From a virus (lineage: Duplodnaviria > Caudoviricetes): a DNA stretch of 64,000 bases. The position numbers and the translations under genes were made by a program. Shown here in pieces: positions 1-64,000 of this stretch. Position 1 is the first letter of the stretch; each line of letters starts with the position of its first letter. Location of the stretch: IMG/VR virus record IMGVR_UViG_3300037504_000149, one strand, 5' to 3'. The notes under the pieces are model-generated. The model had not been told where the DNA came from and ran no database searches. It saw nothing but the letters and a program-made list of their open reading frames with translations.

Positions 1-1
1 T

Positions 2-427
2 ATGGATATTAGTCCAAACTGGACTCCTTATCCAGTATGCGAAGCAAGAGAAGTTTGGGTAGAACCTAAGATATATGATATGGTTGAGTTGATGTATTTA
101 GCAGATTTACATCAAGCAGAAGATTATGACATACCAGACGTTTATATTTACTTAGGTGAAACACCTATAACCCATAGTATATTTGATACGTACATACCTT
201 CTATGTTCATAACTAATGTAATGATGGTAGTTAAAGATAAACGTACAGAAAGTTTATTAGACACTATTGTATTTAAGCATTTTATAGATGAAGACGATAT
301 TGTAGATTCTAAAGAACGTAAGTTGTGGGAGGCTAGGTGGGAGAAGTATCTTGATAAAATTGAGGAAATAGAATCGGCTAAAGCGGACAATACTCCTTTG
401 GCGAATGAGGATAAAGAACAGGCTTGA
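2..427 (+). CDS. hypothetical acidic protein
   Basis: 141 aa ORF at the window edge; no recognisable motif. Confidence 0.6.
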   Translation: MDISPNWTPYPVCEAREVWVEPKIYDMVELMYLADLHQAEDYDIPDVYIYLGETPITHSIFDTYIPSMFITNVMMVVKDKRTESLLDTIVFKHFIDEDDIVDSKERKLWEARWEKYLDKIEEIESAKADNTPLANEDKEQA

Positions 428-687
428 CAACACAAAAAAATTGTGTTACTTTTAGAGCGATGGAACTTGCTGATTCTCGGAGGGTTATGCACGATGCAAA
501 AGCTAAACTTTTACAAGCGCAAGTGCTTACTGGGATTTCGTTATGCTATGAGATGTTAGAAGTCATTGAAAAGGTTTCTCCTATAGAAGTTAGAGAACAG
601 TTAGCTAATCGTCTCGAAGGTTTACTAACGACCAGTTGTAATTGTATCGAGATGTGCGATGAGCTAACTGATGGGGAGTTGAGCTAA
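424..687 (+). CDS. hypothetical protein (true start probably a downstream ATG)
   Basis: ORF track; the 5' part overlaps a TTGACA-N17-TACTTT promoter-like sequence. Confidence 0.5.
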   Translation: MTTQKNCVTFRAMELADSRRVMHDAKAKLLQAQVLTGISLCYEMLEVIEKVSPIEVREQLANRLEGLLTTSCNCIEMCDELTDGELS

Positions 688-691
688 TGGT

Positions 692-1075
692 ATGCTGATG
701 GACTCCAAATCCATTAATGGGAGTTCAAATCTTCCACTCCCCGCCAAGCCTTCTATACGTTGGGATGTAGTGTCTGGTGTCAAAGAGACGACAATACGTA
801 TAGGCACTTATATCGATCCTACAGATCTAAGGAGTAGTATGCCTGATGAAACTACGTTAAAGACAGACGATATAGTAGTTCTTCTTCGTGACGTATCTAA
901 AGCTACTTGTTGGAAAAGTTTTGGATGGCATCTTACATTAGGGTATTTAGAATTATCGATAGCATTTGATGATAATAAAGAGAATAGACTACAAGCATTA
1001 GATAAGTTAATATCAATACTTAAATTAACATCTAAAGATGGGTATCTTGTACATATAACATACGCAATGGAGTGA
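692..1075 (+). CDS. hypothetical protein
   Basis: 127 aa ORF in a tightly packed + strand run. Confidence 0.6.
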   Translation: MLMDSKSINGSSNLPLPAKPSIRWDVVSGVKETTIRIGTYIDPTDLRSSMPDETTLKTDDIVVLLRDVSKATCWKSFGWHLTLGYLELSIAFDDNKENRLQALDKLISILKLTSKDGYLVHITYAME

Positions 1076-1078
1076 GTT

Positions 1079-1606
1079 ATGGCTAATAGGGTTGAATTAT
1101 TTTCTATTCCTTTAACTGATTGTACTTGGGAAGAAAAAGTAGATGGTGGTTTCAAAAAATGTGTAGGTGTACATAAACCGTCACAAGCAAAATCAGAAGC
1201 CGTGGTAACAACAAGTATATGGTTAGGGTATTTGGAAGCTTTCAAAAAGCTTACAGAAACTGTAGAGTTTATAGAATGGATTAAAAAAGAGGCAGTACGT
1301 GTAAAGAAAGTATTAGCTCAAAAGACACGTAAAAAATACAGCGAATATGACGAATTTATATTAGATCCTAACGGCAGTATTTTAGAGGCATATACTTTTG
1401 AATATGCTAAAAAGAAGTCTAAGAAAAAATCTAATCAAAATAAGGCTAAGAAAAAATCTAATCAAAATAAGGCTAAGAAAAAATCTAATCAAAATAAGGC
1501 TAAGAAAAAATCTAATCAAAATAAGGCTAAGAAAAAATCTAATCAAAATAAGGCTAAGAAAAAATCTAATCAAAATAAGGCTAAGAAAAATGAAACTAAC
1601 AAGTAA
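1079..1606 (+). CDS. hypothetical protein with Lys-rich (KKKSNQNKA)x6 tail
   Basis: GGAG RBS; C-terminus encoded by a 27 bp tandem repeat. Confidence 0.7.
   Translation: MANRVELFSIPLTDCTWEEKVDGGFKKCVGVHKPSQAKSEAVVTTSIWLGYLEAFKKLTETVEFIEWIKKEAVRVKKVLAQKTRKKYSEYDEFILDPNGSILEAYTFEYAKKKSKKKSNQNKAKKKSNQNKAKKKSNQNKAKKKSNQNKAKKKSNQNKAKKKSNQNKAKKNETNK
1421..1590 (+). repeat. 27 bp tandem repeat, 6 perfect copies plus a partial copy
   Basis: Unit AAGAAAAAATCTAATCAAAATAAGGCT at 1421, 1448, 1475, 1502, 1529, 1556. Confidence 0.97.
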
Positions 1607-1856
1607 AAATATTTTCACCGATGATAATGGTATCAAAGGTTATATCTGGTATGCTCATATAGCTGTTAAGAAGTTTCTGGATATGGTACAAGAGTATGAG
1701 CTAACAAATTTTCATCATACAATTGCGTATGATGAAAGAGATGTTAAGCAAATGTATTTCAAAAAGACAGAACCTAGTGATAGTGAACATACTATTTTTA
1801 CATTTATCTCTAACGAAAAATTTGGATATGAACCTTGTACTATGATGTATCGCTAA
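1590..1856 (+). CDS. hypothetical protein
   Basis: ATG at 1590 (MKLTSKNIF...); the ORF-track 5' extension is only the tandem repeat. Confidence 0.6.
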   Translation: MKLTSKNIFTDDNGIKGYIWYAHIAVKKFLDMVQEYELTNFHHTIAYDERDVKQMYFKKTEPSDSEHTIFTFISNEKFGYEPCTMMYR

Positions 1857-2086
1857 TGCAAACTACACTATTTAATTTAATTACACAAAACTTTAATGGA
1901 TTGTTTGAAGTAATTTGCGTTACGGGTGGTAAGCGAGCTAAGAAAAAATTACTAGAGATGGGAATTTATCGAGGAATCAAAGGACACGTAATTCAGCGGT
2001 GTCCTATTATTTTATGTATAGATGACACGCGGCTTGCGTTAGGATGTGGTTTGGCTGATAAAATTGTGGTTTGCCTTGACAAATGA
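1856..2086 (+). CDS. feoA: FeoA-family SH3-like protein
   Basis: GGKRAKKKLLEMGIYRG...PIILCIDDTRLALGCGLADKIVV matches the FeoA pattern. Confidence 0.8.
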   Translation: MQTTLFNLITQNFNGLFEVICVTGGKRAKKKLLEMGIYRGIKGHVIQRCPIILCIDDTRLALGCGLADKIVVCLDK

Positions 2087-2401
2087 CAAAACTCATGCTA
2101 TAATGTATTTGTGATTGGAATTGGTCTGTGGCTAAATATGCATCGATGGTGTAATATATTTATGTTCTACATATACTTTTTTAAGCTCGGCAATCGTGTT
2201 GCGTGTGGTGTACCAGAAAGTGAATTTTATAGTAATATAACTCTTGATGGAGTGTTTAAAATATATAATAAAAATTTATGTAGTTTACTGCCTAGTACAA
2301 GTATACAAATAATTGAAGCCGTTAACATAAAACAATTTGGTAAGTTAAAATCAAGCGAGATATCTATTATGAAACTATAATTAAATAGAGGTGAAATATT
2401 T

Positions 2402-2596
2402 ATGACTAAGCAAGAGTTTATTGAGCAAACTATACTAGAGATTGAAGAGATGTACATAGAAGATGTAATTAAAAATTTAGATATCGTAGACAGTGTTTCT
2501 ACACCGTACACTAAACCAGACAGTATACATGACTGGGAAGAGTATGGTATAGGGTCATACAAGGATTTAAATTGGTGGAGAGGCTTGGGAGAATAA
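2402..2596 (+). CDS. hypothetical protein
   Basis: GAGGTG RBS, 64 aa. Confidence 0.6.
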   Translation: MTKQEFIEQTILEIEEMYIEDVIKNLDIVDSVSTPYTKPDSIHDWEEYGIGSYKDLNWWRGLGE

Positions 2597-2614
2597 TTTC
2601 ACTAGGAGATAAAC

Positions 2615-3463
2615 ATGGGTATTAAAACTATTGGAACGTATACATCTTTTGGAGAATACATACGTGATTTACGTTTAAATAAAAATGTAGGTTTTATTAA
2701 ACTAACCTCAAATGTATCTGAACTAGATACTGTAAGGTGGAGCGATATCGAAAGGGATATTGTACCACCTAGTTGTGAAGAGTTGTTAGCTGTAGCTAAA
2801 TATCTATATCCAGAGAAGAGGTTGCAAGCTTTGTCTTCTTTAATAGAAGCGTGGCAGGACTTAGTGTATGAAACAAAATATATTAGAAACTACGTTAAAG
2901 AAGCGGCAGTTCATATGAATCTACAGTCTGATAAATATAAGTATTCTAGAAACAGAGTGGCGTTTTCGGAGGATAATCAATCACAAGATAACTCTACAAA
3001 ACCTGATACAACTAAAGAAGTTGAAATAGATATGTGCCCAGTAACAGGAAGTGTTACTATGTTTAATCAACAATCGGATGATAATAAACATGAGTGTGTG
3101 GAGAAATCTGTCCCAACTGAGCGTTACGAAGTTTCATGGATAGATGATTCATCTGCAAGTAAACTAAGCTCATTTATGTCAAGTATAGAAACGTACTTCA
3201 CTACAGGTGATATTATTGATTGTATTGTAACTACAAAACGTTTAGATTATAATCAATGGAAGGTTGAAGTAGAGGTATATTCTCCTGTTAACAGGTGGTT
3301 CGCAGCTACTGATATCTTAGCAGACACACTTGTAAGTATAGGGACGCAACAAGTCTACCCTGCGAAGTGTGAGTCTAGTAAGGTTGGCGAAGTAGTGGGT
3401 AAGTTTTGTAGTGATAGTGCGCCACCAAACTCTAGTTTGTGGTGGTCTGGTGAACAACACTAA
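2615..3463 (+). CDS. protein with N-terminal XRE-type HTH domain
   Basis: SFGEYIRDLRLNK...WSDIERDIVPPSCEELLAVAKYL; AGGAG RBS. Confidence 0.65.
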   Translation: MGIKTIGTYTSFGEYIRDLRLNKNVGFIKLTSNVSELDTVRWSDIERDIVPPSCEELLAVAKYLYPEKRLQALSSLIEAWQDLVYETKYIRNYVKEAAVHMNLQSDKYKYSRNRVAFSEDNQSQDNSTKPDTTKEVEIDMCPVTGSVTMFNQQSDDNKHECVEKSVPTERYEVSWIDDSSASKLSSFMSSIETYFTTGDIIDCIVTTKRLDYNQWKVEVEVYSPVNRWFAATDILADTLVSIGTQQVYPAKCESSKVGEVVGKFCSDSAPPNSSLWWSGEQH

Positions 3464-3492
3464 TAAATGTTTAATAACATAGGATTATTAAA

Positions 3493-3768
3493 ATGAAATG
3501 TATTAATTGTGGTAGTCCAGGAGCATCTCGTAATACTCATCTATGTTTCTCATGTGAGCAAATGATGGAAGAGTACGAAGAGACAGTGGAAGATTCTATT
3601 AGTGATAGTGTATTTGAAGATCGTTTTGTCAAATGTAGTGTTTGTGGTAACCTAATAGATACGTACAGTGAGCCAGTTTATTGTGTAGCAGTTACTGGGG
3701 AGGAGTGTTGTGGAGCGTGTCGGTCTTACAATAGATATAAATTACATTACTTAATGGAGAAACTATAA
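3493..3768 (+). CDS. Cys-rich (zinc-binding) hypothetical protein
   Basis: CINC, CFSC, CSVC and CCGAC motifs. Confidence 0.65.
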   Translation: MKCINCGSPGASRNTHLCFSCEQMMEEYEETVEDSISDSVFEDRFVKCSVCGNLIDTYSEPVYCVAVTGEECCGACRSYNRYKLHYLMEKL

Positions 3769-4091
3769 TGTCTTATGATAAGTATAAAGAAAGAGAGGTT
3801 TTCGAAATGTTGAAGTATCCAGATTTAATCTTAGTTGGTAATAAAACTTACCAAGGTTATGCTTCAGATGATCAAATAGCACAATGTATTAAAAAATACC
3901 TAATAGATACAAAAGAAACTTTAGATATTAGTCTTGGATCTGCCAAACCTACTGTAGTTAAATATATGGTGATGTCCCTTTGTCCGTTTGAATTTCCTGA
4001 GCATAGATCAGGTAAACCGGGGATATACCTAGAGGTGGAGGGTACAGGAAAGCATGGTGTCAGAGTGCCTAAGTGTACAACTAAAAAGTAA
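3768..4091 (+). CDS. tandem paralogue family A, copy 1
   Basis: KETLDISLGSAKP...SGKPGIYLEVEGTGK shared with the next three ORFs. Confidence 0.7.
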   Translation: MSYDKYKEREVFEMLKYPDLILVGNKTYQGYASDDQIAQCIKKYLIDTKETLDISLGSAKPTVVKYMVMSLCPFEFPEHRSGKPGIYLEVEGTGKHGVRVPKCTTKK

Positions 4092-4141
4092 TAGCTGTAA
4101 CACTACCCACTGCTTGTAAACCACAAATTGAGGATTAAGTT

Positions 4142-4417
4142 ATGTCAAAGCAGCTACCAAAAGAAACTACAAAAATCAATGTACATATCGGGTTGTGCCG
4201 ATATGGAGCTATTAAAGCTATTATTTGTGATGAGGTATTTGCTGAGATATGTAAACGTTACAACCTGGAAAACTACCCCACAACTATCTCAGGTAAGCCG
4301 GGAGTTTATCTAGAAGTAAAGGGTACAGGAAAATGTGGTGTTAAGGAAATTGATAATAAACCTAAACTAAAAGTTACGATACTACCCACTGCTTGTAAAC
4401 CACAAATTGAGAATTAA
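4142..4417 (+). CDS. tandem paralogue family A, copy 2
   Basis: MSKQLPKET...SGKPGVYLEVKGTGK...KLKVTILPTACKPQI. Confidence 0.75.
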   Translation: MSKQLPKETTKINVHIGLCRYGAIKAIICDEVFAEICKRYNLENYPTTISGKPGVYLEVKGTGKCGVKEIDNKPKLKVTILPTACKPQIEN

Positions 4418-4420
4418 GTT

Positions 4421-4657
4421 ATGTCAAAGCAGCTACCAAAAGAAACTGCAAAAATCAGATTTAGCGCAAATAAAGTTTTATTTATTGAGTTAAATAATGT
4501 CGAGTGGCTAGACTATATACCTACATTCTATTCAACTAAGCCGGGGGCTTGGGTAGAGTTAGCCAGCGCAGTAAAGCATGGTGTTGAGACATTTGAACCA
4601 CCTAAACTAAAAGTTACGATACTACCCACTGCTCGTAAGTTACAATTTAAGGTGTAA
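4421..4657 (+). CDS. tandem paralogue family A, copy 3
   Basis: MSKQLPKET...KLKVTILPTA. Confidence 0.75.
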   Translation: MSKQLPKETAKIRFSANKVLFIELNNVEWLDYIPTFYSTKPGAWVELASAVKHGVETFEPPKLKVTILPTARKLQFKV

Positions 4658-4660
4658 GAT

Positions 4661-4906
4661 ATGTTAAAAAAGCTACCAAAAGAAACTTTAGATATTAGTC
4701 TTGGATCTGCCAAACCTGCTATATTTGCTGGGTTATGTGAATTTTTGAATATAAAAAACCACCCTGGGTATTACTCAGGTAAGTCGGGTGTTTCTCTAGA
4801 AGTAAAGGATACAGGAAAATGTGATGTTAAGGAAGTTGATATGAAACCTAAATTAAAAGTTACGATATTACCCACTGCTTGCAAACCACAAATTGATAAG
4901 GACTGA
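4661..4906 (+). CDS. tandem paralogue family A, copy 4
   Basis: LPKETLDISLGSAKP...KLKVTILPTACKPQI. Confidence 0.75.
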   Translation: MLKKLPKETLDISLGSAKPAIFAGLCEFLNIKNHPGYYSGKSGVSLEVKDTGKCDVKEVDMKPKLKVTILPTACKPQIDKD

Positions 4907-4908
4907 TA

Positions 4909-5214
4909 ATGTCTAGTGATAATCCTAAAGAGCGTCGCGCCAATAGCAACGCAGAAAAGGTGGATACTTTATACACAAAAAATTTAGTTAAATATGATAA
5001 GCGGCAGATGGTAACTAATTTACGTATAATATGTAATTTAAGGGCATGTAAGGTTATTAATGGGGATTATCCTATTGAGTTCGCAAAAAGTGCAAAACCA
5101 CATTTCTTGTATCGATGGGAATATTTAGTCCGTCCATCAGAGTTAGAGCTAAAACGCTTTACTACACTTCGTGCATCTAAACAAGTTAAGGAGAACGATC
5201 TTAAACGATCTTAA
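4909..5214 (+). CDS. hypothetical protein
   Basis: 101 aa ORF with AAGGA RBS. Confidence 0.55.
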   Translation: MSSDNPKERRANSNAEKVDTLYTKNLVKYDKRQMVTNLRIICNLRACKVINGDYPIEFAKSAKPHFLYRWEYLVRPSELELKRFTTLRASKQVKENDLKRS

Positions 5215-5241
5215 TTGATCTTGTACAGGCGGAGTTGAATC

Positions 5242-5769
5242 ATGAGTAATATAAATATAGATATCGTTACGGATACTGATAATAATTTTAACTTAGAAGT
5301 AGAAGAGGGGGATAAGTATGCAGACCATCCCGCCTATCATGAAGATAACTCTCCAACAAACTGCACTATAAATTTAAGGGGACCAAAAACTGATGTTAAT
5401 GGTTCTCTTAAATGGGTATGTTTTGATATGTACGAGTTTAAAATATTAAACGATTTTTTAATATATACAATAAACACCTACGGCAGTACAAAACACTTTA
5501 GAGATAAGACAACTCGAATAACTTACAAGTTATCACCTCCTGTACCTATATATGATTACTGCGTAAGTTATGAATATGATATAGCTTTAAAAATGTACTA
5601 CATTACTGACGGGGATAGGATGGTAGGTTTTGATTATATATCTGGTACCGCTATACGTCGTGGTATTAAAACCATTCTAGATACGTTTTCTTGGGTAACC
5701 AGAAACAACCAAGCACCAGCGTGTGAACAACCCTCTGACACAACATACCTTGATTGTGAAAATTTATAA
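5242..5769 (+). CDS. hypothetical protein
   Basis: 175 aa ORF with GGAG RBS. Confidence 0.65.
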   Translation: MSNINIDIVTDTDNNFNLEVEEGDKYADHPAYHEDNSPTNCTINLRGPKTDVNGSLKWVCFDMYEFKILNDFLIYTINTYGSTKHFRDKTTRITYKLSPPVPIYDYCVSYEYDIALKMYYITDGDRMVGFDYISGTAIRRGIKTILDTFSWVTRNNQAPACEQPSDTTYLDCENL

Positions 5770-5808
5770 CCCTCACTGTTAAATTACAAACGACCTTAAG
5801 GAGACGTT

Positions 5809-6483
5809 ATGAGTACATACAACATTTCTGAAAAAATATCTGATTTAGTTAGGAATCATGGAATAGATCAATGCAAAATTATGTTTTATTCTACTGATAC
5901 GAGTGGTATGAGAATGTGTATTAAAGGATACGTAGAGGACAAACATATTTCCCGATCGATTGATCTAGATACTGACAATAGTTTTGATGATCAGGTAGAA
6001 GCACTGTGTGAAAGTATACTGGATGAAGCCAAAGAAATACGTAACATAAATAGCGGCTATTATCATTGCCCACCACAGCAGACAAAAGAAAACAAACCTA
6101 CCTCTAAGTGGTATACATTAGCTACAAACTCTACCCCAACTATATATTATAAAGATAAAACTATAACATTACCCGACGTAGGAAGTCCGTGGAGATATAG
6201 TAAGGGTGGAGGGGGTTGTGTAATTCATATTTGGTATAGTATACAGTGTGTAAATACACCTACAACCGTATATTGTGAAACATTAGATTGTGTTTTAGCT
6301 ACCGCTGTTTATTCCAACCAGAAGTATTACCTTAACTATTCCGAAGAAGATGATTGCTTCGAAATGTATATATACGATCTAGATACTATAAGTATTCACC
6401 AGCAGTCTACTCAATATAAAGATGTGGATATCATAAACATTAACGCCGAACAAATTGAATATGATAATATACTTAAGGAGTAA
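5809..6483 (+). CDS. hypothetical protein
   Basis: 224 aa ORF with AAGGAG RBS. Confidence 0.7.
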   Translation: MSTYNISEKISDLVRNHGIDQCKIMFYSTDTSGMRMCIKGYVEDKHISRSIDLDTDNSFDDQVEALCESILDEAKEIRNINSGYYHCPPQQTKENKPTSKWYTLATNSTPTIYYKDKTITLPDVGSPWRYSKGGGGCVIHIWYSIQCVNTPTTVYCETLDCVLATAVYSNQKYYLNYSEEDDCFEMYIYDLDTISIHQQSTQYKDVDIININAEQIEYDNILKE

Positions 6484-6484
6484 T

Positions 6485-6820
6485 ATGCTTAAGTTTGATA
6501 CAGAATCAGTGTGCTTTGATTTAACTTCTTCAGCTCCTCACAAAGATACCTCTGAAGATTTACAGTGGTATATTAAGTTTAAGTATAACGATCCTGATTT
6601 GTTAGATCACGATGGTTATAGTACGCATACATTAAAATTTACACATTGCACACGTAATTCCATACAAACATGGCTACAAAAACTTTATGCAGCTTCATGG
6701 TTAATTATTGACAAATCACGTGATATGTGTGAAATAAGATTATGTTATATACCTAAGAAACATATTATTAACATAACGGTCAGCAGATACACTGAATGTG
6801 AGACTAACCATTTCATATAA
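6485..6820 (+). CDS. hypothetical protein, paralogue of the N-terminus of the next ORF
   Basis: DLTSSAPHKDTSEDLQW...HCTRNSIQTW vs DLNTSRPLKDASKHLRW...HCSHDSLTAW. Confidence 0.65.
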   Translation: MLKFDTESVCFDLTSSAPHKDTSEDLQWYIKFKYNDPDLLDHDGYSTHTLKFTHCTRNSIQTWLQKLYAASWLIIDKSRDMCEIRLCYIPKKHIINITVSRYTECETNHFI

Positions 6821-6859
6821 GGTAAAGCCGTAAGATTAGCACCAACTAATTGAGAACTA

Positions 6860-7429
6860 ATGTTATCTCTAAAACGAACAACTAGTGTAGATCTAAACAC
6901 ATCCAGACCACTCAAAGATGCATCTAAACATCTAAGGTGGGACGTAACTATCTACCACACTTCAAAACGATATGAAGATGCTAGTGTAGATCCTATGCGT
7001 TTTAGAGTTGAACATTGTTCGCACGATTCACTTACAGCATGGATAGATTCTATATACAGCGCAACTAGCATCACTATACCTATGCAAAATAAACCACGTG
7101 CCGAACACATTATACCTGTTAAAATGTTACAAGACATATTTATTGCTAAAGTACATCCAGAATGTAATATAGATCCATGCAATTTACCCCAGCTCCCCTT
7201 CCACGTTGAAGTGTTGGAGGGAGAACTTGAGGGTGAAATTATGATAGCTACTGAGGAGAATAATTCTACGTACACAACTACGTTGGGTAGGAGGCATAAA
7301 ATAGGTACAACAATTAGACCTCCCCATTACCAAGTAAGTCTTACATCAGAAAAAACTAATCATATACGACAGGTACCATTACAAAAACTAAAGCTGATAC
7401 TATATGGACCAAAACTAATGCCTGGTTAA
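6860..7429 (+). CDS. hypothetical protein
   Basis: 189 aa; N-terminus paralogous to 6485-6820. Confidence 0.65.
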   Translation: MLSLKRTTSVDLNTSRPLKDASKHLRWDVTIYHTSKRYEDASVDPMRFRVEHCSHDSLTAWIDSIYSATSITIPMQNKPRAEHIIPVKMLQDIFIAKVHPECNIDPCNLPQLPFHVEVLEGELEGEIMIATEENNSTYTTTLGRRHKIGTTIRPPHYQVSLTSEKTNHIRQVPLQKLKLILYGPKLMPG

Positions 7430-7789
7430 ACCATTTCAATAGTAAATCATAAAGTGTAACCCTCCTATTATCAGTAATTTACTACAACCTATAACTCCCC
7501 TAATATCAACACCTTATAACTTATTGTAAAATTTACAACATATTTCATTCTATTTATGCGAAATAATAAACACTTCAAGTAAACACACTAACCTAGGAGG
7601 CTAACTATGAGTAAGAATCCTAAAGAAAATCCACCCTTAGATCCAAAGATAAAACTACCAAAACCCAAAAAGTTTAAAACATTAGTGGGTAGGCTCTTTT
7701 TCCCGCCTCTAGCACCAGATGAAGATATAGCATTTACCGAAGGCCCATCAATAGCGATATGGAATAAGTGATAAAATTAAGGAGTTGCC

Positions 7790-8713
7790 ATGAGTAAACT
7801 AACGATCCGCTTCCACGAATTAGCCTGTCCAGTACGTGGTGTAGTCGAAGACCAGGATCAGGATGTATTTTCAAAACACAGAAACATTTGGAGTATCGAG
7901 ATTCCAATGTGGAAGTCTGGTAGAATACCAGTTTACCAATCACCAGAAGAACCAGAGACGTTCATAGCTAACAGATGGCTAACTCCCCGTGAATTCTTAA
8001 CCTATTTAGTTGATAGATTACAAACCGATGAAGTGCTATTAGACAATCCCTACATTGATTTTGGGGAACAAGAAATAAGGTTGGTTTATAAATTGATAAC
8101 TGATTCCCCTACAGTTATAGAACGTCTAAATAAGGCAGTTGTAGAGGGGGACGGCAACTCCTATGTTATTATAAAACAACGCCCCTACAATAGAATACAA
8201 TGGTGTTATGAGCACGTAGTAGAAACACCAGAAGACCTAGTCTATGTTCCACCAAGACCGGCTGAGTATGACGATGTGCGGGAGGAAATGTCATTTACAT
8301 TCAAGAAATCAACAACAAACGTGAGGTGTACCACGGACTGTGTCACATATGAACGTTGCCATGCTATTAAAGGCTCAGAAGGATACTACCAAGGCTTACC
8401 TTTTTACATAACTTTCGATTCTAACTCGCGTAAATATGACGAGGAGTTAGGGGTAGAAAAAGTAGACTTTGCACTTACTGCAAGATACTCAGATAACGAT
8501 GAGCCCATTAAACAAATTAAAGGATATTCCTACTACAAACCTGATGATGCAGACGTTACCGTAATGTTTAGACAACCCCTACTAGGTCAGTATAGCAAGA
8601 GAATAGAAAGCTGCTTCGATGGTTGGAAACCCCAAGAAGTTAAGGTGTTGGGAGATGCTATTATTAATGCCTACAAAAACTCTATTGTATCATGTATATA
8701 CAAGCGCAATTAA
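7790..8713 (+). CDS. hypothetical protein
   Basis: AAGGAG RBS; C-terminal domain (YYQGLPFYITFD...DFAL...QIKGY) paralogous to the next ORF. Confidence 0.7.
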   Translation: MSKLTIRFHELACPVRGVVEDQDQDVFSKHRNIWSIEIPMWKSGRIPVYQSPEEPETFIANRWLTPREFLTYLVDRLQTDEVLLDNPYIDFGEQEIRLVYKLITDSPTVIERLNKAVVEGDGNSYVIIKQRPYNRIQWCYEHVVETPEDLVYVPPRPAEYDDVREEMSFTFKKSTTNVRCTTDCVTYERCHAIKGSEGYYQGLPFYITFDSNSRKYDEELGVEKVDFALTARYSDNDEPIKQIKGYSYYKPDDADVTVMFRQPLLGQYSKRIESCFDGWKPQEVKVLGDAIINAYKNSIVSCIYKRN

Positions 8714-8717
8714 CTGC

Positions 8718-9300
8718 CAAGGATTCCTTGACAGTTGATAACCCTAGTAAAGGAGGCTCTAACAATGGGTTTTAAAACATATGAACACTCTAAAAATATT
8801 ACCAAAATCTCAGGAGTATATTATAAAGGTATAACAATGTACATAACCTTGGATTATGACGACCCATCCTTATATAAGGAGGAGGAACATGGTGGTCACT
8901 TAGATTTTGCAATTACTGTGAGGGATTCTACTAATGGTGTTCCTCTTGCACAAATCAAAGGATATGCACACTGTGGTCCTGATACTACAGAGCCTGACAT
9001 ACAATTTATACATCCTCTGGAAGGCTACGTCTGTGAGACAATAGAAGACTGCTTATTCAGGAGGGGTGAAACATACAAAGACTATAAATTGCTGGTAGAG
9101 GAAGCAGTAGATAAGGTAGTGGGGGATGAAGAAGTAGATAAGGTGCTGTGGGGCTTTATGTTTAATGTCTTCGAAAGGGATATGGTAGATGCCTTAGTTC
9201 CGGAAGGATGGTATACTAAGATTAAATAAGAGAATAGTGTATACGAAGCAAAAAGCAGATGTCAAGGATTCCTTGACAGTTGATAACCCTAGTAAAGGAG
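8718..9300 (+). repeat. identical 38 bp direct repeats (8718-8755 and 9263-9300) containing a palindrome and an RBS
   Basis: CAAGGATTCCTTGACAGTTGATAACCCTAGTAAAGGAG twice; partial third copy near 9823. Confidence 0.9.
8765..9229 (+). CDS. hypothetical protein
   Basis: ATG after the repeat-borne RBS; YYKGITMYITLD...DFAI...QIKGY. Confidence 0.7.
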   Translation: MGFKTYEHSKNITKISGVYYKGITMYITLDYDDPSLYKEEEHGGHLDFAITVRDSTNGVPLAQIKGYAHCGPDTTEPDIQFIHPLEGYVCETIEDCLFRRGETYKDYKLLVEEAVDKVVGDEEVDKVLWGFMFNVFERDMVDALVPEGWYTKIK

Positions 9301-9305
9301 CAATC

Positions 9306-9824
9306 ATGGGAGAATTACACTGGCCTGGTGAACGCTGTGACAGATGCAAGAATCGCATTGTCGTTGGTTTCGATATTACTGATGGAGACTGGGACGCAGT
9401 AACACGACACACTAACTATGACATACTTTGTTTAGCCTGCTTCGACGAACTTGCCCAAATAAGGGGAGTACACTATGAGATGAAAACAACTGATTTACAA
9501 CCGCCCCTCACTTGGCATGATTGGAATCTCCCCGGAGTAAACAATGAGGTTGTCGAGCTACCCAGTGAACTGAGAAGTATAACTAGAAAAACGCTAGGTA
9601 ATGATTATCCACGACCCCACGATAAATGTGGACCGTGGAGTGTTAACGAGAAAGGATATCTGTGCTATAATTATAATCCGGTATTGTTTGGAGGCCAAGA
9701 ACAACTCTTTGTATGTGCATATCTAGTCACCGCACTTTATGACTCTGGAAAAACACAAGAGGCTGAGTTTGTACATCGATGGGGTACAGCACGATTGTCA
9801 CGTTGTTACTGGAAGTATAGCTAA
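9306..9824 (+). CDS. hypothetical protein with CxxC...CxxC zinc finger
   Basis: ATG after the repeat-borne RBS; CDRC and CLAC. Confidence 0.65.
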   Translation: MGELHWPGERCDRCKNRIVVGFDITDGDWDAVTRHTNYDILCLACFDELAQIRGVHYEMKTTDLQPPLTWHDWNLPGVNNEVVELPSELRSITRKTLGNDYPRPHDKCGPWSVNEKGYLCYNYNPVLFGGQEQLFVCAYLVTALYDSGKTQEAEFVHRWGTARLSRCYWKYS

Positions 9825-9860
9825 GGAATCCTTGATAAATAAAATCCCAAGGAGGTAGAT

Positions 9861-10109
9861 ATGTGGTGGTTGACTATTGTTATTTCGGTAGTAGTGGTAG
9901 GAGTTTGGTGTATGTTGTATGCCTACCATAATAAAACTTCTCCAGAGGAACGCTTGGAAAAGATAAAAACAAAAGAGCTGCGTCGTTGCAGGAGATTACA
10001 GAGAAAGTATCTTAGGGAGATCGACGGGAGCTGGGGCAGCTCCGGGATGAAAGTGTTTAATTTTTACGATAGTCTTGAGGAGTGGTTGAAAAACCCCGAG
10101 GAAGAATAA
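9861..10109 (+). CDS. small membrane-anchored protein
   Basis: N-terminal hydrophobic helix; AGGAGGT RBS. Confidence 0.65.
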   Translation: MWWLTIVISVVVVGVWCMLYAYHNKTSPEERLEKIKTKELRRCRRLQRKYLREIDGSWGSSGMKVFNFYDSLEEWLKNPEEE

Positions 10110-10453
10110 TGGAACGCAAGCAAGCTTATGAGCTTATCCAGAAACATGCCTTACGCGCTCATCGAGGTGAAGTTAACTTTCGTGAAGCTATTTTAAATGA
10201 CCCCGAAATAACCAAGCGTCTATCACGAGCTACGATTCTAAAATGCTTTGAGCTGAAACCAAAATACCTAGATTATATTTACAAACGAGTTGAGAGAGCA
10301 ACACGTAAATATGGTGTGTTTGTAAGAGGATGTTCAACACCTTACTTAGGAGGGAGATATAGGAGTGGAAAATCGTTAGGATGTAATAGGAGAGGAGAGT
10401 ATAGTGGAGGGAAGCAAATGAGAAGAAGACTAAGGAAGGAGGTAACAAGATGA
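10109..10453 (+). CDS. stand-alone adenylosuccinate lyase C-terminal-like domain with basic tail
   Basis: MERKQAYELIQKHALRAH...FREAILNDPEITKRLS...ILKCFE...LDYIYKRV resembles the PurB C-terminal helical domain. Confidence 0.6.
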   Translation: MERKQAYELIQKHALRAHRGEVNFREAILNDPEITKRLSRATILKCFELKPKYLDYIYKRVERATRKYGVFVRGCSTPYLGGRYRSGKSLGCNRRGEYSGGKQMRRRLRKEVTR

Positions 10454-10631
10454 GTCTTTGGATGGCGATTAAACCTATAGTGCTGGTTATTGTTGGCATC
10501 TGCCTAGGGAGTGCTTTGTATTACTTTACAATAGGTAGAAGGAAGTAGAGAGGGAGAGGATAACAGTAGGAACGCAATAGAATATTACCTTCAGGAGATC
10601 CTACCTTACACCAGATCTAAGGAGATAAAGA

Positions 10632-10994
10632 ATGAAGATTCCACAGTATTACAACAAAGATAAAAAGATTCTCGCTATCATCATGACGGAGAAAGTTCTA
10701 AAAAACGTAACGTCTCGTATGATACTTGGTTGTATTGCTGATGCTTGTATATTTCGGGGGTTAGAAGTGGACTGCCTAGAAATATGCTTTCCAATGCTTG
10801 AGGATAAACCCCAACCTGTACCTTGGCAGACTACCCCTTTGATGCTTCAGGATGTTGTAGCTCTTCTGACTCGTCATCTTAATCGTGTTCCGGGAGGGGT
10901 GGTGGTAAGGTTTATAGATAACCATCACATACTAGAAATAACTGAACGGTGGATTCACCTAGACGAAGAGGAAGATAAAGAAGTAGATGAATAA
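10632..10994 (+). CDS. hypothetical protein (paralogue of 35686-36024)
   Basis: IPQYY...LAIIMTE...MILGC...CFP shared. Confidence 0.7.
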   Translation: MKIPQYYNKDKKILAIIMTEKVLKNVTSRMILGCIADACIFRGLEVDCLEICFPMLEDKPQPVPWQTTPLMLQDVVALLTRHLNRVPGGVVVRFIDNHHILEITERWIHLDEEEDKEVDE

Positions 10995-11316
10995 TGAGGT
11001 ACTACCTTACGAAATTACATTAAACACAGAGGAAGGTAATGACTACTTAGCTAGTTTCCTAGACGAGCCTCTACAACCAGGAACGGAAGTTAGTATCCTC
11101 TTTGAGTTTGATACAGGGCGGTGTTCCTTTGACTTCTTTAATGGTACAAGCTCACCAGAAGGTTGGGATGATGATTGGGAAGGAGCACTCGATTGGTTAT
11201 CTAAGAATGGTTATGAGGATGAGGTGGCAGAAATAAATCGCCTAGCAGAAGAGTGGAATACTTTTAGTTATCAAAAGGAGAACTATGAAGGTAACAGTGA
11301 CAACCGAGCACGGTGA
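10987..11316 (+). CDS. acidic hypothetical protein
   Basis: 109 aa overlapping ORF. Confidence 0.6.
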   Translation: MNNEVLPYEITLNTEEGNDYLASFLDEPLQPGTEVSILFEFDTGRCSFDFFNGTSSPEGWDDDWEGALDWLSKNGYEDEVAEINRLAEEWNTFSYQKENYEGNSDNRAR

Positions 11317-11530
11317 GATGAGTGGACAGGATGCCGTAGATCAATTGCGTCGTGATGTTGTGGAGGCTCGTGAGGATTGGCGAGAAGCTGCACAGAGAGC
11401 GATAGACAAGCCTACGGATGAGGACTTCAGGTGCTGGGATACTGACCGTGAGGCGCATAGACTTTATGAGAGGTATAAAACTTGCTTACTCCAGTTCTGT
11501 GACGTTGAGCGGGCAGTAGGAGAAGAGTGA
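11285..11530 (+). CDS. hypothetical protein
   Basis: AAGGAG RBS, 81 aa. Confidence 0.6.
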   Translation: MKVTVTTEHGEMSGQDAVDQLRRDVVEAREDWREAAQRAIDKPTDEDFRCWDTDREAHRLYERYKTCLLQFCDVERAVGEE

Positions 11531-11566
11531 CTGGGAACCCTAAAGAGGAGGTAGGTATGAGGAGGG

Positions 11567-11884
11567 ATGGTTATAATGACAGATGAACTCTTAGATATGA
11601 TAGATGTGGTAAATGCTTACCGTCCTTGGACTATGGAATATATAGTTGAGGAGGGGTATATCCCAGGGTCCGAACCTACTTGTGTGTTAACTGTAGAGAA
11701 TGGTGAAAGAATTTACAAGCCAGCAAAAGGAGAATGTTCTATAGATTATGGAGAGCTTGTGTATATGGAATGCTTCCAGTCTAAAAAAGAAGCAATAGAT
11801 AGGCGCAAAGAACTAGAAAATAAATACAAGTTACGCTGGGCACATATCTATCGCACAGAGGCAGAATACGAGAATGGGAGATAA
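11567..11884 (+). CDS. hypothetical protein
   Basis: GGAGG RBS, 105 aa. Confidence 0.6.
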   Translation: MVIMTDELLDMIDVVNAYRPWTMEYIVEEGYIPGSEPTCVLTVENGERIYKPAKGECSIDYGELVYMECFQSKKEAIDRRKELENKYKLRWAHIYRTEAEYENGR

Positions 11885-12157
11885 GGAAGAAGTGAAGAGT
11901 AGGAGGGGGAGGCACGATAGTTATAAGAGATACAAGGGAGGGGAGGGAGTAGTTGTAGGAGAGACAGGAGGGACACAGGGGAGAGATGAGGTAGGGGAGG
12001 ATAGAGTTAGGAGGGAGTAGTTGTAGGAGGGGGAAAGCTATGATGATGGAGGGGAGGGAAGTTAGAGGGGACATAGAAGGAGTATAGCAGGAGTATAGAG
12101 GGGGGGGGATTGTACTGCCTTCTGCGTCCCCCCGAATATCTACCCCCCTCTACCTCT

Positions 12158-12336
12158 ATTTTAACATATTTTTTATTAAATGTCAAGTGTCATCTTGCTA
12201 TATTATTAAAATCGAATATAAAATAAAATATACATTTTTTTTATTATAACATATTATTTATTAAATGTCAAGTAAAATCTTTTATTTTTTTATTTTTATA
12301 ATCTTTTATTATAACATATTATTTATTAAATGTCAA
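12158..12336 (-). promoter_or_regulatory. three tandem leftward consensus sigma70 promoters
   Basis: Minus strand TTGACA-N17-TAAAAT (12186-12158) and TTGACA-N17-TATAAT (12271-12243, 12336-12308), each with a TGn extended -10. Confidence 0.85.
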
Positions 12337-12359
12337 GTAAAATCTTAATTTTTTATTTA

Positions 12360-14000
12360 TTTTTATTATTCATACTTCCCTATTTATAATAATAATATCC
12401 TTATTTATAAACTCCGTAACTCCCCTATTATCAATAAGTTATAACTGGCCCCTATCGCCACTCAAGGCATACCATACCACCCCTAGAACCGATCGGCGCT
12501 CTATGGCCCGTTATATCGATCCTGAGCGAAAATGCGTAAATACGCATATGGAGCCAATTGATATACTGTCTCAGTGTGCGCAACGTCACACCTTCCAATA
12601 AATATCGTGTATCAATAAGCCTACTTTGTGATAAAAGCCCTTGACAACACTAATCTTTTATGTTAGAATCACGTTATGAGGGGCAGTGTAGGGGTTTATA
12701 CATATACTACACTCCCCACTATTCATATACTCAATACTACAATTACAATAATGGGGAGGTGTATTCATATACTAACTAATCCTTCCCCTATATACAACAT
12801 TGAATAATAGTAATCTTAATTAGCATCGTCGCATATGTATCTTTATTCATATGCTCCACCAGACATTACCTGCTACCAGTCTATTTATAATATGAATATC
12901 AAAACTTATAATTAAGTATGTTAACACTATACTTAATTATACCATATTCGCCTATTCTAAAATGGATTTTACAGAATAATCTAATATGAATATAAGAAGA
13001 ACAGGGGGAGGGACCAGATAATTACAATATGAATATAAACAATTCCCCACTTAGGGGTCTCTATACAGGAAAAATCCCCACTGCTATATGATTATTCCTA
13101 TGTAGAGAGTCGCTCTTTCCCCACTTATTCATACTACCAGCATTCATAACATGAATAAATGCAGGTATAGCAAGGGTCTAGGGGGTGGGGAATAAATAAA
13201 AGTGATATAAACCTTGTACCAATAGGGTTTTATAGTGATATAAACCCTTGCCGCACTAAGGTTTATAGTGATATAAACCTTGACACAAAAGAAGTTTTAT
13301 GTTAGAATCACGTTATGAGGGGGAGTGTAGGGGGAGTATATATAACTATATACGTATAATCGAATATCCAGAATAAAAAAAAACCCCCGGCGATAACACC
13401 GGGGGAAGGGGGCGGCTATGCGTCGTCAAGAGCACCGCGAGCAGACCAGACGGCCTGGGCGGCCCGAACTATGGCACTGCGGGCGGCGGCGGCAGGGTCG
13501 CTGGTGAGGTGTTTGAGGGCGTCAAGGGTGTTGTATGCATCGCAAATGTCGTTGATAGCGGAAGTGAGGGCGGCGGCGGCGCGGGCAGTGTTTCTCATGA
13601 TCTTCTCCCTTCTGCCCCGGTGGGGCGGTTGTTGATTGTTGTGAGACAAGTATACCATATAAACTAGAGGATTGTCAAGGGTAAAATTAAATAAAATAGT
13701 ACTTGACTTTAAGGGAGTTTTATGTTATCATCATGTTATGAGGGGGAGTGTAGGGGGAAGGGAGCGGGAGACGTTGAATAGTTACAATATGAATGGGGGA
13801 GTAGAGGGGAGCGGGAGATGTTGAGAGGATGTTGAATAGTTAGAATATGAATAGGGAGGAAGAAGGGGGGGTGATTATTCATATTAAGATCATTCTGAGA
13901 TTTTGCAGGGTATTTATATTATTGATATACCGTACAATCCCCCAATATACGCGCACAAAATTTTGCAACCCCCAATTTTAATTATTCATAATAATTATAT
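12360..14000. other. non-coding hub with IHF site and iteron-like repeats (candidate origin or terminus region)
   Basis: IHF consensus TATCAATAAGTTA at 12429-12441; about 12 copies of TATTCATA/TATGAAT; AGTGATATAAACC x3 at 13201-13280. Confidence 0.45.
13416..13598 (-). CDS. small Ala-rich helical protein in an inverted expression cassette
   Basis: Minus strand TTGACA (13678-13673), GCCCC hairpin, AGGGAG RBS, ATG at 13598; terminator at about 13375-13405. Confidence 0.7.
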   Translation of the reverse strand: MRNTARAAAALTSAINDICDAYNTLDALKHLTSDPAAAARSAIVRAAQAVWSARGALDDA

Positions 14001-14209
14001 TCTACCCCCCCCCTGCTCCTTCCCCTGCTCCCGTATTCCTCGCGCTATTATAATTCTACATACCTACCATAAAAGAGTTTAACATAAAACTTCCCTGAAG
14101 TCAATACCTATTTTATTCCATTTTATCCTTGACAAGTTTTCAATCCATATGGTATACTGCCTTCAGAAGATAAAAACGCCCCGGAGGGGGCATAACCTGG
14201 AAGGGAACG

Positions 14210-14410
14210 ATGGATAAGGAAAACTTTGATGTATTTTATGCGGCGGCGCAAGCTGTAGCAACACTTAAATCAGCTCGTGCCATTGCCTGTGTCGTTGACG
14301 CTGCTGTCCGTACAAAAGAAACACGGACAGCGCTGAATAAAATCTGTGATGCGCTGAAAACGATGGAATCGGTGCGAAACAGTAACCTAGAAACAATATA
14401 TTCTCGCTAA
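14210..14410 (+). CDS. cassette cargo, small helical protein
   Basis: Own promoter (TTGACA 14129), RBS and terminator. Confidence 0.75.
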   Translation: MDKENFDVFYAAAQAVATLKSARAIACVVDAAVRTKETRTALNKICDALKTMESVRNSNLETIYSR

Positions 14411-14422
14411 ACATACTACACC

Positions 14423-14450
14423 GCCCCGCTGGAATCCAGCGGGGCTTTTC
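14423..14450 (+). terminator. Rho-independent terminator (representative copy of the module)
   Basis: 10 bp stem GCCCCGCTGG/CCAGCGGGGC followed by a T-tract. Confidence 0.9.
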
Positions 14451-14655
14451 TTTATCCTGGATATTCGATTATTCTTATATCCTATTTTATATATTCCCCT
14501 TAGTCTTCCCCTTCAAACATAATGCTAACATAAAACTTACCTGAAGTCAATACCTATTTTATTCAATTTTATCCTTGACAATCTAGGAACTAGTATGATA
14601 TAATAGCTTTACAAGATTAGAAACGCCCGCAAGGCGGGCATAACAGGGAGGATAT

Positions 14656-14838
14656 ATGGAACGGACAACCTATATTGTTATCGGCGGCCAGCAGGTCGGC
14701 ATCACTGGCAACCCCAACGATGACCCGCTGTCCGCCCCGGCGGCCAAGGCGGCGCTGAAGGACTATCGCGCCCGCACCGGCCGGACCGCTGTCCCTATCC
14801 GGCTGGCCAATGGGACGGTATTCTCACGGGGATTCTAG
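14656..14838 (+). CDS. cassette cargo, hypothetical 60 aa
   Basis: Own promoter (14575), GGGAGG RBS and terminator. Confidence 0.75.
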   Translation: MERTTYIVIGGQQVGITGNPNDDPLSAPAAKAALKDYRARTGRTAVPIRLANGTVFSRGF

Positions 14839-15076
14839 GTTATTACGCCCCGCTGGAATCCAGCGGGGCTTTTCTATACCTTGTATATTCGATTATTCTT
14901 ATATCCTAATATATTCCCCTTAGTCTCCCCCTTCAAACATAATGCTAACATAAAACTTCCCTGAAGTCAAGACCTATTTTATTCCATTTTATACTTGACA
15001 ATCTAGGAATCCATATGGTATACTACTTTCAGAAGATGAAAACGCCCCGGAGGGGCAAAACTAGGGAGGGGAAAGA

Positions 15077-15328
15077 ATGGAGTATTTATTGCGTCTGACC
15101 CGCGCCCGATATAATGATATACCGATAGATAACATCGGGCAAGCTACGCGAATAAAGGTCAAGAGTATACAAGCCGCTAAGATAGCGGCAACAAGATGGG
15201 CGGAGCAAGTGGCAACACCAAACAAGCCCTATTGTGTCGTTATCTACACAATCGAGGGTACACCTATAATAAGAAAACACAGCTTTACTAAGAAATGGGC
15301 GAAAGCGGGAGAATTCTACTGTACCTAG
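15077..15328 (+). CDS. cassette cargo, basic hypothetical protein
   Basis: Own promoter (14995), RBS and terminator. Confidence 0.75.
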   Translation: MEYLLRLTRARYNDIPIDNIGQATRIKVKSIQAAKIAATRWAEQVATPNKPYCVVIYTIEGTPIIRKHSFTKKWAKAGEFYCT

Positions 15329-15563
15329 CATTTACCCCCGCTGGATTCCAGCGGGGCTTTTCTTTATCCTGGATATTCGATTATTCTTATATCCTAATAT
15401 ATTCCCCTTACTCTCCCCTTCAAACATAATGCTAACATAAAACTTCCCTGAAGTCAAGACCTATTTTATTCCATTTTATACTTGACACTCTAGGAACTAG
15501 TATGGTATACTACCTTCAGAAGATGAAAAGCCCGCATAGCGGGCATAACAGGAAGGGAAACGG

Positions 15564-15896
15564 ATGATTTACGAAGTTATTACTCGCGATGAACTCTATC
15601 ACCGTCTGAAGGGGTATAACGACGTATTCTCGTATGAGGGGGCTCGGATAATATACGATTATATTACCGAACTCGGCGATACGGAGCTAGACGTTCCCGA
15701 CATTCACGGCGGGTTTACGGAGTATTCCGATGCTGAGGAAGCGGCAGAGGACATTCTCCCCCCTGATGAGGTCGAGGAAATGCGGAAAGAATTCGCGGAA
15801 TTCCCCGGCCTTGATGATGAATGCTGGAAGGCGCTGGAGCGGGCCGGTGAAACAGTGCTGGGCTCGGCGTCCGGGCCTGTCATTATCGCGGAATAG
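15564..15896 (+). CDS. cassette cargo, acidic phage hypothetical protein
   Basis: FSYEG..I.DY..E....ELDV motif familiar from phage proteins; own promoter (15482). Confidence 0.75.
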   Translation: MIYEVITRDELYHRLKGYNDVFSYEGARIIYDYITELGDTELDVPDIHGGFTEYSDAEEAAEDILPPDEVEEMRKEFAEFPGLDDECWKALERAGETVLGSASGPVIIAE

Positions 15897-16130
15897 TTTT
15901 ATCGCCCCGCTGGTATTCCAGCGGGGCTTTTCTATACCTTGTATATTCGATTATTCTTATATATATTCCCCTTACACTTCCCCTTCAAACATAATGCTAA
16001 CATAAAAGTTCCCTGAAGTCAATACCTATTTTATTTAATTTTACACTTGACAATCATTTAATCCGTATGATATAATACCTTTACAAGATTGAAACGCCCC
16101 TACAGGGGCATAACAGGAAAGGGAAGGAAT

Positions 16131-16568
16131 ATGATTTACACCAATCTTGATGAAGCACGCGCCGCGAAGGCGGCGAGCGTAGCAAAGGCGCGAGAGCTGG
16201 AGTCCCGCGCTATCGAAGGTGAGGGGCCTACTTCCACCGAAGCCGAAGAAGTCAGGCATGAACGGTGGATCAAGGAAAACACCCTGGTTGTTACCAGGCA
16301 CGCAGGCCTGGTCGACTACATCAAAGAAGAGTTCATTTATCCCGCGTACCTGGCATCAGACGTGGTATTCTCTCACGTTGAGCAAAAGGACGTGGAGGGG
16401 AAGCACGTGGTTGGCATTTTGCCGCTCCACCTGGCCGCATTGGCAGATAAGGTGACGGTCATCCCCCTGAACCTGACCCCGGCGGATCGAGGTCAGGAAC
16501 TTTCCGCCGAACGGGTGCGGGAAGTGGCCGGTGACCCGGTAACCTACCGGGTCGAGCAGGTGAATTAG
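16131..16568 (+). CDS. Csx16-like protein (putative cyclic oligoadenylate ring nuclease)
   Basis: TLVVTRHAG...HV...VVGILPLHLAA...LNLTPADRGQELSAE..R...YRVE matches the Csx16 (VVA1548) pattern. Confidence 0.72.
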   Translation: MIYTNLDEARAAKAASVAKARELESRAIEGEGPTSTEAEEVRHERWIKENTLVVTRHAGLVDYIKEEFIYPAYLASDVVFSHVEQKDVEGKHVVGILPLHLAALADKVTVIPLNLTPADRGQELSAERVREVAGDPVTYRVEQVN

Positions 16569-16903
16569 CTCTCACTGCCCCGCTGGATTCCAGCGGGGCT
16601 TTTCTATACCTTGTATATTCGATTATTCTTATATCCTATTATATATATATATTACCCTAGTCTCCCCCTTCAAACATAATGCTAACATAAAACTTCCCTG
16701 AAGTCAAGAACTATTTTAATGTATCTAAAACAAGGCAGCACAAGGGTATATTTTAGTCGCCCGTAGAAGTGATATAACGGGCCGTAGATGGCCGTAAAGG
16801 GTGGCAGAGTGGTATAGTATACTTATCTATTGAACGGCCTTAAAATCGCCCTACGGGCATTATATGGAATATCAGGAAAGTTTAATATAGATAAAGTTTT
16901 CTC

Positions 16904-17140
16904 TTGACAGGGAGCAAAGGTTATGATATACTTCCCCCGTAAGATTGAGAAATAGATACCTGAAACGCCCCCCAGAGGGGGCATAAAGGAAAGGGGAATA
17001 AATGAAGGGTTGACAGCGATGGGGAAGTATGATATACTTCCCCCGTAAGATTGAAGATGTAGTAAACGCCCCTACGGGGCACAAAGGAAAGGGGCTAAAA
17101 TTAGGGGTTGACAAGGGTGGGGAAGTATGATATAATCCCC
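16904..17140 (+). promoter_or_regulatory. three stacked promoter/hairpin/RBS heads, the first two without cargo
   Basis: TTGACA at 16904, 17009 and 17108; the first head's RBS leads only to ATG AAG GGT TGA. Confidence 0.8.
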
Positions 17141-17569
17141 TTGATGAGCGTTACCTATAACACAGTATCATTTATTCACTAGAGTTAACAAGGGAGGGAG
17201 GCGCAGGATGAAACACTATCAGCGTAACATCCTGCTGGAACCCGGTTAAATCATCGGGGCGGAAAGTAAGTCGGCCCCGCCCCGGCTTTCCCGGGCCTTA
17301 ACATGGGATACACCGTAGACCTATTGTGATCAACGGTAAATCCGTTGTGACGCTCCCCCGGTCCCTAAACTATGGGGACCGGGGATTTTAGTATAGTTAG
17401 TTTATATTATAAGACTGCCGGACTGCCCACAAAAGAGTTTAACATAAAAGTTACCTGAAGTCAATACCTATTTTATTTAATTTTACGCTTGACATTCTAG
17501 GAACTAGTATGATATAATAGCTTTACAAGATTAAAACGCCCCGGAACGGGGCATAACAGGGAGGGAACG

Positions 17570-17782
17570 GTGTTTCACTTAAAATTCTACGACGGGACGA
17601 CCGGGAGTGCCGGTTGTTACGGGAGTTTTGATACGCTCGCCGACGCTATGGCTGAGTGTGATACCGTCCCCGGTTGCTCCGGGGAGTCAGGGTATGAGTC
17701 ATCCTCGTTGTATATCGAGGATGACACAGGAGAAGTTGTCGCATCCCTAGGCGCATATTGCGCCGGTTGGGTTGTGGGCTAG
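17570..17782 (+). CDS. cassette cargo, acidic hypothetical protein
   Basis: Promoter 17489, AGGAGG RBS, GTG start and terminator. Confidence 0.7.
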   Translation: MFHLKFYDGTTGSAGCYGSFDTLADAMAECDTVPGCSGESGYESSSLYIEDDTGEVVASLGAYCAGWVVG

Positions 17783-17967
17783 ATTTACGGCCCCGCTGAT
17801 ATTCTCAGCGGGGCTTTTCTTTTACCTTGTATATTCGATTATTCTTATATATATCCCCTTACTCTCCCCCTTCAAACATAATGATAACATAAAACTTTCC
17901 TGAAGTCAACCCCTAAATTTCCCTATTAAATCCTTGACATCTATCTGCTGTTTTGATACAATACTCG

Positions 17968-18140
17968 TCGAGGTGGCAGCCGCAGTAGGCGCAGGGAAGT
18001 TGAGACCCCTAGACGTAGGACTCCGGTCCCTGTATCCCCGCCGATCACGGGGTGCATGCGGGTGTCGGGATTGTCCGGGCAATCCCCAATCCCGCCCACC
18101 TTACATGAAACGGCCCCCGCTGGATTCCAGCGGGGCTTTT
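17968..18140 (+). ncRNA. candidate small structured RNA carried as cassette cargo
   Basis: TTGACA-N17-TACAAT at 17934, no RBS or credible ORF, GC stems (GCAGGGA/TCCCTGT, CCCCG/CGGGG, CGGGATTG/CAATCCCG), then the module terminator. Confidence 0.5.
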
Positions 18141-18348
18141 CTTTTACCTTGTATATTCGATTATTCTTATATCCTAATATATTCCCCTTAGTCTCCCCCT
18201 TCAAACATAATGCTAACATAAAAGTTACCTGAAGTCAATACCTATTTTATTCAATTTTATACTTGACAAGCTATAAACTAGTATGATATACTATCCCCAC
18301 AAGATTAGAAACGCCCCCGGAGGGGGCATAACAAAGGAAGGGGAAGAA

Positions 18349-18861
18349 ATGGGCTGGGATGGTAGGTATATGGATAACACTGTGAAAGCCCGTCAACGAG
18401 TGATGATGGAGACTGTCGGACTGATAGACTTGTCGGTCCGGGGCAATGAAGGGTACGCTGCAGTGAAACATCCCGATATGGAGGCCGTGTTTTGTATGAT
18501 CTTCATTTTCCGGTATTCTGAAGGGGAATTGTGTACAAAGACCTGTACGGAGCTTGACGGCCCGTTTTGTTGGAATTGCCCGCAACGTATTATGAAACAG
18601 CTCACTGCGCCGCTGAACGAGCGGGCGGCGGATTGGCGCGATGCTTGTCGGCTCGCTGCGAAGTTGCGCAAAGCGCGTTATGTTTATCTGGAGCGGTCGC
18701 CGCATGGCACTGACATACGCTTAGTGGAAAAGGTGGCGAATGCTCGGAGTGTTTACCGTGAGATGTATACCGGTGAACTATGGCGGCTGCGCGTTAACAC
18801 TATGATGCACTACGGCGCTCGTCCAGTGGATAAGGACGAAGCCGAGGCGATGTTACGTTAG
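18349..18861 (+). CDS. DUF6927-like mobile-element protein
   Basis: E.DGPFCWNCPQRIMKQLT...AADWRDAC motif. Confidence 0.6.
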   Translation: MGWDGRYMDNTVKARQRVMMETVGLIDLSVRGNEGYAAVKHPDMEAVFCMIFIFRYSEGELCTKTCTELDGPFCWNCPQRIMKQLTAPLNERAADWRDACRLAAKLRKARYVYLERSPHGTDIRLVEKVANARSVYREMYTGELWRLRVNTMMHYGARPVDKDEAEAMLR

Positions 18862-19088
18862 ATTTACCGCCCCGCTGGAATCCAGCGGGGCTTTTCTTTA
18901 TCCTTTATATTCAATTATTCTTATATATATATTCCCCTTAGTCTTCCCCTTCAAACATAATGCTAACATAAAACTTCCCTGAAGTCAATACCTATTTTAT
19001 CCAATTTTACACTTGACAAGCTATAAACTAGTATGATATAATAGCTTTACAAGATTGATAGCAGTTAACATTAAAAGGGGAGGGCTCC

Positions 19089-19958
19089 ATGCGTGTTGAT
19101 AAGAAAAAGGAAAAGGTACTCACACACTTAGAGGATATTTTATCGGCGCTGAAGAATGACCCGGCGGCGCTGAAGCGCTTGTCGTGGATTAAACCGTGGA
19201 GTAACCCACCCCGTAACTTGGCCGGGCGTCAATATAACGGTGGTAATGTACATATTCTGAACTTTGCCTCCGTCGTTAGTAGTTATAAGCATAATAGGTG
19301 GGGAACGTTCAATCAATATAAGAAGTATGGGGCCAGCATTATTAAGGGCTCCAGTGCGACGCCTATCTATTACTATAATGTAAAGAAATACACTAAAGAA
19401 GATGAGAATGGAGAGGAAAAGGAATATACTTATTATGTGTTTAAGTATTTTAATCTTTTCAATATCGCACAAACGACATTGGAGATTGAGCGGCTCCCCG
19501 GCGTCGAGTATAAAGAAGTAGAATATACCACACCGGAACGAATCCGGAGGGGATATTGTGACAATGGCGGCCCGGAGTATCAGGAATCCGGTGACCGTGC
19601 CTTTTATCGGCCCGGAGGGGATTTAGTCTGCTTGCCGCCCCGCGAAACATTCCATTCATCAGCGGAGTATGCCAGTACGCTATATCATGAACTGGTGCAT
19701 AGCACCGGGCATGAAAAGCGGCTGGACCGGGGATTTAGCTTGTCTCGGGGCGGGGAAGGGTACGCCCTAGAGGAACTGGTCGCAGAGACTGGAGCGCTAA
19801 TCCTTTGTGACCGGAGCGGTATTAACCCGGACGTGAATAACTTCAAGGCGTATATTGCTAGCTGGCTTCAGGCGGTAAAATCTGACCAGCGTTACAAAAC
19901 TTTCTCCGCATTGTCACAAGCGGAGAAGGCCGTTGACTACATTCTAGGGGAAAGGTAG
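19089..19958 (+). CDS. ardC: ArdC-like antirestriction/ssDNA-binding protein with zincin domain
   Basis: WIKPW, RQYNGGN, WGTFNQ, FNLFNIAQ, AFYRP, HELVHSTGH..RLDR, YALEELVAE, AYIASW. Confidence 0.9.
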   Translation: MRVDKKKEKVLTHLEDILSALKNDPAALKRLSWIKPWSNPPRNLAGRQYNGGNVHILNFASVVSSYKHNRWGTFNQYKKYGASIIKGSSATPIYYYNVKKYTKEDENGEEKEYTYYVFKYFNLFNIAQTTLEIERLPGVEYKEVEYTTPERIRRGYCDNGGPEYQESGDRAFYRPGGDLVCLPPRETFHSSAEYASTLYHELVHSTGHEKRLDRGFSLSRGGEGYALEELVAETGALILCDRSGINPDVNNFKAYIASWLQAVKSDQRYKTFSALSQAEKAVDYILGER

Positions 19959-20039
19959 ACTTTCCCCTTGACATTATAGAGCATTTTATGGTACTATTGC
20001 CTTAGAAGATTGAAAAACAAAACAAGGGAAGGGGAAAAC

Positions 20040-20612
20040 ATGGCCACGGGAAACTTTCACTATCATACGAATTTGTGTTATGCTTTGCCTGATGACGGTC
20101 CAAACGTATTAGAAGATGCGTTAGATCGTATAAAGGTCGAAGCGGCCCGTATGGGGTTGACGCTGGAAAAGTACCTAGCACCGGAAAAATTCGATACAAA
20201 ATCATACGGTCGGCACTATTATACTCACCTTGCTGAGTATAGTGTAGAACAGCCGTATTATGGCGGGTTCATTACTGTTTCTGCTGGTATTGGCGTCCGT
20301 GCTGGATACTATACTGGTGGATGCTATGACTGCTGCATTATTGCAGAGTTTTACGGCAGTAAGATAGCTGATAGTCACTACGATGACTCCTATACGGATG
20401 TAGATGAGATTGAGGAACTTTTGCTAGAATGTAGCGATGTACCAAAGGGTTTTATTCAGCACGCTGCAATTAAGGTGCGGGATAAAGCCGATGAACTGAT
20501 TGATGAGGTAGAAGATACGACAAACCGCTTACTCGCTGCCGCTGCTGAAGTGAAACTGGCTTGTCTAGGCTCGGCCAGTAACGGCGAGACGTTTTATCGG
20601 AAGGTGGATTAG
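20040..20612 (+). CDS. acidic phage hypothetical protein
   Basis: Own promoter (TTGACA 19968); MATGNF...SNGETFY. Confidence 0.7.
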   Translation: MATGNFHYHTNLCYALPDDGPNVLEDALDRIKVEAARMGLTLEKYLAPEKFDTKSYGRHYYTHLAEYSVEQPYYGGFITVSAGIGVRAGYYTGGCYDCCIIAEFYGSKIADSHYDDSYTDVDEIEELLLECSDVPKGFIQHAAIKVRDKADELIDEVEDTTNRLLAAAAEVKLACLGSASNGETFYRKVD

Positions 20613-20723
20613 GTTAGATAGGGGAAAGCATATGCTTTCCCCTTGACTTTCACGTTGTCTTATGGTACAGTTGTCTTAGAAGATTAAACAACGCCCCGTC
20701 GGGGCATAACTGGGAGGGAAAAG

Positions 20724-21353
20724 ATGAAACTGTACAAGCGTAACGGCAAGATGTACCTTGCCGTCGAAGGACAAGAGATTGAGATAGCCGACATTCGAGA
20801 CGCTGTTAAGGCGCTCGGCGGTACGGTCGAAACGTCAACCTATCGCAAAGTCGAGCTGTTTCATGATTACGATTGTCCTAATCCGCTGGAGGGTGATTCG
20901 GAAGTTTTCATCTATCATAAGCGGAATCGAGAGTTTGAAGTCGGTCAAGATATTGAAGCGGCTGGCGGCTTCGAGGGCGTCCGAGAAGCGCATCCCGATG
21001 CTGTTATCGCGCCCCTGTACGCATACGTGCATTCTGGCGTGTGCTTCAGTACCAAGTACACCTATCCTTTCACTTGTCAATGGGATGCTGGATTGACGGG
21101 TTGCATCGTCGGTCCGAGTAAAGAAGCGATTCTTGGCGCTATCGAGGAATTGAATCATTATGTAGCAGGGAACTGCTACGGATATGAGGTGCAAGATGAA
21201 TGGGGTGAGGTGCTGGATTGTTGTGGCGGTTTCTGGGGATATATCGACGACGAACTTTTGAAGGAATATGCGATGGCGCATTGCCCCGACCCGGAGAACA
21301 TGGACGTTGTTTTTAGCGACCCCTTCGGCCGAGAAGAGAAGGTTGAGTGGTAG
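20724..21353 (+). CDS. conserved mobile-element hypothetical protein
   Basis: LYAYVHSGV...CQWDAG..G and CCGGFWG motifs; own promoter (20643) and hairpin. Confidence 0.7.
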   Translation: MKLYKRNGKMYLAVEGQEIEIADIRDAVKALGGTVETSTYRKVELFHDYDCPNPLEGDSEVFIYHKRNREFEVGQDIEAAGGFEGVREAHPDAVIAPLYAYVHSGVCFSTKYTYPFTCQWDAGLTGCIVGPSKEAILGAIEELNHYVAGNCYGYEVQDEWGEVLDCCGGFWGYIDDELLKEYAMAHCPDPENMDVVFSDPFGREEKVEW

Positions 21354-21463
21354 GTAGGATAGGGGAAAGCATATGCTTTCCCCTTGACTTTACCGTTATC
21401 TTGTGGTATACTTGAGGCAACGTAGCATTGAGAGTAACGTTACATCAAAGGGAAGGAAAAAAG

Positions 21464-21610
21464 ATGATTATGTCACTGAAGATGCGTGCGGAGGCCGCCG
21501 AGAAAAAGGCCGCCGAGTATGCGGCTCGCGATCAGAATGAGGCCAGTGCGGAAATGCACCGCCGCGCCGAGGCTATCCGACGCCGGATGGACCGGGAAGC
21601 GGGGAGGTAA
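21464..21610 (+). CDS. small helical protein
   Basis: Promoter at about 21384, RBS, ATG. Confidence 0.5.
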   Translation: MIMSLKMRAEAAEKKAAEYAARDQNEASAEMHRRAEAIRRRMDREAGR

Positions 21611-21612
21611 AG

Positions 21613-22089
21613 ATGCCTTGCACCGAATGTCAAAAAGGACAGTGTGAATGGTATGACGCTGTTATGAGCGGCCTTGCTACGCATTCCGACTTTCCGTTTA
21701 TGGACGCTCGCGGGCGCTGTCTACGCAATGCTGACCCCGATGAACTGTTGCGCCGGGGGATCGACCCGGTATACGATGAATGCTCGGAGTACGAATATGT
21801 CCCCCACGATTGGGAATATCCTGATGGCATGGGGACGCAGGTCCGTGTCCGCTGTTACGATAACGGTGGGCAGACTGTTGACCGGTATACTATTCTGTAT
21901 CAGTATATCGGTGATAAGCATATACTTAACCCGGTATGGGCATTGGCAGTCGGCGCTACGCCGCGTCACTTTTGTCAGCATACCGCTGCCGTTGCGGGTG
22001 ATCACTTGGGCAATCCTATTGCCTTTGATGACCTGCCCGAATCGGTCCAGCGGGCGGCGCTGAAGGATACGCTGAAGGATACCAAGTAA
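21613..22089 (+). CDS. phage hypothetical protein
   Basis: YDNGGQTVDRYTI motif; GGAGG RBS. Confidence 0.65.
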   Translation: MPCTECQKGQCEWYDAVMSGLATHSDFPFMDARGRCLRNADPDELLRRGIDPVYDECSEYEYVPHDWEYPDGMGTQVRVRCYDNGGQTVDRYTILYQYIGDKHILNPVWALAVGATPRHFCQHTAAVAGDHLGNPIAFDDLPESVQRAALKDTLKDTK

Positions 22090-22106
22090 CGATATGGCGG
22101 TCCTCT

Positions 22107-22721
22107 ATGGGCCGCCTTAACTATTCTTTTACAGAAAGGATAACAATGTTTACCGACTTCAACGATATATTCGATAACTACCAAGAGGACGACTTGTGGT
22201 TGGATCCGGTAGATGAGAATGAGATATATTTCGGTACGCTGATCAATACGTTTCCGGGCACTGAAGCGGTGGTACATCAGCTTGATGCGGCGTCACACTT
22301 GGGATATATTCAGTATCAGAATACTGAGAAGGAAGTATTCTTTAGTATTGCTACTCTGAAGGAATTGGTCCCTGTGGACAATTTCTCTGGAGAAGATGAA
22401 TGGAAAGAAGAGCTAGAGGATACCTTGAAGGTGTGGGGTGGCCGCATTGACGGCGATGAAGTCTACCTTGTATTGCGAGCGTATGACGTTATTTATACGC
22501 CGCTGGAGCGAATCAAAGAGAAGTTGGATGCCGGGATGTATTCCGCAGAGCGGCTTGAATTTTGGTGCTGGCAAGCCTATAGTGTTGCCACCGTTGACGG
22601 GTGGGTTAGCATCCGTAACGGCCGGTTCAAGCATTCTCGACAAGAGATGATGCAGGAACTGGTGGACATTATCGAAGGTCGCGTTACGCTTGATGATATG
22701 CGGCATGGGGAACGAAACTAA
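22107..22721 (+). CDS. acidic hypothetical protein
   Basis: ORF track; the start may be the ATG at about 22146. Confidence 0.65.
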   Translation: MGRLNYSFTERITMFTDFNDIFDNYQEDDLWLDPVDENEIYFGTLINTFPGTEAVVHQLDAASHLGYIQYQNTEKEVFFSIATLKELVPVDNFSGEDEWKEELEDTLKVWGGRIDGDEVYLVLRAYDVIYTPLERIKEKLDAGMYSAERLEFWCWQAYSVATVDGWVSIRNGRFKHSRQEMMQELVDIIEGRVTLDDMRHGERN

Positions 22722-22759
22722 AAGGATGAGTATGACATTACTTACAAGAAAGGATAGCA

Positions 22760-23038
22760 ATGGGTATCAGTAATTATATGGATAACCGCGAGAAGTGGCT
22801 TAAAAACCTTAAAGCCGGTTCGCTAGTTTGGTGCGCCGAGCTGGGCCGAGGCGGATGCTGGAAGGCTCAGATTAACGATGTTACAGAGCGTACTATTGAA
22901 GTGCAAGCCGATGCGTGGCGTACTGTCGTAGTGGACAGACAGACTGGAATGCAACGTGACGGCACGTTGCGTATCTACCAAAGTATGCCACGTAACATTA
23001 TGAGCCCAGTACAGGAAGTGCGGGCTAAATCATACTAA
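22760..23038 (+). CDS. hypothetical beta-barrel-like protein
   Basis: AAGGA RBS, 92 aa. Confidence 0.6.
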   Translation: MGISNYMDNREKWLKNLKAGSLVWCAELGRGGCWKAQINDVTERTIEVQADAWRTVVVDRQTGMQRDGTLRIYQSMPRNIMSPVQEVRAKSY

Positions 23039-23054
23039 ACACAGGGAGATAGTT

Positions 23055-23477
23055 ATGAGTGCGTACATGGTCAGTCCGACGACGATTGAGAATATCTTGG
23101 GGTACTTCGAAAGTAAGCTACCTGATACGGTTAAAGATGTGCTAAGTGAGTATGATTTGGGACTTAGTTGGAGACGACTAGGTCGTGAGTTGGTAGCTAT
23201 GAATGCCCGTGCTATTATGGCGCGGTATGATGAAGACCCGTTAGGTAAAGATTGGCAGAGTTGGATGCCTGCACCTGACATATACGATAATCTACGGCCT
23301 AATACTGCCGTGACGCAGATACAGGCGGTTAAATCACTAAAGTGCTACTTGTATCAGTGTAGTGAGGGTGATGTACCTAAAGAGAAGTTGTATAATATGC
23401 TAAAGAAGATAGAGGGCGCGACAATTCGCGCAATTGTCGAGAATTCACAAGAATATCAAGATGCAGATTGGGGATAG
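23055..23477 (+). CDS. conserved phage hypothetical protein
   Basis: MSAYMVS...ARY...CYLYQCSE motif. Confidence 0.7.
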   Translation: MSAYMVSPTTIENILGYFESKLPDTVKDVLSEYDLGLSWRRLGRELVAMNARAIMARYDEDPLGKDWQSWMPAPDIYDNLRPNTAVTQIQAVKSLKCYLYQCSEGDVPKEKLYNMLKKIEGATIRAIVENSQEYQDADWG

Positions 23478-23559
23478 ATGAGCTTACTAGGTTACATTGG
23501 GTTAACAGTGCTTATAGGTATAACTTGCTGGATTTACCAGTACAGTTTGGAGGTTAAAG

Positions 23560-24075
23560 ATGAGTAACATTATTAACGTAGTAAACAAACCTAACATTTA
23601 CCTAGTTGGCATTACGTTAGGAACGGGAGATTATTTTACGCATAGCGGTAGGTATGCGGAAATCGGAGACCTGAAGCAATACCGTCAGTCTTTACTTGAC
23701 GATTACCATAATGGAGCTACTTATTTAACGTACATTTATAGTGTAGATACTTTGGCAACGATCCCCCGTCATTACTATACCGGACCCTATCTTATTCAGT
23801 CAGTCGAAGATTTAGAGGATAACTTGGATTATCTGATGGGATTGGGTATGGTATGGGGCAAGTATGGTAGTGACTTTCTACTGATGGAGAGCGACGAGAA
23901 TGCCGAAGCATGGGCTGACGCGACGGCCCTTCGCATATCTGATGAATCGCCGTATGACGACGATACTAAAGAGCTGCTACGGGAAGTGCTGTCTAATGCT
24001 CTGCTTAATAATCCTGGGCAGCTTATGCGGTTGATTGGGACTGAGATTATTGAAGAGAATTACTTTAATGAGTAA
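23560..24075 (+). CDS. acidic hypothetical protein
   Basis: GGAGG RBS. Confidence 0.65.
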   Translation: MSNIINVVNKPNIYLVGITLGTGDYFTHSGRYAEIGDLKQYRQSLLDDYHNGATYLTYIYSVDTLATIPRHYYTGPYLIQSVEDLEDNLDYLMGLGMVWGKYGSDFLLMESDENAEAWADATALRISDESPYDDDTKELLREVLSNALLNNPGQLMRLIGTEIIEENYFNE

Positions 24076-24151
24076 CTTTACACTTGACAACCTACCATAC
24101 TCTATGGTAGAATATGGGTAGAAACGATAAACAAAGGAAGGGGAAAGGGAT

Positions 24152-24646
24152 ATGGCTTGCAGATATACCAAGAAAGGTAAAGAGCTATTCGGCAAACACA
24201 TTCGCCGCTCGCTAGATGCTGCGAAGGTGCCCGTGCCACGTTACAACGTCATTCATGGCATCGTGAACGGCGATAGTGACAGTGGCGTCATTGCGGCATT
24301 GAGTAATGGCGTCCAGTGGCAGGTGACTAACTGCCCCGAAGACTTCGAGGAAGGTACACTGGACGATTACGTCCAGCTTCTGGAGTACGCTAAGGATAAC
24401 ATCGCCGCTGTTACCTATCTGGCGGAAATGCTGGATGTATACTTGGGCGATGAAGTGTGCTTGGTGCCGTCACATCAGACGATACATGCTATCACGCACT
24501 ATGGTATAGGGTACTACAGAACCTGGGCCGAGGAAAATCAGGCTCGGGAGTGGGTAAAGGGAACTGTTAGTGAGTATGCCCATTTACTGCGTACTTATAT
24601 GCAGCCTGAGCTTGTGGAGTACCTTATAGATTCACTTAAGCGATAA
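24152..24646 (+). CDS. hypothetical protein
   Basis: Promoter TTGACA at 24084 and RBS. Confidence 0.7.
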   Translation: MACRYTKKGKELFGKHIRRSLDAAKVPVPRYNVIHGIVNGDSDSGVIAALSNGVQWQVTNCPEDFEEGTLDDYVQLLEYAKDNIAAVTYLAEMLDVYLGDEVCLVPSHQTIHAITHYGIGYYRTWAEENQAREWVKGTVSEYAHLLRTYMQPELVEYLIDSLKR

Positions 24647-24665
24647 CTGTCTAGGAGGCGTTACT

Positions 24666-25001
24666 ATGAGTCGGTATTACCGTATGAGTTTCGAGATCAC
24701 GGGGCATGACGATAAGAAGCAGGAAGCGATCTGCTCCGTTGTGAGCGATGCCTACGGCATCGATATGTTCCCTGATGGTAAGGGAATCTACGGTAGCGGG
24801 GAGTATACTCTCGCTGGTGGACAGACTGAGGATGAGTTCGCTCAGGAGGCTACGCTGCTGGTATGGAAGGCCAACGGCAAGCCTTGCCGAGTAAGTATTA
24901 TGCAGTATTATTTGGAAGACCCGCCGTGTACACTATATGAATACACTGAGGACGATGGGGCTATGCTGTCCTTGTATAAAGCCCAACAGAAGGAGAGTTG
25001 A
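24666..25001 (+). CDS. hypothetical protein
   Basis: AGGAGG RBS. Confidence 0.7.
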   Translation: MSRYYRMSFEITGHDDKKQEAICSVVSDAYGIDMFPDGKGIYGSGEYTLAGGQTEDEFAQEATLLVWKANGKPCRVSIMQYYLEDPPCTLYEYTEDDGAMLSLYKAQQKES

Positions 25002-25002
25002 T

Positions 25003-25380
25003 ATGATTCATATCTTACCTATTAAGTTTGTGTGGTATAACACTACGTCGCATGGGTACTGTTGGACTACCGATGAAGGATACCCTAATGGGTATCAAGT
25101 GTGCCAAAACACTATCGCAGGTATCCGCGACATCGTTTTAGAAGACCCCGACATCACATGCAATCGCGGCATGGACCCACTGTTGGACAAAGTATTTTGC
25201 CCTGATTGTCTTGATGATTTTCTGCCTCACGTTTTACCGGATATGTGCGCTGATACCGGATTACGGAACGTACTGGAATCCGTTTCAGCAAGTTATAAGG
25301 TTGTCATTCACTTGGCCGCTGATGAAATTGTTATCACAGTGGGGGAACTTCAGGACGAGATGGCTGAGACAGAAAGTTGA
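25003..25380 (+). CDS. hypothetical protein
   Basis: ATG after an AGGAG RBS within ORF 24937-25380. Confidence 0.55.
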   Translation: MIHILPIKFVWYNTTSHGYCWTTDEGYPNGYQVCQNTIAGIRDIVLEDPDITCNRGMDPLLDKVFCPDCLDDFLPHVLPDMCADTGLRNVLESVSASYKVVIHLAADEIVITVGELQDEMAETES

Positions 25381-25409
25381 CTTTACGATGAATGACTGCT
25401 ATACTGTTT

Positions 25410-25570
25410 ACGGTATCCGCTAGGTTCCCCTTCCCTACCTGGCGGCGGGCGCAGGGGACGAGATGCCCTGTCGGGTGCGCCGTATCTACCCGAGACCTAA
25501 ATACGGTAGCGACCTGTCGCGCTGAGTCGGCAGGAAGTATGGGGGAGTGGCCCTCCCCACTCCCCCTAAA
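25410..25570 (+). ncRNA. candidate structured RNA or leader with two consecutive pseudoknots
   Basis: Promoter TTGACT-N17-TATACT at 25377-25405; pairings listed under findings. Confidence 0.5.
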
Positions 25571-25592
25571 CTTTCCTAAAGGAGATGTATGT

Positions 25593-26801
25593 ATGACTGT
25601 TAAGCAGTTAAAGAAGATTTTGGATACGCTGAAAAAGTTCTATATGTGGTATAATTGCGGATATTACGCGCTTACGTATACGCGGGTTGAGGTTACGCCG
25701 CTAGGCACAATTTTCGACTTCCTACACAAGGATCGTAGGTTGCGAATTATTACAGAAGAAGAGACGCCGCAGGAACATTGTGGTGAGGTGTACCTTGATG
25801 AAGAGCGTACTAAAACGCTTAAACGGTTGCTTACCAAGAAGTCTACTAAGGATGGCATTACACTAAGTATTAGTAATGATAAGCTAGTGGTAGCTTTCAA
25901 AAAAGGCGATTATAAATTTTCATCTACGCCACCTAAAGATACAAGCGGTTTTGAGGATGTGATAAGTGCATGGAGTAATGCTGCGCACTATGAGCGGGTG
26001 AGCTTGTCTGGTGCGGAGTGGTATAATGAGGTTACACGCATAGGTAAAGTGTGTGCGAAGGACAATGAAAATCGCGAAAAGCTACACTATGTGTACACGC
26101 ATTATTGGGATGGTAAGTTGCGTCTTGGTGCTGTTGATGGACACCGTTTAGTTGACAAGATTTATCGTCCTTTTGCTACAGTTGACACTGCTGATGCTTA
26201 CTTGCACAAGAACGATGTGGCGCTTATCGGAACTGTGTGTAAGAAAGCTGATAGCGTAGATATATGTTATCAGATGAATAGCAGTAAACAAGAAGGAAAC
26301 CGTGATTATGTACTGCGTACATACTATGATGGTATTACTACGTTGGTGTACGGTCCCGCCGCAGAGATAGAGGCACCGTACTGGCAAGAGTTTAAGCAGT
26401 CGCAGACAGGATGGTATGAGGCGCTCCTTGTGGAAGGTGAACGTCTATACACTACAATTGACTTAGCACGTATGGAAGCTGCGTTGAAGCACGTTATACC
26501 ATTGGCGCGTATGAACAGCGATAATAGGGTTAAGTTGACACTGGGTTGTGACATTACGGTGTCTACAAGATCGTGGAATGATGACGTAGCTACCTATACT
26601 ATAGAACATAATAGTAAAGACCTAGGAGCGCGAGTAGTCTACATTAACGGTGTAGAATTACTTGAGCAAGTACAGTTTCTAAAAGTGTTGGGGTTTGAAA
26701 CGACTGAATTGTCTGTTAAAGATGGAGATGAGTCGTTAACTGCGGTAGTCCTAGAGGTGCCGGATTGCGTGTTTTTACAACTGCCTATGCGGGCACCCTA
26801 A
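25593..26801 (+). CDS. divergent DNA sliding clamp (DnaN beta)-like protein
   Basis: LGAVDGHRL, YINGVELLE and terminal LQLPMR echo the beta-clamp motifs ATDGHRL, FN..YL and LIMPMR; about 400 aa. Confidence 0.55.
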   Translation: MTVKQLKKILDTLKKFYMWYNCGYYALTYTRVEVTPLGTIFDFLHKDRRLRIITEEETPQEHCGEVYLDEERTKTLKRLLTKKSTKDGITLSISNDKLVVAFKKGDYKFSSTPPKDTSGFEDVISAWSNAAHYERVSLSGAEWYNEVTRIGKVCAKDNENREKLHYVYTHYWDGKLRLGAVDGHRLVDKIYRPFATVDTADAYLHKNDVALIGTVCKKADSVDICYQMNSSKQEGNRDYVLRTYYDGITTLVYGPAAEIEAPYWQEFKQSQTGWYEALLVEGERLYTTIDLARMEAALKHVIPLARMNSDNRVKLTLGCDITVSTRSWNDDVATYTIEHNSKDLGARVVYINGVELLEQVQFLKVLGFETTELSVKDGDESLTAVVLEVPDCVFLQLPMRAP

Positions 26802-26863
26802 AAACTTGACATTTACCTTATCGTGTGGTATTATAGAGTTGACCTACTAAGGAAGGGAAGGTT

Positions 26864-27520
26864 ATGGGCCAGGAAGAGTTACTAAACTACATTGAAGATG
26901 TCAAGACGGACATCGAGGCTACTCTGCAGAAAGAGTATGACGCCGTAGTGGAACGTTACACCGAGCGGGAATTCGCCACCCCGCCTGATTGGGGTGCGGG
27001 CAATCCTACGCTGCTCGAAACGTCTTGTTACGACCAGCACGTTTATGAGGCGATGCGGCACGCCCCGAAGGGCATTTACATTCTCGATGCCAACCTGAAC
27101 ACGGAGTATTCGTTCCAGTTTCCGGCATTAGAGTTGCCGAGTTATAACCTGATTACTGAGGTACTGTCTAGCGCAGTGGTACGTCAGATTATCAAAAACA
27201 TCGCGGATTTTGATGTGGACTTTTACGCACTAGAGGACGGTGTGCCGCTATTCACTCAGTACGAAACTTGCCCTATCATGGCATACCGCATCGATCCGGT
27301 TCCGGAGTACGATCACTATACTTTGGAAAACTTTCATCATGCGTATCTCGTTCGTCACGACGGGGTGTGGAGTGTTTTTTGTAAGAATGGTAAAGTACGT
27401 GCCTTGGCGGCGTATCAGCAAGGTCTGCTGCGTCTGCTTGAAGTAGAGGACTTTGACACGGCGATGGGTGAATTCGTTGAGTCGATGGATACCAAGATCG
27501 ACTACACTAAACTTGCTTAG
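26864..27520 (+). CDS. hypothetical protein
   Basis: Promoter TTGACA at 26806 and RBS. Confidence 0.7.
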   Translation: MGQEELLNYIEDVKTDIEATLQKEYDAVVERYTEREFATPPDWGAGNPTLLETSCYDQHVYEAMRHAPKGIYILDANLNTEYSFQFPALELPSYNLITEVLSSAVVRQIIKNIADFDVDFYALEDGVPLFTQYETCPIMAYRIDPVPEYDHYTLENFHHAYLVRHDGVWSVFCKNGKVRALAAYQQGLLRLLEVEDFDTAMGEFVESMDTKIDYTKLA

Positions 27521-27530
27521 GAAGGTAGTT

Positions 27531-27785
27531 ATGCCGAAGTATAAACTGGAAATACCTTATCTGGAGTTGTGGTACTGTACGGCTATTGTTGAGGCGGATT
27601 CCGCCGAAGATGCTGTACAGAAATATAACGAGAGTCTAACTGGATCCCCGCGTACAGATGACCCGGATGGGAGTGAGTTTGTGGAAACTCTGGGAGTGGC
27701 GGAAGATCAACCTTTCTATGCTCAAGAAGTTGAAGAGCATACGACTTATGAACCTATTGGAGAGAGTGTGCGTATAGACCTCTAA
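27531..27785 (+). CDS. small acidic protein (VEADSAEDA motif, DpnD/PcfM-like)
   Basis: MPKYK...IVEADSAEDAVQK; paralogue of 30738-31118. Confidence 0.55.
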   Translation: MPKYKLEIPYLELWYCTAIVEADSAEDAVQKYNESLTGSPRTDDPDGSEFVETLGVAEDQPFYAQEVEEHTTYEPIGESVRIDL

Positions 27786-27802
27786 AGGAGGGAAGGATTA
27801 CG

Positions 27803-27988
27803 ATGGAAGTTATTCGAGGCAAGTACGGTGAGGCTATTGGGTACAGGGAGCGCTGCGGTTCACGTATTTATCTACGTGACGAAGCAGGACAAACCCTCGG
27901 ATACTACGACGAGGGTATGGATCGAACGTATGACAATGTTGGCATGGAAGTTGGTCAGGGTAACATCCTGTCTAGCCTTCTGCCGTAG
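27803..27988 (+). CDS. small conserved phage protein
   Basis: LRDEAGQTLGYYD...VGQGNILSSLL; AGGAGG RBS. Confidence 0.65.
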   Translation: MEVIRGKYGEAIGYRERCGSRIYLRDEAGQTLGYYDEGMDRTYDNVGMEVGQGNILSSLLP

Positions 27989-28129
27989 AGGACTTTTCCT
28001 AGTTAGTCCTAAAATAAACTAGGTGGTGGACCTCCGCATGAATGCGGTTTGCCCCTTGCCACCCCTCGATCTTTGTGGCAGTGTCCCGTCGAAGCGAGGG
28101 ATAGACGGGAACAACTATACAGAGGGAAT

Positions 28130-28597
28130 ATGAGAATTACTATTATAGATGATATGATTAGTCGTTTAGAGCAGTTTGAAGAAAACTTACCTAAAGGACA
28201 TACCGTTCGTACACCTTTGGACCTAGAAATTGCAGAGGTTACAAAGGGGTGTATTGAAAATACTTTAATGTGTGGAGAAGTTTTACTAGAGGAAGGTTGT
28301 GATGTATTATATTTAGATCATGACTTCGGACCGGATACTTTACAAGGCGCGTATGGCGGTGTCACGTCAGGTACTGGAATGGATTTATTGCAAGGGATTA
28401 TAAAAAACTTGCTGCCCTGCCCTACTTGTGCTATAATTGTACATAGCGCAAACGTTCCGGCAGCGATTCAAATGGTTGCTAAGGCGCAGGTGCTTGATAT
28501 TCCAGTAGTTAAAATGTGGGCACCATGGGCTGTTAAAGGTTGTAAATTAACTTCTGTTATCAACGAGGATAATAATGATAATATGGGAACTACCTGA
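28130..28597 (+). CDS. cyclic-phosphate-processing receiver-like domain protein
   Basis: LYLDHDFG, TGMDLL and IIVHSAN motifs. Confidence 0.7.
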   Translation: MRITIIDDMISRLEQFEENLPKGHTVRTPLDLEIAEVTKGCIENTLMCGEVLLEEGCDVLYLDHDFGPDTLQGAYGGVTSGTGMDLLQGIIKNLLPCPTCAIIVHSANVPAAIQMVAKAQVLDIPVVKMWAPWAVKGCKLTSVINEDNNDNMGTT

Positions 28598-29003
28598 TAG
28601 TGTCAAAGAAGTATTGCGCGATGCTTTCAGAAAAAAAGATCACTTCTCAACAAAACCGTATTCAACTATTACTGATTTTAGTTATAGTACGAAAGAGGGG
28701 ACAAGACCTTACTACGAAGAAAATGGTGATAAATATGTAGTTGACGAAATTCCCCCTTACTGGTGTGAGCGACTAGGTTGTTATAGTTGTATGTATTCTA
28801 AGTTTGAGGGTACATATAAAGGTTGTTATTGTTTTGAAGTATGTGTAATGGAAGACGGAACCTGCTTATCATATGAACCTAAAGAAGTGACAATCGAAAA
28901 ATGTAAATCACAAAAATCTGCGGCAACTAGAGGCAGAGCTAAAAAAGCAGTAATCGATAAAGGTTCACATCGTCAGACAATAAAAACAGCCTGTAAACCT
29001 TGA
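28575..29003 (+). CDS. hypothetical protein
   Basis: 142 aa ORF. Confidence 0.55.
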   Translation: MIIWELPDSVKEVLRDAFRKKDHFSTKPYSTITDFSYSTKEGTRPYYEENGDKYVVDEIPPYWCERLGCYSCMYSKFEGTYKGCYCFEVCVMEDGTCLSYEPKEVTIEKCKSQKSAATRGRAKKAVIDKGSHRQTIKTACKP

Positions 29004-29060
29004 CAAAACTGATATTATATGCTATACTGTATATAGAAACTCAAACACAAAGGAGAAGTT

Positions 29061-29252
29061 TTGGCCTGGAATTACTACGGACCTTATAGTACATACGAAG
29101 AAGCTGAAGAGCATCTTCGGGAATGTAAAAAGAAACATGAATCCGAGTACGGAGAAAAGGTGCTCGGAAAACAGTGGCAAATTCGCAGTAAAGCGGACGG
29201 CTTTTACGTTCGTATCAGAACGAAAAGTCTGAAAACTGATTGTCCTACATAG
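29061..29252 (+). CDS. small basic protein (paralogue of 40122-40391)
   Basis: Promoter at 29000; W...GPY.TYEEA motif. Confidence 0.6.
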   Translation: MAWNYYGPYSTYEEAEEHLRECKKKHESEYGEKVLGKQWQIRSKADGFYVRIRTKSLKTDCPT

Positions 29253-29263
29253 AAAGGATACAG

Positions 29264-29602
29264 ATGCCTACTCCTACCCTGACGGAAAAGTTGCATCCTC
29301 GGCGATTCGCAGGTATGTCGGGATTCATGGAACGCCTGCTGGCGTACATGATGAACAACGTTTACTATGATGGGGAATTGCCTCATGATGCCTTTACCGG
29401 CACTGCTTGGACTTCTGAAGGGTATCTGATGATTTCTCACGTTGAAGACGGTGGAATGTTGAACCGTTTTCATGGAGCGACACCTACTCAGCTTCGGTAC
29501 AATTTCCGTAAACTTTTCGATACGGCAGAACTAACCGATGCTGAGCTGGAAGAAGCAAAGCTACGTTTCTTCCAAGCGTTTCGTATCACGCTGGACGAGT
29601 AG
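29264..29602 (+). CDS. hypothetical protein
   Basis: AAGGA RBS before MPTPTLTE. Confidence 0.6.
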   Translation: MPTPTLTEKLHPRRFAGMSGFMERLLAYMMNNVYYDGELPHDAFTGTAWTSEGYLMISHVEDGGMLNRFHGATPTQLRYNFRKLFDTAELTDAELEEAKLRFFQAFRITLDE

Positions 29603-30269
29603 TTATGATTACGGAAGGACATCTGGATCCTAAATATGTCATCAAGACGTTAGGCTGTGAAGGGTGTAAGTACGCACTTCCTGATGCCCTCCGTAATAAA
29701 CAAAACTGGTGTAATTATCCTCCATTACATTATAATGAGATGGTTATAACATCAATTCTGTCATTCGTAATTAGTGGGGAGGGGTGCCCGTATAAAGAAG
29801 TTTAACGTAGGAGAAGCTATGCTAGGTTACATTATCTTAGGTGTTATTATATTAGGTGGTATATTAGGATTATGTTTTATTGATTCTATGATTAGTCATT
29901 ATAAATCATTTAAAGATAGAGTACGCTGGAAAAGGTATATAAAAGAGCTTCAGCGTAGAAATAAAGATATACATGACATCGAGTTACCTTTTAGAGTCCG
30001 GGAGTCGGTTGTAGAAAGGTAAGTAATGTCTACGGTAAAGAAAGATACTCCATACGGTGCAATAGTGTACCAACGGGTCACTGCTCGTAATCTTAGAGCC
30101 ACTACACCGTGGGGTATTTCATATCGAATCAAACGTATTAATGGTAAATGGTACTTTGATACGATATGCGTAACATCTACCAGTGATTGGAGAGCAGCGT
30201 GTAGTGACGCTACACGAATACTAGTTAAACGGTATGAGCGTAGTAACCTAGTATAGATAGGAGTCTCTT

Positions 30270-30500
30270 ATGGGGCAGTCAAGCTATAAAAACATCTTCT
30301 TAGGTATCCTAACAATTTTCATCGTTATGATTATGCTAGCCATAGGTTATGGATTGATAACGGTTTACGTTTTCAATTGGTATCCTAACTCTCAGTGGTA
30401 TGAGGTAGCGTTTATAGCAGGCTACATTCAATTAGCAATATGTATCGCAGCTCTAGGTAATTATGCTATTGTAGCTTACGCATTTTCAGATCGTAAATAA
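30270..30500 (+). CDS. small two-TM membrane protein
   Basis: Two hydrophobic helices; AGGAG RBS. Confidence 0.6.
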   Translation: MGQSSYKNIFLGILTIFIVMIMLAIGYGLITVYVFNWYPNSQWYEVAFIAGYIQLAICIAALGNYAIVAYAFSDRK

Positions 30501-30737
30501 TTATGGATAAACACAATATGATTATAGAAGTAAACAGAGGTACACCAAATAATCCCCTGTGGGAGGAAGTATCGATGATACAACGATACTTAACTCCTCC
30601 AGTTGTACAGCGTATACTTTACGGTAGTACGCTTGAGAAGCAACAAGTATCTGTTAACATTTTCCAGTTCCTAGAAATGTTACCTATGACACGAGATTGT
30701 GTCGAGTTCAGATTACGCGAAAGGGGAGGAACGTACC

Positions 30738-31118
30738 ATGCCTAAGCAATACAAGGTGCTGACAGAACAGAAGTATATCATTCCTATTTGGGTTGAGGCG
30801 GATTCTCAAGAGGAAGCCGTTGAGAAGGTTAAGAACGGGGAAGGGTTTGAGCTTGATCACGCAGGACACTATAAAGAGTGTTTGGTTCCTGGTGAGCAAG
30901 GCGACACTCCGGTTGTCGTAGAGGTTCCTGAGAACAGTGAGGGACTCACCCTTTACCGTGTACGGCTGTCTGAGCTGCATTACGGTGAGTATATTGTGTA
31001 TGCAGCAAGTAAGGGAGAGGCGTTTCAGAAGGTTTGGGACGGTGGCGGAGTAGCGTTGGGGCATACGGATTATGTGGACACTTTGGACGATGATAGTGCT
31101 TTGGTGGTAGAGGTGTGA
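30738..31118 (+). CDS. protein with duplicated VEADS-type domain
   Basis: WVEADSQEEAVEKV and VYAASKGEAFQKV repeats. Confidence 0.6.
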   Translation: MPKQYKVLTEQKYIIPIWVEADSQEEAVEKVKNGEGFELDHAGHYKECLVPGEQGDTPVVVEVPENSEGLTLYRVRLSELHYGEYIVYAASKGEAFQKVWDGGGVALGHTDYVDTLDDDSALVVEV

Positions 31119-31504
31119 GAGACTTTAACAAAGACTTGCACGTTAGGGCTGTCATGTTTCTTCAGCGTAACGCTAGGAAGCAGCAAGCAGCGTTAGGTGG
31201 AACTACTGACAGACCTAGACTAGAGTTGCAACGAGATAAGGTGGGAGAAATAGAGGGTTATAGAGGTGATACTATACCACTTTATCGTTACTTCCTTAAT
31301 GATGGTTCTATAGTGGAGGAAGTGGCACAACGTAAAGTTAATCTTAACGATGTACTGGGTATTACTTTAACTCAGTTGATTGATGACAAGTTGGGATGTA
31401 TTATATTTAAGTGCCTACAAACTGATGATGGTAGGGCTTTTGGTAAATGGACGCAAGATGAGATAAAGGAAATTACAGCAAAAATAATTGATAAAATAAC
31501 TTGA
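31115..31504 (+). CDS. hypothetical protein
   Basis: GTGA overlap with the previous gene. Confidence 0.6.
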   Translation: MRDFNKDLHVRAVMFLQRNARKQQAALGGTTDRPRLELQRDKVGEIEGYRGDTIPLYRYFLNDGSIVEEVAQRKVNLNDVLGITLTQLIDDKLGCIIFKCLQTDDGRAFGKWTQDEIKEITAKIIDKIT

Positions 31505-31544
31505 CATAGACACCTGCTTATGGTATCATGGGTGTACGTTACGT

Positions 31545-31929
31545 GGGGCTGATAAGGGTTCGACGTGCGAGTAAAAGTGAGGTAGCATCCCGTGGTTGGT
31601 CTCTAGGCCACGTAAAAAAGAGACCAAACAACAACAGCCGAAAATGCTGTTCCCTTGGCTGCTTAAAAAGCCGCTCCTCTATGGAGCTAGGCTCGTAGCC
31701 CGCCCCCGGAAAGGTTTCTCTGCACCTGACTGGATAAGGCGTCAAAAAGCAGGGGTCCGACTTGGAGTTACCTAATCGCTCCTAAAAGGACTACAGAGTA
31801 ATTAGGTAGGGTGCGCGAGACTGTGCCGTATCAGCCGGACCGCACCGACACGACATGATACGGCTATGGATGTAGATGCCGAAGCGGCACTTGACACGGA
31901 CGCGGGTTCGATTCCCGCCAGCTCCACCA
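31545..31929 (+). ncRNA. ssrA: tmRNA; tag (A)AENAVPLAA*
   Basis: 5' GGGGCTG pairs with 3' CAGCTCC-ACCA including a G3:U pair; T-arm GGGTTCGATTCCC; tag ORF 31637-31666; promoter TTGACA-N17-TATCAT at 31501. Confidence 0.95.
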
Positions 31930-31958
31930 TTATTTTAACTACCTTCAAAGGAGATAGG

Positions 31959-32441
31959 ATGCTGATAATTGAAGATAGTTACAAGATGCTTGATCATATT
32001 GCAGGGGATAAAGAAGGGGAAACCTACTGTGGGCTTTTATATAGAAGCGGATATGCTTTAGAAGATTATCTCCTATCAGGTTATATGCTTTGTGATGTGT
32101 GCCATGCAAAATATATGGAGCAGCACAAAAATAAATTAAACAAGATTGTAGAAGCAAGGGAAATGTACATTCACAAGATTTATGCGCACGATAAAGGGGA
32201 TTCTAGTGTAGGAATCCTCCCCACCGACCAGTATATTACTTTAGATCCTGCATGGTATACAACGTGCTATAACACTGTAGATTTAGAAGAAAGTATTAAG
32301 CTGGTAGTTGAAACTATCGTTGGTGATTACGATACCATTGGTCTACACATAACTCTCAAAGATAAAGATTGTTTTCCTACTACCGAAGAGTACCATGTTA
32401 CAGTTAAAGAACTGTTTGATCTTTTATTAGACGAAAGTTAG
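31959..32441 (+). CDS. hypothetical protein
   Basis: AAGGAG RBS and ATG downstream of the tmRNA. Confidence 0.65.
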   Translation: MLIIEDSYKMLDHIAGDKEGETYCGLLYRSGYALEDYLLSGYMLCDVCHAKYMEQHKNKLNKIVEAREMYIHKIYAHDKGDSSVGILPTDQYITLDPAWYTTCYNTVDLEESIKLVVETIVGDYDTIGLHITLKDKDCFPTTEEYHVTVKELFDLLLDES

Positions 32442-32500
32442 TGTCCGCTTCGTTGTCCGTAAGAAACGGATGTCTGTATCATAAAACCGAAGGAGAAACG

Positions 32501-33253
32501 ATGAGAAAGTTGCTTGTAGTGCTACTTTGGCTAGCTGTTTGCACGATGGCCGTCCCTACTCCCCTCTACGCGACGACAACCGACCCAGCAGACTTAACTG
32601 CATGGCTTTCGTGGCCACAGGGCTGTTATAGTATTGCTGCCGATGATTTTTATATTGACAGCGATCGTACCGACCAAGGCATGATTTCAAGAGTAGTGTT
32701 TCTATACTTCCCGGATTACCTCCCCTCTGATTTTACAATTTCCTTTTACTCCAGCACGGGTTTTGGAACTGACGAGTTGCCTGAAGACTTACTTCACGAA
32801 ACTACAGTCTCGTTTGATTACAAGGTTGTAGGTTATGGTGGTCCGTATGGTGATGATCCTATTGCAGAAGTCTCGGCAGTGTTAGACGATCCGTTTGAGT
32901 TCTCCAATAATGTCCAGTATTGGTGGGTTATGGACATGGATTGGACGGAAGAGTGCTACGCTTTTGGTGCTATTTTTTACGAGACCATCTTACATGATTC
33001 ACCCGCTAGTATCCTGTTTTATGATGAATGGCAAAGGCTTGTAGGGGGCGAGGGAGGAGAAGACACCTTTGGTTTGATGTTCGAGCTATACGGTGCTTAT
33101 TCTTCTATTGTTCCTCCTAACGGTGTAGGTTCAACGGATGAGTGTGATGATACTGTAGGTATGTTGAAGGATAACGGGGGCGGCAATACTGCCCCCCTCC
33201 CCTCCCCATCGTTTATTGAACCTGCTTCCTGGGGACAGATTAAAGCGTTGTAG
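32501..33253 (+). CDS. secreted acidic protein with C-terminal SWGxIK motif
   Basis: Signal peptide MRKLLVVLLWLAVCTMA; ends IEPASWGQIKAL. Confidence 0.7.
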   Translation: MRKLLVVLLWLAVCTMAVPTPLYATTTDPADLTAWLSWPQGCYSIAADDFYIDSDRTDQGMISRVVFLYFPDYLPSDFTISFYSSTGFGTDELPEDLLHETTVSFDYKVVGYGGPYGDDPIAEVSAVLDDPFEFSNNVQYWWVMDMDWTEECYAFGAIFYETILHDSPASILFYDEWQRLVGGEGGEDTFGLMFELYGAYSSIVPPNGVGSTDECDDTVGMLKDNGGGNTAPLPSPSFIEPASWGQIKAL

Positions 33254-33281
33254 TTTGGAAACTTTACGAAAGGAGAAAGAG

Positions 33282-33521
33282 ATGTCAATTACTAATAACA
33301 GTAAAAGAATCGGAACATTAGAATCTCGATTAGACAGCTTAGAGGAAAGATTAGATACACTAGAGGAAAAGATTTCTAGTGTAGTCGATGAGACAGATAG
33401 TTTTGAACTACCTTTTTGTTCTAATACTCTGGAAGAACGGGTGGAGAGGATAGAAGCTGTCCTAGAGGACGACATAAGCTCTTACGAAAATCGTAAGAGC
33501 GAAGAATACTGGAGCAGTTAA
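33282..33521 (+). CDS. coiled-coil protein
   Basis: Heptads LESRLDSLEERLDTLEEKI. Confidence 0.6.
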   Translation: MSITNNSKRIGTLESRLDSLEERLDTLEEKISSVVDETDSFELPFCSNTLEERVERIEAVLEDDISSYENRKSEEYWSS

Positions 33522-33543
33522 AACAACAAAGGAAAGGAGAACT

Positions 33544-33816
33544 ATGTCCAGTTACATCGGCACTGACGTGGAGGTTATGCCTCCCTCCAACCCGAAAACT
33601 GCTGGTTATATTTTCGGGTTCCAAGGCGTAGTCATCGGGGGAAGTGAAAATATCTTGCTGGTGGAAGATCAGTGTGGCGATCTGTTTGAAGTGAACGTAG
33701 ATCAGATCGTGTATATGTCTGGCCATCAACGGCGTGAGGCCCATTGGCCGGAAGGCGTCCAAGTTAAGTTTGAGCCTAACCCCGTCGAACCGATTGAGCA
33801 GTACGGAGTGATGTAG
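33544..33816 (+). CDS. small SH3-like barrel protein
   Basis: F.GVVIG...VEDQCGDLFEV; similar to 37183-37398. Confidence 0.6.
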   Translation: MSSYIGTDVEVMPPSNPKTAGYIFGFQGVVIGGSENILLVEDQCGDLFEVNVDQIVYMSGHQRREAHWPEGVQVKFEPNPVEPIEQYGVM

Positions 33817-33840
33817 TACTAATAGGATAGGAGTGGAGAA

Positions 33841-34566
33841 GTGTTGGATCAGCATTACGTAGACAGTCTTTTAGTTGGCCCTGCCCGTGAAGAATTCTGG
33901 AAGGAATTCTACGGTGCGGCAGCGCTAAAGGCTAGCTACTATCTGGTTCCCGATTTAACGATGCGGGAGAGATTTGCGTTGCGGGATCAGATAGTGGAGA
34001 AAAGTTGGGAAGAACCCCTTGACATCCCCCCTACCCCATATGATAAAATGGAAATCCACTCTTGGGGGTGGAAGAGCCACAAGCGAGCGTGGCAAGACCC
34101 TGTCCCATATGACGGTCCGAAGTGGACGACTGCATACTGGATGGATTCGGACGCCTGCACCAAACTATGGTTCTTCTGGAAAAACCTGTCGCAAGGGGTA
34201 CTTAGAGGCTTGGTGGAAGGCCCCAATGGGCCGCTGGATCACGACCTAATTATGCGGCGTTCCACCTACAGCATAAAAAACTCTGTGTGGAGCCGTTTTG
34301 CGCCCTTCGATCACGTATGGGCGTACTACAGTACGAAAGCAGCAGCTTCATATGAGAAATCCCTGCTAGACGAAGTTTTAGCAGAGGGTGGAAAATTGAA
34401 GAAAGGGGAGTGTTACTTAGGAGATCATAGACGCTGTTCTGAATATGAGGGATGGTATCCCGGCGATCCTCTCCTAGAATGTAACTATGAGGTGCATCTC
34501 GCTGCATTGCAGAAGTACCTCTGTAAAAAAGGGCTTGAATGCCCGCGTAAAAAGGAGGGTAAATGA
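33841..34566 (+). CDS. hypothetical protein
   Basis: 241 aa, GGAG RBS. Confidence 0.65.
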   Translation: MLDQHYVDSLLVGPAREEFWKEFYGAAALKASYYLVPDLTMRERFALRDQIVEKSWEEPLDIPPTPYDKMEIHSWGWKSHKRAWQDPVPYDGPKWTTAYWMDSDACTKLWFFWKNLSQGVLRGLVEGPNGPLDHDLIMRRSTYSIKNSVWSRFAPFDHVWAYYSTKAAASYEKSLLDEVLAEGGKLKKGECYLGDHRRCSEYEGWYPGDPLLECNYEVHLAALQKYLCKKGLECPRKKEGK

Positions 34567-34865
34567 TTAACCTTAACGAATATGAATATGTTGTCTGGCG
34601 GACAACACACAACGGCAAACCCTCCTACCAGCTATGGTGTATCTTTGGAACGCAGTTAGGGAAGCTCGTAGTAGTTGCGCGTCAAGACGAGCTAATGGCC
34701 TCCTATCTGAATGGACACACCGTGGCTATCACGAAGGTAGTCCACGACACAAAACCTGAAGAAGACCGCAAGGGTGTTGCGTTTGCGCGTATCACCCATG
34801 ACGAAAAACAATGCCCTTACTGCATTGCCTATGAGGAAGCGATGCGGGATAACGAAACTTGCTGA
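34563..34865 (+). CDS. hypothetical protein
   Basis: AGGAGG RBS, ATGA overlap. Confidence 0.6.
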   Translation: MINLNEYEYVVWRTTHNGKPSYQLWCIFGTQLGKLVVVARQDELMASYLNGHTVAITKVVHDTKPEEDRKGVAFARITHDEKQCPYCIAYEEAMRDNETC

Positions 34866-34882
34866 AAGGGGAAAGAGGAAAG

Positions 34883-35281
34883 ATGTTCAACAACGTGGCA
34901 GAACCACACCGCAGTATCTTAGAGGCTTTCGTTCCCGAATGTCCGAGCAGGGACTTCCACCTCACCGTTACCATGCTGCGCTTGATCGAGGGAGTGGAAC
35001 GCACCTCAGACAAGCTCCAGCGGTTGCGAGACCTACAACTCGCCTTCGACGGCGATAACAGCCCGAGGGCCTTCATAGAGGGCCGAGAGAAGGCTAAGAA
35101 GCTGCTCGAAGACCTAGAACGTCGTTATTGCCTAGTGCAGGACGGCGCGTGGTACATCGAGCGCCAAGGCGATAGCTACACCCTCAACACCCCGGACCGT
35201 CGTAAAGTCCTGACCGAGGGATGGATCAAGGGGATTGGCTGGGAAGAAGAACTGCGGGAAGCGATGGCGAAGCTGAAGTAA
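34883..35281 (+). CDS. hypothetical protein
   Basis: MFNNVAE start after a GAGG RBS. Confidence 0.6.
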   Translation: MFNNVAEPHRSILEAFVPECPSRDFHLTVTMLRLIEGVERTSDKLQRLRDLQLAFDGDNSPRAFIEGREKAKKLLEDLERRYCLVQDGAWYIERQGDSYTLNTPDRRKVLTEGWIKGIGWEEELREAMAKLK

Positions 35282-35311
35282 TGCTTGGGAGGGTCTAACC
35301 CTTCCTACCTT

Positions 35312-35433
35312 TTTACGATTCCTAGACACTTATCAATAAGTGCCGATGTTTCGTAAAACTTAGCAGTGGAGGAAACAAAACCCCTTTACGATTCGTAGGC
35401 ATCTATCAATAAGTGCCGACGTTTCGTAAAACT
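35312..35433. repeat. two ~49 bp direct repeats, each an imperfect hairpin
   Basis: TTTACGATTC.TAG.CA..TATCAATAAGTGCCGA.GTTTCGTAAAACT at 35312 and 35385. Confidence 0.85.
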
Positions 35434-35450
35434 CAACAAAGGAGAACAAC

Positions 35451-35660
35451 ATGGAACGCTCGTTGCGAGATAAGTTGTTAGATATGATGCGTGACGCTGC
35501 TGCGGATGAACATGGTTTTTGGGCGTGGTTAGATGAGTTAGTCACGAACGAGCTAAACATGCTGATCCACCTAGCTCGTGATAACGGATTGATGGTTGTT
35601 GTCACTGCTGAGGGCGGCGGTGACGGCCGGGAGGCTGTCTACATTCGGCCTTGTGAGTAG
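35451..35660 (+). CDS. small protein, dispersed paralogue family
   Basis: MM.D.AADE.GFW...DEL...VYIRP shared with 36562 and with the C-terminus of 59503. Confidence 0.7.
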   Translation: MERSLRDKLLDMMRDAAADEHGFWAWLDELVTNELNMLIHLARDNGLMVVVTAEGGGDGREAVYIRPCE

Positions 35661-35685
35661 AGATTGAGCTACTAAAGGAGTATAC

Positions 35686-36024
35686 ATGAGTATTCCCCTG
35701 TACTATGATGACACCAACTGTACCCTCGCCATCGTCCTGACGGAGGAGGCCCTGGATTGTGTGGCCTCCAACACGATCCTCGGTTGCCTGTTCGATGTTT
35801 CCGTCGTACAGGAGAAGAGGGTAGACAAGATATATCTGTGCTTCCCTCCGGCGGAGAACAGGCGCACCATCCTCTTGAATGATTACACCCTCCCCCTGGT
35901 CATCCATGACATCATTGCCATCTTGACTCGATTCCGCGATCGTTTCCCCTCCGGCGTTGAGGAGACTAGGGACTCCAAGAAAATCAAGATGTTCGAGACG
36001 AAATGGGAGCCTCTGCGATGCTGA
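35686..36024 (+). CDS. hypothetical protein (paralogue of 10632-10994)
   Basis: Shared IP.YY, LAI..TE, ILGC and CFP. Confidence 0.7.
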   Translation: MSIPLYYDDTNCTLAIVLTEEALDCVASNTILGCLFDVSVVQEKRVDKIYLCFPPAENRRTILLNDYTLPLVIHDIIAILTRFRDRFPSGVEETRDSKKIKMFETKWEPLRC

Positions 36025-36088
36025 AGTATAGCAATGCCGTGAAACAGCAAAGCAACCCTACAGAAATTTCATAGAAAGGAGCATAGAG

Positions 36089-36475
36089 ATGTTCAACACA
36101 TTCGACCACGTGGCTGCGGCCACCAATACACTCCTCTCCAGCACCGAAGCACTGAAGGCGGTTCCGGGCATCCTCCAGGACGCCAACGACCTCATCCGAA
36201 TCCGGCTCCAAGCCCGACCTCCCGCCGAGCACCCCAAGGTCCAGATCTTCAAGGATCTCGTTGCGCTGAATGCGATGCGGGAGCATACCGAGGTTTCTAA
36301 GGAACTGGTGGAAGATGCCCTTGCGGATCGGGACACCATCTTCCCCCTGTTCGGCGATCTGGGTATCATCGAAGCCTTCGATCTCATCCGAAACTTGGAA
36401 GAGCTGGGGTGGACCCACATCAAGATCAACTACACAGAACTCCGGTGGGTCAAGAGGGACTACAATACTGAGTAG
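36089..36475 (+). CDS. hypothetical protein
   Basis: AAGGAG RBS. Confidence 0.65.
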   Translation: MFNTFDHVAAATNTLLSSTEALKAVPGILQDANDLIRIRLQARPPAEHPKVQIFKDLVALNAMREHTEVSKELVEDALADRDTIFPLFGDLGIIEAFDLIRNLEELGWTHIKINYTELRWVKRDYNTE

Positions 36476-36561
36476 CTGCCTCCCCGCCCGCCGGGAATGA
36501 TCCTGGCGGGTAGGGATGCTATTACCACACAACCGCCCCCGTGTGGGCAAAGGAGGGTGCG

Positions 36562-36987
36562 ATGAGCAATGATTTGAAGAGTATGATGCTTGACGTTGCC
36601 GCCGATGAATATGGATTTTGGGGTTATACTGATGAGCTGGAGCCCGGTGAGCTGGACGAACTGAAAAGCGCTGCTGAGGAGCTTGACCTGCGTGTGGTAA
36701 TTGAGCACGGCATCCCCGGTGTTTACATTCGACCGCTTGACACTGGTCTTGGAATTAAGGAGGGTGCGATGAGAACCGGAGAAATCTATACACAGCTACA
36801 CAAACTAGAGGTTAAGATCGACAGCATCAAAGGTATGATGCACAATGAATACCAGCGACGGCTTGTCGAGACGACTGAACCGGAATTTTCTAAAGAAATG
36901 AGATCTCTATGGAACACTAAACGCTACTTAGAAATGGCGAGTTCAGCATTACGCGCCGCACAGCATAACTTTACTACCTTGGTATAG
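36562..36987 (+). CDS. fusion of an AADE.GFW-family domain and a helical domain
   Basis: AAGGAGGGTGCGATGAG appears at both the start and the internal MRTGE. Confidence 0.6.
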   Translation: MSNDLKSMMLDVAADEYGFWGYTDELEPGELDELKSAAEELDLRVVIEHGIPGVYIRPLDTGLGIKEGAMRTGEIYTQLHKLEVKIDSIKGMMHNEYQRRLVETTEPEFSKEMRSLWNTKRYLEMASSALRAAQHNFTTLV

Positions 36988-37182
36988 CACACTTGTTAGT
37001 AGGGAAAAGGAGGCACAGATGGGTACTTTAGTGCTTTTCGTGTTGCCAGCAAGTCTGTTGGGTTTACTATTGTGTTGGTCTGCGCCTCCCATCATTGCCT
37101 TTCCTGCTGCTATACTTTTTGTGGTAGGTGTATTCACATCAATCATCTACCTATTACTTGATCCTTTTGGGGAGTTTCGTAA

Positions 37183-37398
37183 ATGAGACACCACTTCAAA
37201 CAACCCCAGGATAAGGATGGTAAACCTATCCACATTCAGCAGAGAGTTGCAGTAGACTCTACTCCTGAAGACGTTTGGAAAGGTGGTTTCTCAGGCACGG
37301 TCATTAGAATTATCAGTACCTTTAAGGTTACGGTATCTGATTTGAAGGGTCATGCCTTTGATGTACCTGCACACAAGACAAAAGTTTTGGAAGGTTAA
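37183..37398 (+). CDS. small SH3-like barrel protein
   Basis: DKDGKPIHI...FSGTV...V.DLKGHAFDV. Confidence 0.55.
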   Translation: MRHHFKQPQDKDGKPIHIQQRVAVDSTPEDVWKGGFSGTVIRIISTFKVTVSDLKGHAFDVPAHKTKVLEG

Positions 37399-37399
37399 A

Positions 37400-38140
37400 A
37401 TGAATGATGCTCTAGGTGATCGTATGAAGAAGTATGAGAATACTACAAGGTATTACCTACCTCCCCGTACACCTATCATTATTAGAGTAGATGGTAAAGC
37501 CTTTCACACTTATACTAAAAATTGTATAGAACCATTCAGTAATGTTCTAATAAACATAATGAATGAAGTTGGGTTACATCTTTGTGAGAATATCCAGGGT
37601 GCTGAACTAGCATATATTCAAAGTGATGAAATTTCTATATTAGTTCATTACTATAAAAAGTATACTTCATCTGCATGGTTCGATAACAACTTGCAGAAGC
37701 TGGTAAGTGTTTCAGCTAGTCTAGCTACAGAAGCATTCATTAACAGTTTGATGCGGCGTCCCATCGCTTGGCAGTCACAGTTTGGTGGTAAAACACCTAA
37801 CTTTGATAGCCGAGCTTTTTGTATACCAGTAGCGGACGTATGCAATTACTTTATCTGGAGGCAGAAAGATTGGGAACGTAATAGTTTGCAACTACTAGCA
37901 AGAAGTTTATACTCTCATAACGAATTACACGCTAAGAAGCGTGATGAATTGCACGATATGTGTATAGCTAAAGGTAATAACTGGAACCAGCTACCAGGGT
38001 ATTATAAACGAGGTAGATGTGTCAAGTTACTTTGTAATACTGATACTCCTGTTACTAAACGAGAGTGGGTTGTAGAAACTCCTCCCATATTTACTAAAGA
38101 TAGAGATTACGTTGAAGAACATCTGTTTGTTGAACAATGA
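37400..38140 (+). CDS. thg1: tRNA(His) guanylyltransferase Thg1-like protein
   Basis: LGDRMKKYE, IRVDGKAFH, YIQSDEIS, FDSR, NYFIWRQ.D..RNS. Confidence 0.92.
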   Translation: MNDALGDRMKKYENTTRYYLPPRTPIIIRVDGKAFHTYTKNCIEPFSNVLINIMNEVGLHLCENIQGAELAYIQSDEISILVHYYKKYTSSAWFDNNLQKLVSVSASLATEAFINSLMRRPIAWQSQFGGKTPNFDSRAFCIPVADVCNYFIWRQKDWERNSLQLLARSLYSHNELHAKKRDELHDMCIAKGNNWNQLPGYYKRGRCVKLLCNTDTPVTKREWVVETPPIFTKDRDYVEEHLFVEQ

Positions 38141-38150
38141 GAGGTATAGT

Positions 38151-38747
38151 ATGTATAATGATGATGGCAAGTTCTGGGTAGTAGCTATTGTCTTATTAGT
38201 AGTTGGACTCGGTATGGGGATAGTTTTACTCAATATAAATATATTCAGGTATGTTCATACCATAAAGAAAGATATTACTGATGAGTCTATAGAAATGGAA
38301 TTTATTAGAACCAAGAATGGGGGTGACCGCTGTGGTAGCTGTTACTTTGGTTGGGATATTTCTTTCCATGATTTATGGTATGCTACTGATATTAGAGAAG
38401 TTATAGATTACCAACACCACAAAAATTATTGTACACTACACGGTATAGAATTTATTTTTGAAGTTGATGGATTCGATGATGTAGATGAGTGGTATATTTG
38501 GTATTCTCCTAAAGTATCATCAGACCGGGTGTGGCTTAAAGCTGATGAATTATCGAACGATATATGGACAACTATATCAAGTTTAGATATATTAGCAAAA
38601 TATGCTATGGTCTATTCTGATAGACTGTACGGCGAGTTCCAAGTATTAGGTATTTCACGTATCGGACAGAACGGTGCTATAACGAAAATATATTATACTA
38701 ATGTTTACTGGATTAAAATTAGTTTTGGAAATACAAAGTTTCCTTGA
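38151..38747 (+). CDS. membrane-anchored hypothetical protein
   Basis: N-terminal TM helix; GAGG RBS. Confidence 0.6.
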   Translation: MYNDDGKFWVVAIVLLVVGLGMGIVLLNINIFRYVHTIKKDITDESIEMEFIRTKNGGDRCGSCYFGWDISFHDLWYATDIREVIDYQHHKNYCTLHGIEFIFEVDGFDDVDEWYIWYSPKVSSDRVWLKADELSNDIWTTISSLDILAKYAMVYSDRLYGEFQVLGISRIGQNGAITKIYYTNVYWIKISFGNTKFP

Positions 38748-38777
38748 AAAATCACGCTCGTTATGTTATACTGTATT

Positions 38778-39305
38778 CGTACTCGAAGAGATTTCGACCC
38801 GTGCCAGCGTGTCAAAGCTTCGAGTCGTTCGCCCTCCAAGGAACAAGAAATTACTTGGAACGGGAACTGGTGACGGCAACAAGGTACTCTCACAAACCAT
38901 AGAGGACTTGAGTCACTGGGACTGCTTCCCACCAGCGGTTTAATTATTTCTCTACAGGTTTAAAACGTACAACGAACTGCCGTAAGAGTAACGCGCTTGT
39001 GTCCAAAACGCTCCAAAGGTGTAGCGCCTGTGGAACACCAAGGTAGGGTGAGGGGCTTAGTAGGAACGTCTCACCATCTTAAGGTCTGGAAAAAGTTGGT
39101 GCGTGTGTGGTTCTGCTATCACTTGGGGTTGACCACCTCATTAAGGCCAGAAGCGACTGGCTAAAGAGGCTCTAGTAGTCACGTACATACTCATGCGTGA
39201 AAGCCCAGATCTTCCTGCCACGACCCTAATTTGTGAGTAAGCGCGAGTGGGCGCATTAACTCCCGTAGACTTTATGTGGCGTCAGGGAGCTGGAAGGTCG
39301 ATTAC
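38778..39305 (+). ncRNA. candidate large structured ncRNA (~530 nt)
   Basis: Promoter TTGAAA-N17-TATACT at 38744-38772; no credible ORF; many long-range complementary segments. Confidence 0.7.
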
Positions 39306-39328
39306 TGCTTGAACTTATAAGGAGAGAT

Positions 39329-39496
39329 ATACAAGGTTCATCTTTTGAAACTCGGACACAATGTCCGAAGTGTGGTTCATGGTGTTATGGGCGCACAGAT
39401 ATTGATGCTATGGGACAAGAACATACTACTGGTTACCGTTGCGAACACTGTGGGCACATTTGGGGAATGACGATTTGTGTACAGATGTTTAACTGA
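39329..39496 (+). CDS. small zinc-ribbon protein (ATA start), missed by the ORF track
   Basis: IQGSSFETRTQCPKCGS...YRCEHCGHIW; AAGGAG upstream. Confidence 0.55.
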   Translation: MQGSSFETRTQCPKCGSWCYGRTDIDAMGQEHTTGYRCEHCGHIWGMTICVQMFN

Positions 39497-39504
39497 GGTG
39501 TTAC

Positions 39505-40125
39505 ATGAAATGTCATCACTTACAATTATATACGGTATATCGTAAATACTACCCCCAACAACATTTTGGTAAAGCAGCACTAGTAAAACTACTCTATTTT
39601 GCTCAAGAAGTTGAAGGCGCTAAGTTAGGTTATAGTTTTGATCTAGAAACATTTGGACCATTCACACAAACAATACTTGACGAATTAGATGATTTGGAGT
39701 GTAAAGGCACTGCTATAGTTAAATATGTTAATGATCATTATGTCATTGACTATTACGATAAGCCAGATTTTATACTACCTGAAATTGAACAAGCTGTTAA
39801 AAAGTTTGGTTATCTGTGTGGTTTTGACATGGAAACATTAGCTACTATACACTTCTTGAGAGATACAAAACCTACCAGAGAAAGTATGTATATTGCAGTG
39901 CATGGTATTAAACCCAGAGTGAATCGTACAACCTTTGATAAGATGTATCGTTTAGCTGTACAGTTTGGTTTAATTCCTGATAGTACATCTCCCGTTTCCA
40001 TTGATTATAAAAAGCGCAAAGAAGCTAAACTATTAGAAGACGATCTAGATTGGCGTACTGAAGAAGAGAAAATACAGGATTATGAAGAGGCTTATATACA
40101 AGTACATAACCGAAAGAGGATATGA
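39505..40125 (+). CDS. DarG C-terminal/SocA(Panacea)-like antitoxin domain protein
   Basis: GKAALVKLLYFAQE...GYSF.L..FGPF...DELDDL...METLATIHF. Confidence 0.55.
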   Translation: MKCHHLQLYTVYRKYYPQQHFGKAALVKLLYFAQEVEGAKLGYSFDLETFGPFTQTILDELDDLECKGTAIVKYVNDHYVIDYYDKPDFILPEIEQAVKKFGYLCGFDMETLATIHFLRDTKPTRESMYIAVHGIKPRVNRTTFDKMYRLAVQFGLIPDSTSPVSIDYKKRKEAKLLEDDLDWRTEEEKIQDYEEAYIQVHNRKRI

Positions 40126-40391
40126 TGCCCCACGTATACATAGCTCCACACAAACGTGCTAATCGTAAAGAAGTAAAGGAAACTACTCCCCACGGTTTAA
40201 CGTGGCAAGTTGAAGGGCCTTATAAAGATTATGATAGTGCTGCGGAGAAGAAGAAGGAACTGAAAAATAAAGGGTTACAAGTTAAAGTCCATCACCTCAA
40301 ACGTGGTTATGTAGTTAAGTCACGTGATCCGGAAAAGGTGAAGAAGCACAAACAGAAACAGAAGAAAGACGCTAAAAAGAAAACTAAATAG
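40122..40391 (+). CDS. basic small protein
   Basis: WQVEGPYKDYDSA; Lys-rich. Confidence 0.6.
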   Translation: MMPHVYIAPHKRANRKEVKETTPHGLTWQVEGPYKDYDSAAEKKKELKNKGLQVKVHHLKRGYVVKSRDPEKVKKHKQKQKKDAKKKTK

Positions 40392-40461
40392 CTATCTCAA
40401 GTATTGACTTATGGTCTCCTCTATGGTATAATATAGGGGAGGCTTTACTTTAAGGAATAAT

Positions 40462-41163
40462 ATGATAGCATTTCTAGGTGATATACATGGGTCATTTGAC
40501 GCACTCTATTTATTTGAAGAACTCCTCCGATCTGTACTAGGTGATGAATTGGAGGAGATTGTTGTATTGGGAGATGTGGGTATCTGGCCCGAAACAATAA
40601 TCCATATTCCCGATTTCAAATCTAGGATTTCTTTCATCCGAGGGAATCATGAAAGTTATCCTCTATTAGAGGAGTGGGATAAATTAGATTTACCTCTCCA
40701 TTATTGGAAGGATGGCGAAACTCGCAATCTATATAATTATCGGTTTACAGCATTAGGCGGGGCTTATTCTATCGATCGTCATCATCGTAAATTAAACGGA
40801 ACTGACTGTGCGGCGTGGTATAGAGAAGAAATACCGAATCGTGAAATGGCAGAAAAAGTTGGTACAGAGGACGCTACCGATGTACTACTAACCCATGCAC
40901 TCCCTCCTGAGCTTGCTAAGCGTGTTTTCTCGCGTATTAAGATAAATAGTGATGAGAATGGGGAGTTGTCCCCTATTCTGTATGGTACGATTCCGTTTAT
41001 CTTCTGTGGTCATTATCACATCTACAGGGATACGCGAGTACAGATAAGTGAGGACTACTCGCTCAACATCATCGCGTTACCTAGCTGGGCTCCTATGACA
41101 GGACGACAGTTTATCCTACTTGATGAGGACGGCTTTTATGTTGTTGATCCAGATAAATCATAA
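40462..41163 (+). CDS. calcineurin-like metallophosphoesterase
   Basis: GDIHG, LGDVG, RGNHE, LTH and GHYH. Confidence 0.9.
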   Translation: MIAFLGDIHGSFDALYLFEELLRSVLGDELEEIVVLGDVGIWPETIIHIPDFKSRISFIRGNHESYPLLEEWDKLDLPLHYWKDGETRNLYNYRFTALGGAYSIDRHHRKLNGTDCAAWYREEIPNREMAEKVGTEDATDVLLTHALPPELAKRVFSRIKINSDENGELSPILYGTIPFIFCGHYHIYRDTRVQISEDYSLNIIALPSWAPMTGRQFILLDEDGFYVVDPDKS

Positions 41164-41344
41164 ATAACCCTTGACAGGGTGGTAGGGTTATGATATAATG
41201 TCCGTGTTGTCGATGAGGGAGGCTCGCAAACAACTACTCAAAAAAGTTGAAAAAATAGGTTGACAAACCTTAAAGAGTGTGATATACTTACCTCGTCGTA
41301 GTCAAGCAACCACCCACAAAGAAGTACCCTTGAAAGGAGTCGCT

Positions 41345-42085
41345 ATGAGCGATAACACTATCAGTCTGGACGCCCTGAACAAGGCTACCAAGGGCCACGA
41401 TTATGTCGTCGGCCAGTCCAACATCTCTTCCCTTCTGGGCCTCAGTGGTCGCGCTGCTCCGAACGTGCGAGAGGCCATCAACAAGGTCGATCCCAAGGCT
41501 CTCAGTAAGGCCAGCGGTAAGAACTCGCCGTGGACCGTGAGCAAGTCTTGGCTGGTCAAGCACACGGACGCTATCCACAGTGCTTACGAGGAACTGTTCC
41601 CCCGTGGTAATGGCGGCGGCAAGACCGGCATCGGTTACGGCGCTATCGGCGACCTCACGGACGCTCTGATCGACAAGATCAGCAAGGGTGACGCCAAGGT
41701 CACCAACGATATGCCCGTCAACCTCCGTGACCTCTTCGTCGAATTCGGCGTGGCGGACGAGGATCTGCCTTCCGCCATCAACAGCGCTGACAATCGCGGC
41801 TACTTCGTCGGTCGCCTCGTCAAGTCCGCTCAGCGGGCGATGGGCGAGAACGCTCCCTCCGTCAAGGAGATCGAGGCCAAGCTGCTCGATAACATCGTCT
41901 CCGTCGAGACCAAGGAGACCAGCCGCAAGATGCGCAACGACAAGGACGGCGAGAAGACTCCCTACACCCTCGAATACGTCCGCTTCAGCATGGGCGCTTT
42001 GACGAAGGCCGTCAAGATGATCGCCGACGCTGATGGGTTCCAGGAAGGCGAAGTCCTCAAGCGCGAGGAAATCTGGACTCCGTAA
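41345..42085 (+). CDS. probably highly expressed hypothetical protein
   Basis: Two promoters (41171, 41259), AAGGAG RBS, strong C-ending codon bias, terminator at about 42097-42138. Confidence 0.8.
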   Translation: MSDNTISLDALNKATKGHDYVVGQSNISSLLGLSGRAAPNVREAINKVDPKALSKASGKNSPWTVSKSWLVKHTDAIHSAYEELFPRGNGGGKTGIGYGAIGDLTDALIDKISKGDAKVTNDMPVNLRDLFVEFGVADEDLPSAINSADNRGYFVGRLVKSAQRAMGENAPSVKEIEAKLLDNIVSVETKETSRKMRNDKDGEKTPYTLEYVRFSMGALTKAVKMIADADGFQEGEVLKREEIWTP

Positions 42086-42195
42086 CACACGCTAAATCTA
42101 GGGGAAACATCTTAACGGTGTTTCTCCTAGATTTTTTTATAAAAACGTGCTATAATTGCTATGTTGAGTCGGCAACAATATACGGAGGTAGTATT

Positions 42196-42612
42196 ATGCT
42201 CGTAACAATAGAAGATACAACTTATAAACCTTATGACGTACTTCAACTAAGTGATGGCTTCGCACAACTACTAGGCGACTATGGAACTTTATATTTAGCT
42301 TCCTCACCGGAAGCAGCAGGTAAAGAAGTAGAACGCATGATTAGAGGATTGTTAGCTGAGAATCCATTACGTTTCGCTTACAATTATGGATTGAGACCTG
42401 TATTACGTTGGGCAGAAAACCAACCTGCGTCATTCGGTCGCAAAGAATATAATAATTTAACAGAGTGGATGGAAGGGCTTAAGAGTAAACCTCAAGAGTT
42501 TTGGGACTCAGATGGTAGAGTTAGACGATTAGATCATGTTGATGAAGATATATTAGCTATAATAGACTTCGAACCTACGGTGGTGTATTTAGATGAAATT
42601 ATATGCCAGTGA
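42196..42612 (+). CDS. hypothetical protein
   Basis: GGAGG RBS before MLVTIED. Confidence 0.65.
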   Translation: MLVTIEDTTYKPYDVLQLSDGFAQLLGDYGTLYLASSPEAAGKEVERMIRGLLAENPLRFAYNYGLRPVLRWAENQPASFGRKEYNNLTEWMEGLKSKPQEFWDSDGRVRRLDHVDEDILAIIDFEPTVVYLDEIICQ

Positions 42613-43222
42613 TTATGCAAGATGGATGTTGTATGGATTAGATACACTTTATCATCCGTGGCGAGATTTAGTGAATGAAGTTGGTTTAACTTACAGAACA
42701 TTAAATAATTTGTATTACAAAAAAAGTAAGCGCACAAGAGATACAACAATAAGTAAACTTAAGACCTTTACCTTAGAAAAAAATCTTCCTTATGCTGCTG
42801 CGTATGGGATGTATTTAGACAAGCATAATAAGGTTAATGAATCTATAAATAGGTTAATGAAGTCTGATACTTCATCTCGTATACCTCGTATAATTACATA
42901 CACTACTGGTGAAGAATGTTGGGTATTAATATCTACTGGTCTACTTAGTACAGATGTAGAAGTAGAAGTAGGTGACCAAGGTGAAGGATGTATTTATGGT
43001 GCAGTATATGGAGACGTTTGTGCGGCTGTTGCATCAGAAGATAACCAACAAGTTGTACAAGGTAAATTATCATATGATTTAGATGCAGATGAGTTAACAG
43101 TTACTTTACCAGATGATATTTGGTCTATATTCGAAAACGCTGATAGTCTAACTATGATAAAAAGTTGGCTAGAAATTATGTTTTTACACTTGACAGGCAG
43201 CGGAAAATCTGCTATAACGTAG
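42593..43222 (+). CDS. hypothetical protein with possible N-terminal HTH
   Basis: WRDLVNEVGLTYRTLNNL. Confidence 0.55.
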   Translation: MKLYASDYARWMLYGLDTLYHPWRDLVNEVGLTYRTLNNLYYKKSKRTRDTTISKLKTFTLEKNLPYAAAYGMYLDKHNKVNESINRLMKSDTSSRIPRIITYTTGEECWVLISTGLLSTDVEVEVGDQGEGCIYGAVYGDVCAAVASEDNQQVVQGKLSYDLDADELTVTLPDDIWSIFENADSLTMIKSWLEIMFLHLTGSGKSAIT

Positions 43223-43224
43223 TT

Positions 43225-43296
43225 GTTGCGGGTGAAGAAGAACTCATATATTCGTTTGGTCGATAGGCGAATATAATTCCATTTCACCACCCACAA
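43225..43296 (+). ncRNA. candidate small hairpin RNA
   Basis: Promoter TTGACA-N17-TATAAC at 43190; stems GGTGAA/TTCACC and TATATTCGTTTG/TAGGCGAATATA. Confidence 0.4.
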
Positions 43297-43331
43297 AACT
43301 TGAAATTGAAGCTTCGATGTGTTATACTGTT

Positions 43332-43590
43332 TTCAGTGGCTGGCGCGGTGGTGACGACTAACCTCCAGTCATTGAACGGGGATGGGACGCCTCCCCACAT
43401 ACGAGACCCCTCTTGGTAGGTTTTTTGGTAAAAGACCGAGGTAAGGGCTTTCTCCTACAACACTCAAGACGATCCTGGATGAGAGTGTAAACAAGAGTGG
43501 AGTCTGCTACCTGACGAGGTAGTCACAAAGTAGGGTAGCTCCCTCGCCTCCCCCTAGAGTACGGCCATATTCTAGGGGGAGGAGAATAAA
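43332..43590 (+). ncRNA. candidate structured RNA or long leader upstream of the Cas-like gene
   Basis: Promoter TTGAAA-N17-TATACT at 43300; at least 5 stems including 43548-43581. Confidence 0.55.
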
Positions 43591-43637
43591 AGAGAAGACT
43601 ATACAAGGACGGGAAACTGCTACTGAAAGATCGGACA

Positions 43638-44876
43638 ATGGATCTAGTTGAAAAAATTAGGCTGTTCCCTACCGAGGAACAAAACAAGCAACTCCGAGAG
43701 TTGGCTGCGTTCTGTCGTGACGCGGCAAACTACATCTCGGAGTTTATCTATACACATCGTTTGCGCTCCAAGGGTGTAGGGACGCTCTACAAACCGGATT
43801 GGGAAACGCGAGCTGCAAAAGATGATCCAGACGCCGTTTCACTTTATAAGGTATTGTGCAGTGCTTTCGATTTTAGTGGCAAGAAGTCTCTAGCCACCGC
43901 GATTATTCAAAGGGTAAAATCATCCTATAAGTCCACCAACGCACGAAACATCACACAAGGGGATGCCTTTTATCGGGCAGGTAAGGCGAAGTATCGTCAA
44001 TTGAAGAAAGATGGAATAAAAGGGGAAACACTTAAGGCTGCTGCTAAGCTTACTCAAGAAGAAAAGAACGAGATAGCTGAACGGTATGGCATGACAAAGC
44101 CGCTCAGCTTCAATCCCTTTATTCCTACCCTAAAACAGAATACTAAATGGAAGGAAAACACAGTCAGTTTCTTCGGTATCTCAAGTATACCTTTTGCGTC
44201 TCGACTGGAAAACATAGAGTCTCGTGACGCGATTGTTAAGCTCAACAAAAACAACAAGTGGCTGCTACACCTTCCCGTAGAGACCTCCGAAGAGGAAGTT
44301 TACGAACCTGCTGGTTGGTTGGGAGTAGATGTCGGACTGGCAAACCTGGCTGTCACCTCTGAGGGCACGGTCTATTATGGCGGTGAGAACCGTCGCCGTG
44401 GTGAAACACGGTTCAAGCAACGTCAGCGGATGCAGAAGAAGGGTACTAAATCCGCGAAGCGTAGACTGAAAGCTCTTTCCGAGAAAGAAACAAGGTGGCG
44501 AAAAAATCTCTGCCACGAGATCAGCACCGCTATCGTCCGACGTGCGAAAGAGCTTCGCTATGGTGTAGCGGTAGAAACGCTGAAAAACATTCGGCGAAAC
44601 GTGAGACAATCGAGGAAGCTGAATCGTCAGCTTCACGGTAGTTTTCCTTTTGGTATGCTTCTTTCCATGCTAGAATATAAAGCAGAGAAAGAGGGTGTAC
44701 CATTCCAGAAAGTGGATCCTAAAAATACCTCCAGGACGTGTCCAAAGTGTGAATATGTAGCAGAGAAAAACAGAATTAGCCGTACACACTTTAAATGTGT
44801 GGAATGCGGCTACAAAAACTACGCAGACCATGTGGCGGCAACTAACATTTCTCGGATAGCAGAAACCGGGATATAA
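43638..44876 (+). CDS. CRISPR-associated TnpB/Cas12f-like RNA-guided nuclease
   Basis: RuvC-I GVDVG, RuvC-II VAVETL, zinc finger CPKC...CVEC, RuvC-III ADHVAATNI; adjacent to the array; no tnpA. Confidence 0.9.
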   Translation: MDLVEKIRLFPTEEQNKQLRELAAFCRDAANYISEFIYTHRLRSKGVGTLYKPDWETRAAKDDPDAVSLYKVLCSAFDFSGKKSLATAIIQRVKSSYKSTNARNITQGDAFYRAGKAKYRQLKKDGIKGETLKAAAKLTQEEKNEIAERYGMTKPLSFNPFIPTLKQNTKWKENTVSFFGISSIPFASRLENIESRDAIVKLNKNNKWLLHLPVETSEEEVYEPAGWLGVDVGLANLAVTSEGTVYYGGENRRRGETRFKQRQRMQKKGTKSAKRRLKALSEKETRWRKNLCHEISTAIVRRAKELRYGVAVETLKNIRRNVRQSRKLNRQLHGSFPFGMLLSMLEYKAEKEGVPFQKVDPKNTSRTCPKCEYVAEKNRISRTHFKCVECGYKNYADHVAATNISRIAETGI

Positions 44877-45009
44877 TGTTGGTGGCGTCGGGGCGTAGGG
44901 AGACGCCCATACAGCGGAGACGAGATCCGAACTGATGGCGTAGCACAGACGATAGGATCACTTGAGTCTACTGCTGAGCACAGCACTACTTTTCGAGAGC
45001 CTTCTGGTG

Positions 45010-45166
45010 ACATAGAAGGCCGGGAGGTTCTCGAAAAGGTATATTGTTGATAGTAGGATAGTTACGGCAAGGGTGCGTTTTCTAGTACATTTCTCGGGGC
45101 CTGAAAGTGGGGGTTCTCGAAAAGGTGAAAATAAACCTAGTAATATCAACAAGTTAAAAGACTGGG
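45010..45166 (+). promoter_or_regulatory. CRISPR leader
   Basis: GGTTCTCGAAAAGGT twice (45026, 45112); IHF consensus TATCAACAAGTTA at 45144-45156. Confidence 0.75.
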
Positions 45167-45983
45167 GTTTTAACGACTTCTGCGGTGTGCTTGTGCATCT
45201 CCCTGGTAGCTTCTTGGGGTTTTTGTATCGTTTCGGAAGTTTTAACGACTTCTGCGGTGTGCTTGTGCATCTCCCTACAAAATACATCATCGGTTGGCCT
45301 AAGTTGTCCTTCTGTTTTAACGACTTCTGCGGTGTGCTTGTGCATCTCCCTATATAGAAATCATGAACTCAGGAGGTTCACTATGAGTTTTAACGACTTC
45401 TGCGGTGTGCTTGTGCATCTCCCATACTGCATCGACCAGACACGCCTACCCTATCATTAGTTTTAACGACTTCTGCGGTGTGCTTGTGCATCTCCCTATT
45501 GGTAGTGAGACAGTGGACAAGGCCATAAATGGCCGTTTTAACGACTTCTGCGGTGTGCTTGTGCATCTCCCATACCATTGAGCCTGATCTGGTAGTGCTA
45601 TGCCTCATTGTTTTAACGACTTCTGCGGTGTGCTTGTGCATCTCCCAGCATAGTAAACCTCCTGAGTTCATGATTTCTATATAGTTTTAACGACTTCTGC
45701 GGTGTGTTCGTGCATCTCCCCTGCTGCTACATCGGTCCTAACACAGATCAAAGGGAGTTTTAACGACTTCTGCGGTGTGTTCGTGCATCTCCCCTGCTGC
45801 TACATCGGTCCTAACACAGATCAAAGGGAGTTTTAACGACTTCTGCGGTGTGTTCGTGCATCTTCCTATAGTAGAGAGTAGAAAGTTACATACATGGTCT
45901 CGGGTTTTAACGACTTCTGTGGTGTGTTTGTGCATCTCCCACCCTTCGCCATACACCTTCCGCAAAGTGTTTGTGTATCTCCC
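45167..45983 (+). CRISPR. CRISPR array: 11 repeats of 37 bp, 10 spacers (35-38 bp), degenerate terminal repeat
   Basis: GTTTTAACGACTTCTGCGGTGTGCTTGTGCATCTCCC at 45167, 45239, 45314, 45387, 45460, 45535, 45610, 45684, 45757, 45830, 45904; remnant ends at 45983. Confidence 0.98.
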
Positions 45984-46011
45984 AGCCCTCTCACCCATCC
46001 CAAGGAACGAT

Positions 46012-46905
46012 ATGTCTCTTCGACGATTAGGTATCTACCATAGAGTAGATAATGATGGTTTTGCTTGTGCTGCTATTCTGCGGCATAGGTTTCCCTCCAT
46101 CGATCTTTTTGGGATGAATTATGGGGATGAAGAACCCCATTTCATTGAAGATTATGATCAGGTTTACATAGCTGATTTTTCTCTCCCCCCCAAGAGGATG
46201 CAGCATCTAAATTCATTAACTGAGATGCATTGGATCGATCATCATCAAACAGCTATAAATGATTGCAAAGATCTAGATTTACTAGGTTTACGTAAAATAG
46301 GAGAAGGTGCTTGTTCTCTCCTTTGGCAGTATTTATATCCTCACTACCCTGTACCTGAAGCTATACAGCTCATCTCAGACTATGATGTGTGGAATTTATC
46401 TGATACGGTTATACACTTTCAGTATGGTTTACGTCTGATGGGGGATATACGCTTAGCTGATGAAATTCCTGAGTTCGAAGGAACAGCTACTAAGGAGTGG
46501 CTAGATTACCAAAACCTCTCGTACTTTTGGGAAAACCTTCTCAGAGGCTCTCAGAGCCTCATAGACAGCTTAAAAGACGAAGGCAGTGTCGTATACCGTT
46601 ATGTACGCTCACAGCTTTCTAAAGCCATTAAACGGGGCGTAGCGATGTCCTTTCACGGACACGACGCCCTTTTTGTTATGACACCTGACAACCCCTCCCT
46701 TATGGCAGAACTGTGGAAAGATTATGATGTTTGCATCAAAGCTTTCTATGACCTTTCTGCTTCAAAGTGGAGGCACACCTTATTCTCCCACCCCGGCGGT
46801 CCTAATGTAGGTAAGCTAGCTAAGAAATACGGTGGGGGCGGGCACGAGCATTGTGCTGGGTTTATGTGGGATCACTTGGCGCTACATAAGAAACTAGCTG
46901 AGTAA
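46012..46905 (+). CDS. DHH/DHHA1 family phosphoesterase (NrnB-like)
   Basis: YH..D.DG, IADFS, WIDHH and GGGGH..CAGF. Confidence 0.9.
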   Translation: MSLRRLGIYHRVDNDGFACAAILRHRFPSIDLFGMNYGDEEPHFIEDYDQVYIADFSLPPKRMQHLNSLTEMHWIDHHQTAINDCKDLDLLGLRKIGEGACSLLWQYLYPHYPVPEAIQLISDYDVWNLSDTVIHFQYGLRLMGDIRLADEIPEFEGTATKEWLDYQNLSYFWENLLRGSQSLIDSLKDEGSVVYRYVRSQLSKAIKRGVAMSFHGHDALFVMTPDNPSLMAELWKDYDVCIKAFYDLSASKWRHTLFSHPGGPNVGKLAKKYGGGGHEHCAGFMWDHLALHKKLAE

Positions 46906-46934
46906 CACCTTTACAAAGTGGGGTAAATCTTCCT

Positions 46935-47510
46935 ATGTTCTCCGGTCATAAAAAAGATTACACAAACCTAGATATATATCAATTTAGGTATTATCCAGCG
47001 TATCACCAACAACTTATTAAGTGGTTTAATCAAGAAAATTCTTCAATGTTACGTGCTACTCTGCGTACTTTTGATCAGATTAGACAAGAATGGGCGTTGT
47101 ATAGTAGTTTACCTCAAACTCAAGGTACTACAATAGTAGAAAGATTATATCATAGGCAATACATATATACTAAAAAATATTTATTTTCAAGATTTAATAA
47201 TGATATAGCGCGTAAATTAAACTATGTCAATAATAAATGCTATAGAGAAAGTGTATGGAAACTATATGCGTTCCAAAAATCACTAACAGAAAAGAAATTG
47301 CATAGATTAAATAACTTTGAACGTAGACTAAATCACGAACGTCTAGCGGCTGAAGTCTATCGTGAGCTTGAAGAAGTAAACCCCTCACATCCTTTACTGG
47401 TAGTTAATGGTCATAGTGTATTTAAAGCAATACAACAATCTATGACAACTATAACTGAGATTATAGTTAAGTTAAAGGAAGAGTTGGAGGCTACAGATGA
47501 GTTGGTTTAA
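46935..47510 (+). CDS. hypothetical protein
   Basis: 191 aa ORF. Confidence 0.6.
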   Translation: MFSGHKKDYTNLDIYQFRYYPAYHQQLIKWFNQENSSMLRATLRTFDQIRQEWALYSSLPQTQGTTIVERLYHRQYIYTKKYLFSRFNNDIARKLNYVNNKCYRESVWKLYAFQKSLTEKKLHRLNNFERRLNHERLAAEVYRELEEVNPSHPLLVVNGHSVFKAIQQSMTTITEIIVKLKEELEATDELV

Positions 47511-47877
47511 CAAAACTAAAATAGAGATAATTGAGAGAGAACTACGGCATGCTCTGAAAAAGCGTCGTAAATATCCTCACCTAACACAAACAGCTATCGA
47601 TAAGGATTCTAGTAAGTATAGTTTCTATACGCGCTTAAGTACCTTTCTAGAACAGGAATTATTGTTAGCTAAATTGGAAATGGCGGATGATGTTATAAAT
47701 CTGAGGGAGAAGGTTAACAAGTGTGGTAAATGTGACACCAAGCCGGAGTTACATCACGCTGAAGGGTACTTTCAACTCATATGTCCTGTCTGCGGTAAAC
47801 GTACAAAACCATCCCATGTTAGGATGGTTGCGTTCCATCTTTGGGATAATGGACAATTTAGTCGCTTTGATAAATGA
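47497..47877 (+). CDS. protein with C-terminal Lar-like zinc ribbon
   Basis: CGKC...CPVCG...AFHLWD. Confidence 0.55.
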   Translation: MSWFNKTKIEIIERELRHALKKRRKYPHLTQTAIDKDSSKYSFYTRLSTFLEQELLLAKLEMADDVINLREKVNKCGKCDTKPELHHAEGYFQLICPVCGKRTKPSHVRMVAFHLWDNGQFSRFDK

Positions 47878-50338
47878 AGTAGGTACGAGAAGCTGTTACT
47901 CCTTCACGCTCGCGTATAGCGTCTTGGAGTTGGTTATATATTTCACGTATTACATGACCATCATAATATCTACCCAATTGATGTGATATAGCCGCAGATA
48001 AGTTCTGTAGGTAATTTACATCTAATCCTGATATTATACAAGGTAAATTACTACGAAAGACATCGTTAGATGCTTTTATGTCAATCAATTGACATTGTAA
48101 CAACATTTCTACTACTTCATTGTAGTTTGTTGTATTACCCCCAAATGCCTGTAGGAAGTCGTCGCAAGTAATTCCACTAATCAAATTATCTACTTTACTC
48201 TGTAGAGTATCTTGATTTATAAATTCTGTAAGAAAGTCTATAGCGAGTACAAGTAGATATATATTATCACTATCTTCTATACTACTAATCTGTGAGGGAG
48301 ATGGAGTGTATACTTTTTTACTTGCAGCTCTAAATAAAATAGGTATACTTGCAGGAACTCCAGCTAATTTCATATTAGAGACAGGTAGTTCTATATTTTG
48401 TATTGTTCCAAGTACAGTATCGGTACTTGGTGTAGTTTGAAAGAAAGTGTCTAAATCTACTTCTCTATCTCCGTCATCGGCAGATATTTGAACAGTAAAT
48501 GCAATATCGTCTGGTGTATTACCATATTCAGTTTCAATATCGTATACACCAGAATCATAAAGACGATCAAGTTTATCTATAATGTCAAATCCTGTCAGTA
48601 ATCTGTAAGAAAATTTAAATGAAGGATCAGTTAACATCTCTACTACTTGATTGCACGCATTATCTCTAATAGACTCATATGATCCGTCATCTTCCTCACG
48701 TGCATTTTTATAGTTATTATAAATATACTCCAACGCATCTCCATAATGCTCCGGCAAATTTTGTTCTACGTATTTCCAAGTTTCATGATGTAGTCCTGCA
48801 AATAGCGTGTATAAACTAGCGTCTATACCACCCTTAGTTTCAGATGGTAATGTAGAAAATACTCCTGCTGATCCTTTTATAATATCTGCTAACTCAACTA
48901 AACCGTCTATAGTTTCAGGTTGCTCGTGGGGGTCTCTATAAATGGTATGTTCAAAGTTTGGTGTAGAATCTAAAGATACGTTAAGTATAATCTTAGAAAA
49001 TAGGTGCGAAAGAGAGGTGGGTGATATATTTATCAACCTTCCGCAGTTTAAAAAAGCTGAAAGATGTTCATCGGTATCAATCGCATCTGAAATAATCATT
49101 TCGGTGTAACCAGGTAGATTGCCCTCGTGTTCACTAATATTTGTAAGCAATATATCATAGAATTCAGGATACTCTGCTAAGCGTTCCACCAAGCCCTCAT
49201 CCTCTAATATCGTGTCTGTATAGTCAACGTCTTGTAAGTAATCTAATAATGTATCATCAGATAATTCATAAAAGTCCATAGTTTCTTTTAGGTCAGGTGT
49301 AGGCGCGTCAGTGTATTCATCTAGTAAATCAGCAATATCTTGATCATCTATAGTGATAGGTGCATTTCTAGGATCGTGAAATTCATTTGTATCTGGAGAC
49401 CAAACTGCTATAAGCTCACTATTTTCGAATACTAAATATACGCCAGTTTCGGCATATCGTCTATTATGTGTTCTATTATTCGAGAAGCATAAATCAGAAC
49501 CTTGTGAAAAATACCATAGAGCTGCTTTGCTGGCTTCATCTTCACCTTGAACATAAATTATACGATAAGGATCGGGTACATTAAATTCTTTATAGCTGTC
49601 GGGTTGTGGTTCTACTCTAAATAAATCTATATCCATTAATGAGGCAATATCTTCACCAAACTTTTCAATAAAATCAGAAATTTTAACTGTACGTCCTGTA
49701 GGATCGATAATTACATCTCTACTATCTATGTATAAATAGTTACCTTCGTTAGATTCATAAACATGAACCATACCTTCGTCACCTAAATAATCATCCGCAA
49801 TTCCTGGCTTTCCTTTACACTTCCAACCAGTACCTCTACTAAAATATAGTAATGCGTCAATATTCTCTACACTAAATACACCATCTCCTAATTCCTCAAT
49901 ACCTTCTTCTATTAATCTTTGTTGTTCTTCTGATATAGATTCTCCTGTTTCACCTTGTGACGATGCATTCAAAGCAATTTCTTGTAACTGTAAAAGGTTA
50001 AATTGATTAATATCTTTAGGATTATCTATTTCTGGGTATAATTCATTTACATATTCTGCCCAAGCTGTCTTGTTTTTCATTTTATGGAAAAATTCTAATA
50101 CGTCTTTAATTTCTTCATTAGGTAGATCTAAACCACCCATGCTGTATACTTGCTTCAATAACCATAAAGTATAACTATAATCTTCACCAGTAGGATCAGT
50201 TGCATTAGCATCTAGAACTAACTGATGAGCTTCCTCTTCATCTAATCCCCGCTTCACTAAGATATTAGTTATATCTTCTTCGGGATTCTCAAATCGGCCT
50301 AAATAAATAAAATCAGATTCGTAGACAAATTTAATCAT
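47858..50338 (-). CDS. large acidic protein, possibly an internal virion protein
   Basis: 826 aa; DPT...Y..WLL and KDINQF motifs familiar from large-phage proteins; duplicated ALLYFSRGT/ALWYFSQGS module. Confidence 0.75.
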   Translation of the reverse strand: MIKFVYESDFIYLGRFENPEEDITNILVKRGLDEEEAHQLVLDANATDPTGEDYSYTLWLLKQVYSMGGLDLPNEEIKDVLEFFHKMKNKTAWAEYVNELYPEIDNPKDINQFNLLQLQEIALNASSQGETGESISEEQQRLIEEGIEELGDGVFSVENIDALLYFSRGTGWKCKGKPGIADDYLGDEGMVHVYESNEGNYLYIDSRDVIIDPTGRTVKISDFIEKFGEDIASLMDIDLFRVEPQPDSYKEFNVPDPYRIIYVQGEDEASKAALWYFSQGSDLCFSNNRTHNRRYAETGVYLVFENSELIAVWSPDTNEFHDPRNAPITIDDQDIADLLDEYTDAPTPDLKETMDFYELSDDTLLDYLQDVDYTDTILEDEGLVERLAEYPEFYDILLTNISEHEGNLPGYTEMIISDAIDTDEHLSAFLNCGRLINISPTSLSHLFSKIILNVSLDSTPNFEHTIYRDPHEQPETIDGLVELADIIKGSAGVFSTLPSETKGGIDASLYTLFAGLHHETWKYVEQNLPEHYGDALEYIYNNYKNAREEDDGSYESIRDNACNQVVEMLTDPSFKFSYRLLTGFDIIDKLDRLYDSGVYDIETEYGNTPDDIAFTVQISADDGDREVDLDTFFQTTPSTDTVLGTIQNIELPVSNMKLAGVPASIPILFRAASKKVYTPSPSQISSIEDSDNIYLLVLAIDFLTEFINQDTLQSKVDNLISGITCDDFLQAFGGNTTNYNEVVEMLLQCQLIDIKASNDVFRSNLPCIISGLDVNYLQNLSAAISHQLGRYYDGHVIREIYNQLQDAIREREGVTASRTYFIYQSD

Positions 50339-50420
50339 TGAAATTCCTTTAAAATTCTGCTATACTAGTGGCGTGGTCACGTAACAATTATACCATAAAA
50401 CACTTCACAAAAGGAACTTT

Positions 50421-50909
50421 ATGAGATTTTGGTCGGTGCATCCTTCGCTTCTTGACACTCCCCGTCTTAACGGGGTTTGGCGTGAAGGTCTTATGGGACT
50501 TAGAGTTCTAGAGAATTGGACACACGGAACTTCGGGAGGTTACCAACATCACCCTCAACTAGATCGTTTCAAAGCAACAGGGTTTCCTTTAGAGAGTTTG
50601 AGTCTATATTTGCATCATATTGCAGATGAAGCGGATAAGAGAAACTTTAACTATAACCGTAGTTTAATAGGTTATTGTCGAAAGACTTGTGAACTACGGT
50701 TAGAATATCAGTATCCTTTAACTGTGTACTTGGGGCAGCTTAAATACGAGCAGGCTCTGCTACAGTATAAGGGTGTTATCGTACTAAACGAAAACTTGCT
50801 AGAGCATCCTATGTTTATAGCAACAAACGATGACAGGATAGCAGACTGGGAACGTACTAAGCATCATGTCTTAGAGTTGATGAAAGGTCAGCGAAATGAA
50901 AACTGCTGA
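50421..50909 (+). CDS. pyrimidine dimer DNA glycosylase (T4 endonuclease V-like)
   Basis: MRFWSVHP..LD...L...WREGL...GYQHHPQLDRF. Confidence 0.8.
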   Translation: MRFWSVHPSLLDTPRLNGVWREGLMGLRVLENWTHGTSGGYQHHPQLDRFKATGFPLESLSLYLHHIADEADKRNFNYNRSLIGYCRKTCELRLEYQYPLTVYLGQLKYEQALLQYKGVIVLNENLLEHPMFIATNDDRIADWERTKHHVLELMKGQRNENC

Positions 50910-51405
50910 GAAGTTAGCTTTGCAATGTTTGCATCATTTGGGGTGGGCGGATCGAAGTACACTTAGTGATCATCTAACTAATATAGTAGGTGATGCTGGT
51001 TACGATCCGTATAATCGTTATCTTAAGGACGGCATAGAACCCTCTCCTTATAGTAGTGTTACTTACAATTCAGTTCGCTATCGTTTAAATAAGATGGAAG
51101 CAAAAGGATATGTAAAGTCAAAGAAATTACATAGTAGGAATGGTCCGACAAAGTATTACCACACTACACCTAAAGGTATTGAAGAAGCTGGTATTACAGA
51201 TCTACCAACTTATGAAACGATGGAGAAGGTTTTAGAAGATTCAGAATGGCTATGCACTGATTTGAAGATAACCTATTACACGGTTGAGTTTACTTTATGG
51301 GGACCGGAGCAGCTATCTAGTGACCTTCAAATATGGATGGAACTTTCTCGTGATGCGTTACAACCTTTACTTGCACGTTGGGCTAAAGAAGGTTTTAAGT
51401 TGTAA
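50896..51405 (+). CDS. winged-helix DNA-binding protein
   Basis: SVRYRLNKMEAKGYV...KYYHTTPKG. Confidence 0.65.
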   Translation: MKTAEKLALQCLHHLGWADRSTLSDHLTNIVGDAGYDPYNRYLKDGIEPSPYSSVTYNSVRYRLNKMEAKGYVKSKKLHSRNGPTKYYHTTPKGIEEAGITDLPTYETMEKVLEDSEWLCTDLKITYYTVEFTLWGPEQLSSDLQIWMELSRDALQPLLARWAKEGFKL

Positions 51406-51454
51406 GACAAAAGAAGTATACTTCAGTTAGAATAACAAATCACAAGGAGATAAA

Positions 51455-51718
51455 ATGGATAACAAGTCTAAGTCTAGAAATCATAAAGTTTGGCATATAA
51501 CTTCAGAGTGTAAAATTCCTTTAACTAAACTGCTTAATAAGTTAGGTTTTGCTGCATCTGTTTCGGAAGCTAGGAGACTTATACAACAAGGCGCTGTTAA
51601 ACTTAAGAATAAGGATAGTGAGAAGAAGATTAAAGATACTGATAAGCTTATTGCAAGCTGTGATATAGGCAGCATTATAAAAGTTGGTAGCCATCTAACA
51701 TGTAAATTAGAAAAATGA
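51455..51718 (+). CDS. stand-alone S4 RNA-binding domain (TyrRS C-terminal-like)
   Basis: LLNKLGFAASVSEARRLIQQGAVKL...IIKVG. Confidence 0.8.
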   Translation: MDNKSKSRNHKVWHITSECKIPLTKLLNKLGFAASVSEARRLIQQGAVKLKNKDSEKKIKDTDKLIASCDIGSIIKVGSHLTCKLEK

Positions 51719-52212
51719 TAGCTTGGAAAACATTAGAGGGACTTGACAGTGTTAATAGTGCTTGGTTGAAAGCAGCTATTAATAAGCTAGGTGGAGACGG
51801 TATAACTCTATTACAAGCTCGTAAAGCTTGTAAGGACGGAGTTTTTAACTTACTTGAAGTTGTTGAACTATACACAACAATAAACTATCCTAATAGGGAA
51901 TTAGCTTTAGGTAAGATGGTAGCTCATATACATCCTAAAATATCTACATACTATAAGAAGGAAGAAATCTATCATCACAATCAGAAGTGTCTTCTTAGCG
52001 GTAGATTAGAAGATATTGATGGGTCTGCTGCTGTTAAGGCTAGTAAAGCTGCCACTAAGGATGATGCTACTTACACTTGGACTGGTTGGGCTGTTAATTG
52101 GGCTTCTTATAGAGATGCTGGTGCCACTATGGCTGCTGGAATTACTATTTGGTCTGTTACTTGTGTAGAAGATTTAATTGACATCTACTTCAACGGTTTG
52201 GAGGAAGCATGA
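51715..52212 (+). CDS. Ala/Trp-variable paralogue family B, copy 1
   Basis: LGGDGITL.QARKACK.G...LIDIYF..LEE. Confidence 0.8.
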   Translation: MIAWKTLEGLDSVNSAWLKAAINKLGGDGITLLQARKACKDGVFNLLEVVELYTTINYPNRELALGKMVAHIHPKISTYYKKEEIYHHNQKCLLSGRLEDIDGSAAVKASKAATKDDATYTWTGWAVNWASYRDAGATMAAGITIWSVTCVEDLIDIYFNGLEEA

Positions 52213-52841
52213 GTAAGTTTATTACTTGGAAAAAGTTGAAAGATACGGACGGTATTTGTAATACTGGTTTAGGGGAAGTTATTGAGCAACTAGGCGGTAA
52301 AGGTATTACCCTACCTCAAGCTCGTAAAGCTTGTAAGGAGGGAGTATTTTCTTTACCTGATGCTGTTAGAGCAGCTACAGCAATAAAGCTACCTAACTGG
52401 AAACTAGCTTTGGGAAAGGTAGTAGCATTCGTACATCCTAAAGCTAAAAAATACTATAAACATAAAGATGCTTATCTCCATAACCAGAATGTTCTTGAGA
52501 GCGGTAGAATAGAAGATGTAGATGGGGCTGCTGCTGATGCTGCTTGGGCTGCTGCTGAGGCCGCTGGAAAGGAGGATGCTGCTGCTTTTGCTGATAATGC
52601 TACAGATGAGGCCACTGGGGAGGAGGATGCTGCTGATAGAGCTGCTGCTTGGGCTGCTGATGCTGTTGAGGCTGCTGCTAGAGCTGCTGCTTGGGCTGCT
52701 GATGCTGCGCATGCTGCCAGGGATGCTGATGCTGTTGATGTTGATCTGGCTGCTGATGCTGCTGCTTGGGCTACTAGGGCTGATAGGACTAATGTAAATA
52801 ACCTTATCGATATCTACTTCAACGTTTTGGAGGAAAAGTGA
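52209..52841 (+). CDS. family B, copy 2
   Basis: Same frame; longest Ala-rich insert. Confidence 0.85.
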   Translation: MSKFITWKKLKDTDGICNTGLGEVIEQLGGKGITLPQARKACKEGVFSLPDAVRAATAIKLPNWKLALGKVVAFVHPKAKKYYKHKDAYLHNQNVLESGRIEDVDGAAADAAWAAAEAAGKEDAAAFADNATDEATGEEDAADRAAAWAADAVEAAARAAAWAADAAHAARDADAVDVDLAADAAAWATRADRTNVNNLIDIYFNVLEEK

Positions 52842-53161
52842 ACCAGATATACGAAATATATCCTTACCGAACTGCCTCTGGTTGGGCCTTTGATGATGGA
52901 GCAGTGGGATTACATCATGAACCTTTTGTAGCAGGAATTCCTGCAATGATTGACTCTGTTGCAGGGGGACGAGATAATATCACTATTCGGTTTTCTAGTG
53001 ACCCTTTTCCCAATTATACCTTACACCTTAGTCGTGTACGATTAGAATACGGCGGTGCGTGGTATAAGTTAGAGGGAAGTGATATGGAGGGGTGGTTGTG
53101 TCCAGCATTACTTAAGTATTTTGCTGAGCCTCCAAAACATATATACGCAGAGATTCTATAA
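52838..53161 (+). CDS. DUF6717-like protein
   Basis: WAFDD...GL..EPFVAGI...GWLCPALLKYF. Confidence 0.7.
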   Translation: MNQIYEIYPYRTASGWAFDDGAVGLHHEPFVAGIPAMIDSVAGGRDNITIRFSSDPFPNYTLHLSRVRLEYGGAWYKLEGSDMEGWLCPALLKYFAEPPKHIYAEIL

Positions 53162-53186
53162 AGATTAACAATTATAGGGGATTATT

Positions 53187-53432
53187 ATGGCTATATGGAT
53201 ATGTACTAATTGCGAAGAAACACGTGAGACAAGTTTAGACGATGGATTGTTTTATGTCTCTTGTACAACCTGTGGGTTAATACACGAACTACATATTGAT
53301 CAAGGTGAAATGATATCTGTAGAACCACTCAAAGGTTTAAGGCTACTTAAAGAAAATACTTATGATGTACCGGGGTGGAAACATCGAGGTCGTGCATGTC
53401 AGGAGTCATATGTTAAATGGGATGATGATTAG
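53187..53432 (+). CDS. small zinc-ribbon protein
   Basis: CTNC...CTTC. Confidence 0.6.
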   Translation: MAIWICTNCEETRETSLDDGLFYVSCTTCGLIHELHIDQGEMISVEPLKGLRLLKENTYDVPGWKHRGRACQESYVKWDDD

Positions 53433-53638
53433 GAGTTTAGGTTTAACTAAAACCTGTACCTACTTTAACGTCTTGAGGAAACCATGCATAAGGATATGTG
53501 GGAAAAGTTAATAAAGGACGATTTAGACGCGGCTTTAGATGCGGCTGCTGACGTTGCTTGGGTTGCTGACGTTGCCGCTATGCCTGCTGTTATTCTGGCT
53601 GCGCGAGCCGTCTTTGTTGAGGTTGTGGGGGAGGATGT

Positions 53639-53719
53639 ATGAAACTTTGGTCTTTACATCCATCTTTATTAGACCAGCCACGGCTGTGCCTCTTGAACAC
53701 AATTAGTTTATTACACTAA
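53639..53719 (+). pseudogene. N-terminal remnant of a second pyrimidine dimer glycosylase
   Basis: MKLWSLHPSLLDQPRL vs MRFWSVHPSLLDTPRL at 50421. Confidence 0.65.
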
Positions 53720-53727
53720 CAAGGTAG

Positions 53728-54099
53728 GTGGTCTGTGAGGTAAATCAGTATTTTGATAATGCTGATTTGCTTGAGGTTTCAGGTCAAAATATCGTAAATG
53801 CCACAGCACGGCCAGATACTGGTGCGTTCCATTTCTGGTTTGATGCGTGGGGAGACAACACAGAAACAGTCCATCTTACTGTTAACTGGGATGGTACAGT
53901 GCCAGCTTGGGCTAATGCTCCTATGGGGCCTTGTCCTTTTGAAGATATTGAGGAACCTACTAACACAGACCTTATTGAGTGGTATACTTTTTACTCCAGC
54001 TTTGGTGATGATGAGATGGAGTTTTGTATTCACCACATGGTTAACGACTCACTTTCTATTAGTCTAGGAGATTCACCGTCGGTAGTTGTTTCTTTCTAA
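53728..54099 (+). CDS. acidic hypothetical protein
   Basis: 123 aa, GTG start. Confidence 0.5.
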   Translation: MVCEVNQYFDNADLLEVSGQNIVNATARPDTGAFHFWFDAWGDNTETVHLTVNWDGTVPAWANAPMGPCPFEDIEEPTNTDLIEWYTFYSSFGDDEMEFCIHHMVNDSLSISLGDSPSVVVSF

Positions 54100-54110
54100 A
54101 AGGAGATATC

Positions 54111-54299
54111 ATGGGACAAAAACTGAAAGAGATATACGATTTTGTTAGGGATAGGGGAAAGTTTATTGATGTTATGCGCCTAGCAATGGTTACCAAGATA
54201 ACTCGACCAGAGGCGATGGAAATCCCCGATGATCCAGACATGGTTTCCAAGGTTCGGATGGCGGCAATGTTTATCCTCGAAACCGATGACATTCCTTAA
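54111..54299 (+). CDS. small hypothetical protein
   Basis: MGQKL...MRLAM.TKI...PD.P; AAGGAG RBS. Confidence 0.65.
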   Translation: MGQKLKEIYDFVRDRGKFIDVMRLAMVTKITRPEAMEIPDDPDMVSKVRMAAMFILETDDIP

Positions 54300-54382
54300 A
54301 CATCACAAAAGGAGATAACGATGAAGGCAGGTAAAGAATACAAGAAGTGGGGATGGAGCTTTGTAGAAAACAAAAGGGACAT

Positions 54383-54886
54383 ATGATTACACACACAACC
54401 GGGGATATTCTCCAGGATGAAGCCGAGGCCATTATCAACACCGTCAACTGTGTCGGGGTGATGGGGCGCGGTCTTGCGCTGCAATTTAAGAAGGCTTTTC
54501 CATTAAACTTCAAAGCCTATGCTATCGCCTGCAAGCAAGACAAGGTGCAGCCGGGTAGGATGTTCGTCTATCACAACAAGGGCCTTTCTAGTCCGCGATA
54601 CATTATCAACTTCCCGACTAAACGCCACTGGCGGGACAAGAGCCTCATGGAGGATGTTGAAGCGGGGCTGGAGGATCTGGTCAGAGTTATCCGTGAGAAG
54701 GATATCAAGTCCATCGCGCTTCCAGCGCTTGGCTGCGGTCTTGGGGGATTGGATTGGAGCGAGGTGAAGGCCCATATCGAACAGGCGCTTGCACCTTTGG
54801 CTGACATAGAAATCAACGTATACGAACCAAAGGGCGCTCCCGCTTCGGAGAAGATGGTGCGTAACCGCGAAGTGCCAATGCCGTAG
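54383..54886 (+). CDS. DarG-like macrodomain (ADP-ribosyl glycohydrolase), N-terminal domain only
   Basis: GDIL..EAEAIINTVNCVGVMGRGLALQFK, INFPTKRHW, PALGCGLGGLDW. Confidence 0.9.
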   Translation: MITHTTGDILQDEAEAIINTVNCVGVMGRGLALQFKKAFPLNFKAYAIACKQDKVQPGRMFVYHNKGLSSPRYIINFPTKRHWRDKSLMEDVEAGLEDLVRVIREKDIKSIALPALGCGLGGLDWSEVKAHIEQALAPLADIEINVYEPKGAPASEKMVRNREVPMP

Positions 54887-54928
54887 ATAACATTATCGAC
54901 ATCTACTTTGATGCTTTGGAGGAAAAGC

Positions 54929-55447
54929 ATGAGTAAGGTACTCTGGAAAAAACTAAGAAAAACTGAAGGTATCTGCTCTGAAGGATTAAAAGATGTTATC
55001 TCTAAATTAGGGGGAAATGGTATTACCCTATCTCAAGCTCGTGAAGCTTGTAAAGAGGGTATCTTTTCTTTCCCTGATGCTGCTAGAGCAGCTACAATAT
55101 TAAAGCTTCCTAACCATAAACTAGCTTTGGGGAAGGTGGTAGCTCATATCCATCCTAAAGCTAAGGATTATTATGACGATGATGCTGTCTATCTACAGAA
55201 TCAAAAATCCCTCGAAGAGGGCAGGTTAGAAACTGTAGCTGCTGATGCTGCTACTTGGGCTGCTGCTAGGGCTGCTTGGGGTGCTAGGGCTGCTGCTAGG
55301 GCTGCTGAGGCTGCTGAGGATGCTGCTAGGGCTGCTACTGTTGGGGCTGCTGCTACTGTTGGGGCTGCTGCTGCTGTTGGGGCTGCTGATGATGTAGCTG
55401 ACCTTATAGACATCTACTTTGATGCTTTGGAGGGTAACCATGAGTGA
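54929..55447 (+). CDS. family B, copy 3
   Basis: Conserved N-terminal domain and LIDIYFDALE end. Confidence 0.85.
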   Translation: MSKVLWKKLRKTEGICSEGLKDVISKLGGNGITLSQAREACKEGIFSFPDAARAATILKLPNHKLALGKVVAHIHPKAKDYYDDDAVYLQNQKSLEEGRLETVAADAATWAAARAAWGARAAARAAEAAEDAARAATVGAAATVGAAAAVGAADDVADLIDIYFDALEGNHE

Positions 55448-55970
55448 TCTTATACCTTGGCAAGCAATGAAAGATGCAGATGGTATTTGCAATACCGGTT
55501 TAGAGAAAGTAATTTCTAAACTGGGCGGTAAAGGTATTACCTTATCTCAAGCTCGTAAAGCTTGTAAGGAGGGGGTCTTTCCTTTATGGTATGCTGTTAT
55601 AGCAGCTACAGCACTGGAATTACCTAACTGGGAACTAGCTTTGGGAAAGGTAGTAGCATTCGTACATCCTAAAGCTAAAAAATACTATACACATAAAGAT
55701 GCTTATCGCCATAACCAGAAAGCTTTGGAGGAGGGTAGATTAGCTGATGTAGATAGAAATGCTGCTCATCAGGCTGCTGTTAGGGTTGCTGATTGGGCTG
55801 CTCGGGTTGCTGATTGGGCTGCTGCTAAGGCTGCTCGGGTTGCTGATGCTGCTGTGGATGCTACTTGGGCTGCTGAGGCCGCTGCTCTGCTGCTGCTTTA
55901 TTGGGCTGCTGGTTGGGATACTGTAAATGATCTCATTGATATTTACTTTGACGCTTTGGAGGAAGCATGA
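55440..55970 (+). CDS. family B, copy 4
   Basis: Conserved N-terminal domain and LIDIYFDALEE end. Confidence 0.85.
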   Translation: MSDLIPWQAMKDADGICNTGLEKVISKLGGKGITLSQARKACKEGVFPLWYAVIAATALELPNWELALGKVVAFVHPKAKKYYTHKDAYRHNQKALEEGRLADVDRNAAHQAAVRVADWAARVADWAAAKAARVADAAVDATWAAEAAALLLLYWAAGWDTVNDLIDIYFDALEEA

Positions 55971-56521
55971 GCAGGTTCATATCTTGGAAAGAGCTAAGAA
56001 AAACCGTTGGTATCTGCTCTGGCGGTTTAGAGAAAGTTATTAATAAATTAGGCGGTAAAGGTATTACCCTATCTCAGGCTCGTAAAGCCTGCAAGGAGGG
56101 TATTTTTACTTTCTCTGATGCTGTAAGGTTCGCTACAACATTAAAATTACCCAACTGGAAATTAGCTTTAGGGGAGATGGTAGCTCATGTCCACCCTAAA
56201 GCTAAGGATTATTATAAAGATGGAAAAAGATATCTTCGTAATCAGGAAGCCCTTGAACGAGGTAAGCTAGAGTATATAAATAAAAAGGCTGCTAAACAGG
56301 CTGCTAAACAGGCTGCTAAACAGGCTGATGAGACTGCTTATTGGGCTGCTGATGCTACTTGGACTGCTGAAGCTGCTTGGACTGCTGAAGCTGCTTGGGC
56401 TGCTGAAGCTGCTTGGGATGCTGCTAAAGCTGCTTGGGCTGCTGCTAAGGCTGCTAAGGCTGCTGGTGGTGGTGTAGATGACCTTATCGATATCTATTTT
56501 GATGTTTTGGAGGAAGCATGA
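55967..56521 (+). CDS. family B, copy 5
   Basis: Conserved N-terminal domain and LIDIYFDVLEE end; ATGA coupling. Confidence 0.85.
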   Translation: MSRFISWKELRKTVGICSGGLEKVINKLGGKGITLSQARKACKEGIFTFSDAVRFATTLKLPNWKLALGEMVAHVHPKAKDYYKDGKRYLRNQEALERGKLEYINKKAAKQAAKQAAKQADETAYWAADATWTAEAAWTAEAAWAAEAAWDAAKAAWAAAKAAKAAGGGVDDLIDIYFDVLEEA

Positions 56522-57033
56522 GCAGGTTCATATCTTGGAAAGCAATGAAGGATACGGACGGCATCTGTAATATTGATTTAGAGGAAGTTATTGAAAAACT
56601 AGGAGGAGATGGGATAACGTTATCTCAAGCTCGAAGAGCCTGCAAGGAGGGTATCTTTTATTTCCCTAATGCTGTTAGAGCAGCTACAGCATTAGAGCTA
56701 CCTAATTGGGAAAAGGCTTTGGGGAAGGCTGTAGCTCATGTCCATCCTAAAGCAAAAGATTATTACGAAGATGAAGAAGCCTATCTCCATAACCAGAAAG
56801 CGTTGGAGGAGGGTAGATTAGAAGATGTAGACAGGGCTGCTGCTCGGGCTGCTGCTAATGCTGCTGGGGCTGCTGAGGCTGATTGGGCTACTTGGGCTGC
56901 TGCTGCTACTAAGGCTGCTTGGGATGCTGCTGAGGCTGCTGCGGCTACTTGGACTGCTTGGGCTGCTGCTGTGGCTGTTGACGACGTAAATGATCTTATC
57001 GATATCTATTTTGATGTATTGGAGGAAGCATGA
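56518..57033 (+). CDS. family B, copy 6
   Basis: Conserved N-terminal domain and LIDIYFDVLEE end; ATGA coupling. Confidence 0.85.
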   Translation: MSRFISWKAMKDTDGICNIDLEEVIEKLGGDGITLSQARRACKEGIFYFPNAVRAATALELPNWEKALGKAVAHVHPKAKDYYEDEEAYLHNQKALEEGRLEDVDRAAARAAANAAGAAEADWATWAAAATKAAWDAAEAAAATWTAWAAAVAVDDVNDLIDIYFDVLEEA

Positions 57034-57800
57034 GTAAGATAATACTTTGGGAAACAATGAAAGATACAGTCGGTATCTGTAATAGAGGGTTAAAGGAAGT
57101 TATCAATAAACTAGGGGGAGAAGGGATAACTCTACCTCAAGCTCGTAAAGCTTGTAAGGAGGGGGTCTTTCCTTTATGGTATGCTGTTAGAGCAGCTACA
57201 GCACTGGAATTACCTAACTGGAAATTAGCTTTAGGGAAGGTAGTAGCACACGTTCATCCTAAAGCTAAAAAATACTATAAAGATGAAGCTGTCTATTTCT
57301 ATAACCAGAAGATTCTTGAGGAGGGTAGATTAGAAGATATAGATAGTGCTGCTGCTGGGGCTGCTGTTGATGCTGCTGCTACTTGGGCTGCTTGGGCTGC
57401 TACTTGGGCTACTAGGGCTGCTGGGTGGGCTGCTGCTCCCTGCTGCTCTGCTGCTAGGGCTGCTAATGCTGCTGAGGCTGCTGCTGGTGGTGTTGATGAA
57501 CTCATTGACATATACTTTGATACACTGGAGGAAAAAATGAAGGAAATAACTTTTACTAAGGAAGAGTTTTTAGCAGATGCTCGCAAGGCTGCTGAGAAAT
57601 ATGATGCGCTGCCAGAATGGAAGAAAGCTCATTTAACTTTTTCACAACCTTATTATACAAAAGAGAAAAAGATGATTGTTAAAGAAGGTTCTATACTAGC
57701 TAGAGCATTAAAAAATATTAGCTCTCGATATAAAAACGCTCCAGAATGGGTAAAGAATAATCTATCTGTTTCACGAAAGATCAAAAAAGAGGAGAAATGA
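57030..57800 (+). CDS. family B, copy 7, fused in frame to a downstream small gene (internal ATG 57537)
   Basis: LIDIYFDTLEEK-MKEIT...; GGAGG precedes the internal ATG. Confidence 0.8.
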   Translation: MSKIILWETMKDTVGICNRGLKEVINKLGGEGITLPQARKACKEGVFPLWYAVRAATALELPNWKLALGKVVAHVHPKAKKYYKDEAVYFYNQKILEEGRLEDIDSAAAGAAVDAAATWAAWAATWATRAAGWAAAPCCSAARAANAAEAAAGGVDELIDIYFDTLEEKMKEITFTKEEFLADARKAAEKYDALPEWKKAHLTFSQPYYTKEKKMIVKEGSILARALKNISSRYKNAPEWVKNNLSVSRKIKKEEK

Positions 57801-58954
57801 TGGAAATTAAACCTTGTCCCTTCAGTCATATAAGCACAGACAATGAGGCACCAGTTGCCGAGAATGAAGAATATTTAAAGAACCAACTGATTACATATAT
57901 TGGTAATAAAAGGTCATTGTTATACTTGATTAACAAAGCGATAATATCAATTAAAAAAAGAATCGGTAAAGATGCTTTACGTACATTTGATGTATTTAGC
58001 GGCTCCGGTATTGTTTCGAGACTGTTTAAATCTCATTCTTCATATATCATAGCTAATGATATTGAGGATTATGCGCATACTATTAGCAAATGTTATTTAA
58101 CTAATCGAAGTGAAGTTAACTATCATGTTATTAATAATATATTTAATGATATTAATAATAAAGTAATAAATAACAATTATTCCGAAGGGTTCATAGAGGA
58201 ATTGTATTCGCCAAATGATGATCAGAATATAACAATTGATGATAGGGTGTTCTATACGAAAAATAACGCTAGAAGAATTGATAATTATCGTCGTTTAATT
58301 GATACATATCCAAAAAAGTATAAAAAATTATTACTAGGCCCATTATTAAGTGAGGCTTCAATTCACGCAAATACAGCAGGTGTATTTAAGGGGTTCTATA
58401 AAAATGTAAAAACAAAAATTGGTCAATATGGTGGCTCTAATAGTGATGCATTAACTCGCATATTGGGTGATATAATACTTACAGAACCAATATTGAGTAA
58501 CTATGAATGTGATTATGCTGTATATCAAGAGGATGCAAATGCACTTGTTCGCAATATAGATGAGGTTGATATTGCTTATATAGACCCTCCATACAATCAA
58601 CATCCATATGGTTCTAACTATTTTATGTTAAATCTTATCAATAATTATAAGCGCCCAGGTGAAATCAGTAAGGTTTCAGGTATACCTAAAAATTGGAAGA
58701 GATCGGGCTATAACGTGCGAAAAAAATCAAAATTGTTGGTTTCTGATCTTGTTAATAACATAAAAGCAAAATATTTGTTAATATCATACAATGACGAAGG
58801 TTTTATTAGTCCTGATGATATGATGATAATACTAAATGATATTGGCAAAGTAGAGGTTGTAGAAAAAAAATATAACGCATTCAGAGGAAGCAGAAGTTTT
58901 AAAAATAGATCTATTCATGTTACCGAGCAATTATTTATAGTTGAAAGGAGATAG
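57797..58954 (+). CDS. adenine-specific DNA methyltransferase (D12 class)
   Basis: YIGNKRSLL, FDVFSGSG and YIDPPYN. Confidence 0.92.
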   Translation: MMEIKPCPFSHISTDNEAPVAENEEYLKNQLITYIGNKRSLLYLINKAIISIKKRIGKDALRTFDVFSGSGIVSRLFKSHSSYIIANDIEDYAHTISKCYLTNRSEVNYHVINNIFNDINNKVINNNYSEGFIEELYSPNDDQNITIDDRVFYTKNNARRIDNYRRLIDTYPKKYKKLLLGPLLSEASIHANTAGVFKGFYKNVKTKIGQYGGSNSDALTRILGDIILTEPILSNYECDYAVYQEDANALVRNIDEVDIAYIDPPYNQHPYGSNYFMLNLINNYKRPGEISKVSGIPKNWKRSGYNVRKKSKLLVSDLVNNIKAKYLLISYNDEGFISPDDMMIILNDIGKVEVVEKKYNAFRGSRSFKNRSIHVTEQLFIVERR

Positions 58955-58957
58955 ATT

Positions 58958-59086
58958 ATGTCTAAAAAACACGATCTACGTAAACAAAGAACTGGAACAA
59001 TAATAAATGTAACATCAAAGAAACAAGAACAAGATAACAGAGAGCGTCTTAGAATCGAGACAGAGAAAACAAAGGAGCAAGCATGA
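58958..59086 (+). pseudogene. short ORF, possible N-terminal remnant of the cognate restriction endonuclease
   Basis: MSKKHDLRKQRTGTIINVTSKKQE directly after the MTase, same AT-rich composition. Confidence 0.4.
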
Positions 59087-59466
59087 GAAACCTTTTCGAG
59101 GAATTGAGGGATTGGGGCAAGGAGTTATATAAGACATACTTAGAGCCGCATGGTTTGGTGCAGGTCGAGTGGAGTTCTTGTTATGTCAGTGATGAGTGGC
59201 ATCCTCCAGATGCTCTTTATCATCTCTACAAAGGAGTAGTGAATAGATTAGGTCTGGCTCTTTACTATAAAGAAGAGAGGCACGAGGACGAGTTTCGCTT
59301 GATGGGGTGTGGTGATATTATTCCAAGATTTTTTATACCATTCATAGAGTCCTTTGAGAACGGTATTAAAGAACAGGTCTCTCAAGTAGTTAATGGCGGC
59401 GTACCAGCGCGTAAAAAACTCCTTCACGCCTTGGACAAAGCACGGGGCAGTAGAGCAAAGAAATAA
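59083..59466 (+). CDS. hypothetical protein
   Basis: AAGGAG RBS. Confidence 0.65.
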   Translation: MRNLFEELRDWGKELYKTYLEPHGLVQVEWSSCYVSDEWHPPDALYHLYKGVVNRLGLALYYKEERHEDEFRLMGCGDIIPRFFIPFIESFENGIKEQVSQVVNGGVPARKKLLHALDKARGSRAKK

Positions 59467-59502
59467 AAGAAGAGATGATATATCTCTAAAAAGGAGTCAA
59501 AG

Positions 59503-59985
59503 ATGAAAGAGACTAACAGAAAGCACTTTAGGGTGTTTCAGGCCAGAAACGAAGAATGGTATTGGGAGTTATTACATAAGGGAAAGAAAATAGCTTCGGG
59601 GGGAGAAGGATTTCCTACAAAACAAGAATGCTTGTTGTATATTGGTAGAGTTAAGGAGTGTGTGGGCATTGCATCAATAGAAGATGAAGAACCGATAGAA
59701 GTAGCAAACAACTTGTTAACAACCTCATTAAAAGAAGGAGAAAAGATGAGATATATTCGAGATAAAGTACTAACCCTGATGTCTGAAGCTGCTGCTAGTA
59801 TTGATACTGAAGATTATGAGGTATGTGAGTGGGGTCCAGTAGAACAACTGGTAGCTAATGAATACAAATTCTTGAAAAGCATTGGAAGAGAACTTGGTCT
59901 TGATGTATATATTGCGGTTTCTGTTGATGGAGAAGCTGATGAGGATGTGGTTTGTTTTGGCCCAAAAGAGGATGATGATATTTAA
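59503..59985 (+). CDS. YegP/DUF1508-like domain fused to an AADE-family domain
   Basis: FRVFQARNEEWYWEL...KIASGGEGF.TK..C. Confidence 0.6.
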   Translation: MKETNRKHFRVFQARNEEWYWELLHKGKKIASGGEGFPTKQECLLYIGRVKECVGIASIEDEEPIEVANNLLTTSLKEGEKMRYIRDKVLTLMSEAAASIDTEDYEVCEWGPVEQLVANEYKFLKSIGRELGLDVYIAVSVDGEADEDVVCFGPKEDDDI

Positions 59986-60009
59986 AGTGCATCTCCAAAG
60001 GGACATACT

Positions 60010-60636
60010 ATGCTAAACCGCTTTGCCAGATTTTTGATGGTAGTGACATCTATAGCTCCGATACTGGGCTCAATTGGAATCTATCAGCTTGCTCTTGCTC
60101 GTCCCTGGTATTGCTGGGTGCCTTTGCTAGTGGTGGCGGCCCTTTTAGTTATATTATACTGGCTACTACTGAAATACTCAGCTAAGAATATCCAGAAAGA
60201 TACCCTAAAGATCAAGAGGTATAAGCGGTATGACGGATTTTGGATATACTTGCTTGTGTACTCACCACTATTACTAACACCATCGTTACTAGTAGGTAAC
60301 TACATACCCTCTGCAAGATGGTGGATCACTGTGGCATATATTTTTACAATGGTCTTTGTAGCGATTGCTAATACTGCCATGTCCCGCTTTAATCCTGTTA
60401 TGGGACTTCTCGGTTACCACTTATATAAGGTAAGGGATGTACGTGGTGCCCCTTATCTGCTGATAAGCAAGAATCGTCTTATCAGTAGGAAACATCTTAT
60501 TAGGGAGAAAGAAAGATTTCCTTCTTTTAAGACAGTTCTTAACCCTTGGCCAGCAGTAGATATTACAGCCGTAAGGCTTACACAAAATGTCTATCTTTAT
60601 ACAGAAGAGGGAGACATTTTCATTAACAAACCCTAG
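60010..60636 (+). CDS. multi-TM protein resembling Kiwa KwaA
   Basis: MLNRFARFLMVVTSIAP...4 TM...FNPVMGLLGYHLYKV...YLLIS. Confidence 0.5.
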   Translation: MLNRFARFLMVVTSIAPILGSIGIYQLALARPWYCWVPLLVVAALLVILYWLLLKYSAKNIQKDTLKIKRYKRYDGFWIYLLVYSPLLLTPSLLVGNYIPSARWWITVAYIFTMVFVAIANTAMSRFNPVMGLLGYHLYKVRDVRGAPYLLISKNRLISRKHLIREKERFPSFKTVLNPWPAVDITAVRLTQNVYLYTEEGDIFINKP

Positions 60637-60666
60637 TTAGTCGGGATTGAACCATAGGAGAGTGAG

Positions 60667-62154
60667 ATGCCCAAACTAAAACTCCAGACTTACCTTGCCA
60701 AAGCTGTCGTCGAGAAGGACGTAGAGACGGCGTATAAGGCAGAGCTAGCAGATACCCTACCCCACGCTACCCTAACCTCGCCTTACGGCTCTGACGGGCT
60801 TATACAGGACCAGGAGCTACGCATTCTATTTGAGGCAAAGTATGATTTGCAACTTAAGGTGCGGAAAGAAAGCATGGGAGTTGTAGCACAGGCCCTCTTC
60901 TACTTGAAGAAATTCGAGGAGGACGGAGAGGTCTTGCCGCAAGTTATATTGGTAGGGGATAAGAACGAGTGTTTCTTAATCCCTACTGATAAGCTGGTTA
61001 AATATCTGGACACAGATATTGATTGGGATGTTGCGCCAAGCAAGCCGCACCCGGTACTGCTACTAAAACTTATCGAAGACGTAGAAATCTCGCCATATGT
61101 CTATGATATTACAAAAGACCTAGATTTTGAAGAAATCATAGATCATGCCACAAACCTGGCCGAAGGCCACGAGTATAAGGTTAGAGCTTCAGTGGACAAC
61201 ATTGAAACCTTGTTCCAGCGGTGGGAAGAGGAGATTTTCAACGATAAGAAGTTGAAGTCAGGGGATAAGGTGGCTATATTCTTACAGGCGTTATTCTATC
61301 CTGAAGAGGTATATCTACATCCGAAGAAAAAGAACCTGCTGGTCTTAGATAAGACGGGGGAGAGCGTCAAAGTAAAGGCGGATGAATACCGTGCGTTCTT
61401 CTCCCACTTCGCTCAAGGCTATATGCCAACAGAAATTGATAAAATCTACTCTAAGAAAGATATACTGATTGAGGAAACAGAGAGGCGGTTCACAGGGCAG
61501 TTCTATACGCCAGCTTGGATCAACGATCTTTCCCACGAGATGATTAGTGAAGTGGTGGGGGAGAACTGGCGAGATGAGTATTTGGTGATTGACCCCGCTT
61601 GCGGAACCGCAAACTTGACAAGGGATTACCAATTTAGTAATCTGGTCTTGAGTACTCTGGAGTCCAGGGATATTGACATTATCCGAGAGCAACGCTATAA
61701 TGATGGAGCGGTGGTTGCTCAGTGGGATTTTTTGAATGACGAGATCCCGATGGAGATTAAGGCTAAGCTGGAGGGTGCGGAGAGAGTGGTGTGGTATTTG
61801 AATCCGCCCTTCAGTGATAGTGGTTCTGGCGGTCCTAGCAAAGAGAATAAGACCGGTGTGTCGGCTCACAAGGTTAAAGATTGGATGAAGGATGAAAAGC
61901 TAGGTCGAGCTAGCAATCAGCTTTATGCTCAGTTCTTCTACCGCATTACTAAGATCATGGAAGAGTATGGGTTATCTGGTTTTATCTGTAGCTACTCCGT
62001 ACCAGTCTTTATGACGGGCGGTAGCTTTAAGAAGTTTAGAGAATGGTGGGATAAGCGTTGGGAGTTCAGAGACGGCGCATTATTCCAAGCTAAAGAGTTT
62101 TCTACTGGTATTGGAGACTGGGGCGTTAGTATGACTTGTTGGGAGAGGAGATAA
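60667..62154 (+). CDS. type IIG-like restriction-modification enzyme, nuclease + MTase part
   Basis: DG...FEAK nuclease-like motif, GQFYTP, IDPACGT and LNPPF. Confidence 0.8.
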   Translation: MPKLKLQTYLAKAVVEKDVETAYKAELADTLPHATLTSPYGSDGLIQDQELRILFEAKYDLQLKVRKESMGVVAQALFYLKKFEEDGEVLPQVILVGDKNECFLIPTDKLVKYLDTDIDWDVAPSKPHPVLLLKLIEDVEISPYVYDITKDLDFEEIIDHATNLAEGHEYKVRASVDNIETLFQRWEEEIFNDKKLKSGDKVAIFLQALFYPEEVYLHPKKKNLLVLDKTGESVKVKADEYRAFFSHFAQGYMPTEIDKIYSKKDILIEETERRFTGQFYTPAWINDLSHEMISEVVGENWRDEYLVIDPACGTANLTRDYQFSNLVLSTLESRDIDIIREQRYNDGAVVAQWDFLNDEIPMEIKAKLEGAERVVWYLNPPFSDSGSGGPSKENKTGVSAHKVKDWMKDEKLGRASNQLYAQFFYRITKIMEEYGLSGFICSYSVPVFMTGGSFKKFREWWDKRWEFRDGALFQAKEFSTGIGDWGVSMTCWERR

Positions 62155-62155
62155 G

Positions 62156-62980
62156 ATGCTTCCTATAATTATTATAACACTTATTATACCAAATTGGGTA
62201 CTAACTTTAATTTTAGGAGTTATTTCAATAGCGCTGGGCATAAGAGCATTATATCTTACAAAGAAAAGTGATAAGCAGCAAATCCAAGCGCGACATTGGA
62301 ACGATTTTGTAGATGCGGAGTTTGAAATTGTAAAATTTGATACGTACACCCCACAACCAGATACTGTACGTACTATAAACAATGTGAATTATATCAGCCA
62401 AGGTATAGAAATGGTGCAGCATTCTTTTAATGAAACATGGGTAACTTTAGATAAGATTACCCTAGATGAGCGGCTACAATATACACCTTCTAATGTGAGA
62501 GATTATGAATTGGTAGGGATTACAGATATTGAAAATAATACTATTGAACTTAAACTTAGAGGCAAAGGACAAGATAATTATAGGGGATTAACAGTTAGAA
62601 TAGCACAGATGCTATCTTGTATTAAAAACCATAAAGTCTGGGTAACTTTTAAATATTTTGTAACATTAAACGATCGTCTCTATAGGAAGCAAAAAAGAGT
62701 AATGTGGTCTGGGGAGGAGTTTGGAAGTATTAAATTAGATTTAGATAAACTAGGTTTAAAAGTAGAAAGTATAGTATCCAGCAAAGAGGAAAAATTGGTA
62801 GGTAATATAACCATTAACTTCAATAAATTCTGCAAAAGTATACCTATAAATGTTTTTACCGAAAACTATCAAAGACACGCAAAAGCTTTAGAAAGGATAC
62901 AACGAACTAAAAATAATACGAGTCTTCTTGATTCATTAACGAAGAGGAGTATGGAGAGGAGTAAAGATGCCAACGCTTAA
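62156..62980 (+). CDS. membrane-anchored hypothetical protein inserted in the R-M locus
   Basis: N-terminal TM helix; AT-rich. Confidence 0.65.
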   Translation: MLPIIIITLIIPNWVLTLILGVISIALGIRALYLTKKSDKQQIQARHWNDFVDAEFEIVKFDTYTPQPDTVRTINNVNYISQGIEMVQHSFNETWVTLDKITLDERLQYTPSNVRDYELVGITDIENNTIELKLRGKGQDNYRGLTVRIAQMLSCIKNHKVWVTFKYFVTLNDRLYRKQKRVMWSGEEFGSIKLDLDKLGLKVESIVSSKEEKLVGNITINFNKFCKSIPINVFTENYQRHAKALERIQRTKNNTSLLDSLTKRSMERSKDANA

Positions 62981-63980
62981 AGTTTACCAGCTTAACAAAG
63001 AAACCTTCAAGCCGGAACACGTCGGTACGCAGAAGTTCTACAATACCGATAAGTGTGAATCTGGTTCGGAGTGGATAAAGACCAAAACAAAATCACAAAA
63101 AGTAGAAGGACCACTACAATCTTCTGGTTTATTGTTTAAGGAAAAAGGCCGTGGTAGTAGTGTAGAAGGTATGTTGGGAGATATGTATAACGATAATAAT
63201 AACGTATATAAAAACGCTCAGTCAGTGGCGTTGTATTCTGCTGGATTTTCAAGCGCAAACAATCAGTTTATCTTCCCCGACAACTTCCTCCGCTGTATCC
63301 TCCTCTTTACCGCTCGTAGACTAATAAAAGATAATTGGATAATACATCAAGCAGAATATTTGGCACCAGTACCTTCCCATCAACTAACCCGGTTCTGTGC
63401 TGATTCTTTAGTTTATGCTCTGTTTGAAATTAAAAACAACATGACCGCAGTTAGGGACGTAGAGCATAAGGGTAAGCTCTACAGAATCAAGAATAATCTA
63501 TTCTGGCGTAAACGAGCATTCATGCGCGATCTCGCCAACAAGCATCAGTTCCATGAGATGTTTAATGATCTCAGGAACGAGGCAGAAGAATCTTATATTC
63601 GACAAGAGGATAGTATAGGTCTTTCCCCGCTATGGTATTCTGAAGGAGCAACTATTCACTGGAAAGTGAATGTAGATGATCCTAAAATAAGTGACACATT
63701 AGAGGACGGAGAAAGCTGCCTTGTCTCGGTTTCCGAGATTGCGCAGAAAGTTCTTGACATGGCCGACAGTCTTCTGGTAGACTCTATGGAGATGCGAAGG
63801 GCATTCCACGTCGCGAATCCTGAATACAATCTTCACGCTTGGGATGCCGGATACTACCAGCTTAAATACCTTTGGCGTGAACTTTACCCAGAGCGATACG
63901 CCGAGTTTAGATCAGCTTACAAAGAACTAGAAGAGCATTTAAGACCCCAAGTATATGAATTGGGGATGTTACTGGACTAA
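62967..63980 (+). CDS. type IIG-like R-M enzyme, C-terminal (specificity) part
   Basis: LFTARRLI...W...EYLAP...WDAGYYQLK...LRPQVYELG resembles C-termini of fused IIG enzymes. Confidence 0.65.
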   Translation: MPTLKVYQLNKETFKPEHVGTQKFYNTDKCESGSEWIKTKTKSQKVEGPLQSSGLLFKEKGRGSSVEGMLGDMYNDNNNVYKNAQSVALYSAGFSSANNQFIFPDNFLRCILLFTARRLIKDNWIIHQAEYLAPVPSHQLTRFCADSLVYALFEIKNNMTAVRDVEHKGKLYRIKNNLFWRKRAFMRDLANKHQFHEMFNDLRNEAEESYIRQEDSIGLSPLWYSEGATIHWKVNVDDPKISDTLEDGESCLVSVSEIAQKVLDMADSLLVDSMEMRRAFHVANPEYNLHAWDAGYYQLKYLWRELYPERYAEFRSAYKELEEHLRPQVYELGMLLD

Positions 63981-64000
63981 TCCAGCATAAACACAACAAC

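Follow-up and report, generated by a model that had tools for sequence, protein, structure and literature searches.

A complementary spacer pair in a phage CRISPR array suggests one target site captured twice, once in flipped orientation

Spacers 3 and 7 of a CRISPR array carried by a phage are near-perfect reverse complements of each other (34/36 identity between spacer 3 and the reverse complement of spacer 7), and the site they represent contains a ribosome-binding site and a start codon. The best explanation of the whole, to which we give about an even chance of being right, is that one target was captured twice, from two alleles, and that spacer 7 was inserted flipped. Below we describe the pair and its array, the presumed effector, the target found in the same sample, and the other readings of the pair.

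The spacer pair and the array that holds it

The features on which the comparison is built are the following:

45351-45386, + strand: spacer 3, 36 nt; mRNA-sense copy of the target site, TATATAG...AGGAGG-N6-ATGA
45647-45683, + strand: spacer 7, 37 nt; antisense copy of the spacer 3 site, with 2 differences from spacer 3
45167-45983, + strand: CRISPR array with 11 full 37-nt repeats, spacers between 35 and 38 nt long, and a half repeat of 17 nt at its end

An earlier note on this DNA, made from its letters, had described the two spacers as reverse complements sharing one exact boundary, and both statements were borne out. A repeat search recovered arms at 45350-45385 and 45649-45684 (36 nt, 97% complementary). 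In the window, i.e. the whole 64,000-nt stretch of DNA analyzed, a search allowing three mismatches found the spacer 3/7 sequence at these two places only, and it was found in 0 of 100 shuffles. Written in the orientation of spacer 3, the two are identical over positions 1-28 and 30-35, and differ at position 29 (C in spacer 3, T in spacer 7) and at position 36 (A vs C). They have one exact common boundary, where spacer 3 has its 5' end and spacer 7 its 3' end; at the opposite end they are off by one base.

Spacer 3 contains AGGAGG-TTCACT-ATG, and hence the AGGAGG-N6-ATG that had been read in it. Two further claims of the earlier note stood in part. The spacers were said to diverge right after the ATG: position 36 does differ, but it is the sole base that can be compared there, and a further difference lies 4 nt before the ATG. 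The first 10 nt of spacer 3 were said to equal the sequence at 29030, a site that begins 1 nt after a sigma-70-like promoter (TTGACA-17-TATACT). The identity is true, but the match is at chance level. Spacer 3 has six such 10-mer matches across the window, and local alignment of the reconstructed target site to the window gave a score of 28, tied with two other places and inside the range of 22-38 obtained with 30 shuffled queries. The SD motif and ATG of spacer 3 also open a 25-codon frame (45383-45460) that runs across repeat 4 and spacer 4; since spacer 3 has imported both signals, ribosomes could bind the array transcript.

The locus has the hallmarks of a CRISPR array: regular 37-nt repeats separated by unique spacers of similar length, matches of spacers 1, 2, 6, and 7 to foreign DNA (non-array contigs of the same sequencing run), and an adjoining effector gene that ends 290 nt upstream on the same strand. 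Full repeats span 45167-45940 and are followed by a 17-nt 3'-half repeat at 45967-45983; repeats 8-11 are mutated and mark the old end of the array. We read the array along the + strand, each guide following its repeat, on the basis of the gene direction, the conserved leader, the decay at the far end, and the 3'-half repeats. A guide 3' of the repeat is the type V arrangement.

Several other details of the array are worth recording. Spacers 8 and 9 (45721-45756 and 45794-45829) are identical and lie between repeats with the same two substitutions, and are thus a tandem duplication of one repeat-spacer unit. The half repeat at 45967 is followed by approximately 28 nt leading into a DHH phosphoesterase gene (ATG at 46012). 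Three similar half-repeat units occur at 12132-12283 of a related locus, L002; these may be units in decay, or else short guide units. Repeat 1 meets spacer 1 in a terminator-like hairpin with a T run (45201-45219, + strand) which, if active, would lower transcription of the remaining array.

The presumed effector, the leader region and the phage

Two features upstream of the array are relevant to its function:

43638-44876, + strand: gene for a 412-aa Cas12f/TnpB-like RNA-guided nuclease, the presumed effector of the array
44877-45166, + strand: conserved non-coding stretch between the nuclease gene and the array, a candidate tracr/omega-like RNA plus leader

The 412-aa protein matches the Pfam families Cas12f1-like_TNB (9.7e-22) and OrfB_IS605 (1.6e-12), and its best solved relatives are Cas12f/Cas14 and TnpB, with Cas12f/Cas14 as the best PDB hits. 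In an alignment of 11 sequences, the RuvC triad (D231, E313, and D397) and the zinc-finger cysteines (C368/371/387/390) are invariant. It is therefore a small RuvC effector that has kept its D-E-D triad and its zinc finger, as in type V-F, and because its catalytic RuvC residues are intact we predict that it most likely cuts DNA. Its next relatives score as ordinary TnpB, at 30-45% identity, and a related-locus search returned a single distant TnpB only.

In L002, which comes from an NCBI metagenome assembly, the nuclease is 65% identical and the gene order is the same. The L002 array is syntenic with ours; its repeat is related, with the same GCATCTCCC 3' end, and it too has decayed half repeats. 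It holds neither a complementary spacer pair nor a TA bias at the spacer starts. The non-coding stretch aligns with 11246-11510 of L002 and with 1833-2123 of a further locus, L003, at 82% mean column identity, and L003 shares both this stretch and the first repeat. A GGGAGGT within the stretch can pair with the repeat end ATCTCCC, a complementarity of approximately 7 nt found by eye.

No Cas1, Cas2 or Cas4 was found among the ten neighboring ORFs (Pfam and PHROGs), so that spacers would have been taken up through host adaptation proteins, or in an ancestor.

The window belongs to a 229,864-bp contig; its ORFs are mostly short and on the + strand. The array region and a 469-aa ORF had no match in the GenBank phage collection, which thus provides no published record of this phage lineage. 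The source is best read as a jumbo phage of about 230 kb. ARAGORN finds a tmRNA-like gene at 31545-31929 (tag ENAVPLAA) and a tRNA-Trp at 673-746. Around the array lie genes for a Thg1-like tRNA-His guanylyltransferase (37352-38140), a metallophosphoesterase (40462-41163), and the DHH phosphoesterase mentioned above (46012-46905); synteny with L002 includes the metallophosphoesterase and the gene that follows the array.

The target site and its molecule in the same sample

Spacer searches of viral and host databases, as the earlier note had envisaged, gave no convincing protospacer, but near-matches were found in the contigs of the phage's own run. Among viral contigs there were 0 matches for the 22-mer core of spacers 3 and 7, for the cores of spacers 4, 5, and 8, and for the promoter flank joined to the start of the site, and a 26-mer used to look for the protospacer had 0 matches among genome contigs. 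BLAST of spacer 3 alone and of the whole array against GenBank phages and plasmids gave nothing meaningful; the L002 array gave chance-level matches only against phages, and no spacer of either array matches the window, L002 or L003. Scanning metagenomes with the 22-mer core returned one match (L001, 2406-2427); the contig is bacterial, and a DsbD-like gene follows directly downstream of the match. We rejected it as the protospacer: the core is matched at 22/22 positions but the full site at 28/36, indistinguishable from a chance match biased by the ribosome-binding site.

The single public run that holds the phage is a tidal-flat metagenome (run X1), whose k=31 contigs we mapped onto the array; no contig aligned to the part between 45333 and 45517. 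Non-array contigs of the run nearly match spacers 1, 2, 6, and 7. Besides the pair, the spacers concerned are these:

45204-45238, + strand: spacer 1; protospacer apparently on the same target molecule as the spacer 3/7 site
45276-45313, + strand: spacer 2; diverged protospacer in the same sample
45572-45609, + strand: spacer 6; its protospacer and the spacer 1 site share a strand and are 6.5 kb apart

A contig of 6,564 nt (depth 36.6) starts with 35 nt corresponding to the spacer 1 site (1 mismatch) and ends with 34 nt corresponding to 45576-45609, in spacer 6 (0 mismatches), both on the same strand. A second contig, of 2,116 nt (depth 33.2), has the spacer 7 site at 245-281 with 2 mismatches, preceded on one side by 244 nt of sequence unlike the array, and ends in the last 30 nt of spacer 1, i.e. 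its overlap with the 6,564-nt contig. Further non-array contigs carry spacer 2 from its fifth base on (45280-45313), bordered left and right by dissimilar sequence, and spacer 6 together with a flank. As read from a summary table of the contig matches, the overlaps would give the following layout on the mRNA strand: promoter, spacer 3/7 site, approximately 1.8 kb, spacer 1 site, 6.5 kb, and spacer 6 site. The spacer 1 and spacer 6 sites would hence lie approximately 1.8 and 8.4 kb beyond the spacer 3/7 site, on the same molecule. An arrangement with the spacer 1 site abutting the spacer 7 site was ruled out, since only one end of the 2,116-nt contig is loose, and the 30 nt equal the k-1 overlap. 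With spacers 7, 1, and 6 near-matched on one strand within approximately 8.4 kb, this molecule appears to be a recurrent target of the phage's nuclease.

The sequence around the site shows what it is. In the co-occurring contig the 5' flank of spacer 3 reads ..TGTTATAATA, obtained by reverse complementing the loose end behind 45683. Upstream of the site lies TTCACG-16-TGT-TATAAT-A, with a perfect extended -10 and a fair -35, and the protospacer begins one base after the -10 box; because of this position it would span the transcription start, a 5'UTR of approximately 27 nt, the AGGAGG and the ATG. With a promoter-like flank adjoining it, and an SD and a start codon inside it, the protospacer fits a promoter/RBS target, and this part of what the earlier note had proposed is supported.

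The allele present in the sample differs from both spacers and has no 30-mer in common with either, so that neither of the alleles that gave rise to the spacers was found. Target and array also seem to differ at position 5 of spacer 1, at position 4 of spacer 6, and at positions 1 and 4 of spacer 2 with more differences further in, although these positions, deduced from contig ends, are less secure. Such mismatches near the PAM-side end may fit escape from a type V guide, with the same reservation. The target is covered somewhat more deeply (33-37) than the phage's own contigs are (17-29). We take the target as foreign because a self-target matching perfectly, or nearly so, would come at a cost if the nuclease is active; it is probably a foreign DNA molecule co-occurring with the phage, a point that is again less secure, and may belong to a rival phage, a satellite, a plasmid or the host. 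The phage contigs of run X1 over 45000-46100 themselves differ in depth, at 28.7 upstream of the array and 17.1 downstream, and there may be more than one phage strain in the sample.

Flanking sequences were inspected for a PAM. The 5' flanks of the targets read CAAGTTA for spacer 6, GATTA followed by CACC for spacer 2, and AATA for spacer 3. They place TTA, TTA, and ATA 5' of spacers 6, 2, and 3, respectively, and suggest a 5'-WTA PAM-like motif, drawn from three sites only, one of them diverged. TA or ATA opens six of the ten distinct spacers, whereas spacer 7 has TATA at its 3' end instead. The ATA found 5' of spacer 3 is the TAT found 3' of spacer 7.

Origin and meaning of the pair

According to the reading that we favor, the prespacer would be a protospacer of 36-37 bp reaching from one base past the extended -10 box to the ATG. 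The site would have been captured in two separate events, from two alleles differing at two bases. Each time, the prespacer would have been cut precisely beside the 5'-WTA motif (ATA in this case, TTA for spacers 2 and 6), and it would have been inserted once in the productive direction, as spacer 3, and once flipped, as spacer 7. The phage's Cas12f/TnpB-like nuclease would then cut the target DNA.

Spacers 3 and 7 have the form of a flipped pair: the same protospacer in both orientations, with one end exact and the other off by one. What favors a single PAM-defined prespacer is that the end they share exactly lies toward the PAM in spacer 3, with the variation at the PAM-distal end. An exact PAM-side end together with a variable distal end is what is expected from a prespacer that is trimmed at the PAM and measured by a ruler. 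A PAM-cut prespacer and a flip would hence account for the shared end, for the one-base difference at the other end, and for the TAT 3' of spacer 7. The earlier note had raised a flipped acquisition as one possibility; the shared boundary indeed falls on the PAM side of spacer 3, and the flip itself is what we infer and favor.

Pairs of this kind are known from other systems. In E. coli, complementary pairs of spacers arise from most protospacers during type I-E adaptation, and a fixed orientation results only if the acquisition motif has been read (Shmakov et al., 2014; PMC4027179). As we propose for our pair, one protospacer there is found in both orientations, only one of which puts the PAM where interference needs it (PMC4027179). 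The E. coli pairs, however, occur across a laboratory cell population whereas here both members lie in one natural array, and ours, which would come from two alleles, shows a one-base difference in length and belongs to a type V-like phage array with no adaptation genes nearby. Closer to the biology of our phage, cas1/2/4 are usually missing from huge-phage arrays, whose targets are co-occurring phages or genes of the host, with intergenic and promoter regions among them (PMC7162821). The locus resembles the type V-F/Cas14 loci of huge phages (Al-Shayeb et al., 2020; PMC7162821) in its compact array, in being carried by a phage of >200 kb, in its conserved catalytic residues, in having no adjacent adaptation module, and in its same-sample and regulatory-region targets, but its effector has only 412 aa and its next relatives are ordinary TnpB. 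By the account of ICP1 (Seed et al., 2013) that is given in PMC7162821, several spacers of the ICP1 CRISPR-Cas system target one short co-resident element, the PLE satellite, as several spacers appear to do here; ICP1, unlike our phage, has a full type I-F system with adaptation genes.

An alternative that we consider possible, if on the unlikely side, is that spacers 3 and 7 were each acquired in the regular, PAM-directed way, from opposite strands of a single favored site, and that both guides work. The site would have been kept in the array because the SD, the start codon and the promoter-proximal bases are hard to mutate, and guides to both strands would then provide redundant cover against escape. 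A type V enzyme that cuts dsDNA can use either strand, the different alleles carried by the two spacers imply separate events, and the apparent target mismatches near the 5' ends of spacers 1, 6, and 2 (from contig ends) have the pattern of escape. In this scenario, though, the far end of spacer 7 would have to coincide by chance with the PAM-side end of spacer 3, which we estimate would happen in roughly 1 of 10 cases.

The earlier note had favored a promoter/RBS module that recurs ahead of various genes in a competing phage, so that one guide would hit many sites; the two spacers would in that case come from two copies. We find this improbable. The site is promoter-proximal with an SD and an ATG, and the two-base difference between the spacers is of the kind that paralogous copies might show. 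Against it, in a k=31 graph any exact repeat of at least 31 nt would break the contig and raise its depth, as the spacer 1 and spacer 6 sequences, which are shared, did break contigs. The site itself is crossed by the unbroken 2,116-nt contig, with unique flanks and at the depth of its neighbor (33.2 vs 36.6), and therefore is not an exact multi-copy module in the target; several copies per target genome, the number that the proposal called for, were not found. No second contig aligned to the site, there is no significant look-alike in the window or L002, and the database searches with the 22-mer core yielded 0 matches in viral contigs and the one partial match (28/36) on a bacterial contig. 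Diverged copies of the spacer 3/7 site may exist.

There is also a small chance that the pair was selected as such, with guides to both strands at the promoter, 5'UTR, and start codon shutting off one gene of the host or of a parasitic or rival element by combining a DNA roadblock with antisense, and not by mere destruction. Finally, an action at the RNA level, in which the spacer 7 crRNA, antisense to the 5'UTR, SD, and AUG, blocks translation or a duplex of spacers 3 and 7 tunes processing, strikes us as very doubtful: the predicted pre-crRNA fold does pair the two spacers over 35 bp, as the earlier note had imagined (MFE -134.6 kcal/mol; z -5.35 vs shuffles), and spacers 7, 1, and 6 would all be antisense if the downstream genes are co-directional with the gene of the ATG, but such pairing is a mechanical consequence of complementarity that any complementary pair would show, the nuclease retains its DNA-cutting residues, and the related L002 array does without a complementary pair.

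Under the reading of two captures and one flip, the complementary pair is most likely one more case of a known, fairly ordinary side effect of spacer uptake, with no new mechanism. It nevertheless provides an internal ruler for a miniature phage CRISPR of a kind barely studied, because it shows which spacer end was cut precisely and points to 5'-WTA. The pair also suggests that uptake was not strictly oriented, as would be expected if adaptation is borrowed. Since the target is in the same sample and most of its sites differ from the spacers, an arms race between phage and element around a 412-aa nuclease becomes testable.
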